Origin: Schmidtea nova
Taxonomy: Eukaryota
NCBI GenBank assembly: GCA_044892505.1
Contig: CM097882.1
Coordinates: 161,200,001 to 161,264,000 of the forward strand
Reading direction: 5' to 3'
Length of the DNA stretch: 64,000 bases
The translations under genes and the position numbers were made by a program. Shown here piece by piece: positions 1 through 64,000 of this stretch (its first letter is position 1; every line of letters starts with the position of its first letter). The notes under the pieces were generated by a model that searched no databases, was not told where the DNA came from, and was given only the letters and a program-made list of their open reading frames with translations.

Positions 1-1473
1 TCCACAACATCCACATCCTTTACTCTTTCTAAGCATGCATATTTGTCTTGTCTGTGATCTGGTCATTATTCTCCTTTCCTCTGGTTCTTTTGTCGCAGTT
101 TTTTCTACTCGTTTAAATCTACACACGTTCACGTATATCGGTCGAACTAACGGATTGTTGACTAATTTTACCCGGATGTTATTTTCGCTAACAAATATGA
201 CTTCATATGGTCCTTTTCCCGTTCTCTGTAATTTTTTCGCTGTTCCTGGGATGATTTCCGGTGTTTCGACTATCACCCAATCGCCTAGCTTGAACTGATG
301 TTCGTGTACATTTCTCTTTTTGTCGTGTAGTTCTTTGTAGCTCTCTTGATTGAATCGTATATTCATACCTGCAACTTTCCAAATTTCTTGCATTCGCTCC
401 TTGAATTTTGTTACGTAATCGTCGATTTCCATATATTGTGATATTGGTGGTTGATATTCAAGATCCATTGGCATGTTACATTCTCTGCCGTACATCAATT
501 TAAACGGACTCATTTTTGTTGCCGAGTGAATCGACATACGGTATGCCATTAGACATAGATTCACATATTCATCCCAATCCTTTTGGTGTTTACTGACATA
601 ATTTGACATCATCTCAATCAATATTCCGTTAAATCTCTCCGTTTGTCCATTTGTTTGGGGATGATATGGTGAAGTTCTCAACTTAGCAATTCTGAAATAA
701 TTGGTAACTTCGTTGATGATCTCGCTCATAAAATTTGTTCCTTGATCGGTTAATATTTGTTTTGGTGTTCCATATCTACAACATATTTCTTCGACTAATA
801 TTTTGGCTATTGTTCTAGCTTTCTGATCTGGCATTGCAAATGCTTCTGGGAATTTTGTTAAGTAATCAGTTATTACTAATATATAAACATTTCCATGATT
901 CGTTTCTGGTAATGGTCCTACTACATCCATTGCGATCATTGTCATAGGTTCTGGTGGAATTGGCATTGGTTTTAAAGGTGTTTTCATTTTACTGCCAGTG
1001 CTTTTTCGCGTTGCACATATTAAACAATTCCTAATCCATTCTTTCACATCTTCTCCAATATTTGGCCAGAAATACTTCTGTTTTAATCTCGCTTCCGTTT
1101 TCTTAGCTGACATATGTCCACCAAGTTTTCCATCGTGGTATTGCATCAAGATGTCTTTCCTTCTACTTTCTGGTAAACACATGAGTCTTTTTTCTCCATC
1201 CATTGCTAATAACCAGCCTTTTTCGATTGTATATTTGTGCCTGTTTTTCTCCATATGTTCCTTTAGTTGGCTGTTATGATCAAAGATTTTCATATCATTC
1301 CTATTCAAATATTCGATGATTAGTTTTAGCTCCTCATCTTCATTTTGTTCTTGTTGTAGTTTAGTGAAATCAATATCTTCTGCGATTATCATACATATTC
1401 GCCTGACATCTTTATCCATTAGTTCCTCAAACATAAATCTTGACATGCAATCCGCATTTGCATTCGCTTTCCC
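1..1473 (-). CDS. pol: pol C-terminal part: end of RNase H plus integrase; in frame after a premature TAA and open to the window edge
   Basis: My translation gives GKANANADCMSR, the HHCC zinc motif (YHDGKLGGH...WIRNCLIC), IAMDVVGP, LTDQGTNF, SPYHPQTNGQTERFN and GPY. It is absent from the ORF track because it has no stop in the window. Confidence 0.93.
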
Positions 1474-3609
1474 TTACTTGAACTTTATATATGGCGAATA
1501 TTCTTGTAGCTGCATTGCCCATCTCATTAATCTGCTTGACGCTTCTTTGTGCTGGCCTAACCATACTAACGGTTGATGATCTGTTGTGATGTATATTTCG
1601 TGACCCCATAATAGATATTTGAAATGTTTAATCGCCTGAATGATTGCTAGCGCTTCTCTTTCCGTTACCGAGTAATTCTTCTCGTGTTTTCGAAAGGTTT
1701 TGCTGTAATATCCTATCACTCTTTCTCTCCCATCTTCATCCCATTGTCCTAGTACGGCTCCTGACGCGTATCCACTTGCGTCGGTTGCTAATAGAAATGG
1801 TTTTTTGAAGTCTGGGTGTACTAATATTGGCGATGAAATTAACTTATCTCGCAACTCTTCAAATGCATTTTGTTGCTCTCTTTCCCAGATAAATGGTGTA
1901 TCTTTCTTGACTAGCTCTTGTACAGGCTTTGCAATTCCGGCATAGTTTTTAATAAATTTCCGATAATAACCACATAGTCCTAAAAATTCTTGTACTTGGG
2001 TTATGGTTTTCGGTATAGGACAATTTTTTATCTTTTCGATATTTCTTGGGTCCGGCTCTTTTCCTTTAGCTGATACAATGTGACCCAAAAAGGTAACTTT
2101 TGGTTTTGCCCAATCACATTTTGATGGTTTCAATTTTAATTTCCATTGCCTTAATCGGATGAATACGTTTTGGATATCTTGTAAATGTTGTTCAAACGTA
2201 CCCGAGTAAATCAATAAATCATCAATATATACCATACATTGTTTTATCCCGTGAGTTACAAAATTCATGCATCTTTGAAATGACGCAGGTGCATTAGTTA
2301 AACCAAATGGCATCTTCTTGAACTGGTACAGATCTTTTCCGATGGTAAACGCTGTTTTCTCTCTGTCCTCTTCTTTCACTTTAATCTGCCAGTAACCGCT
2401 TTTCAAATCTAATGACGTGAAGTATGCTGCACCATGTAATGTTTGTAACATTTCGTTGATATCTGGTAACGGGTATGTATCTCTCTTGGTTACTGCGTTC
2501 AATTGTCGATAATCAATACAAAATCGTTGGGTACCATCTTTCTTTTTTACCATTACTACTGGAAATTGCCATGGTGAACAACTTGGTTCAATCACATCTG
2601 CGTCTAACATCTTTTGCACTTCGGCTTCGGCCACTGCTTTCTGCGCCTCTGCTAGTCGATATGGTCTCAATGTGATCGGTGTTTCGTCTGTTAGGGGAAT
2701 AGTATGTTGAGTTACGTCACTCGTTCCCAAGTCTAAATCTGATGCTGCAAAGATGTCTTTAAATTCTAACAATACTGTTTTTAGTTTTTCTTTTTCAATA
2801 TCGTTTAAAATTTCACTGTCGATTACCCATAACTCTTCCACTTTACTCTCATCCTCTTGAATTTTAGGTAATTCAATATTCATCATCGGGGTTAATTTTC
2901 CCAATCTCTCATTTTCGTAAATGATTTTGTCTTCCTCATCGAAATTGGTGATGTTGATTGGTATTTCGTTTTCTTTATTGACGTTCACTATTTCTCTTGC
3001 CAATGGTAACTCTTTTCTCATCTCAAAATTTTGATTTGGCTCAAATATCATTTCCCCGACTGCCGTGTCTTTTACTTTGGTGAAACATATCATTTGCGTT
3101 CTTCCTGGTACGACAATTTTCTTTGAACACCTTACCTCCGTTTTCATTGAACAGGTTTGTCCGCTTTTATCTTTCAATCTCATCGTACTTAAATCGATAA
3201 CAATCTCCTTTAATAATTCTGGCATTAAATCTGTCCCAATGATACATGAGGCTCCCAATTGTTTTATTACAGCTAAATAAGTAGACATCTCTACATCTTT
3301 ATACTTAATATCTGACCATATTTTCCCAATAACTTTGACTGATTCTTTATTGCACGTGACCACATCCATTGGTGCTTCTTCAATGCAAGGCCATAACATG
3401 CCTGGTATCATATTCATGTTTATTGCTGATATATTTGCACCGGTATCTATCATTGCATCCATTTCAACACCGTTGATTTCAATGGCAATAGTAAGGGTTG
3501 GTCCAGCTGATGTTCTATTGTCATTGTTGCTATTGTCATTGTTTCTAGATTTTTCTCTTCGCTTTGTGGTCTGTTTAGTATTGTTGGGTCTGGTCTGTTT
3601 AGTATTGCC
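1474..3609 (-). CDS. pol: pol: aspartic protease, reverse transcriptase, RNase H (frame open from 3609, first ATG 3462, TAA at 1474-1476)
   Basis: Motifs DTGA (protease), RFCIDYRQLN, LDLKSGYWQ, MPFGLTNAPASFQ, YIDD (RT), and LATDAS / TEREALAII / TDHQPL (RNase H). Confidence 0.97.
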   Translation of the reverse strand, partial: GNTKQTRPNNTKQTTKRREKSRNNDNSNNDNRTSAGPTLTIAIEINGVEMDAMIDTGANISAINMNMIPGMLWPCIEEAPMDVVTCNKESVKVIGKIWSDIKYKDVEMSTYLAVIKQLGASCIIGTDLMPELLKEIVIDLSTMRLKDKSGQTCSMKTEVRCSKKIVVPGRTQMICFTKVKDTAVGEMIFEPNQNFEMRKELPLAREIVNVNKENEIPINITNFDEEDKIIYENERLGKLTPMMNIELPKIQEDESKVEELWVIDSEILNDIEKEKLKTVLLEFKDIFAASDLDLGTSDVTQHTIPLTDETPITLRPYRLAEAQKAVAEAEVQKMLDADVIEPSCSPWQFPVVMVKKKDGTQRFCIDYRQLNAVTKRDTYPLPDINEMLQTLHGAAYFTSLDLKSGYWQIKVKEEDREKTAFTIGKDLYQFKKMPFGLTNAPASFQRCMNFVTHGIKQCMVYIDDLLIYSGTFEQHLQDIQNVFIRLRQWKLKLKPSKCDWAKPKVTFLGHIVSAKGKEPDPRNIEKIKNCPIPKTITQVQEFLGLCGYYRKFIKNYAGIAKPVQELVKKDTPFIWEREQQNAFEELRDKLISSPILVHPDFKKPFLLATDASGYASGAVLGQWDEDGRERVIGYYSKTFRKHEKNYSVTEREALAIIQAIKHFKYLLWGHEIYITTDHQPLVWLGQHKEASSRLMRWAMQLQEYSPYIKFK

Positions 3610-6600
3610 GGGTCAATCATTGCCCAATTTGGTTCGTAATGTGCTGGGTAGAAATTTGGCATTGGTAACATTCGTAGTCCAGCTCGTGTTTTTTCTCTCA
3701 CTGTTCCTGGTCTTTGTGGGTTAGGGTATGTCATTGGTGGTAAATTTTGACCTTCCCATTGTTTTGATTTTTCTGCTTCCCATATTGGTGCGGTACCATT
3801 TGATCCGGAGTTCGTTCCTCCTTGATTTCCTTTGTCATCGTTATCACTATTGTCATCATCCGAATCTTTCCTTCGGTTATCCCACCATCTTTTCCATCCA
3901 CTACGTCTGGTTTCTTTATATTTCGTTTTCTCTGCTTCGTTTTTCATAATGAATCTAAATTTTCTACCGATCTCTTCGTCGGTTCCTTTCATCTTGGTCA
4001 GTATTCCAATTAGCCTCTTTATTCTATGAATGTCTTTTGAATGCCCATGCAATACCATAGTTTTAGCCAAAAACGGTAGGAATCCAAGTGCCATTTTCCA
4101 ATTGATTTGTCTCTCTCTTTTATAGATATCAAAACAAGCTAGCATCTGAGTTATAATAACTCTGACTATTTGAATGATTAGGATTATCCCTAATATTCCT
4201 GCCATCATCTGTCCAAATACTAAGAATCTTCCCCACATGGCTTTCATCATATTATTGGTTGCGTGTTTAAAATGTTCTGGTGACAACAATAACTCGTAGT
4301 TCGGACTTCCCACGAAATTTGTTCCACCGGTTATGGCTATAATATTTGATAATACTGCTTGTCTTTGGGTTGGAAATAGTATATGCTTTCTCGCTGCTTC
4401 TAAATCTGCATCTCTGTACACTCCACTGTGTGAAATATCTATGGGTTTAAATTCTATTTCTGTTGTTAACTCTGTTAATCCAAATCGTTTAGGTGCTGAT
4501 ACAATTTGCCGATTTGGAAAAACTACCCATTTTGCATTTCCCATGTCATACATTGGTCCATACGCATTACTGCAATTGAACTGATGGGGTTCGTAATTTG
4601 GTGGATTTATTATTCTCGTTACTGCTTGTACAAATCGACTTCTTCCCTTGTAGAATATTTCCAATTCGTTAGTACATCGGTTTTCTGGTATTCTTGGTCT
4701 TTCCGGTAGTCTTGCTATCTCTTTTTTGCATTTGTATGTATACATAACTTCTCCCACAATTCGACCAAAATGTCCTTCTTGCAGTGGTAATAGTGGTATT
4801 GCGTTATCTGGATTCGTTATAGCCATTGCTAATTTGGTTCTCAAGATTTCTCTGTTCAATATACAATCGTTTTGTATCAAATCATGATATACTTTCTCTG
4901 TGGTTGCCATACCTCTATGGTATAAGAAATCCATTTTATTATTTGCGTACAAATACGTTTTAATGTCCACTGTATCTGGTTTTGGTGCTGCTTCAGCTAT
5001 CACTGTTGTAGATAGGAAAATTCCTTTGTAATTCGTTTTTATTACTAGTCTTCCGCATTTACTGACGGTTTCACCTTTGATGAATCTCATTCCCACTCCT
5101 GGATCTTTTGATAAAATTGTTGTTGATATAATTGCTGTTGGTGTATTTACTAATTTAAGTTTTTCCGTCGTCTCTTTATGCTGGAATGTTCTTGTTCTTT
5201 TGAGCTGTTCCATTTCTTGTCTGGTTGAATCATCTTTGGGCTCGTCATAAACTTTTCCTAGTATTTCCTCGAATTCAGCTTCTTGTAATAACATTAGTCG
5301 ACATTTATTCGCATCTGCCTTATAAATCAATGTTGATGCACCGGTATTACACGAGGTATGTTCTGCAGAACAACTTGGGAATTTTCTCATTGATAGCGTG
5401 TCTGGATCAAAATATCCCGGATATGTTTCCAATTTCACTTGATACATCTCTATTACTACTACATTGCTGACCACTTTTCCTAATAGAGTGTATGCTCCTC
5501 CTTTACAACTTCCGTCTGGTTTATTGACGTATCCAGCTGCATAAACTCTTGTTATTTTAATTGCTCCTGGTTGGGCAGCTATTATTATGTTTCCTGCTAA
5601 CGATATCCGTTTTGAGGTAAACGCTTCATTGCACTTTTCGCTATCCAATGATATTACTGTTGATTCCATTCCTGGTTCGATAATTGTTGAATATGAATAT
5701 TGTCCACAGTAATACGCGAATAATTTTCTCGTAACCGTGCATTCTCTTATTTCTGCCTTGATGAGGTCTGATTCCTGATACACGTTGTAACTTATTTTAT
5801 TCACAATTTGTTCCAACTTTTTCGGCGTGGCTTGTTTACAATCTTCCGTATCTTTTAATGAATATTTCTCGCTAAGCTCGATTTTGTCACAATCGTATAC
5901 CACAAACGATGTTGCTCCCTTTATGCACATCATCCAAATTAATATTGTGGTCAATATCGCATTCATACTCTTCCCATATGTTCTTTGATCGCGAAAATTC
6001 ATTGATCCTTCGAATTCTGTTAATAATTCTCTCAACTTTACTTGCATGGTTTCCGTTTGATCTATTTTATCTACTGAGTTGATGAATGTTTTCCAACCTC
6101 CTTGTTTCATTACATACGGCTCTATCATTTTTTCAATGATTTCCGTTATTGTGAATATATGACCATTTGAACTGTATCTGGGTGTTCTCCGTTTGTACAA
6201 GACGATCATATTGTACATTAAATATGCCAAGCTTACTAAATATTTTGCTGGTTCGTTCGTATTGTTTGTCAGTTTTTCGATAATTTCTTTCATTTCTGCA
6301 GGATTTCTCAACGTCATTCGTACTTTTCCTTCGATGATTTTTGAGATTATTGGTTTAATCGTTATCCACAGTTGTTTGGCTTCTTGTTGGATATGGTCTC
6401 TTTTTAACGCTCTTTTTATTTCTGGGTTTGCCAATGCAAGCATATCAGATACTAATTCATTTATCCATCGGATTCCTTGTTCGGTTATTGGTGTATTACC
6501 TTTCACTTGATTTGCAACTGACACTAGTTTGCTTACTTTTAGTTGTAATTGTTCCGTCTTGCTTACTGATGTTGGTTTTTGATTCCTTTCTGTTTGATCT

Positions 6601-9600
6601 TTCGCCGGCCTCCCTCTTGGGCGTTTATCTATCGTCGTTCCAACTTCTCGTCTACTTAGCTGATTATTCGCGATTTCTCTCGATGTTGTCGCTCCTCTAT
6701 CTGCGATCCAATTACTCCATTCGTCAGTTGTAGAATTTTCTCTTGCTCGTTTTTGTACTTTTTCTCGGTCGGTTTCATCATCGGTTGCTGTGATTTTTTG
6801 CCGTTTTACCCAAGGAATTCTCTGGTCATCGGTTGTTGTTTCATTTTCTATATTTGAGAATAAATCCCCTGAGTAAAATGCTGTTTCATCGTTTTCTCTA
6901 TTCGCAATATTTGTCAGTTCTTCTAATACGTCTTCATCAGTTGTTTCGACAATAATTTCACTTGCAGCTTCCGGTATTTCTGGTTCGTCTAAGTTTCCGA
7001 ACAATTTTCTCATTTGAGTTCGATTTCCCTCTTTTCTGATTAGTTCATTGCCTGCAATTTTAGAAACAGTTAAATGATTACTTGTTCCGATTCGTATCGG
7101 GGTTACACCAATTTCTATCTCATCATCGAGTGATCTTCCTTCGTACTGTAGATGAAATGGTAATTCAAATGGCAGTTTCTTTTTAATCTCTTTTATTTTC
7201 ATGGTTGCTAATACTTCCATTTCTTCCTTTCCAAAGTCTGGAAAATAGATTTTTAATCCACATTTTTGCGGTTCGTCACTTTCCCATTCCATTTGCCTCC
7301 ATTTTCTTCTAAGCTCATCGAATTGTTCTGGATACCAAGTGTATACTCGTCCATATTCCTCGATTTCCTTCACGAGCATTGTCATGGTTAATCTATCCTT
7401 ACCATTCTCGAGAATCCATTTTGCTAATTCGACTACCGCTCTTCGTTGATTTTTGGCACCCTTTTCTAAAATATCAATTAACTGTCTACTTTTTTGGGCT
7501 TCAGTTCTCTCTAATACTTCAGGGTCCATCAGTTCATCCATATCTACAGGACGTAATCTCGAGGTCGTTTCTTGTTTTCTCAGCACGCTGATTCTGGGAA
7601 TTGTCAGCTTTTCCCTTACGTCTTCCTCAATTTTGCATGAAACATAAATATCTCCTTCACTTTGATATCGAGATTTTTTATCTAATAGCAAGTGTTGCAA
7701 GATAAATTTTGGTGCTCCTGATGCTATATTTTCCTCTTTTCCTGGTTTATGATAGCAGCTGCAGAGCTTTTCTGGATAAATTTCTTCACTATGACCCTTC
7801 TCTGAATTGTAGGATGATCCTATAGACAATGTTACTTTTTGATCGAACGGCCATGTTAATTCCTCGTCATTGATCCCTTTACAGATGATATAAAATAATG
7901 ACGTATGAGTTCCTTTACCAACTCCATCTCCGTTTGGATAAATTCTCATTTTTAATTTATATCCGCCTGGGTAAGTGTAAAATTGTGGGCTTGTCAATCG
8001 TGTTACTTCACCCTCCTTTGCTGCTCTCACTTTATCTGCCCAATTTGAAATTCTCCATTTGAATGGTGCAAGATATTTCTCTTCGCATATGTTCTCGTCG
8101 ACTTCCAAATGTTTCCCAGTTATTTCTGATGGTTCGTAAATCTCATGGGTTTCCTCATATAACAGTTCCTCAGGTATTCGTTCTGGTTCACATGTTACCC
8201 ATCTATCCTCCACATTTGGTTGTTCCCATCTGTATCGATTTTCTAGTTCTATCCATGTCTTTATCCACGGCGTTGGTTTACAATCTCCATAATGAAGAGG
8301 TTTTATTTTCCCCTTTATTTCATTATCCGCTCTCCAAAAATTATATAAATCGATTATCTGGTCTAATTTTCCGACCATTTTTCTTTTAAATCTCCTCACG
8401 TGACCATCGTCTTTCTCTGGTTCGTCCATTGCCCATATTTTAACTGTTTGACCGTCTTCCCAAATACCCAGTTTATATAAGGGTGTCTGATCATCCTTTT
8501 CTAATACATGTTTATTGTACACGATTATTACATCTTCTATTAATCCGTCATCACTATTTTGTTTCACGTTATGCATAATTTTCTCATCGATTATGCGTAT
8601 GAATTCGTCTACCGTACAATCTGGTTCTATTTCAATTGTTTGTTCGTCTCCACTTGGCAACGTTAGATTGACTTTTATCGTTTCCGCTCGATTCTTTGAT
8701 CTCTGATAGCCGCCATATTGACTTATTAATTCGATTGCTCGTTTATCATCTAATCTCACTAACTCGGTATCTCGTACGAACTCTACAAATCTCTTCATTG
8801 ATGCTGGTCTTCTTCTATTTATACTGTCGATCATTTTCCTCGTCTGGTCTATTGCTTGTGTCGAAAGCATTAATCGATTTTCCCATATTGCTTGTTCGGC
8901 CAATTTTAATAATTTTGGTCCGATTTCATAATCGTATCCATCTCCAATTCTTGTCAGTAGTTTCATCACCGTTTCTTCAATCGCGTTCTTCTTTAACGTT
9001 AAGATATTCAACTCGTTCGGCCATATCATAGCATCTACTAGATGTATTCCCTTTTTGATTCGCCAATTATTCAAATAAAGATAATCGTTTTTAAAACTGC
9101 TACCCATTTTCTCTTGCATCCAGTCATATAATGCGTTAGTATTTGGGTCGTTTATTTTTATTCCTAATACATCGATTTCGGGGTGGTGTACTTCTATCGT
9201 ATACTCTTGAGTTGGCGTTTCTTTTAATTGCTTCTTGTATTCCGCTATTGAGTTGTTCCACTCTGCGGTGAATACTTGATTTTCTACCTGATTTGCTTGG
9301 GTGACTTCCTTCATAAACTTCTGATATACTTTTTCATCAATAAACTCCCGATTCTTCATGGCTAATTCAACCTTGCCTGTTACTTCTCCGATGATATTCC
9401 AATCGTCTTCACTTAGCAACGCGTTGCTTGATGTTTCGGTATCACTTTCTTCACTAGCCAAAGGTGCTTCTAAATTGTTGTTTTCCTCACTTGACGGAAA
9501 TAAATCGCCTCCTAAACTACTCACTTCGCTAATCTCGTCTTCTGGATCTGTTTGATCATCATTTCGCATTCTCATCATATTTATTTTATACACATTTTTA

Positions 9601-28384: not shown

Positions 28385-30010
28385 ATATGTTCAAGTAATG
28401 AGCTTTTGCACATAAAAACCATCACAGAATAGGTTCTGCTACTAGGGTTCTGCTCGCAATGTTCTGTTCGCAATGTTCTGCTAGCAATGTTCTGCTACTG
28501 AATAAATTTGAAACAATGTATTTGTAACAATGTATTATGAATGAAAATAAATATTTCAAACATTACAGTAATTTCTACTTTAAAATGAGGTTGAATGCAT
28601 GAAATGTCATCATACTATAGTGCAAATACATGAAATACTCTTTAAATACATGACTTTAGATGCGTCAAATATTATCTTACTATAGTTTGATAACATAGAA
28701 AAAATATATAGAAATCATCAAAATTATACAAAATATTAAAAATAGATTATATTAAATATCATCACAAAGTACATAGAAAATCATCAAAAATACACAGAAA
28801 TTCATCAAATTCACAACAATAATCATTAAAGAAATATCTACATACTAGTGTAATTACATAACAAAATATCTGAAAATATATGTTATATCATCACAAATAT
28901 GAAATATTATCATATACAAAGGATATAATCACATACAAAAGTTCATTACACGTACAAAATATACTATCATATATCAACATACCTTAATGTAACAGTAATA
29001 ATTGTTCAAGTAATGAGCTGTTGCACATAAAAACCATCACAAAAGATGTTCTGATACTAGGGTTCTGCTACTAAATGTTCTGCTAGGTATGTTATGCTAC
29101 AGTATAAAATTAATGAAAGTTATATGAATGGAAATAAATGTTTCAAACATTACAGTAAATTCTACTTTAAAATGAGGTTGAATGCATGAAATATCGTCAT
29201 ACTATAGTGCAAATACATTAAAATACTCACAAAATGATATTAGATACATCAAATATTATCTTACTGTAGTTTGATAACATATTAAAAATAGATCATATAA
29301 AATTTCATCACAAAATACATAGATATTCATGTACAAATTATCACAAAAAAAGAAAAAAATACAAACATACACAAAATATTTTCACAAAATATCACAAATA
29401 CATTAGAAATACATATCAAATATATATGAAATGTCATCACAAAGTATCATTAAATATATGAAATATCATAATTCTATAGCGTAATTACAAGAAAATATCC
29501 ACAAATTCTCACAAATACTATGAAATTCATCAAAAATACATTGAAATTCATCAAATATACATTGAAATTCATCAAACAAGAAATATTCACATAATAATTG
29601 TCATTAAAAGAGTATCAGTAATTGTAATATACTTTCACAATTTGCATGTTACATTGATCGAAGCTCATATGCTAATGATTGTTATTTTAGTACATGTGTG
29701 AATAATAAGCTTTTGCACATAAAAACCATCACAAAAGATGTTCTGTTACTAAAGGTTCTGTTCGAAATGTTCGGCTAGTGGATAAATTTAATGAAAATTA
29801 TACGAGTGACAATAATTTGTTAGAGTAAATTCTACATTAAAATGAGGAAAACCAATAGAGAAAATATTAATTGGTGAAAATATTAGAACAAATGATGCTG
29901 AATGAATTGCAATAAATGTTCGAGTAATAAGCTTTAGCAGATAAAAACCATCACAGAATAGGTTCTGATACTAAATGTTCTGTTCGCAATGTTCTGCTAG
30001 CATGAAATTA
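28385..30010. repeat. Degenerate ~600-bp tandem modules inside the foldback element
   Basis: AGTAAT(G/A)AGCTTT..GCA(C/G)ATAAAAACCATCACA..GTTCTG recurs near 28390, 29005, 29700, 29920 and 31345. Confidence 0.8.
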
Positions 30011-31872
30011 ATATAATAATAAAATGATAGTCTGTGACAAAATAAAATGTTGAAATAGTTATTGGAAATATATAGTCTGTAACAAAAATGTGAAATAATT
30101 ATTGGAAATATATAGTCTGTGACAAAATAATTATTGGAAATACGCACGAAAATAAATTAAAATAATATCAAACTGTACATCATAGTTTTAATTTCTTGTA
30201 AAAACAAAGCGGGTTATCAAAATTCATGTTCTAAATAAAATTTTACAATTTAAAATACCACAACGTAAAATATTTATAAAGTACCACAACGTAATAAAAG
30301 CTGGTATATATCTATTACAATTTTATAAGTAATTCATTTGAGATATAAATAATAATAATTTAGAGGATTTTGTCAGATGTCTAAAAAACTTCAACATTAA
30401 AAACAAAGTATCAAGCAAGATATCCTAAGAAACATATCCATCATAACATATATTCAAGCTTTTTAATAATTTCATCGCAAGATTAAAAATATGGTCTGAA
30501 ATATGACATTAATTATTTTACCTCTTCATATCTTTAAATATTCATATATGTATCTATACTAATGAAATTTTAACTAGGATGATATATAATAAAAACTCGA
30601 TAGCTTTACTGTACATTGACAAAGATTATTTAATTAAAATGTTTATTATTTAATACAACAACAACAACAACAACAACTATACTATACTAATAAAATGTTT
30701 TGAATATTTTTTATTAACTTGCATGTATGTCTTTGTTAACTTGTATCCACATTGCAATGTCTTTGTTAACTTGCATATGTATTGCAATGTCTTTGTTAAC
30801 TTGCATATGTATTGCAATGTCTTTGTTAACTTGCATATGTATTGCAATGTCTTTGTTAACTTGCATATGTATTGTTTTGGATATACAATGTCTCTGTTTN
30901 NNNNNNNNNNNNNNNNNNNNNNNNNNNNNNNNNNNNNNNNNNNNNNNNNNNNNNNNNNNNNNNNNNNNNNNNNNNNNNNNNNNNNNNNNNNNNNNNNNNN
31001 NNNNNNNNNNNNNNNNNNNNNNNNNNNNNNNNNNNNNNNNNNNNNNNNNNNNNNNNNNNNNNNNNNNNNNNNNNNNNNNNNNNNNNNNNNNNNNNNNNNN
31101 NNNNNNNNNNNNNNNNNNNNNNNNNNNNNNNNNNNNNNNATTTGTTAACTAGTATCTGCATTGCAATGTCTTTGTTAACTTGCATATGTATTGCAATGTC
31201 TTTGTTAACTTGCATCTGTATTGCAATGTCTTTGTAAGCATGTTGCTTACACTGCATTGGTACTGTAATGTCTTTGTTAAGGTGTTTTGGCAATGATATG
31301 TCTTTGTTTTATCAAATGATGCTGAATGAAGTTGAATTGTAATTAATGTTCGAGTAATAAGCTTTGGCAGATAAAAACCATCACAAAAGATGTTCTGCTA
31401 CTAGGGTTCTGCTAGTAAATGTTCTGTTCGTGCCTGTGTTTAGTTATTTTAGGAATTTGGCATTGAAATGTCTTTTTTAAGGGGTTTGGCAAGGAAATGT
31501 CTTTGTTTAGTTTTTTGGCATTGAAATGTCTTTGTTATGAAATTTGGCAATGAAATGTCTTTGTTTAGTTTTTGGCATTGAAATGTCTTTGTTTAGTTTT
31601 TGGCATTGAAATGTCTGTTTAGTTTTTTTTTTGGCATTGAAATGTCTTTGTTAATATTGCACATGGTTTTGCTATGTTTTTTGATGACTCATATTTGTGT
31701 TAAAAAAATTTGTGTTAAAAAAAAATTTGAACACATACACACATGAATATGACCATCATACTCAACTTTCAATTACCTTTTGTTTGACACATATTATATA
31801 GTTTTAAAAATTTTGAACCTTGGACCCTTCAAGGGTTGACCATCATACTCAACTCTCAATTACCTTTTGTTT

Positions 31873-31909
<37 letters not shown>

Positions 31910-32360
31910 TATAAGGTTTGAAAGAATTTGAAGGTTTTGACCCCTTGAAGGTTTAGCACCCACCATAGACCATCGAAGGTATGACCATTGTGTGCACATC
32001 TCAATTTCATTTTACTTGATATATAACTTGTAATGTTTAAAATTTTTTGAAGGTTTTGCACCCACCACAGACCTTCGAAGGTATGACCATTGTGTGCACA
32101 TCTCAATTACCCTTTATTTGATATATAACTTGTAATGTTTAAAATTTTTTGAAGGTTTCGCACCCTTTGAAGGTTGAGCGCCCACCATAGACCTTCGAGG
32201 GTATGACCATTGTGTGCACATCTCAATTACCCTTTGTTTGATATATTACACACAACGTTTAAAAAGGGTTGAAGGTTTTGGACCCTTTGAAAGTTGAGCA
32301 CCCACCATAGACCTTCGAGGGTATGACCAGCATACCTACCGGTCAAATACCTTTCGAATG

Positions 32361-32393
<33 letters not shown>

Positions 32394-32616
32394 GGATTGA
32401 AAAAAGTTGAAGGTTTTGCACCCTTTGAAGGTTAAAGACCCTCCTTTAACCATCGAAGGTATGACCAACATACCTACCTCTCAAATACCTTTCGAATGAT
32501 ATATATATTATAAGGATTGAAAAAGGTTGAAGGTTTTGCACCCTTTGAAGGTTGAGCACCCACCATAGACCTTCGAGGGTATGACCAGCATACCTACCTC
32601 TCAAATAGCTTTCGAA

Positions 32617-32677
<61 letters not shown>

Positions 32678-33384
32678 GGTTTGAAAAAGGTTGAAGGTTT
32701 TGCACCCTTTGATGGTTAAAGACCCTCCATAAACCTTCGAAGGTATGACCAACATACCTACCTCTTAAATACCTTTCGAATGATATATATATATTATAAG
32801 GATTGAAAAAGGTTGAAGGTTGTTGAGCCCTTGAAGGTTAAGGACACTCCATACACCTTCGAGGGTATGACCAACATACCTACCTCTTAAATACCTTTCG
32901 AATGATATATATTATAAGGATTGAAAAAGGTTGAAGGTTTTGCACCCTTTGAAGGTTAAAGACCCTCCATAAACCTTCGAAGGTATGACCAACATACCTA
33001 CCTCTTAAATACCTTTCGAATGATATATATATTATAAGGATTGAAAAAGGTTGAAGGTTGTTGAGCCCTTGAAGGTTAAGGACAGTCCATACACTTTCGA
33101 GGATATGACCAACATACCTACCTCTTAAATACCTTTCGAATGATATATATATATATTATAAGGATTGAAAAAGGTTGAAGGTTTTGCACCCTTTGAAGGT
33201 TAAAGACCCTCCATAAACCTTCGAAGGTATGACCAACATACCTACCTCTTAAATACCTTTCGAATGATATATATATTATAAGGATTGAAAAAGGTTGAAG
33301 GTTTTGCACCCTTTGAAGGTTAAAGACCCTCCATAAACCTTCGAAGGTATGACCAACATACCTACCTCTTAAATAGCTTTCGAA

Positions 33385-33455
<71 letters not shown>

Positions 33456-34676
33456 GATTTGAAAAAGGTTGAAGGTTTTGCACCCTTTGAAGGTTGAAGA
33501 CCCTCCATAAACCTTCGAAGGTATGACCAACATACCTACCTCTTAAATACCTTTCGAATGATATATATATATATATTATAAGGATTGAAAAAGGTTGAAG
33601 GTTTTGCACCCTTTGAAGGTTAAAGACCCTCCATAAACCTTCGAGGGTATGACCATTGTATAGACCTCTCCAAGACCTTTCGAATGATACCCTTGTTTGA
33701 AGGTTTGACCTTATTTAACCTTTGGAAATTCAAATTTAAAATTTGAATTTGAAATGAGTCATCGATGACGTCATAAAATTCAAATTTGAAATGAGTCATC
33801 GATGACGTCATAAAATTCAAATTTGAAATGAGTCATCGATGAGTCATAAAATGATGAGTCATCGATGAGTCATAAAAAATTTTCTACCCCCCCTCCCCCC
33901 TCCCGACGTCATTTCAAATTTGAATTTTATGACGTCATCGATGACTCATTTCAAATTCAATTCAGCAATCTCTGTTAAATTAATTTATAGATATTTCAGA
34001 TATTCTCGTTTTTAATTTAAAATTTTTCGCAAAATACACGTGTTTGAGTCAGAAGGATACCCAGCTACATTTTAAGAATATATAATATATTTAAACCGTT
34101 TTTCGGTATAAAGGGGGTTATTAATGGATTCAATGGGTTATTGTAAGTATAGGTATATAAACTATAGAAATTTTATGATACTGGACGTTATAGTTTACCA
34201 GTAGACAATTTTATGTATTCGTGTATGGGTGTTGTTGTTATTGTAATGGATAGTCTAATGATGAAATGCGAATGTTTGTACAAATTCTGGATGTATGATG
34301 CAGACAACTGTTGTGAATGAATTTCTTGTGTGGCTTTTCTGGATGTGTGATGCTACTAGATATTAATGGGTGAAACGATGTTGTGTGTGTATTGTTAAAT
34401 GAATGGATTTTTATGTGGTGTTATATATGGGTGTTACTAATGAATGAAATGGATGTTGGGATTTGCAAAGATGGATGTAAAATTATTTTCGTGATATCGT
34501 GAGGGTATTTATAATATAATATATATTTATATATAAAATATTTTCAGAATTAAAATAATAATAATAATATTTCTAAAAATTTTAAATTTATAATTTATAA
34601 AAATTACATAATAATATAATTTCTAATTTTTATAATACGATAATAAAATTTTGGATTTTAATTTTTATAATTTAAG

Positions 34677-34756
<80 letters not shown>

Positions 34757-37641
34757 AATCATTTTGATTGTAAATTTTTATACAAAAGTTCAAATTTAGA
34801 ATTTTATAAAATAATAAAATTTCCAATATAATAATAAAATTTCTGATTTTTAATAATAGAAAATTTTAATTTATAATTTTACATTCTAATATAAGTTTTG
34901 ATTTATAATTTTACATTTTAGGAAAATCTCGAATTATAATTTTTATACTTGGATTTTTACATAATATAATATCTATAAAAGTAAATTTTTATTTTTATAA
35001 CCAAATTAGAAATTCCATAAAATTTATACACTAATAAAATTTTTATTCACAAATTTCGTAATCTAAATAATTCAATCTAAAAAATTTTATATATTTAATT
35101 TTCTTAAAAAATAAATTCTAAATTTTTACAAAATATATTCCCATGTATGGGTTTCAAAAAATGAGGCAGATATGACATTTCAAGCCGGTTCTTTCACGAT
35201 CATTAATATTCAAAATTCTTTATGCAATCCCTAGAAGTTTTCATCAATAAGGTTCACGATTTTGAGTAAAAATGCAACGATTGCTCTTCGAGTGGTCATC
35301 TACAAGTTTTTAATCGTTTTATTTTTTCGATCGGGTTTGTGAATTCTTTTATCGTAAAATAAAGATGACGTTTATTGAGCGAAGGCGATTGACGAGACGA
35401 ATGTCAATTTCTGATTAATTTTTATTATGTTCACATTTATGTAGTTGTGAGAGCTATGTGATTTAATATAAATTAAAATAACTACAATGTGATAAATAAA
35501 ATGTTCATTTGCGTCTATGAATACTGTTAATGCTGTATATTTTTAGTATAGCTATTTTTATTATTGTTATTATCATTATTATTATTTTTTGTTTGATGTT
35601 ATCGCTACTATTGTGGGCGTCCAGTAGGACACAGGATAACCCTTTTGTTATATGCTTACTAATTATTTCCCCTAAATATAAAATTAAAAATTAAAAATAA
35701 AAATCAATTCCTATAGTAATTAAATTACTATAGGAATTTGAAAAAATTGATTGAAAAATTAATTTAAAAAAAACTGCCTATGAGAATGAAAAACTAAATT
35801 AGAAGAAATAGGGAATTGATTGAAGATTATAAAAATTTAACCAGGACAAAAATGATATACCCGAAAAAGAATCAAATTAAAAAGAAACTAAGAAGCTATC
35901 TCAAGAAAATTTAATGACTATTTATGATTTATGATTTATCCAATCCATGACTAATTATCCACTGTGAGTACCGATTATTCTTTATTTGTTTGGTAAATAA
36001 AAGTTGGTAATAATAATCTTTAATTGATTTGTCATAATACACACCCCCAAGCACGTACACAGCACACACCCCGAGTGTCCCAACATAAATCGGTGACTCT
36101 CTCGGGCTCTTCAGTATCTCCCTTACACAACTCTCATTCATTATCGACACAAATATTAATAAAAAAGCATTTTACTATAAGTCTATCACACAATACACAA
36201 CCACATTCGATATAAAAACAAACTTAACAATTTAACCCTCCATAAACATTTTTTACAAATACCATATCGCATTTTAAAAAATTTAATAGGTTTCTAGACA
36301 TTTATTACTTTGAACATGCCTTGCGCTTGGCCAAACCACTACTCCTCATATAGCCAGGCATGAGATGAAGCGAGATTGAATGTTTGCGCTCACTGCGATG
36401 AAAAAATGGATCAGCACGTTGAAAGAACTTCAACGTACTGATAATTCACCAAAATGACTAATGATGGTACAACAACAAGGTAGACCATCATCAGACGTAT
36501 GGAAATAGTTTTAATAAAAAAATATATAACTATGTATATGATAAATAAATGAATATCAATATAAGCATGTCAGGTTGTGAGAAAATATGACCAAAGTAAA
36601 AATTTAAAACTTGAATAGAAAAATTATAATAATCATTACATATTTTACCATAGGATAATACTTTATCAAACATTGAATAAAAAGGAAAAATCAAATCAGA
36701 ATACCTTCAGCAGGGTAACATGGCATGATTTGCTAGCCTGCATAACATAAAATTCATGGTTCTTACATATTTAAATAGCTTCTCTACTTGGTTCGGATAC
36801 GATTTCTAGAGGATTTTCGAGGGGTTCGTATTCCGAGAATTTTCTAAAACGATTTTAAGAAAATTTATCTCTTTAAAATTTCACTGCTAAAAATGTTTCA
36901 AAATTTTTAGCAACAAAATTCCAGAAATTCTGCAAATTCTGATGAAATTGTAAATTGTATCCATTTTGATGGCGGTATATATAGTTGCTCAAATTTTCAT
37001 TTTTGTTGAGATATTAAAACAAATTGTTCTAGAAGAAATTTTCTGATTCTTGAAAATTAATTTCAATTATTTTACGCAAAATTGAATTATTATTTTTGCA
37101 TAAAATTTTAAATAAATTCTAAATAATTTATTTTTGATCTAAAATTTCATTTTTAAATCAAAGTTTTTCCCATTTTAATTAAATTATCATAATTTCTGAC
37201 TAAAACAATTTTCTTTCATGTTATTCGAATTTTTACAGTAAAATTTGAAAATTTCCTCCCGAAAAAATGTTTATTTTTTCTAGTGTGCTATTCTATTACA
37301 CAATTGATGTTCTCACGCTATAGATGTGTTTTTCAGGTATAAACTCAATGCGCTTTTGTTCGTTTCAATTTTTTGACGTGTTTTGATTGACTATTTCGTG
37401 TGTTCTGTTGCTACTGAGCTGTACTTGATGTTTTAGGTTTGTAGAATTCCAAATCTACTTCTTGCGCGCTTTCTACATATTATAAATTTCAAGTCTATTT
37501 CCTCCCGCGCTCTCTACATTTTATAATACCGCGCTATTTAAACAAATCTCAGTTTTTGCCCAACAATATATAGGTAAAGAAAATGTATTTTGTTTTAAAA
37601 ATCCATTATTGTTTAAGTATATTTTTGCGAACATTCGAAAA

Positions 37642-38703
37642 ATGCCTCTGGAAACTATTCAATACCGTAGCATTATTCGCTTTCTTTTCTGAAAGGAAAA
37701 AATAGAGAAGAGGTTCTTTCTGAACTGAAAGCTGTTTACCAACAAGAGTGCCCATCCACAGCAACAATTTATCGTTGGTTCGATTACTTTCAGAGTGGTA
37801 GAACCTCCGTGGTGGACGAAGAAAGATCTGGAAGACCCTCAGAAATTGATGAAAAAATAACGCAAAAGCTGCAGACAATCGTGCAAAACGAGAGAAAAAT
37901 AACGACGAGAGAGCTCACAACCTGTCTAAATGTGAGCAAAAACACTGTGCATACTCTCCTCACTGAAAGTGGTATTCGAAAACTATGTTCCCGTTTTGTG
38001 TCACGCTTCTTAACGGTGGAAATGTGATAACGACGCTTGGAATGCTGCTTGGAGAATCTGCAGATCAGGACCAATGTTGGAGACCGTTTCATTGATAATA
38101 TCATCACTGTGGACGAGACACCGTTGTACCTTTATGTCCCACAATCTAAAAGAGAGCCTGAAGAATGGAAACTGCCAGGAAAAAGCAGCTCACTGAAAAT
38201 TCGGTCCTCAACTTGCCCCCGAAAGGCTCTCATGCTGATGGTGTTTTGGGACGCCAATGGCGTTATTCTGACTGACTTTGCTGAATCCGGCATGAAGATC
38301 AATAGTTCTTACTACTCCAACATCGTGCAGCAAGCAAGGAAGGCACGACGCAAGAGCAGAGTGTGTGATCTCAACTTTTACACGATAATGTTCCCATCCA
38401 CACCAGCAGCGTTTCCATGGCCAAAATTGAGCGTTGCGGGCTCAATTTGCTTCCCCATCCACCATACAGCCCCAATTTGGCTCCCTCCGAATTTTGCTGT
38501 TTAACCATCTTAAGAAGCATCTACGGGGCTATGTGTTTGCCAACAAACATGATTTGAGAGCAGCCGTGGAGAGTTTTCTGGGAGAAAAGCCTCAAGAATT
38601 CTTCAAAAACGCCTCCGAAAATCTCGTTATTTGCTGGGAAAATTGTGTCAGTGCAGAAGAAAATATTTTGAGAAATGATGCCTATTTACCATGCTTGTTC
38701 TAA
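37642..38703 (+). pseudogene. Mariner transposase pseudogene
   Basis: DEERSGRP, ITVDET, LMVFWD, HDN, HPPYSPNLAPS; several frameshifts and stops. Confidence 0.95.
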
Positions 38704-39744
38704 ATACAAAGTTTTGTGTTGATATCTTAAGTCTTTCTATTTTAGTCTCACGACTTATTGGGCACACCACGTATTTGTGTGAAGATAATATTCCAGCAAT
38801 GGTGACTATAAAAAACATTATAATTTTAACTTGTTATAGACTTTATCCCTGATCACACTTTTATATATTAATCTAGTTTGTATTTTATTTATAAAGTGAA
38901 TATTTACAACCCCAACAAGTGTTGGTATGCGAGTAGTGTATAAGTTACACAATGCACTGTATTTCATAATTTAATAAATATCAGGCTGTTGTCTGAATTT
39001 CATTAAAGTAAAGCTATTCATTGAATTTGGTTTAATGAGGTTTCTTTTTTTATTGTGCTACAAAGAAATAAATATGTAAACATTAAAATATTAAATACAC
39101 CAAAGGGCATAAATTAAGGACCAGACTGGCAACAATTAAAGTATCTATAATAACAAATTAAATTATATATAGAAAAAATATACGTACCTACTGCAGATAA
39201 AGACAAAGATGAAAGCACAGTTATAAATTACGGGTCTATACTGTAGAAGAGAAGAAAAATAAATTTGCGCAAAAAACATACACAACACATAAAAACCCTA
39301 AAATAAAAAATACAAACACATGGACATAACTTAAGTGACAATCTTTAATTACGAGATTTTAAAATTAAAAAATAAAATGATTTATGAAGACATTTTAGAA
39401 ATTTCGTCGGAATCAACCATGCCATTTATAGGAAAACAACAAGGAGAAATTTCAATCTAAAATTATATTAAAAAATTAAAAAAAAAAGTTTTTGAAATGC
39501 AGAAAATGAAGTTATTATGTCTCAAACAGCCGAACCTGTAGTAGGGAAACAACGAAAAACGTAAAATAAATATGAATTTTTAATTTTTAACCTAATTTTT
39601 CATAGATATACAGAATATGACAAAAATCCTAATTGAAAGAAAAATTGAAAGAAAATCCTAATTAAAGAAAATATTTATCCACATCTAATATTATAGAAAA
39701 ACCACCACATACCCAGAGTCAAATAATATGCAGATTATAGTATA

Positions 39745-40453
39745 CACCTTATTCTGTTTTTACACGAATTTGATTTAACACGAATTAAAAAGAATTTTTC
39801 TTTCTCTTTTTACACGAATTGCTTTGTGTTAACACGATTTTTAATATTCTATGAATTTTTTTTGATGTTCTATTATTTTTTTTTTATTTTTTTTTTTCAC
39901 AAATTATGTATATATATATTTTAACTTCGCATTATATTCTTCAGAATTCAGTTAGATTATGTCTATTATATGCGTATTTTTTATCTTTGGGTGGGATTCC
40001 CCAAAATATACATAAAGTTAAAACACAATGTACTTTGTATGCAATTTAGTTAATAATTTCCCAAGACGATGAACAAAATAATTCAAGTGATAGCAGTGAT
40101 ATCGCAGTCTTATGAAAACGTATACGTGTGTCAGAAAATGACAATGAATAAAAATTTGTTATGTTTATATTATTTTTACTTTTTTTATATTAATGAATTT
40201 CTGATATTGTTTTCTTTTTTCAAAATCATACTTTATTTTTTATATAATATATTTAATAAATTAAAATGTGTAAATTAAAATGTGAACTCTAACAAAGATT
40301 TTTTAATATTTATTATTATACTTTTGTTTGTTTATTGTACTTTTGTTGCTATTTTAGGTATTGAACCAATCTATTATTTTTCCATTCAGCCAATATCTTT
40401 TTTTACACGAATTTTTTAGGAACGTATCTATCGTGTAAAAACAATATTAGGTG
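39745..40453. mobile_element. pogo/Tigger-type MITE
   Basis: TIRs CACCTTATTCTGTTTTTACACGA / TCGTGTAAAAACAATATTAGGTG with TA flanks. Confidence 0.75.
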
Positions 40454-41039
40454 TATTATAGTAAGTATTCATTATAGTTTCGCATGATATTGATTCGGTA
40501 AATTATAAAATTGAACTAAGATATTAAGCAACTCTTAAAATGTTTCAATAATAAAAAACTCAATTCTAAAAATTTAATTTTTAGTATTTTCTTTTACATT
40601 AGAATTTGCCAAGAGATTTAAATTTTTGAATTGTTAGTAATTGATAATAATATGTGAATGTACATTTAGTATTTAATTATCCAACTAATCAACCGTTTTA
40701 AAACTACTGAAATTCTAAGAGAAAGGAAAGCAATAACTTTGGAAATTAAAATTTTGGACAGATCAGGTAAAGGGGATGACCCAACCGCATTTGGGAGATT
40801 TTGGATTAGGAGAATTCATCGAGCTATTAAAGGCAAGGAAATTAAAATAAGAGATGCAATTACAGCACGGACATCAACTTCTTAAATCAGACCCTAGAAA
40901 TCCATTATTTGAAAAAATGTTGATGATAAAATTAAACTCAACATACCTTTAGATCGAAATGCGATTCGTCTTAAAGTCGTACGTATTTATAGCCATCTAA
41001 AAATAATGAGTCACTCCCTTCGGCCAGTCAAACATCGGA

Positions 41040-41300
41040 TTTTTGGGTAGCAAAGGTTGGCTCGAAAATTTAAAAAAAAAGATTTTCTTACAAAATTTAA
41101 AATTAACCAAGGAAACCGGATCAGGTGATGAGGAAGCTTAATGATTGTTTCCTCCTAAGCTTCAAGAAATTATTGAAAATGAAAAATATGTTGCTCATCA
41201 AATATTTATTACCTATGAAACAGACTTATTATGGAAGAAAATGCCAAAGCGAATCTATATCTCAAAGGAAGAAAAAAGCCCAAGATTTTAAGGTACCTAC
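41040..41300 (+). pseudogene. Tigger/pogo transposase fragment
   Basis: SKGWLENFK ... QEIIENEKYVAHQIFITYETDLLWKKMPKRIYISKEEK. Confidence 0.8.
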
Positions 41301-41379
41301 TCATCCATATTTCTCAATGTATAGAAATAAGAAAACAGTTAGAGATGCAAGAGTTGAAAACAGCTGAACAAATTTAAAC

Positions 41380-42508
41380 AACAATTAATAAAACTGAAAA
41401 AACTAAACAGAACGGTAGAATTCATCATCATCATAACAAACAACTCGAGAAGCTACAGTGAAGTTACCAACAAGGTGGAATGCAAAGAAGATTATACGGA
41501 AAAGAACAAAGAAGATAAATAAGAGTAAAATGCTGGAATTGTCAAGAATGGGACATATAAGAAACCAGTACGCTATGAAATGGGAAATTAAATTTAATAT
41601 ATGTGGAAAGCAGGGCCCATATGAAGAGGATATCCGAAAATAGTGTGTGAAAAAGGCACATTAAATGGTCATAAAGAAGCCAAATGTCCAACCAATTTAA
41701 ACAAGATAAATAAAAGAATGAATCATAACAATTCGCGGAACAACTATAATATTAATTATCATAATCAAAGACAAAGGCAAAGGAACTAATTACAAGAGAA
41801 TGAATTGGCAATTAAATGAATGAAGATAAAAATCACTATATATAGATGAGAATATAGAAGAATGTAGTCATAGTAACTGCCTAATAGAGAAGGCTTCGGT
41901 CAAAGAGACGATGATCCGAGCATTAAACTAAAAAACTCAAATATCAGTATGATGTATTAAAGGGTTAAAATAATATATGATTGGACAGCATGATAGTATG
42001 AATGTGAATAAAAATGTGAATAACGAAATCCAGTAAAATATAAAAGAGAATAATAGAATTGTTGAAAACGTGTATAAATTCTTTAAAAAATAAGACATTT
42101 GGATAAATGAGATAAAGGATGGTAAGGACGAGGGGAATGGAATATCTGAAGGAATGTGAAAAAAGACAGAAATAAAATATGATAAAATGCAAGGCAGACC
42201 GAGTATAAATGTACACGGATGTATGATAGACCGATTATTGGATACAAGAGCGCGAGTAAATGTTATTACAAAAGTGCTGATAGACAGATTAGAAAATGTA
42301 GAAATCGTTGGAACAGATGAATCTTTAAAATGTGTAAATAATAGCAGATGGAAACGATGGAAGATAAATATTATAATTAAAATAGGAAATATAATAAAAC
42401 AAGTTACATTCAGTGTAGTAAAAATTGTTGTGCCAGAAATAATAGGACAATATATAGTATTCGGAATCATACTGATACTAATAGAAAATAAAGAAGAAAG
42501 GACGGAAC

Positions 42509-42567
<59 letters not shown>

Positions 42568-43340
42568 CATGTCAGACTAGTGGGACAATTGGTGTATAGA
42601 TATTTTAGAACATAAAATACAGCAAACGGAGAAACAATAATGATAAAACCAAGAAGGCAACCGATAGTTTTAGAAGGAAAAATAGATGAGACTATCAAAA
42701 CTTTAGAAGTTAACGGAACTTTTAGGAAATGTAACATTCAGTGAAATTCACCATTGTTGTGTATGAAAGAAATAGATAAAGTATATCAGGCTGTGTCTAG
42801 ATTTTATACAGTTGAACTAAATCGCAGAAAGACTATCATTTCCGATGAGGATGTAGATGACAGTTTGAACTCATTACTTGCATCCAAATATTTTAGCTCT
42901 ATAGATCTTGGAAACGCCTTTTATAAGGTAAAATTAGGGAAGGATTCATAAGAAAAGAAGGACCGTATTGTTTTAATTGTAGACCGTTTGCGATTGCCAT
43001 GGCCCCAGAAACGTTCCAAATATTAATGACAAAAAATACTAAAAGATTTACGGAAAGATAATATACTGACGATATACTGATATTTACAAGAACGACAGAC
43101 GAACACTACCAAACTCCAATCAGGGTCCTAAATAAAATCAGAATCGCAAAATTAAGAATATCACAAGAAATACCAGATATTAAAAGAAAGAAGTGTAGTT
43201 TTGGGCCATGTAATAAATAGTGAAGGCATTTAGATAGACATAAGTAATGTTGAAGCTGTCCAAACGTTCAAAAATCTAAATGCATATATAAATGTAAGGA
43301 GTTTGCTAGGCATTTGCAATCACATTGCAATGCAAATAAA
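41380..43340 (+). mobile_element. Heavily decayed Ty3/Gypsy gag-pol remnant
   Basis: Broken knuckle ICGKQG (~41600), protease LLDTRARVNVI (~42235), RT YFSSIDLGNAFYKV (~42885), YTDDILIF and LGHVINSEG. Confidence 0.85.
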
Positions 43341-43829
43341 TAAAGAAAAATGGACGTTCAACTAAGAAATCTTTTTTTTTGATTTTCCCTGACAAAACCT
43401 GAAAGTTTTTGTCATTGTTATTACGGTATCTCATAAGATTTACTTTTCTCATAATATTGTCCTTATGTTTAATAGCAAAATTATTATTGTTGATTTTTAT
43501 TTATATACACTCACAAATAGTAAAATTTATTTATTATATCCCCTTGTAATCACAACATTCAATTAATGATATTTTAATCGCTGTTTTGTTTGAAATTCTT
43601 TTTTTATACTTTTTAATAAAAATTTATTTGGCTTTATTTAATTAATTTATGTATTCTTTTCATTTTTAAATTATTATTACTGTTTTAATAATTCTTAATG
43701 ATTCCAATTTTAATTACCTCTCGTAAAATAAAAGAATCCGAGGTTGAAGTCATAAAATATACAAAATTAATTTAGGAATTATACAACTTGAATATCAATA
43801 GTTTTTTGAGAGGAAGTAGTGGAAATAAT

Positions 43830-44441
43830 TTACGAATTAAAAGGTATATATGATTGTAGAAAAACAATTAATTTAATATAAGCCGGATAAAAATAACATA
43901 TATTCGACATTGACATTGATGGCATCTTTGACAGCCTAGCCCGTTGATTTTGATTGATTTTTCTGGGATTCGGCATTGTTTGCACATTACACATATTGTG
44001 TTTGGGATTCGATGGTTTTTGGTTGAATTCTTTATTGGTTTCAATCTGTATAAACGATTGCGGATTCTGATTATCATCCATTAGAACGACATTGGAAAAT
44101 TCATTAACCTGACTCATATTGCAGCCACTGAAAATCAAAGACTCATTAGGAATGTTTAAGAACGAGAAATATTGGGGATTGTTTTGAAATTGATGGAGTA
44201 AATGAGAATTTGTCATTCCAAGCGGAGTACATAACTTAGATGAAGATTAAAGAATTCCCGTATTCAATGACTGATGATTGTTACTGATACAATCCGATAG
44301 TTTATAAGTATTCGATTCAGATAGCTTCTTTTCATTCGATATTTCCACAGATCTCTTATTCGTCACAACGTTTGGATTTGAAAATATTTCATTTGACTTC
44401 TTTTTTGATTTTGAATTAAAAATAGTGAGTTCTTGGACCAT
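43830..44441 (-). pseudogene. Asn/Ser/Gln-rich reading frame split by one in-frame TAA (44247-44249); host exon or pseudogene
   Basis: The track ORFs 44247-44441 and 43830-44216 share one frame. No recognisable domain. Confidence 0.35.
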
Positions 44442-45447
44442 GTTGGATTTATTTGAAAAAGTATGTCGAAAAAAGTGAATATTAAAACAATGTCATTTAA
44501 ACTCTCATTCGATAAGTATCAAAGTTAATTAATTAAAATAAAAGAAATTTATAATCTAAGGCACTACAATGATAATCTCAAATATAAAGAGATTTTAAGA
44601 ATAATTTCAAAAACTTAAATAAATAATTTAAAATTTGTACCTCACTATTATTAAATGCATGTAAGCAAAATTTCAAGTTTGATAGTATCCTGTCAAATTG
44701 TGGAAAGAGAAAGCAAAATTTTATTTATGAATATGAGTAAACGAGTTTTAGATTACAACCACCATGACTGACGATACTGTTAACTATATAAGGGAAATTA
44801 CATTAAAAAAATTGCCAGTATTTGGTCGAAAATAATTAATTTGAGATAATACAATATATATAAATTATAATATCAAAGTTTTCTAACTCAATAAAATTAT
44901 GGACGTTTATTCATAATTCAATATATGATTTGGTTCGATTTTCTAACACCAGAATACTTTTCCTAATGTCCAATTTGAGTCTGGCTCGTACAATTTTTAT
45001 GTTTATTTTTATTTTTTCCTGTAGTATTTAATAAATAAAATTCTTTATTTTGCTGTAATAAAATTTCTTTTAAATAATCTTTTCAGGCACATAATTAATT
45101 TTAATAATAATTTTAATAATAATAATCTATTTAAGTAAAACTACAAGTTGTTAAATCTAAAATTATTCATAGCTTTTAAATCGGCTTAATGAAGTTCAGT
45201 CATCCATATAATTTATTTTTATAATTATATTTCAATTCAATAAAGCTCATTTCGATAAAAACAAAATCTGAATTTCCCAAGTAAAAGTAATGGGAATCTT
45301 AGAAATATTTGTCATAAAAAAATCAAAAGTCTTTAAAAACAGAAGCTCTAAAATAAAAGAAATAACTTCAAGGCTGAAGGATAATGTAATTGGAGTTCAG
45401 AACATTACAAATACAAATACACATAAAAATGTTTCTTGTTTTTAATT

Positions 45448-45675
45448 TCAATAATATTTCTCCTTTCCGTAACTGTCATATCCGTATTTGTCATATTTGT
45501 CATATTTCTCAACTTTATGGTATTTGTCGTGCTTTCCATATTTGTCGTATTTTTCATGCTTTCCGTATTTATCGTATGTGTCGTATTTGTCCTTCTTTTC
45601 GTATTTGTCGTACTTTTCATAGTATTCTTCTGCAATGACCATAGCGACGAGAAGTGCCAAAATGAAGAGCTTCAT
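45448..45675 (-). CDS. Secreted Tyr/Lys/Asp-rich repeat peptide, eggshell-protein-like (copy 2)
   Basis: Near-identical to 22753-22974 (D16E plus a 2-aa GY insertion); shared flanks and TATA at 45722-45729. Confidence 0.85.
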   Translation of the reverse strand: MKLFILALLVAMVIAEEYYEKYDKYEKKDKYDTYDKYGKHEKYDKYGKHDKYHKVEKYDKYDKYGYDSYGKEKYY

Positions 45676-47399
45676 GTTTGATTGAGAAGATTTGTGTGTT
45701 TTGGCTGTAGATTTTCAAAGGTATTTATATGGTTATTGAAAGAAATTTTAAATCGACCTTTGATGTTACAATCTTTTATTACAATCTATTGTTACAAGTT
45801 GTTATTCAAAACTTTAATCTCTCTATAGCTAATCTGATAATTTTTGGAATTTTTAAGCAAAAAACCTTTACTTGGATTTTTTGAGATTTACCGACTGTAA
45901 TGAAAATACTAAAGAAGCAAATTACAACTTATTAAGTTTATTTGATTATTTCAACTTTAACTATATTTTTGTGTTAATTTTAAAATTGACTTAAAATTTT
46001 TAATTTAAGACAAATATTTTGGATTTAGATAAAATAATAGAACAATATGAAATTATTTTTTTGAATTGAATTATGACTAATAACAATAATTTAATCAAAA
46101 AATAATTATAATAATTATTTTTGAATATTAACGTTTAGTACTAACGCCTGACTCCTCGTTCTCTTTATTTAAAATTAACAAATCACCTAGCACAATCACT
46201 TTTATTTGATAAAGCATAATAATTTATACTGTCAATAACACTTTTGCCTATTCTCTCGCCGCGCTAGGGTGAATGTCCAAATGAAAAATAATCTTTTTTT
46301 TGTACACAGAATGTATTCGATTTCCTGATGCTACTACACTGTCTTCGGTTCTTTAACTTTTTTTCTTCTAATATTTTGAACGTCTGTTCGACCAACTAGC
46401 AACTTTCATAATTTTATCTGAGTTTTTATAATGACTCCTGTCGCTCGAGTTGACTGGGCTGTAATTTGAATTTTGACGGCAATCACTAGTTTTATATTTA
46501 TATTGAGAACTTAATCAAATTACTTCTGGAGCTTTCCTTAAAATAGATTAAATCATTTTGTTGATCCCTGAGGTTCATCTTATCACTCGGGTTTTTCATT
46601 TGACCACGGGATTTTTCGATTATTACTTAAGTCGATGGTAATTGAGTTAGTTGTTATTCACCAGGGTTTCTTCTAAATCATCCAATTTTTCAGGGTAAGT
46701 AGATAAATTTGTTGATGACTCGGGTTTTCATTAGGTAATTAGTTTTTTAATTAGTTTGTTTTCTTAATATTTATTTCTGAGGGCCCCTCTTTTTTTGTCT
46801 TTGTAACATTATCAACGTTTCATTGTCTATTTTAATTTAACCAAATGCGTCAAATGCTTTTTTTTCATAATTCTTTGAAATCTTATTTCAAAACTTTATA
46901 ATTAATTTTACTTTAAAATAATTTACTTGAAATCAGTTTTTTGAAATTTTACCCACACTCAGATTTCCCAAACAATTTAGTATTTATTTTTAAAATTTTC
47001 AATTATATCATTTCAACTTGGAGTTTGCCTTATTTTATCCTTTTTTATTAATTTTTAAATATTATGTCTTTGAAAAATTCTCCATGTTTTATATTTTAAT
47101 TTACCCACATATTTCATAAATTTAGTACTTTTAAATTTAATACAAAAATTTATAATAATTTTACTTTTAAATTTACTTGAAATTAGTTTTTTAAATTTTA
47201 TCAACTCTCAGATTTGCCAAAAAAATAATTTAGTATTTATTTTTTTGAATATTCACATTGTCATTTCAACTCTGAGCTTGCTTTATTTTTCATTACTTTT
47301 TAAATATCGTGTTATTATTATGTATTTGTGCTTTATTGTCTATTCAAACATTTTTAATTTAACCACATGTTTAATACACCTTTTCTTAAATTGAGTACT

Positions 47400-48020
47400 T
47401 TAAAATTTCAGTTCAAAATTACCAGAGTCAACCCTTTTTTGTCTTTAGAAATTTGTGAGATTAGAAAATTCTGTAAAAAAATACCAGATTCCCTTTTTGA
47501 CTGAACAAATAGCGAGAGTAGAAAATCCTATACAAAATATTTGAAATCTATTTTACTTGTTTAAAATATTTACCCGTGTTTTCTATTTACCATAAAAATT
47601 TCTATTAAAAAATTCCAGTTCAAAATTACCAGATTCCTATTTTTGTATGAAGAAACTATGAAAGTAGAAAATCATGTACAAAATACTGAGAGCAAAATTT
47701 TCTGTTCAAAATATAGGTACCAAAAATCCTTGTTCAAAATTACCAGAGCATCTTTTTGCCTGAGAAAAATCTGAGAGTTGAAAATCTTATACAAAAATGC
47801 CAGACCAAAAAATTCAATACAAAATCTTAGATCAAAATTCATTATAGAAAATATCAGTTCTTTTTTTACCCGAGAAAAAAATATGAGAGTTGAAAATCCT
47901 ATTCAAAAATAGCAGACTAATGTTCACCTTTCAATTCTCAGTAGATTGATATAAAAATTATTGAATTCTAATAATTTTTTTAATTTCGGAAATTGCCAGA
48001 GTCGACCTTTTTACGTGTAA
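47400..48020. repeat. Degenerate tandem array (AAAATTACCAGA...GAGAGTTGAAAATC units)
   Basis: Motifs recur about every 60-120 bp. Confidence 0.6.
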
Positions 48021-48699
48021 AATTTGGTCGGACGAGACAAATCTTTCGAGTTTTTATATATTGTTAATCACAATAAGTATTTAAACAAATCCTAACAAAG
48101 AAGGAATTTTTCGATAAATTATTTCAATTTTATATTTTGTGTTATTCAAAATAATCTCATTACAAAATCTGAATTATACTAAAATTCGTTAAGTAATTTG
48201 AAACTCTTGTCAAAATTTTATCTGTTATAATTCAATTTTAGTATTAATTGATAATTTCAAAATGAAACTGGAATAAAAATATTTTTTCATGTTTTTACTT
48301 TTTGACCCGTTTTTGTTCGCGATTCAATTCTCAGTATATTGGTATAAAAATTAATTGATTTTGAAGATTTTTGAAAGTTTTTGGAAAAATGTTGAAAAAA
48401 TTAATTAATTTTTTATTTTTTATAAAAAATTATCAAAAAATAAACAAAAAATTATTAATTTTCAATATTATATCATAAATTACGTAATAATTAAGCTGCT
48501 CATGTTTTAAAAAATTACTATACAAGAGTTATACAAATGTATATTTATTATATAATAAATAAAGCATTATGCAGTGATTGCATAACATGTAAAGTATTAT
48601 AGAATTATCATGTAATATGTAAAGTATTACGTAATCTTGGGCGGGCGGGGGTGAACTGTAAAAATCTTGTTATAAATACAGTTTAGGGATAAATGGCTT

Positions 48700-48870
48700 G
48701 TGCTTCTCCGCTCACTATCCCTACCCCAAAATTTAGGAGAATGAACATATCCAGAAAGAAGTGGAAAGTCAATTGGAAATAATTTCATATTGGAGTGATC
48801 AGGATCTTTTTAAGATCGAAATATTTCATTTAAATAAACATTGAGAAGAAGGCTTAACATTGTTGCCTTA

Positions 48871-48903
<33 letters not shown>

Positions 48904-49841
48904 CGTCTTTGTAATGCAGTAGACCGTGACAAAGAGACAATATTTACAGCAAAAAAGTTATTGAAACAAGTTAATTTTGAAATCTTGCTTTGCTTAGAAT
49001 ATTGGAACTTAATTCTTAATAATACTAACTGAGTCAAAGCAAATCTATGTGTTTATCTCAAGCTTTGGATCTATTGAAAGTTTTATCAGAAACCTTAACT
49101 GATATTCAACAAAATAAGAATTATCAAATCTTTAAAACCGCTGAGGAAAAAGCAAAGAATTTGAACATATTGCCGAATTTCATAGATAGTCGCTTTAGAA
49201 AGCCAAATCCGAAATATACAAATGCAGATACTGTCTGCATATTATCTAAAAAAAGAAATATTTTTCTGTGAAATTGACAAGGTATTTGAGACATTACATT
49301 AAAATATAAATTCTAGATATTCAGAAATCATTCTTATAAATTTTGAAAGTCACCAAAAATCTCTTTGAAGCTGATTCTAAAGACCTTCAAAATGCAGCAA
49401 CAAATTTGGCGATAAAATATAGAAATGATTTAAATGTTGAAGAATTAATAGTACTAAATATCTCACAGCAGAACATTTTAAACAAAATTTTCACTCTCCA
49501 CTGCAGCTTCTTCAATTTATTTACAATTTGGATATGAAAGAATCATCCAAATGTTGAAATAATATTATGAATATTTCTAACATTACCGGTGACATCTCCT
49601 TCTTGCGAGAGAGCATTCAGCAAAATGAAATTAATCAAAAATTATTTAAGATCGGCAATAGGCCAAGAAAGATTAACTAATTTAAGTATTTTATCTATAG
49701 AATTTGATGTAACTAATAGTCTAAGTTTTGACGATGTAATTGATAAATTTTCCAGCCTGAAAGCAAGAAAAAGAAAATTTTAATAGTGCTTCTATATTTG
49801 TCATTTTTTTGTTCGTATTTTTTCAGTTTCCCATGGGCGCC

Positions 49842-49843
<2 letters not shown>
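48700..49843 (+). pseudogene. hAT transposase 3' remnant (ZMYM1-like) with dimerisation domain
   Basis: LTLPVTSPSCERAFSKMKLIKNYLRSAIGQERLTNLSILSIE; frameshifted upstream. Confidence 0.88.
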
Positions 49844-49900
<57 letters not shown>

Positions 49901-51916
49901 GAGAGAGAGAGAGATTCGAGGTCAAATCTAAATTAAAGGGGGATGAATGTTAAGTTTTAATAAAATTAGTCAAATACAAAAATAAAGTGCATAAAAATTA
50001 TTAAAAATTAATAAAAATATAAAATTTTGAAAATTAATTAAATATTTTGAAAATTTGAAAATAGAGATTTAGGGGGGAAATTGGTATGGGTATATGTCGA
50101 ATTGTGAGACGAATCCAAAAATGGTAAAATGAAATTAATAGGGTCCCTAGAAGAAAAGAATTGAAAAATTAATAAATTAATTAACAGTTAATTAACTAAT
50201 TGGAAACCCGAGCCAATGAAGAACACAAATAATGTGGGAAGCCCAGATGAGCAGCGGTACAGGTAATTATCCCCGAAAAAATTAATTTTAAGGGAAACTC
50301 GAAAAACACAATTGACGGAGGGATAACTGGTAGTTTTAGTTTAAATAGAAAATGCCAAATCGGCAAACACCACCAGACAGTTTTATCAGATAGTGAAAAT
50401 CCATCAAAATGAGCAATATAAAAATGAGAGGCAAATCGCAAAGTTTGGCAAATTGGTCGAAAACAAAAGGTGAGTAAACGATATTAATAACGTCGCTTAA
50501 TTTTCTTTCCTCTCGCCTTCTACAAGTTGGGCCCGCCAAATAGGCCAAAGCAACAACAATAAGACAAAAAGTTAAAATAATAATAAAATAATAAACACAG
50601 AAATAGCAATAAAGGAAAATTAAAAATAGAAATAAAATAGTAAATAACATTTAATAAATTTCCAGTAAAAGGAAATTTTAAAAATAAAACGGTACAAGCA
50701 GTAAAAGGGGGCCTGAAATAAGAAAATTAGGAATTAAATAAATTAATAGTACAAGTAATTGATTAATTACTTGAAAAACCAGTACCACCCAGCGAGAAAC
50801 CGGAAAAGGAAATAAAATAATATTTAGATTTAAATAAAATAGTAAAAACACTTTGATGGACGGTCTGATCCTGATTGGTCACTCTGACCAGCCGGATCAG
50901 TATAAATACCGATCCAAAAATCACAACTTTTAACAAACACAAACTTTTTAATTTTTGCGAAACACTGGTTAACTGTTTAAAACACACGTTCTCACAACTG
51001 TTACAGAAACCTTTTTCTCAAGCGTAAACCTAGACGTAACGTATTTTCGAAATATTCATTGAAAACTAGTGGAGGATATCATCTGGAAATTAAGGAGTAA
51101 ATTTTTACTTTGTTTTATGTTGTAAATTTATATTGTTGTACCATGATTGTCATTTATAAATTATAATTTTATATCTAAATTTTTAATTTTTATTATTCAT
51201 ATTTATGCATATAGTTATGCTTCCTAGGCTACTCACGCGGCAAGGGAGTCCGAGTCGTCGTTGTGGGGCTTCACGGTCTCACATGGCGGTTCCACATTTT
51301 ATGAAGTCATAAAACCATTTTATAATTATATTATTTTATCGACAAGTTTGCGTTCAATAATTTTCTGAATTTCGGTTGCACAGAGGACGTGGCGCGGAGA
51401 GCGGTAGGAAATGCTTAGAAAGTTGCCAGAAAGTGTGAGGCACCCGACAGACGTTATGTACTGACACCCAGGGGAATGGTAAAATCGAGTGATTTTTGAT
51501 CTCAAGAGATCGAGTAAGGTGAGTAAAAACACAAAGTATCGAACGAAATCGATCCAACCGGAAATTTGCATCGGAGATCAAAGTACGGGATCGACAGTTA
51601 AATATATCGAGACGGATAAAATTTACATTAAAAATCAGATGACATAATTAAAATCGTGTGAGATGGAAAATCTAAATAACATTATAAATAACTTTATGCC
51701 GATCGCTGTACATAGCGCGGTAATCCAAATCAATATTATCCTGATCGCCGTACATGGCGCAGGGAGAACTAAAATACATTATTCCGACCGTGGTATATCG
51801 CGGCGCTGACAAATTGATTTAATAATATTTTCCTTTTTCCTTAGTTACGATCAGTTAACTGAAATAATTCTTGTATTGAATAAAACCTGTTTTACAATCC
51901 TTTAATAAAATAATAG

Positions 51917-52399
51917 ATGCCGGCAGCCGATTTAATGGAAAAATTGACCCAGGTCCGGAATTCAGAAAAAGAGAGCATGGAAAGTAGATGGGCTACCCAA
52001 CTCAAGGAGTTTCCCCCACCGATTTTGCGTACCATTAACGCACAGGTATATAAGTGGCGGCGCGAATTTAATCGAATATGCCCGTTTTCCATCTGGGTTG
52101 GAGGAAAAGATCGAATCATCTACCGGGGAGGGCCGGATTGGCCACTCACAGAGAAAGGCTACTCCAGCAAATTTGGACGACTGATTATCTTGATCCATGA
52201 TGCCGACGAACAGCCATACCGACTCATCTACTGGGGACACATCCCTCGCAAGGAACTGTGCAAGTTAGGATTACAAGCGTTCATACCGCGGAAATCTTTT
52301 GGAAGAGAATGCCAGGATGGACAACCTCCATGGTCATGGGCCCAGCTTAGAAAAATGCCGATTAATCATGAAATGCACAGTCTATTTCGACGACCCTAA
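51917..52399 (+). CDS. Orphan 160-aa protein
   Basis: GC-richer than the flanks; AG acceptor directly before the ATG; AATAAA at ~52431. Confidence 0.65.
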   Translation: MPAADLMEKLTQVRNSEKESMESRWATQLKEFPPPILRTINAQVYKWRREFNRICPFSIWVGGKDRIIYRGGPDWPLTEKGYSSKFGRLIILIHDADEQPYRLIYWGHIPRKELCKLGLQAFIPRKSFGRECQDGQPPWSWAQLRKMPINHEMHSLFRRP

Positions 52400-52559
52400 T
52401 TCTGACGATTTAATAATGATAATTAGTTTAATAAAGATCGTAGTGTTGATTATTTGTCTTTGTTGTATTTTGTCCTGACAATAATTAGTTAATTTTGTAA
52501 TTCTAAATAATGCTTTAACGTAAGAGTAACAAACTATTAAATCTGAATAAATTGCAGAA

Positions 52560-53156
52560 ATGAACCTAGAATCAACGCAGAGAGAACTCGAAAAGATGTG
52601 GCGAATCAGGAGAGCCCAGGATAAGGAGTTGGGCCTTCTCAAAGAACAATTGGCCAAGGCTGAAGCGCAAATCGCCTATTTACGTAAAAGCTGGTTTGCT
52701 CCGGCTCGGATGAAGGAGCAGATCGGGAAGATGGAGCGCGCCCAACGGACAGCGGATGACTACAGAATGGAATGGGAAGCTACGAAAATCGAGCTTCGTA
52801 AGTGCCTGCATTCGGTAACAGCTTCCTACATCGAACGGGAGCTAAAGGACCAAATCCGACCGGTAACCTACCAGGAATGGACGGCGGAGAAAAAATTGGG
52901 AACTTCAATAGGCACGGACGTCGACGGTCTCATCAAAACCAGCAACGAACCAACTCCATCAATCAACCTTACCACTCAAATCGTCAGTACCCATCAGAAA
53001 CGCAAACGCATAGAACAGAAAAGTCGTCGACAAAGAAAGCTGTTTGCCCAAAAGCTGCAGAATCAAATCGAAGCTCTGCACAAATTATCTGAGGAAGAAT
53101 TACTAAACGAAGTATTTCCCCCAGAAGGAATTTTTAGCAGTGCAATAGACAAATAA
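52560..53156 (+). CDS. Orphan 198-aa coiled-coil protein with basic NLS-like stretch
   Basis: Heptad-like N-half, KRKR...KSRRQRK; CAG acceptor 1 nt before the ATG; AATAAA downstream. Confidence 0.7.
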   Translation: MNLESTQRELEKMWRIRRAQDKELGLLKEQLAKAEAQIAYLRKSWFAPARMKEQIGKMERAQRTADDYRMEWEATKIELRKCLHSVTASYIERELKDQIRPVTYQEWTAEKKLGTSIGTDVDGLIKTSNEPTPSINLTTQIVSTHQKRKRIEQKSRRQRKLFAQKLQNQIEALHKLSEEELLNEVFPPEGIFSSAIDK

Positions 53157-55454
53157 ATGAGAGTTTTGAATTATTATCGTCCTTGTTATGTTCTCAATTT
53201 AGTTAAATAATAAATCTAAAGTAAATAAATAATCATAAGGGCACCAAATTAGAAAACTGCATGAAAATTTTATTATAATAAAGATCAATTCTCCAGATTT
53301 TAGTGTGAATTACATAGCATACCATTAAAGCGTAAGTCCTTCTAACGGCAGCAATGAACCCGTAAACATAAATGGGCAGTAGTACTAGCGATAGTGCTCA
53401 CCTGCCCATCATTGTTTAACCACCCTGCGCATTTCCAACTTGATTATCCAGGGAAATAATCAAGGGCGCTTAAGTGTATAGTTGCACATTTTATGCATGA
53501 TCATGGATGAGGGATCCCTAGTCATTGTTAGAACATTTTTCATCTAACCCCTCCATGAACCCAGCATACATAATTTAATAAAACAATGATATGAATGCTC
53601 TTAACCGACTGTTGGGTCTTAGCACCTCCAACCGATCGGGAACTCGTGGCGTATGCACCAACAGAGCTCCTCCTAAAATCAGCTTGATTGGGAATCATTT
53701 GAACAAGCATGATAATATTAACCTAAAAACAAAATTATGATTTAAAGGTTTATTAAAGACTTTCAAATGTACAGCTTAGATAAAAGTTAAAGCCTACGTT
53801 CGATTCGCTCCACTGAAAAAGCTCAATCGTCGCTAGCTAGTAAAATAATCCAAAAATACAAGTTGAATTGTTTGTCCGCGACCAGTAAATAAGTAAGTAA
53901 AAATTATGATTTTTAGCGTCTATTTATACTGTCTTTTGTGACACCTACGCATTTTGTTAATCAAACAAGAATGTTTGCAATTTAATTTATATGTTTATTG
54001 TAATAATTAACTTATTTATTTTAGTAAATGATTATTTATTTATTTTTCGTAAATTTAATTTATAATTTGTTTTATTTATTTTCCAAATATTTATTCTTAA
54101 TTCTATTAAATAATGTATGTGTCCACTTTTTGCGAGCGTTATTCAATTGATTAAAACAATCTACTTTCATTTTAATTCTATTTTTATTCCTATCTCTGTT
54201 ATTTTTACGATATTTCAGTGGGGATTTCGTCTATAATTTTTATAACTTAATCTCTTTATTTTAATACCAATTTTATTCTGTGATAATGCTTTTTTAATTC
54301 TATATACAAGCAATGATATCCACCATTCAATTCTCATGCGAACCTTCGTATGTAAATTAGATCTACACTCAAATTGTGTGCTTTCTTCTGAGATGCTTCT
54401 TTTCTATCGTTTCAATCTTATCTCGAACGACTTATGAAATATGGTTCCTATAACTACTATTTGTACTTAATGCTTTTATGTATTATCGTGCACTTTGAAT
54501 TAGTTTCTTTTTACGTACATTTAATTTTTGAGGCGAAGAATTTTTACATAAACCTCGGGGTACTGTATCTGAATGGGACATATTTTACTCCTAAATAAGA
54601 AAGAAATGAAAGTTACCAGTTGAAACATGAATAAGTATGTGGCAAATATCAAAACTACATCATTCTCCTTTCCGTTAATTAACACGTTCTATTCCTATTA
54701 ATTTTATAATTTTTGATAAAGGGAAGAACAAGGAAGTATAAAGAATAACATTTTAAATTTAATATATAAAAATAAATTTCTAAAATAAATACTTCAAATT
54801 TCACAGTTTAATTAAATTTATGTTAAAAATCTAAAAGTCTGGTATTTATCATAGCCAATGCAAATAGCATAGCCAAGTTTCAACAATTCCTAGTTTGAGG
54901 GACACTCTGATAATTATATTTAGCTTGAAAATTTGATTGGAATAATTATGAATAAATTTAAAAAATTTCCAATAATTCTTTTCATTAAAAAATGAACTAA
55001 ACAAATATTTATGTGTATCTTTCATTTTTAAACAAAAATATTTTTAGTTAATGCCAAAAAAATTATTTCATTTGTTTTAGTAAACCATTAACATTATTAA
55101 TTTATAATTAATCATAGCTTTGATATTTTATGGTGATCATTTTTAATTTATATTTTATATTTGTTTTAGTGAAAAGTGTTTTTATATTGATTTATTAATT
55201 TTATTTCTGAAAATTTAAATCTAAACCGAAACTCAAAATTATTAAATTTTCTGGTTATTTCTATGACCTTTTATAATCTAGATCTTTTGATTTTTAATTA
55301 ACCATGGGTACCTATTACTAAATAATGTTGGTTTTGTGGGTCAGTGCTGACGTCTAAACAAGAGGTGGGCGTCATCTCCAAAATTGCAAATCTCTAGTAT
55401 TACCGCGTAAACAGATGTTATAGGAAGACGGACAACAATCTGTAATATCTGGAG

Positions 55455-55740
55455 AGTAGGTAGAATTGTAGACGATGAGTCATAACCAAATTAAAATTGA
55501 GCGATCCCCCTTTATTTTCTTCATTTACACACGATAACGTCATCATAAATTTTAAATTGACTAATTACTCGATGTAATATTAAATTTTTATTTTAAAATA
55601 TATTTAAGGACAAAGGTCATCTTAAGGTCAAGGTCAAATTAAAAAAAAAATTTTAACTTGATTGCATATCTACTGCAACTTCATTAATATTATTATTACT
55701 ATAGTGATTATTTTTATTTGTTCAAACAAAACTATAAGAT
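55455..55740 (+). mobile_element. Possible second AGTAGGTAG-type element terminus
   Basis: Same 9-mer as at 24886, followed by TGAGTCA and AGGTCA motifs. No partner end seen. Confidence 0.3.
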
Positions 55741-55895
55741 CTAATAGAGACATACTTAACAAATTCTAAAAACAAGTCTTAAAAACAATTACTAAAAAGT
55801 TTACTACAATTAACAAAGTCAAATAAACAAGAACTAAAAATTAACAAAAACAAATAAACTATGAAAACATTTATTAAAAATCACATTTACATTTA

Positions 55896-56144
55896 TTAAC
55901 ATTTTTTACACTCCTTTCGGATCAACCGTTCATGGTGTTTCTGCGTCCTATATATGCAACTTTCACATATATAGACACACATGATGTTGGCACTGCAAGT
56001 GGGTAGATCATCATCTAAATTGCGCAGATGATCTATCAATACTGCATTGACGTCAATCCATGTTATTGTCAGTATCTTGTAAGGCAACAGCTCAGGATCA
56101 CAAAAGACCAATATCCTCATCAGCTTCGAGTATAGATCCTCCAT
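55896..56144 (-). CDS. Small Cys-rich orphan ORF (possibly a last exon)
   Basis: ORF track; CxxC pairs; candidate acceptors upstream. Confidence 0.35.
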   Translation of the reverse strand: MEDLYSKLMRILVFCDPELLPYKILTITWIDVNAVLIDHLRNLDDDLPTCSANIMCVYICESCIYRTQKHHERLIRKECKKC

Positions 56145-56569
56145 CTTGGCAATCAGAGCTCCTATTAGTTTATCTAAATTTTCATCGTCTAAATTACTAA
56201 AAACTAAATCCTAATAAAAAATTACATACAAGTCATATTTAAGAAAATGATATACCAATCATATTTAAATAAAAAATACTATCTGATAAAAAATGACATA
56301 CAAGTCACATTTAAGAAAAATAAAAATCAATGAAATTTATAACAGATTTTTTAAAAAATTATATTTATTAATATAACATCATGCCTTCATTATCATCGCC
56401 TGGGAAATCTGGAAGGGCATACAAGTCCCTAGGCATCTCATCTCTCCAGGTCGGTATATCGTCATTCGGCCTTACACCTGTATCATCTATAATAGTGTCA
56501 TCCTTTTTATAATGCCCATACACCAAACTTTATTTTTCCCAATCCAATTTCTCTTATCATCAACGCTTT

Positions 56570-57450
56570 TCTATGCCTCTTTATTATTTTTGTTGGGTTA
56601 TTGGGTTTGTTTGTGAAATTTAAAAGTTACCAATCAAATCTCTGACTCCAAATGCTTGTTTTATTAATCAATAGAATAACAATTACAACATGAATCTTTA
56701 TTGATATCACAACTGGTTTCACTATTAAACTGGTACAATCAATCAATAATATGAAAAAATTATACAGTGCTTATTAAGATACTTATGTGAAAAATAGCAC
56801 TCGTGTACAATATCCGTCTAACAAACACTAGCTACTGATTTCGATTTAATAATGGGTAACCAACTATTTGTTTTCTTTTCTTTGACTTGAAAGTCGACTC
56901 AAACTTTTCCCAATAAATTTCTAAATCGATTTTCCTTAATCAATTTCTCAATAAATTTCTCAGTAAGTTTCTCTTAACAAGTTTCCCAATGAATTTCTCT
57001 CACAAATTATTGCTATACAACTTCTTTACAACAAATTTGTATTCCCACTCGAATTTTCTTCTGATTCAACTGCACTAACCTTTGCTTTTATAGCCCGCCA
57101 AATTTTGTAGTACTTAAAAACAAATTTGTTTTTCAACTTTGATTTTTGCCTTTTTCCACAGCTGTCGTGAAATGCCCTGCTTTTCCCTTCTGTTATTCCG
57201 ACTTTTCTCTTATCATTCCGATATCTTTGACAGGCTGTCAAGATATAGTTTTCTCCTTGTTGTTTGTTTTTTGATTTCGGAATTCCTTTTTGCCTTTATG
57301 TACTTTTTAATTAAGATTGACCTTTCTTCGTTATTTGTTCGATTTCTTTTTTTTCACTGCCATGTTTTCGTTTCTAAAGCTTAGTTCTTCAAACATCCTT
57401 TTTCGTTTTTCTCTAAACATCCATCATTCACCCTGTTCATTTTTCCCCAA
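56570..57450 (-). mobile_element. Decayed LTR-retroelement gag-like fragment; related copies at 59670-60420 (-) and 62830-63640 (+)
   Basis: Three mutually similar segments (CAGCTGTCA..GATA motifs, CCCAATAACCCAACA end) with remnant knuckle-like Cys patterns. Confidence 0.5.
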
Positions 57451-57811
57451 TTATTTTATTTATTTGAGTCAATATTTAATTTATTATTAAGGCATTTTCC
57501 ACATTTTTTACGCTAAACAACTGATGATATTTGCTGGTAATAAGAAATTGGAACACTGTGTTAATTTGTTATTTAAATAACAATCACGATAAGACTGATG
57601 TGTTATTAAATTTTCCTGATCCCGATACTGACATGAAAGATTTCCAGGAAAATCTTCCTCTTCCTTAACATTCTACTTACTTATTCGTAGTTTGGGAAAT
57701 ATCTCTTTAAAACAGTGACATAGAAAAATACACCAAAAACTTCAATATTTTTAAAAACATAAAGAATTTCAAAAATTTCAAAAACTGATTATCAACATTT
57801 ATTAAAATACA

Positions 57812-58219
57812 TTAAGCGATTCTAGCACTGTTGATTTTCCAAATCGGAGACACTGCTTCTTTTGGATCTACTTTGTAGTCTTGAATCGTTACAACTATAA
57901 ACCAATTTTCATTATCCATAAATTCAACGGATTGAAATAAGTCATGAAAGTAAGTTTTCATGCTGTTGATAAATATTGTTTCATTGCATGACAATTTCTT
58001 GTTGATTTTCCTAAACACTTCATTGATTGCAACAACATCTTCTTTATAAAGCTGACCGATTAAATTGGAATATTGCGAAATCAACAGCTTTACCGGATAT
58101 GAGAACTCGAATGGTATTTCATTTACTAAGAAACACATTTGATAATCTTGACACATTTTAACCGGTCTGAAATTATTTTTGGTTTGAATTGATTTGGTTT
58201 CGTTCTTAACGGGTTTCAT
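57812..58219 (-). CDS. Orphan 135-aa ORF
   Basis: Long for this AT content; no domain recognised. Confidence 0.4.
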   Translation of the reverse strand: MKPVKNETKSIQTKNNFRPVKMCQDYQMCFLVNEIPFEFSYPVKLLISQYSNLIGQLYKEDVVAINEVFRKINKKLSCNETIFINSMKTYFHDLFQSVEFMDNENWFIVVTIQDYKVDPKEAVSPIWKINSARIA

Positions 58220-58497
58220 TTACACTGAATATTTAATTGGACTCGATTTTTGATAACTGAAGGGATTTTGCAATATATGGCTGTAACTAATTTTGTTTGC
58301 TTATTTATACTCGTCATCGTCTGTGTGCAGTTTATAAGATTCATGCTTCTGTATAACATATGACATGCATCTCTTGTTCATGTAAGGAAGTTTATGAAAT
58401 TGAATGTGTGTCCAAGTGTGCATGTATTGCATTTTGATTGAATATCTACTGCAACTTGATTTATAGTATTATTACTATTGTTTTTATTTTTATTTTT

Positions 58498-59060
58498 TCA
58501 AACAAAACTATTTTCGCTTGTCAATATTCTCACTGATATTAATTTGTCCTTATTTTCTGTTTGACATTGGTGAAGATGTCTATATACAGATGACTTTCCA
58601 CCAGGATCAAGATGTTCTTTAATTCTCTGATGCAAAGTCCGAAGGGTGCTTCCGATGTAAATTTCTTCGCATTTATTACACATGATGCTATAGACAATGT
58701 TCTTGCAAAAGCATATTTTCTTTGGTGTTTCACAATTTCCCATCTTACATGTATTTTCCTTTCTCGTGTTGTTAGCCAGGGCTTGCCTCAATGTCTTAGA
58801 TCTATGTGCCAAACGAATCGTAAGACCAGTGAGATTAAATTCTTTGATGATCATAAAATTAATTCGGTCATTGATGAAAGGAATTTGAAGGTAGAAATAT
58901 TTTTTTTCCTTTTGGGGGTCTTTCTGCCTTCTCTGGTTGAATTTATTTTTGTTAATCTCGTTAATATTATGGTATCCATTACGATTCAGGACTTCAGTAA
59001 ATATTCTTTGTTGTACTGAATTGTCCTCTTCCTTTATGCATCGATTAGCTATCCTTTATT
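58498..59060 (-). mobile_element. Penelope-like element 3' fragment (GIY-YIG endonuclease)
   Basis: VLNRNGY...LQIPFI upstream in frame, then NIVYSIMCNKCEEIYIGSTLRTLHQRIKEH. Confidence 0.88.
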
Positions 59061-61584
59061 ATTACGAGTTAATTTCAAAGACAAATTGTAATTCTGGTGA
59101 CAATTCTAAAAAATATTTTGTGTTGGGTTTTATTGATTTTCGATTAATTAAAAGGACACGAGGAGTTAGATATTTTAACCGATCTTTAAAAAACAAAAAT
59201 AACCCAACAAATTAATTTGTTTTTTTATTTATTGCTTTCCCCATAGACCCCTCACTAAATTTTTATTATATTTAGGTTCGTCTCGAGATTCCGCGTTCAC
59301 CCGTGCCTGTTTCTTCCGGAAAGTATTAAAATCTGATTTGTCTAATAATTATTAATTTTTGTACTTTAAATATTTAGATGTTTTAAACGATGTTTTCCTC
59401 GCTTTTAATTATATAATTTGTTTTATCAACACAAACTCTCCTATTATGTAAAGGGATTATATAAAAATATTCAATTCTTTTATGTCAATCCTTTTTATAT
59501 TTAGTTTTTCATCTTCAATGGATTTTACTAGTGCATTTTACAATAGTTTCAAGATTTGAAAGCTTAATAAAAGCTACCAAACGTCTTGCTTGACTTTCAG
59601 CGCACGAGTGAGGATTTTAAAAAAACAACACTTTTCCACGAAATATCTTTTCTTGGCAAGTTCCTCTCGTATTCATTGTGTTGGGTTATTGGGTTGTTGG
59701 TGAAATGGTAAAAGCTAAAAATCAAACACCTGACTCCAAAGCGTGCCTTTTAATTGTACCACAAATACCAATTAACACTGGAAACCTTATTGAATGTCAC
59801 AAATGGCTGGTTGGTTTCTTGATTTGACTTGGATTTTCGCCAAACTTTACTCGGTTATTAACTGAATAGGTTCCTGCTGTTTATCCCTTTGTTTTTGATT
59901 CTCCTTTTTACTCTTCTTTAAATTTTCTCTTAAGTTTTCTGCTTCGAATTCTCTTCCTGATTCTCTTCAATTTCTCCAAATAAATATCTTCGTATTGTCA
60001 TCTATTTCGTTTGATTTCGATTCTCTATTCCAAGTATTTTCCACAATATTCTGACTAACAACGTTCTCCTCTCCCACGTTCTCTCTAACAAACATCTGAC
60101 TGCTTCTGTCGTGCTTCCTCCTTCTATACCTCGTCAGTTTGTGGCACTTAAGTTTATCTGTCGTTTCCCATTTTCCTCCACATAATTCCTGGACATTGTT
60201 CTGCAACGGAGTTATCTCTAACAGCTGTCAAGATATTCTCTGTTTTTTCTTTTTGCCGCTCCGGCCTGTTTTCTTTTCGTTTTCGTTATCTCTGACAAGC
60301 TGTTGAGATAAGTATATTGTTGTTTCTGTTTTTCTCAATTTGAAATTTTTTTTCCTTTTGTACTAATTAATTGGTGCTGACCTTTATTTTTGTTTTCTTA
60401 TCTGATTCCTCTTTCTCATTTCTTGTTATTTACGTTTTCTTTTACGTGTTCCCATTGATAGTCTCCTTCGCCCTGACGATTTTCCACCATGTAATTTTAT
60501 TTATTTATTCATATATTTGTTATTTAGATATCCTCAACAATTGTAAGATTATGATACCAATTTTCTCCATTTTTAAATGGAACAAATGGTACCAAAGTGA
60601 TATTTTCTAGTTCAATTATACCATCAAATAGGACGTCTTCATCTTCTTCATTGATAAGCCTGGGATCATTTCGTCGGTTGCCTAGATATTTTGATTCAGA
60701 GTCGCTGGCTTGAATAAATCTTATAGCTTCTTCAGCGTTCATTTGAGAATATTCAAGAAGTCATTTTTATAATAAATCCACTTCTTTATATGCAAATAAA
60801 ACATTATAGAATATTCGAAAACGTTATAGATATTGTTTTTAGATCATTCTTGATAAGTTACTAATAATCGAAATTTAAAGTTCCCCCTTCTGCCACGTCC
60901 AGGTATACATACAATTTTTCATGATTCTTTTCCCTCATTCAATATCTTATTTTAAAAATTATTATATTTATGTTCTAATTAATTTAAAGAGTAAACTAGA
61001 GAAATAAACACTAAAAGTTTATTATTTATAGGTATAATAAAAATAAGTTAAAAACCTTTTGTGGCCCACTGTAACCACTTCCATGTAAGTTAATTTTCAA
61101 TTAATATTTATTCTTTCACATCCATTCTCAAAATCAAATTACAAAAATAATTTTGCGATTTTGACATCTATTTCTCAAATAAGAAATTAAAATTCTATAT
61201 GAAGATAAACGAAAATTAAAAATTTGTTTATTAAATAAATTTAATCCTTTTCCAGCTGCAGCTCCTTTATTTCTAATTAAATATCTATTACCATTTATTT
61301 TGCGAATTAGCTAATTTCAACGAATCAAATCATTATGTTTTAGTTATTTGAATTTGATACTACTTATAAAATGCATATAAAAAATTATCTAGAACATTAA
61401 ACTGTCAAAATACAAATATATTAATTTTAGAGTACTCTAGAGTACCAATACATAAGCAAACATAAATTACATTACTCTCACTATCCTCTCAAAAATAAAA
61501 AACGATCCTTAATTTTTAGCGATTGAATATTCAGTTCACGTCATAAAACAAAGCAAATTGAGTTTCTAAAAATAAATTAAAATT

Positions 61585-62001
61585 TTAATGTCGGCTTCGC
61601 CTGCGGCGACGACGTCGTCGTCTTCTACGTGATAGACTGGCAATCGATCGCCGTCTAGTTCTGCTAGATCTCCTGCTACTCCGACTTCGACTTCTACGTC
61701 TCCTACGTCTGGATTCATGTCGCTTAGAATCTATATCGGCTTCGGCATTTGACGTATTCATATTGGAATAATTCTGATAACCAATACTAGAACTTATAGG
61801 CCCATCACCTAGCTGAAATGGATTGATTTCAATTGGTGAATTATTGTTGCTTCCAGTCATCAATGACTTAGAAACTAATCTTCTTTTGACAATAGTTCTT
61901 CGTTTTTTACTACTCAAATGATCTCTTCGGCGCCTTCTAACAATTATTTTCTTCGGCTTTTTTGCTTTCAGAGAACTGCTTAAAGACTGCGATATAGCCA
62001 T
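61585..62001 (-). CDS. Protamine-like / Arg-Ser-rich basic nuclear protein
   Basis: Single 138-aa ORF with basic N- and C-termini (poly-Arg, RS dipeptides) around a neutral linker. Confidence 0.7.
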   Translation of the reverse strand: MAISQSLSSSLKAKKPKKIIVRRRRRDHLSSKKRRTIVKRRLVSKSLMTGSNNNSPIEINPFQLGDGPISSSIGYQNYSNMNTSNAEADIDSKRHESRRRRRRSRSRSSRRSSRTRRRSIASLSRRRRRRRRRRRSRH

Positions 62002-64000
62002 GGTGTTTAATTTTAAATTTAAAATATTATTAATAAATCATTAATCAATTTGAATTTCAAATGTTGCCTAGGATTTTATTATTCAATTAGAAAAATTAAA
62101 TAACTGTCGAAATTTATTTATTGTTGATATTTATTGTTTTAAAAAGTTTTCATTTTAATAATTTGTTAAAAATATTAATGGCAGCTGTTAAAGAACAAAT
62201 TGGCTGACCTATTGGGTGAACTATAATTTTCTATTATAAATATTTATTTTGAACGATTTCGATATCAAATAAAAACTATTAAAGGAAAATTTAGGTTGTA
62301 TAATGGAAACAAAATTTGCAATTGCTTTAAGTAAGTGCATCAAATAAGACTATTTGTAGGATAGAAAGAAATTAAATACACACAAACACAACTTATAAGG
62401 CAATTGCCGTCCCTTGGGAATCAAACACGCAATAAATACAATCCTTATTTTACATGACAGTCTTGAATATTAGACCTTCTGAACATTCGGATGGTCTTTT
62501 ATTTGACACTCACTTTTCTAATGATTACCACAAAGCCTTCAAAAAATATTTTTGGACGATCTTAGGCTTATTTTATATTTTCCAAATATTAATTTTTTCA
62601 AATCTTGTGATTAGTTTTTTAATTTAATTCGTGGGTCTGACTGAATTGACTCAAAAGTTGGTAATGCTGGTTGCTGAGGATACCTAAATAATAAATTAAA
62701 TATCATCACAAATAAATAAAATGGACAGGGTAAAGGATGAGATATTTTGAAATTCGGAGAAAGAGGAAGGAAGAGCAAAACATGAGAAATGAGACGATAG
62801 CGAAACAAAAGAAAACGAACAATTAGCTAGAAAAGATCATTCCTAATTAAGAAATGCAAAAAGGCAAAAGGAATTTCGAAATCGAAAAACAAAACAAGAA
62901 GAAAAATTATATCATAGCAGCTTGTCAGAGATATTAGGATTGCAGGAGAAAATATTCGGAATAACAAAAAAGAAAAGCAGGGCCTATCTCGACAGCTGTC
63001 AGAGATAAGGCAGGAATTGTGAAGAATGCAAAAAGCAAAAATGAAAAAAAAAATTATTTCAAGTACCACAAATTTGAGGAGCTATAAAATGGAAAGCCGC
63101 AGTAGTGGAATTAGAAGAGTTATTAGAAGAAATGTATTGAGAGGAATTTTAGATTAACAGAAATTTGAATTGAAGAAAGAGATAGTGTGAAACGAAAGAA
63201 AATCTGTGGAGAAAATTGACATTGAGAAGAATCAAAGTGTTTTATTAAAAACGTGGATCAAAAGAGAATTTAAGAAGAATCTAGTGAATTTAAAGAACCC
63301 AGAAATTAATTGAATAAAAGAGTCGAAGTTTATTAAGTCAGTTTTTCAAGTAGAAGCAAAAAAAGCAATTAGTCAGTTACCCATTGTTGAATCTAAATCA
63401 GTAGCTAGTGATCGATAGACGGAGATAGTATACACGAGTGCTATTCCTCACAGAGTGCTGTAAAAAGCACTGTCGTATTATTGATTGGTCGTACTTGTAT
63501 AATTGTGAAACCATTTGTGATAATAATAAAGGTTAATGTTGTTAATCGTTATTTTATTGATCAATAAAGCAAGCTTTTAAGTCAGAGATTTGCTTCATAA
63601 TCTTTAAACTTCACCAACGACCAATGACCCAACATGGTTATGGAAATTATTCTCTATTGTATTTTGTTGAATAAATGAAAACATATTTGAATAACTTATA
63701 TTCGAATAGATCGACACTAAATATTAATCAAAAGCTTCAATATGCATATGTATGTAAGAGTGTACACCATATAACAATAAATACCACTTTCTATAATACT
63801 AGTTGGTGTGTATGGCACTGATTATTTAGTGGTTTATTTGATATCGAGTAAGTAATTTTAATAATAATTATTTGATTATCGTTTTAACATAATTTTGTAG
63901 ATATTTTTATTACTGTTTTCTGATTTATTATTACATTTAAAATAAGTAATTAATACTTGAAGCAAATTTATTTTAATTAAATTTATCATAAGAAATTTCT

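Follow-up and report, generated by a model that had tools for sequence, protein, structure and literature searches.

The env gene of a giant Burro1-like Ty3/gypsy element of Schmidtea nova shares one frame with gag and pol and likely belongs to a polyprotein that crosses the ER membrane four times

Known elements with env between gag and pol

An env lying in frame between gag and pol has been described for Burro elements (Arkhipova and Yushenova 2019, PMC6431247). Burro1/GYPSM1 of Schmidtea mediterranea encodes a polyprotein of 4,873 aa, and its env matches mononegavirus glycoproteins (PMC6431247). Burro1 is also reported to be expressed in planarian stem cells. GAG-ENV-POL errantiviruses with an HSV/gB-type class III ENV are described from Platyhelminthes, Nematoda and Bryozoa in the available parts of Chary and Hayashi (eLife, PMC13524379). 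The terms 'polyprotein', 'in-frame' and 'fused' have zero occurrences in the main text of that paper, and its available parts give no processing model and contain no second membrane protein.

The window analysed here is a stretch of 64,000 nucleotides of Schmidtea nova (contig CM097882.1), and it holds a giant Burro1-like Ty3/gypsy element of 29.4 kb. The initial annotation regarded its arrangement as new, a view that does not survive the publications above: an in-frame env between gag and pol is already in print, and the S. nova element adds a family. Since the arrangement is published, it alone contributes only this further family and fold-level confirmation. Like the S. nova element, Burro1/GYPSM1 is a giant LTR element with one polyprotein (4,873 versus ~4,890 aa from the gag Met), three CCHC knuckles, a MATH domain, a Bcl-2-like domain (weakly matched in S. 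nova), an env between BCL2 and PR, and ankyrin repeats, a likeness that rests on the published description and not on sequence comparison. Burro1/GYPSM1 differs in having a BIR domain, a dUTPase-like domain and, between MATH and BCL-2, a Ubl (Ubl/SUMO-like) domain, none of which was detected in the S. nova element. Judged by eye, the window env is most similar to Smed_errantivirus_6 among six env rows from S. mediterranea, and Smed_errantivirus_1 matches a second lineage of the S. nova genome, as far as the available parts of PMC13524379 go.

Chuvirus/Monjiviricetes glycoproteins (PF24664) and those of Anakin BEL/Pao elements, which are named in passages of PMC12440569 and PMC13524379, have family and class III fold model in common with the window env. 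Most database relatives are stand-alone proteins of ~650 aa with 20-28% identity, whereas the window glycoprotein is internal to a Ty3/gypsy polyprotein. The polyproteins of alphaviruses and flaviviruses contain internal signals and stop-transfer helices, are cut by host signal peptidase and a viral protease, and yield two type I membrane proteins out of one chain. These viruses have class II fusogens and an RNA replicase and do not integrate; their likeness to the element concerns the proposed mechanism only, and homology is not expected.

Type and ends of the element

The whole element spans ~29.4 kb, with its 3' LTR beyond the window start and a 4-bp target duplication. The following features mark its 5' end and leader.

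17098..20964, minus strand: 5' LTR, TG...CA ends, ~3.87 kb
17070..17087, minus strand: primer-binding-site-like stretch, recognised by sequence, 10 nt inside the LTR end
13997..14377, minus strand: accessory RING-finger ORF in the leader, IAP-type RING (PF13920, E 5.6e-14)

The TG...CA LTR pair, the short target duplication and the pol order PR-RT-RH-IN are those of Ty3/gypsy (Metaviridae) elements, and the size of 29.4 kb with 3.87-kb LTRs agrees with the Burro type (~30 kb, multi-kb LTRs). The two LTRs are 99.74% identical (3,869 columns); the copy in the window is young and broken. The primer-binding-site-like stretch presumably resembles the 3' end of tRNA-Pro. No purine run directly precedes the 3' LTR as a polypurine tract, and no BIR domain was found in the accessory RING ORF.

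One reading frame from gag to pol

Upstream of env, the following parts of gag and cargo domains were recognised.

11037..11480, minus strand: gag start and capsid domain (first gag Met 11480; PF03732, E 1.3e-5)
10443..10670, minus strand: three CCHC zinc knuckles (PF00098)
8430..8690, minus strand: possible ubiquitin-like domain, weak (ubiquitin-fold matches below threshold only)
7629..8063, minus strand: MATH/TRAF domain (PF22486, E 1.2e-23)
6051..6560, minus strand: Bcl-2-like helical domain, weak (PF00452, E 0.075)

The ORF at 3450..11780 (minus strand) is a single frame of 2,776 aa with the Gag capsid, zinc knuckles, MATH and then env, as had been claimed for env at its place between gag and pol. 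The three CCHC motifs were counted in one sister copy, and the domain search gave no match to a dUTPase-like domain. The claim of a Bcl-2 part ahead of env holds in so far as the match recurs, the second lineage giving E values of 2e-4 and 1e-3 and protein P0009 one of 1e-3; all these PF00452 matches, including that of the window copy, are weak and stay under the cut-off.

The Bcl-2-like domain and the env start share a frame in 30/30 copies, these being the best matches to window positions 5700-6300, a choice that biases variation there downwards. Gag Met and env start lie in one frame in 27 of the 29 copies in which both landmarks were found, and the env TM and protease do so in 29/30, the sole exception being the window copy. 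Of nine copies retrieved across pol, six carry one frame of 4,941-5,001 aa, and the polyprotein of intact sisters has ~4,900 aa. By hand count, frames of at least 4,900 aa hold at least 47 of the 150 matches listed. As originally suggested, Pol directly extends the Env tail, and sister copies show this without a frameshift. In the window copy, this Burro-type polyprotein is broken by two lesions.

3516..3528, minus strand: frameshift private to the window copy, absent in 9/9 aligned sister copies
1474..1476, minus strand: stop codon between RNase H and integrase, private to the window copy, missing from the sister copies whose reading passes this point

As a consequence, PR-RT-RH lies at 3612-1474 in another frame than env, and integrase at 1473-1. 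Contigs of 4/4 runs differ from the window at both sites. Because these are lesions of one copy, the first ORF does not truly end after env; the annotation had taken env for its C-terminus, while intact sisters run on through the protease.

The same layout is found at greater distance. In the second lineage of the S. nova genome (env identity ~33% to the window family), gag knuckles lie in the same frame as the env start in 10/10 copies, and one frame of 3,393-3,401 aa spans gag to the second transmembrane segment (TM2) in 7/10. Elsewhere, PR and/or RT follows env in the same chain in 10 of 14 long matches scanned, and a CCHC knuckle precedes env in 6 of 13 long relatives. Across lineages at ~30-40% identity, the frame thus stays continuous both upstream and downstream of env.

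The Env glycoprotein

Env comprises the following segments.

5907..5975, minus strand: predicted internal signal-like segment SP1 (hydropathy peak)
4209..5906, minus strand: Env ectodomain, chuvirus-type class III fusogen, 14 Cys (PF24664, fold model, fold matches)
4149..4208, minus strand: predicted Env transmembrane helix TM1 (hydropathy)
3529..4148, minus strand: Env cytoplasmic tail and low-complexity linker to the protease, in frame with PR in 29/30 copies

The signal-like segment expected ahead of env is present in 6/6 compared proteins, at the same place before the env start in all compared relatives. In the window family it is only moderately hydrophobic, weaker than in the relatives, and is missed at a stricter threshold. 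The Cys-rich ectodomain, also foreseen with its TM helix, has 566 aa, with cysteines that are also conserved in the glycoproteins of free-living viruses. The suggested chuvirus affinity is borne out by a PF24664 (viral fusion glycoprotein) match with E 1.3e-69. The model of Env (5906-4260) reaches a pLDDT of 89.5 and contains a 48-residue central helix. Its best match in BFVD is G of Tacheng tick virus 4 (TM 0.73, E 1.5e-35), herpesvirus gB occupies all PDB rows listed (best E 3.7e-13), and class III fusogens fill the top 11 rows in VIA. By family and modelled fold, the env product is a chuvirus-type class III fusogen with putative fusion activity.

Env is under purifying selection. Shared variants of the ectodomain are 0 N / 6 S and singletons 6 N / 19 S. 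Subfamilies A and B share 85% of the amino acids of the ectodomain, nearly as many as in the capsid (88%), and their synonymous sites approach saturation (pS 0.73).

Pol and a predicted second membrane protein

Behind the linker, the domains of pol follow.

3214..3489, minus strand: aspartic protease (PF13975/PF00077)
2074..2550, minus strand: reverse transcriptase core (PF00078, E 3.4e-37)
1498..1887, minus strand: RNase H (PF17917, PF17919)
1..1173, minus strand: integrase (PF17921, PF00665)

The integrase frame continues for 1,070 aa beyond the window start (L001:6791-10000, minus strand; protein P0004). The predicted order in this extension is ankyrin repeats, a signal-like segment SP2, four FN3-like repeats, TM2 and a Tyr-bearing tail. 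The repeats carry Cys, and four Cys are invariant among them. One repeat was modelled as a beta-sandwich (pLDDT 76); each PDB row listed for it is either an FN3 domain or a scaffold derived from FN3 (best E 1.6e-3, TM 0.4-0.6). Additionally, 9/9 PDB sequence matches contain FN3, and Pfam fn3 scores 25.8 bits over the whole protein against a cut-off of 25, no single stretch being significant. The FN3 matches stay under Pfam domain-level significance and the Foldseek threshold of E 0.001; together, they suggest that the post-integrase ectodomain is likely FN3-like.

A signal, ectodomain and TM layout past integrase recurs in the second lineage and in two more distant relatives, and a second signal-like segment is present in 3/3 relatives extending past integrase (of 13 long relatives). 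P0006 has a weak TM2, and in P0017 this segment is unclear. The four-repeat profile found no match among the second ectodomains of other lineages (best iE 0.55), so their homology across lineages is not established. Glycosylation sequons are enriched in one of six second ectodomains (P 0.028), and that of the window family has 1 sequon against 3.4 expected. The -3/-1 small-residue test on the signal-like segments is uninformative because true TM helices pass it as well.

In a young, deleted subfamily, gag, env and RT are gone and the post-integrase part is kept under purifying selection. The Burro section of PMC6431247 mentions neither this subfamily nor, behind integrase, a signal peptide, FN3 repeats or a second TM, and SP2, FN3-like repeats and TM2 as part of a polyprotein were not found in the literature searched.

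A proposed four-pass polyprotein and its alternatives

The data show that the polyprotein occupies one frame with a defined order of domains, that a class III fusogen fold is modelled within it, that selection on it is purifying and that it has four hydrophobic segments. We consider it likely, with a probability of about 0.75, that this frame of ~4,900 aa is made as one chain that crosses the ER membrane four times and is then cut. Gag and its cargo (MATH, Bcl-2-like) would be synthesised in the cytosol. SP1 would then insert, signal peptidase would release the Env N-terminus, and the cleaved SP1 would stay as a C-terminal anchor directly behind the Bcl-2-like domain. TM1 would act as a stop-transfer segment, so that PR-RT-RH-IN-ankyrin, continuing the Env tail, would be synthesised on the cytosolic side and then freed by the element's own protease. 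SP2 would restart transfer, producing an FN3-like membrane protein of type I with TM2 as its anchor. With these presumed cleavages by signal peptidase and the element's protease, the Gag/Bcl-2 part would be membrane-anchored and enveloped particles would form. Env is most likely the fusogen of such particles; the FN3-like protein may serve for attachment or at the cell surface.

A polyprotein implies a 1:1 Gag:Env:Pol ratio, which is unlike retroviruses and counts against the model. Subgenomic RNAs would remove this stoichiometry problem: the frame may be real, with Env, Pol or the FN3-like protein made mostly, as in Drosophila errantiviruses, from RNAs that are spliced or start internally, and the full polyprotein being a minor product. 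The C-terminal part forms a long frame of its own in the deleted subfamily and can therefore exist apart from gag-env-pol. However, the deletion junction is diverged and lacks a clean splice joint, and splicing would not need the frame continuity that flanks env at ~30-40% identity; we judge this explanation unlikely. An assembly chimera or one-off rearrangement, for which only the two lesions of the window copy speak, has practically no chance. Order and frame are identical in 30/30 copies which, with the gag Met/env frame in 27/29, dismisses the chimera, and the gag-env-pol order recurs in the second lineage, public relatives and published elements.

The topology might also be as proposed while Env acts off virions, on the surface of the cell, in cell-cell fusion, direct cell-to-cell passage or partly host use, alongside anti-apoptotic cargo. 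A benefit of Burro1 to planarian stem cells through an IAP-like ORF is reported second-hand in the available passages of PMC13465017, and particles are not reported in the literature passages at hand. Two observations stand against this: when subfamilies of this mobile, multi-copy element are compared, Env is as constrained as the capsid, and it shares conserved cysteines with free-living viral glycoproteins. Both fit selection on transmission and do not indicate its route; we rate a role off virions slightly below the subgenomic explanation.

Implications of the four-pass reading

If the four-pass topology is true, a particle would arise from one membrane-threaded polyprotein at fixed 1:1 ratios, unlike in retroviruses and errantiviruses. 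A wider proposal, towards which we are more sceptical than favourable, is a Ty3/gypsy clade with env in which a flavivirus-like four-pass polyprotein may supply two envelope proteins: a class III fusogen encoded between Gag and Pol and, behind integrase, a rapidly evolving protein of FN3 type that would act in attachment or mimic a receptor. Defective satellites lacking gag, env and RT would be selected to keep the latter. Such a two-component entry apparatus in a retrotransposon was not found in the literature searched. The FN3-like membrane protein and the deleted subfamily offer a handle on Burro infectivity and on surface-protein roles in planarians. Two deleted copies also have 4-bp target duplications.

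The gag-env-pol reading frame

The window carries a Burro1-like Ty3/gypsy element on its minus strand, and its coding region continues past the window start into a neighbouring genome stretch (L001):

11780-3450, minus: first frame, 2,776 aa, with Gag capsid, CCHC knuckles and MATH, then env
3612-1474, minus: PR-RT-RH frame
1473-1, minus: integrase frame
L001:6791-8730, minus: continuation of that frame behind integrase and ankyrin repeats, with a further signal-like segment, four FN3-like repeats that contain Cys, a TM helix and a tail bearing several Tyr

The initial annotation had described env as fused in frame to Gag, with a Cys-rich ectodomain, a TM helix and a start resembling chuvirus-type glycoproteins. 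This is confirmed by the frame at 11780-3450, and a match to Pfam PF24664 'Monjiviricetes fusion' (E 1.3e-69) lies within 3450-5966. The 566-aa ectodomain contains 14 Cys and is flanked by a signal-like segment in front and the TM helix behind. Within this ectodomain, at 5110-5128, the window copy differs in length by 15 nt, in frame, from all nine aligned sister copies.

A 601-nt probe yielded 288 candidates in the 1.25-Gb genome, and 40 of these were scored, all of them 99-100% identical; 30 of the 40 listed, namely the window and 29 others, were examined. The Bcl-2-like domain and the env start share one frame in every copy (30/30), and the env TM helix and protease do so in 29/30, with the window copy as the exception. 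Moreover, gag Met and env start lie in one frame in 27 of the 29 copies having both landmarks, and gag and RT in 26/28. A single frame of 4,941-5,001 aa spans six of the nine copies fetched through pol. In a separate search, frames of at least 4,900 aa hold 47 of 150 matches (hand count; best 150 of 1,517 candidates scored). Intact copies thus encode Gag-Env-Pol as one chain, bearing out the frame prediction that Pol extends the Env tail. The window copy itself is broken twice. Its frameshift near 3516-3528 is absent from 9/9 aligned sisters, so no programmed frameshift is involved.

Among the 30 copies, shared variants in the env ectodomain number 0 nonsynonymous and 6 synonymous, and singletons 6 and 19, respectively. 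Variation around 5700-6300 is lowered because the copies were chosen as best matches to this interval. Between subfamilies A and B of a second lineage in the same genome, the env ectodomain is 85% identical at pS 0.73, the capsid 88% and RT 92%.

Env between gag and pol is a real feature, and the arrangement is already known from published reports. The Burro polyprotein has 4,873 aa, its env lying between BCL2 and PR, and is called the first instance of an env placed in frame between gag and pol (Arkhipova and Yushenova 2019, PMC6431247). Elements ordered GAG-ENV-POL whose env is of gB type are reported from Platyhelminthes, Nematoda (citing Sacco 2022) and Bryozoa, including six in S. mediterranea (Chary and Hayashi, PMC13524379). 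Expression and function of Burro1 are treated in PMC8532177 and second-hand in PMC13465017. The weight of the present finding lies mostly in a second membrane protein and a deleted subfamily.

A predicted membrane protein behind the integrase

The integrase frame extends 1,070 aa beyond the window start, through ankyrin repeats, a second signal-like segment and four repeats, and then through a stalk rich in Thr, a TM helix and a tail that bears Tyr. The repeats are about 90 aa each, with four invariant Cys per repeat. The model of one repeat, built on a four-row alignment, is a beta-sandwich at pLDDT 76; the PDB matches listed for this model are FN3 domains or FN3-derived scaffolds, none reaching E 0.001. 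All nine matches of the repeat profile to PDB sequences contain FN3.

The layout of signal, ectodomain and TM helix after integrase recurs in the second lineage and in the related proteins P0006 and P0010. A further relative, P0017, has a second signal but a different Cys-rich domain and an ambiguous anchor. Only these three of 13 long relatives reach past integrase. Against this stands the comparison of the second ectodomains across lineages, which gave no significant similarity. Glycosylation sequons are enriched in one of six second ectodomains (P 0.028), and that of the window element has 1 where 3.4 are expected. A literature search that covered section 7 of PMC6431247 found no description of a post-integrase membrane protein; one may already be noted in Grohme 2018 or Lee 2026 (Dev Cell), their figures and supplements included.

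Proposed processing of the polyprotein

The data show a single frame, the domain order, a fusogen fold model, constraint, and four hydrophobic segments that occupy alternating signal and anchor positions along the polyprotein. Four-pass processing is the favoured reading, with a probability of 0.75. The signal-like segment before env would insert the chain into the ER, and signal peptidase would free Env, leaving that segment as a tail anchor behind a weakly matched Bcl-2-like domain. The env TM helix would act as stop-transfer, so that Pol would lie in the cytosol and be released by the element's own protease. The second signal-like segment would then return the chain to the ER. The mechanism suggested by the initial annotation, with a membrane-anchored Gag/Bcl-2 part, is plausible.

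Expression mainly through subgenomic RNAs appears unlikely, and the use of Env other than on virions slightly more so. A chimeric origin of the gag-env-pol order, which the initial annotation had linked to separation of gag from env in other copies, is improbable in the extreme, as none of the 30 copies separates the Bcl-2-like domain from env.

A deleted subfamily

Frames of 1,345-1,368 aa hold 39 of the same 150 matches (hand count). The subfamily was noted at:

L061-L075 and L080: young, deleted, non-autonomous copies; frame of about 1,350 aa ending in the FN3-like membrane protein

All 16 short-frame copies fetched (14 of this class, 2 shorter) share one deletion, running from the leader (~11,900-12,000) to mid-integrase (~918) and removing gag, env, PR, RT and RH. 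The deletion joint is also present in contigs of runs X1 and X4. Two deleted copies that were checked have LTRs 100% and 99.98% identical and 4-bp duplications, which indicates recent movement. Of the shared variants in the FN3-like region of deleted copies, 24 are synonymous and 8 nonsynonymous (pN/pS 0.08). Constraint looks equal in the integrase remnant (0.06), so part of the FN3-like constraint could stem from recombination with full-length copies. In the eight full-length copies covering this region, all 6 shared variants are nonsynonymous and none is synonymous, numbers too small to interpret.

Second lineage and public relatives

The second lineage, found by family search, has an env about 33% identical to that of the window. 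Its gag knuckles are in frame with the env start in 10/10 fetched copies, and one frame of 3,393-3,401 aa runs from gag to the end in seven of them. Behind its polyprotein, a further ORF of 470-480 aa (L042:7324-8775, plus) has a putative DEDD exonuclease motif by eye.

Public proteins matching at E 0.001 or better number 911. PR and/or RT lie behind env on the same chain in 10 of 14 long matches scanned, and a CCHC knuckle precedes env in 6/13 long relatives; most other matches are stand-alone proteins of ~650 aa at 20-28% identity. In an RT-RH tree of nine rows, the window element, both subfamilies, P0006, P0010 and P0013 form one group (support 96/97), and P0017 and P0020 fall outside it. 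Two or three aspartic-protease-like domains per polyprotein occur in P0006, P0007, P0008, P0012 and P0018, one of those in P0006 lying after integrase.

Element structure and neighbouring sequence

The element, bounded by TG...CA LTRs, is 29.4 kb long and continues from the window into neighbouring stretches. Over 3,869 columns the identity of its LTRs is 99.74%, and the element is therefore young. Kinship to S. mediterranea elements points to a dugesiid planarian as the probable host. A PBS-like site lies 10 nt inward of the 5' LTR (17070-17097), the 3' LTR (L001) lacks an adjoining purine tract, and the stretch on its inner flank is a loose inverted-repeat mirror of the PBS side; all three features recur in two deleted copies. 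The leader holds a tandem array of ~21-nt units (12570-13030) whose length varies among copies. Additionally, a 760-bp stretch at 22557-23316 is repeated at 97% identity on the element's other side.

Outside the element, the following were seen by eye:

27615-27980, minus: second RING-like ORF, IAP C-terminus-like
38031-38504, plus; 58498-59055, minus; 51917-53156, plus; 61585-62037, minus: mariner-like transposase fragment, GIY-YIG/Penelope-like fragment, two further ORFs and an Arg/Ser-rich basic ORF

Follow-up and report, generated by a model that had tools for sequence, protein, structure and literature searches.

How many Bcl-2-derived domains a giant planarian retroelement carries ahead of its envelope gene, and what they might do there, is the question raised by the 64-kb stretch of Schmidtea nova DNA analysed here (the window). 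The initial annotation proposed two or possibly three degenerate Bcl-2-like units (A, B and C) from short motifs, all of which are present where quoted, on the minus strand and in one frame (ORF 3450-11780): LLTRIGDGYD (8931-8960) and ISQYGGY (8706-8726) in unit A, WILENG (7401-7418) in unit C and YVMKQGGWKTF, the BH2 of unit B (6084-6116). All other features described below are also on the minus strand. Bcl-2 homology was found in unit B only, and we regard it as quite probable that the locus encodes a Burro polyprotein with this single captured Bcl-2 domain, units A and C being helical adaptors.

A Burro-type polyprotein

Burro/GYPSM1 elements are giant LTR elements of the gypsy type found in dugesiid planarians, and the available part of their description already includes a BCL2-like motif ahead of Env, a Ubi2/SUMO-like motif between MATH and BCL-2 and a BIR domain, which amounts to an apoptosis theme (PMC6431247, citing Jurka 2007 and Grohme 2018). 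Judged by its layout against this description, the element in the window is a giant and young gypsy LTR element of the Burro type. It spans 29,380 bases and its LTRs are 99.74% identical over 3,869 bases (blastn); the 5' LTR (17098..20965) has the ends TG...CA, whilst the 3' LTR lies outside the window, beyond its start (L049 1586-5453). Near-identical copies number at least 150: every one of the 150 scored matches lies at 98-100% identity, and a hand count finds open frames of 4,900-5,018 aa, corresponding to a single Gag-accessory-Env-Pol ORF, in about 70. This ORF is interrupted in the window copy, where a 2,776-aa frame (ORF 3450-11780) runs from Gag to Env and Pol (protease, reverse transcriptase, RNase H and integrase; 1..3612, from the ORF list and Pfam) occupies a different frame and is split by a stop. 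Gag comprises a retrotransposon capsid and three CCHC knuckles (10446..11318; Pfam Retrotrans_gag E 1.4e-5, zf-CCHC E 1.1e-6), and Env, in the same frame, is a mononegavirus-type fusion glycoprotein (4119..5909; Monjiviricetes_fusion E 1.4e-69). An accessory RING-finger ORF (13997..14377; zf-C3HC4_3 E 5.6e-14) also lies within the element, its DNA being common to the upstream flanks of all three other copies compared and open, as a 108-aa ORF, in two of them. The Pfam domains of the element are Gag, MATH, Env, Pol, RING and ankyrin.

The accessory region is ordered Ubl1, helical unit A, Ubl2, MATH, helical unit C and Ubl3, followed by an acidic linker, an AT-hook, the Bcl-2 domain (unit B), the signal and Env. 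As far as the available part of the Burro description extends, the two share a length of ~30 kb, one ORF of ~5,000 aa, a Gag with three CCHC knuckles, MATH, a ubiquitin-like domain between MATH and BCL2, the BCL2-like motif, a mononegavirus-like Env in frame between Gag and Pol (ahead of the protease), ankyrin repeats and an accessory ORF. However, neither BIR nor dUTPase was detected in Pfam scans of the ORFs scanned (some short ORFs fell outside the scan), and the two further ubiquitin-like domains, the FN3 repeats, the second signal/TM pair and the RING of the accessory ORF are additional to what that part describes.

Bcl-2 homology of unit B

Unit B (6051..6563; aa 1740-1910 of the ORF) is, on profile and sister-family comparisons, a degenerate Bcl-2 homologue and the sole Bcl-2-derived unit of the three proposed. 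The homology is transitive, leading from unit B to the domains of sister families and from these to Pfam Bcl-2 and Bcl-xL. Unit B alone matches Pfam Bcl-2 weakly (E 0.1) and its best PDB sequence match is the CBP bromodomain (E 0.01). It aligns end to end with domains at the equivalent place in three sister families, with full-length alignment z scores of 6.2 and 4.6 (0/300 shuffles as high). Two sister domains pass the Pfam Bcl-2 cut-off of 31.4 bits (33.4 and 34.9 bits; the third reaches 23.7), and Bcl-xL is matched both by a sister-family domain (E 1.8e-6) and by a 13-row profile (E 1.4e-6). The corresponding hhalign values are 96.5% for the sister domains against the host Bcl-2 profile, 17% for unit B against the sister domains and 2.4% for unit B against host Bcl-2. 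When 131 sequence windows were scored with profiles built without the window's own family (family 1), the best 7 with the host Bcl-2 profile and the best 10 with the sister profile overlapped unit B, which the sister-family profile ranked first (E 2.7e-5); no unit A or C window was among the best 14 listed for the host and sister profiles.

Unit B shares with the Bcl-2 family (PF00452; nearest solved match Bcl-xL) the core from helix 4 to BH2, including GGW, and a hydrophobic segment downstream. It differs in lacking NWGR and a canonical BH3 in helix 2, in possessing an extra N-terminal helix, and in its position within a polyprotein with a linker of 37-48 aa to the hydrophobic segment. The initial annotation was right to recognise a BH2 here and to report the loss of the NWGR BH1: YVMKQGGW aligns with WIxxxGGW, with Trp replaced by Tyr, and NEPAK occupies the aligned BH1 position. 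BH2 (W..xxGGW) is well preserved in families 2-4, whereas BH1, to judge from the aligned residues, is eroded in all four families, reading NWDR at a single locus and NRDR, NQDR, DKDK or DENR elsewhere. Divergent viral Bcl-2 members need not have an NWGR BH1, although its Gly and Arg are needed in Bcl-xL, and the erosion in all families therefore counts against a textbook BH3 groove in unit B. The extra N-terminal helix of unit B matches a BH3-like helix of the sister families, conserved as [AS]E[KR]L[RKS]EIA ahead of helix 1 in families 2-4 and devoid of the BH3 Asp. Upstream of unit B is an AT-hook-like motif (6591..6626; Pfam AT_hook E 0.061), and an RGRP motif likewise precedes the Bcl-2 domain in a second family. 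The AlphaFold model of unit B (pLDDT 50.6, pTM 0.34) has a helix order compatible with the Bcl-2 pattern and no recognisable bundle; fold searches with this low-confidence model gave no significant match.

Bcl-2 homologues are known in herpes-, pox- and asfarviruses, as separate genes of DNA viruses. Unit B is comparable to these as a captured, much diverged Bcl-2 domain on a virus-like element, the poor model of B yielding no structural match; it differs in being a polyprotein domain whose putative anchor is the Env signal.

The degree of divergence could also indicate that unit B of family 1 is a relic spacer before the Env signal, or a pro-death or pore-forming aid to particle release. It forms the longest branch of the tree (3.2 changes per column), its BH1 is gone and its BH2 Trp has become Tyr. 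However, its pN/pS across 26 copies is 0.15, near that of Env (0.10) and under those of the acidic linker (0.33) and another linker (0.46), and the Bcl-2 domain has been retained in four families, which leaves this reading improbable. Purifying selection spans the whole polyprotein and is not specific to unit B.

Units A and C and their ubiquitin-like neighbours

Unit A (8688..8990) is a module of ~100 aa, all-helical in a low-confidence model with five helices, situated between two ubiquitin-like domains. By any sequence test it is not Bcl-2: no such match was found in Pfam or PDB sequences, and hhalign against the host Bcl-2 profile returned 0.09%. AlphaFold gives this region a pLDDT of 30-45 and fold searches barely cover it. 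Ubl1 (8991..9209), which has a strand-strand-helix-strand-strand pattern in a low-confidence model and no Pfam match, fills the stretch where unit A, were it a Bcl-2 fold, would need its helix 1. An atlas search was made with the Ubl1 part of P0003, the single diverged relative found that covers units A and C (39-41% identical). Of its 7 feature rows, 5 gave clusters of ubiquitin/SUMO-like type (0.83-0.87), which count as leads only, and the ubiquitin family appeared in the clusters of 10 of 10 structure rows, at scores below the bar. Ubl2 (8421..8687) combines a strand-strand-helix pattern with weak Pfam beta-grasp matches (FERM_f0 E 0.008, OTU1_UBXL E 0.012).

Beyond the TRAF-type MATH domain (7629..8063), unit C (7275..7538) is a four-helix module of ~85 aa that looks like the helical-hairpin type, its low-confidence model matching such proteins at background-level Z. 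It gave no Bcl-2 match in Pfam, hhalign or the profile windows, and no GGW follows its WILENG. The adjoining segment (7047..7274), between MATH and Bcl-2, is a probable third ubiquitin-like domain, modelled at low confidence as strand-strand-helix; it has no match in Pfam or PDB, and a sister family carries a Rad60-SLD match (E 0.0024) upstream of its Bcl-2. Units A and C are most likely small helical adaptors adjoining ubiquitin-like domains, as far as folds modelled at low confidence can indicate.

The motifs themselves differ in how readily they arise. Chance was estimated as the share of 2,000 shuffles of the 2,776-aa frame that held one match or more, the patterns being post hoc and uncorrected for the number tried. 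On this scale the BH2 of unit B stands well over chance ([WY][IVL]xxxGGW, 0.0025) and the BH3-like motif of unit A mildly so (LxxIGDx-hydrophobic, 0.014; 0.035 for a looser pattern including the first hydrophobic position), whilst ISQYGGY and WILENG are marginal (GG[WY], 0.25, with three occurrences in the frame, one within MATH; W[IVL]xx[NQH]G, 0.048). The BH3-like pattern (hydrophobic-xxx-LxxIGDxY; 8931..8969) opens unit A, and its core is preserved in 28/28 other copies (12 + 16), all 97-99% identical. The initial annotation had made conservation across family members the test of its motifs, and in the 39%-identical P0003 all three in units A and C are lost: LLTRIGDGYD is replaced by IWQKIQILYT, ISQYGGY by IAKYGEH and WILENG, which had been likened to the WIQENG of Bcl-xL, by WIIDSC.

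Counting units A and C as Bcl-2 folds too, likewise degenerate, would raise the total to two or three and would accord with the uncommon BH3 pattern fixed in close copies and with their all-helical models, too poor to exclude the fold for A; viral Bcl-2 folds can, moreover, escape sequence search. Set against this are the loss of the motifs in P0003, the lack of profile signal, the ubiquitin-like appearance of the segment ahead of A, a BH3-to-GGY distance of 83 aa in A against 99 in host locus L016, lengths that are short for an eight-helix fold, and no counterpart of A or C in sister families 2-4 by blast or hhalign; we consider this reading very improbable. A stand-alone, family-specific BH3 mimic in unit A, with unit B or the host's pro-survival Bcl-2 proteins as its binding partner, fares little better and is improbable. 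Its full BH3 spacing falls on a predicted helix, and the two sites that vary among copies are x positions, the changes being too few to test; however, P0003 lacks the motif, retaining the hydrophobic spacing without Gly-Asp, as expected of an ordinary amphipathic helix.

The Env signal and the role of unit B

The initial annotation placed the hydrophobic Env signal after BH2 as a possible tail anchor. This internal signal (5910..5966, a hydropathy peak) is indeed downstream of BH2, although it does not follow directly, 43 residues lying between. The order of BH2, 37 to 48 aa, a hydrophobic stretch and [AV]YDC recurs in 4/4 families. This linker is longer than the 15-20 aa of host Bcl-2 proteins, a point against the proposal, but the signal remnant plausibly serves as the membrane anchor of unit B. 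The internal signal would direct Env into the ER and signal peptidase would cut behind it, so that the hydrophobic stretch would remain on the upstream piece and hold unit B in the cytosol on a membrane anchor, like host Bcl-2 proteins. The element's protease might then release a ~560-aa piece (C-Ubl3-AT-hook-B-anchor), a prediction for which the site pattern was set post hoc, after the data were seen. Internal signals likewise remain as C-terminal anchors of the preceding protein in the flavivirus/HCV core and alphavirus polyproteins; the viruses are unrelated and the analogy is one of topology only.

So anchored, unit B may damp host cell death during element expression by acting as a decoy that binds host pro-death Bcl-2 proteins, with the captured MATH and RING modules working alongside; this is a tentative proposal, to which we give slightly less than an even chance. 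The eroded BH1 of all four families makes a scaffold role its close rival. Unit B would then have kept the Bcl-2 fold, lost BH3 binding and acted against innate or ubiquitin signalling with MATH, RING and Ubl as partners, its N-terminal BH3-like helix perhaps closing the groove. Poxviral A46, A52, B14 and K7 are Bcl-2-fold scaffolds of this kind, directed against signalling. The conserved extra helix without the BH3 Asp in families 2-4 and the presence of a TRAF-type MATH and a RING within the same element also favour a scaffold, whereas the well-kept BH2 of families 2-4, the fixed position of the hydrophobic tail and the apoptosis theme of the BIR domain in the available description of Burro (PMC6431247) point away from it, and we rate it as rather unlikely. 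Adopting it would change the favoured reading in its final step only. A two-part death switch appears highly unlikely; here the Env-signal-anchored Bcl-2 would be produced 1:1 with the fusion protein, and the protease would release, on another piece, a family-specific BH3 mimic from unit A able to engage B or host Bcl-2.

Among the papers listed by literature searches, none gave a functional test of the Burro BCL2-like motif. New here are the single Bcl-2 domain in place of three and its fixed position before the Env signal in four abundant families, together with, on aligned sequences, the BH1 erosion and the extra BH3-like helix ahead of the domain. In families 2 and 3 the Bcl-2 domain is better preserved than in the window and offers an easier test object. 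Should unit B prove to be an anchored anti-death protein, a retroelement whose copies number in the hundreds could determine at what threshold the cells expressing it die. If true, this would be relevant to cell turnover in planarians and to the survival of such elements when silencing fails.

Layout of the host element

The two, possibly three, stretches that the initial annotation had proposed as Bcl-2-like, here units A (8688-8990, minus strand), B (6051-6563, minus) and C (7275-7538, minus), lie in a single polyprotein frame of 2,776 codons (3450-11780, minus), in which Pfam identifies Gag, a zinc knuckle, MATH and a mononegavirus-type fusion glycoprotein (Env). Protease, RT, RNase H and integrase are found downstream of this Gag-to-Env frame, with ankyrin and FN3 repeats in the element's continuation past the window. 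The LTR at 17098-20965 is 99.74% identical over 3,869 bases to a partner LTR lying past the start of the window, the pair defining a full element of 29,380 bases. Just inside the 5' LTR (~17068-17087, minus) lies a putative primer-binding site that resembles one for tRNA-Pro. In a genome search with unit B, 150 of the 911 candidates were scored; all were 98-100% identical and ~70 (hand count) lie in frames of at least 4,900 aa. The window copy is broken between Env and protease and once inside Pol.

This layout is that of the planarian Burro elements (PMC6431247), which carry MATH, a BCL2-like motif, ankyrins and, situated between MATH and BCL-2, a motif resembling Ubi2/SUMO, with Env placed between BCL2 and the protease. 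Whereas that review describes one ubiquitin-like motif, the window element has up to three ubiquitin-like domains (8991-9209, 8421-8687 and 7047-7274, all minus). An excerpt of PMC8532177 reports S. mediterranea BURRO1 RNA, its level rising upon smedwi-2 knockdown, and Burro is also mentioned in an excerpt of PMC11410931.

A RING accessory ORF of the IAP/MDM2-like Pfam type (13997-14377, minus) lies inside the element and is common to other copies, whilst the leader (12565-13024) harbours a 21-base tandem repeat that differs in length among copies. Beyond the window start (L049:6788-10000, minus), integrase is followed by ankyrin repeats, then by another hydrophobic stretch that looks like a signal and is similar to that of Env, and then by FN3 repeats together with a transmembrane helix; this continuation of the polyprotein is possibly a second surface protein. 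Repeats common to both flanks (L049:306-1062 and L105 versus window 21647-23316 and 45343-45767) suggest that the element inserted into another repeated element.

Unit B and the Bcl-2 domains of sister families

By itself, unit B matched Pfam Bcl-2 at E 0.1, spanning BH1-BH2, and its 41 PDB sequence matches included no Bcl-2 chain, the top one being the CBP bromodomain (E 0.01). A genome search with PF00452 (150 of 1,679 candidates scored) retrieved Bcl-2 genes of the host along with numerous copies of other elements; translations of the latter run from a Bcl-2 domain through a linker and hydrophobic stretch into an Env 36-37% identical to that of the window. Three sister families (2-4; loci L046, L047 and L093) were identified, with Bcl-2 domains scoring 33.4, 34.9 and 23.7 bits against a Pfam cut-off of 31.4; the family 3 domain matches Bcl-xL (E 1.8e-6).

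These abundant gypsy families of the searched genome (L046/L050, L047, L093) encode Gag, a helical domain, Ubl, Bcl-2 and Env in one frame of ~2,990-3,080 aa, with Pol shown in the same frame for family 2. No MATH was seen in them, and their Bcl-2 domains have degenerated less than unit B. An 869-aa frame 3' of the family 2 polyprotein (L050:1156-3765, minus) has no Pfam match.

The proposal that unit B is a degenerate Bcl-2 domain was supported by full-length alignment with families 2 and 3 (z 6.2 and 4.6; 0 of 300 shuffles as high) and by two profiles constructed without family 1, the window's element. When run over 131 polyprotein windows, the best 7 for the host-gene profile (eight genes) and the best 10 for the sister-domain profile (five domains) overlapped unit B, and none of the 14 top-listed windows for either profile covered unit A or C. 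In hhalign, unit B reached 17% against the sister profile and 2.4% against the host profile, whereas sister versus host gave 96.5%. As the AlphaFold model of unit B is also poor (pLDDT 50.6) and fold searches with it returned no significant match, the homology is transitive and positional rather than structural. On these sequence comparisons, unit B is very probably a Bcl-2 homologue. The element has one real degenerate Bcl-2 domain, of a kind already reported for Burro elements.

The host has at least a dozen Bcl-2-family loci (L016-L024, L027, L035, L037, L041, L044), several of them divergent and themselves without NWGR. From reading translations, these presumably include Bak-like and Bok-like genes. 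A tree did not resolve the donor of the element domain.

Units A and C

All quoted motifs were found where the initial annotation had placed them. In 2,000 shuffles, with patterns chosen after the fact, chance was 0.0025 for the pattern of the unit B BH2 (YVMKQGGWKTF), 0.014-0.035 for that of the unit A BH3 (LLTRIGDGYD), 0.048 for that of WILENG in unit C and 0.25 for GG[WY]. The LxxIGDxY core is present in 28 of 28 close copies, which says little because these are 97-99% identical. The one diverged relative found, protein P0003 (39% over 712 columns), retains units A and C with the motifs gone (IWQKIQILYT, IAKYGEH, WIIDSC). That unit A carries a lineage-specific BH3 mimic is an improbable reading. 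Neither unit matched Pfam Bcl-2, PDB sequences or local Bcl-2 profiles.

The 73 residues preceding unit A look ubiquitin-like: the matching part of P0003 gave ubiquitin/SUMO-like Atlas rows, below Atlas bars, and a low-confidence model shows strand-strand-helix-strand-strand. The domain following unit A has weak beta-grasp matches in Pfam, and unit C is flanked by MATH and by what is probably a third Ubl. These neighbours leave ~100 residues for A and ~85 for C. In a long model, MATH correctly retrieves TRAF6, unit C matches helical-hairpin proteins at background Z and unit A is barely covered by the fold searches; with a model pLDDT of only 36.9, it is conservation, profiles and size that speak against Bcl-2. 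Lost motifs, absent profile matches and short length thus leave A and C without support as further Bcl-2 units.

Constraint, processing and possible function

From distinct variants against the window copy, with small, uncorrected counts, pN/pS was 0.15 for unit B (26 copies), 0.22 for A (12) and 0.14 for C (26); MATH gave 0.06, Env 0.10, the acidic linker 0.33 and the BH2-signal linker 0.46. In all four families, 37-48 residues separate the BH2 Trp from the hydrophobic stretch, which ends directly ahead of [AV]YDC. The analysis shows a single Bcl-2-derived domain, constant in its position ahead of the Env signal and subject, as are the adjoining segments, to purifying selection; that it is a relic, or has a pro-death role, seems unlikely. 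BH1 reads NWDR at one locus only, is NRDR, NQDR, DKDK or DENR elsewhere and is lost in family 1. A groove-less signalling scaffold is the nearest alternative role for unit B, somewhat less likely than restraint of host cell death.

Families 2-4 possess a conserved extra AEKLREIAS/N-type helix N-terminal to Bcl-2 helix 1 (within L047:94-561, minus; L046:106-588, minus; L093:4234-4701, plus), aligned with VSKLVSVAN in unit B. This helix, BH3-like without the Asp, could occupy the groove of the domain that it precedes or work in trans. The ORF contains five instances of the motif [RKQHT]I[NCS][MVA][LMI] (aa 461, 487, 536, 732 and 1396), which is also present in P0003, family 3 and the integrase frame (aa 25 and 477) and was not found in four other sequences tested. 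This RIN(M/A)(M/L)-like repeat may be where the element's protease cleaves, only a lead because the pattern was itself fitted to these sequences.

From the way in which polyproteins are generally processed, the Env signal would be expected to be cut luminally and retained on the upstream piece, tethering unit B to the cytosolic side of the ER membrane, and a protease cut around aa 1396 would release a C-Ubl3-AT-hook-B-anchor protein. It has been suggested as a hypothesis that Burro modules interfere with apoptosis and ubiquitination (PMC6431247). In the least certain step, the freed protein may restrain host pro-death Bcl-2 proteins, the likeliest of the roles considered although short of an even chance.
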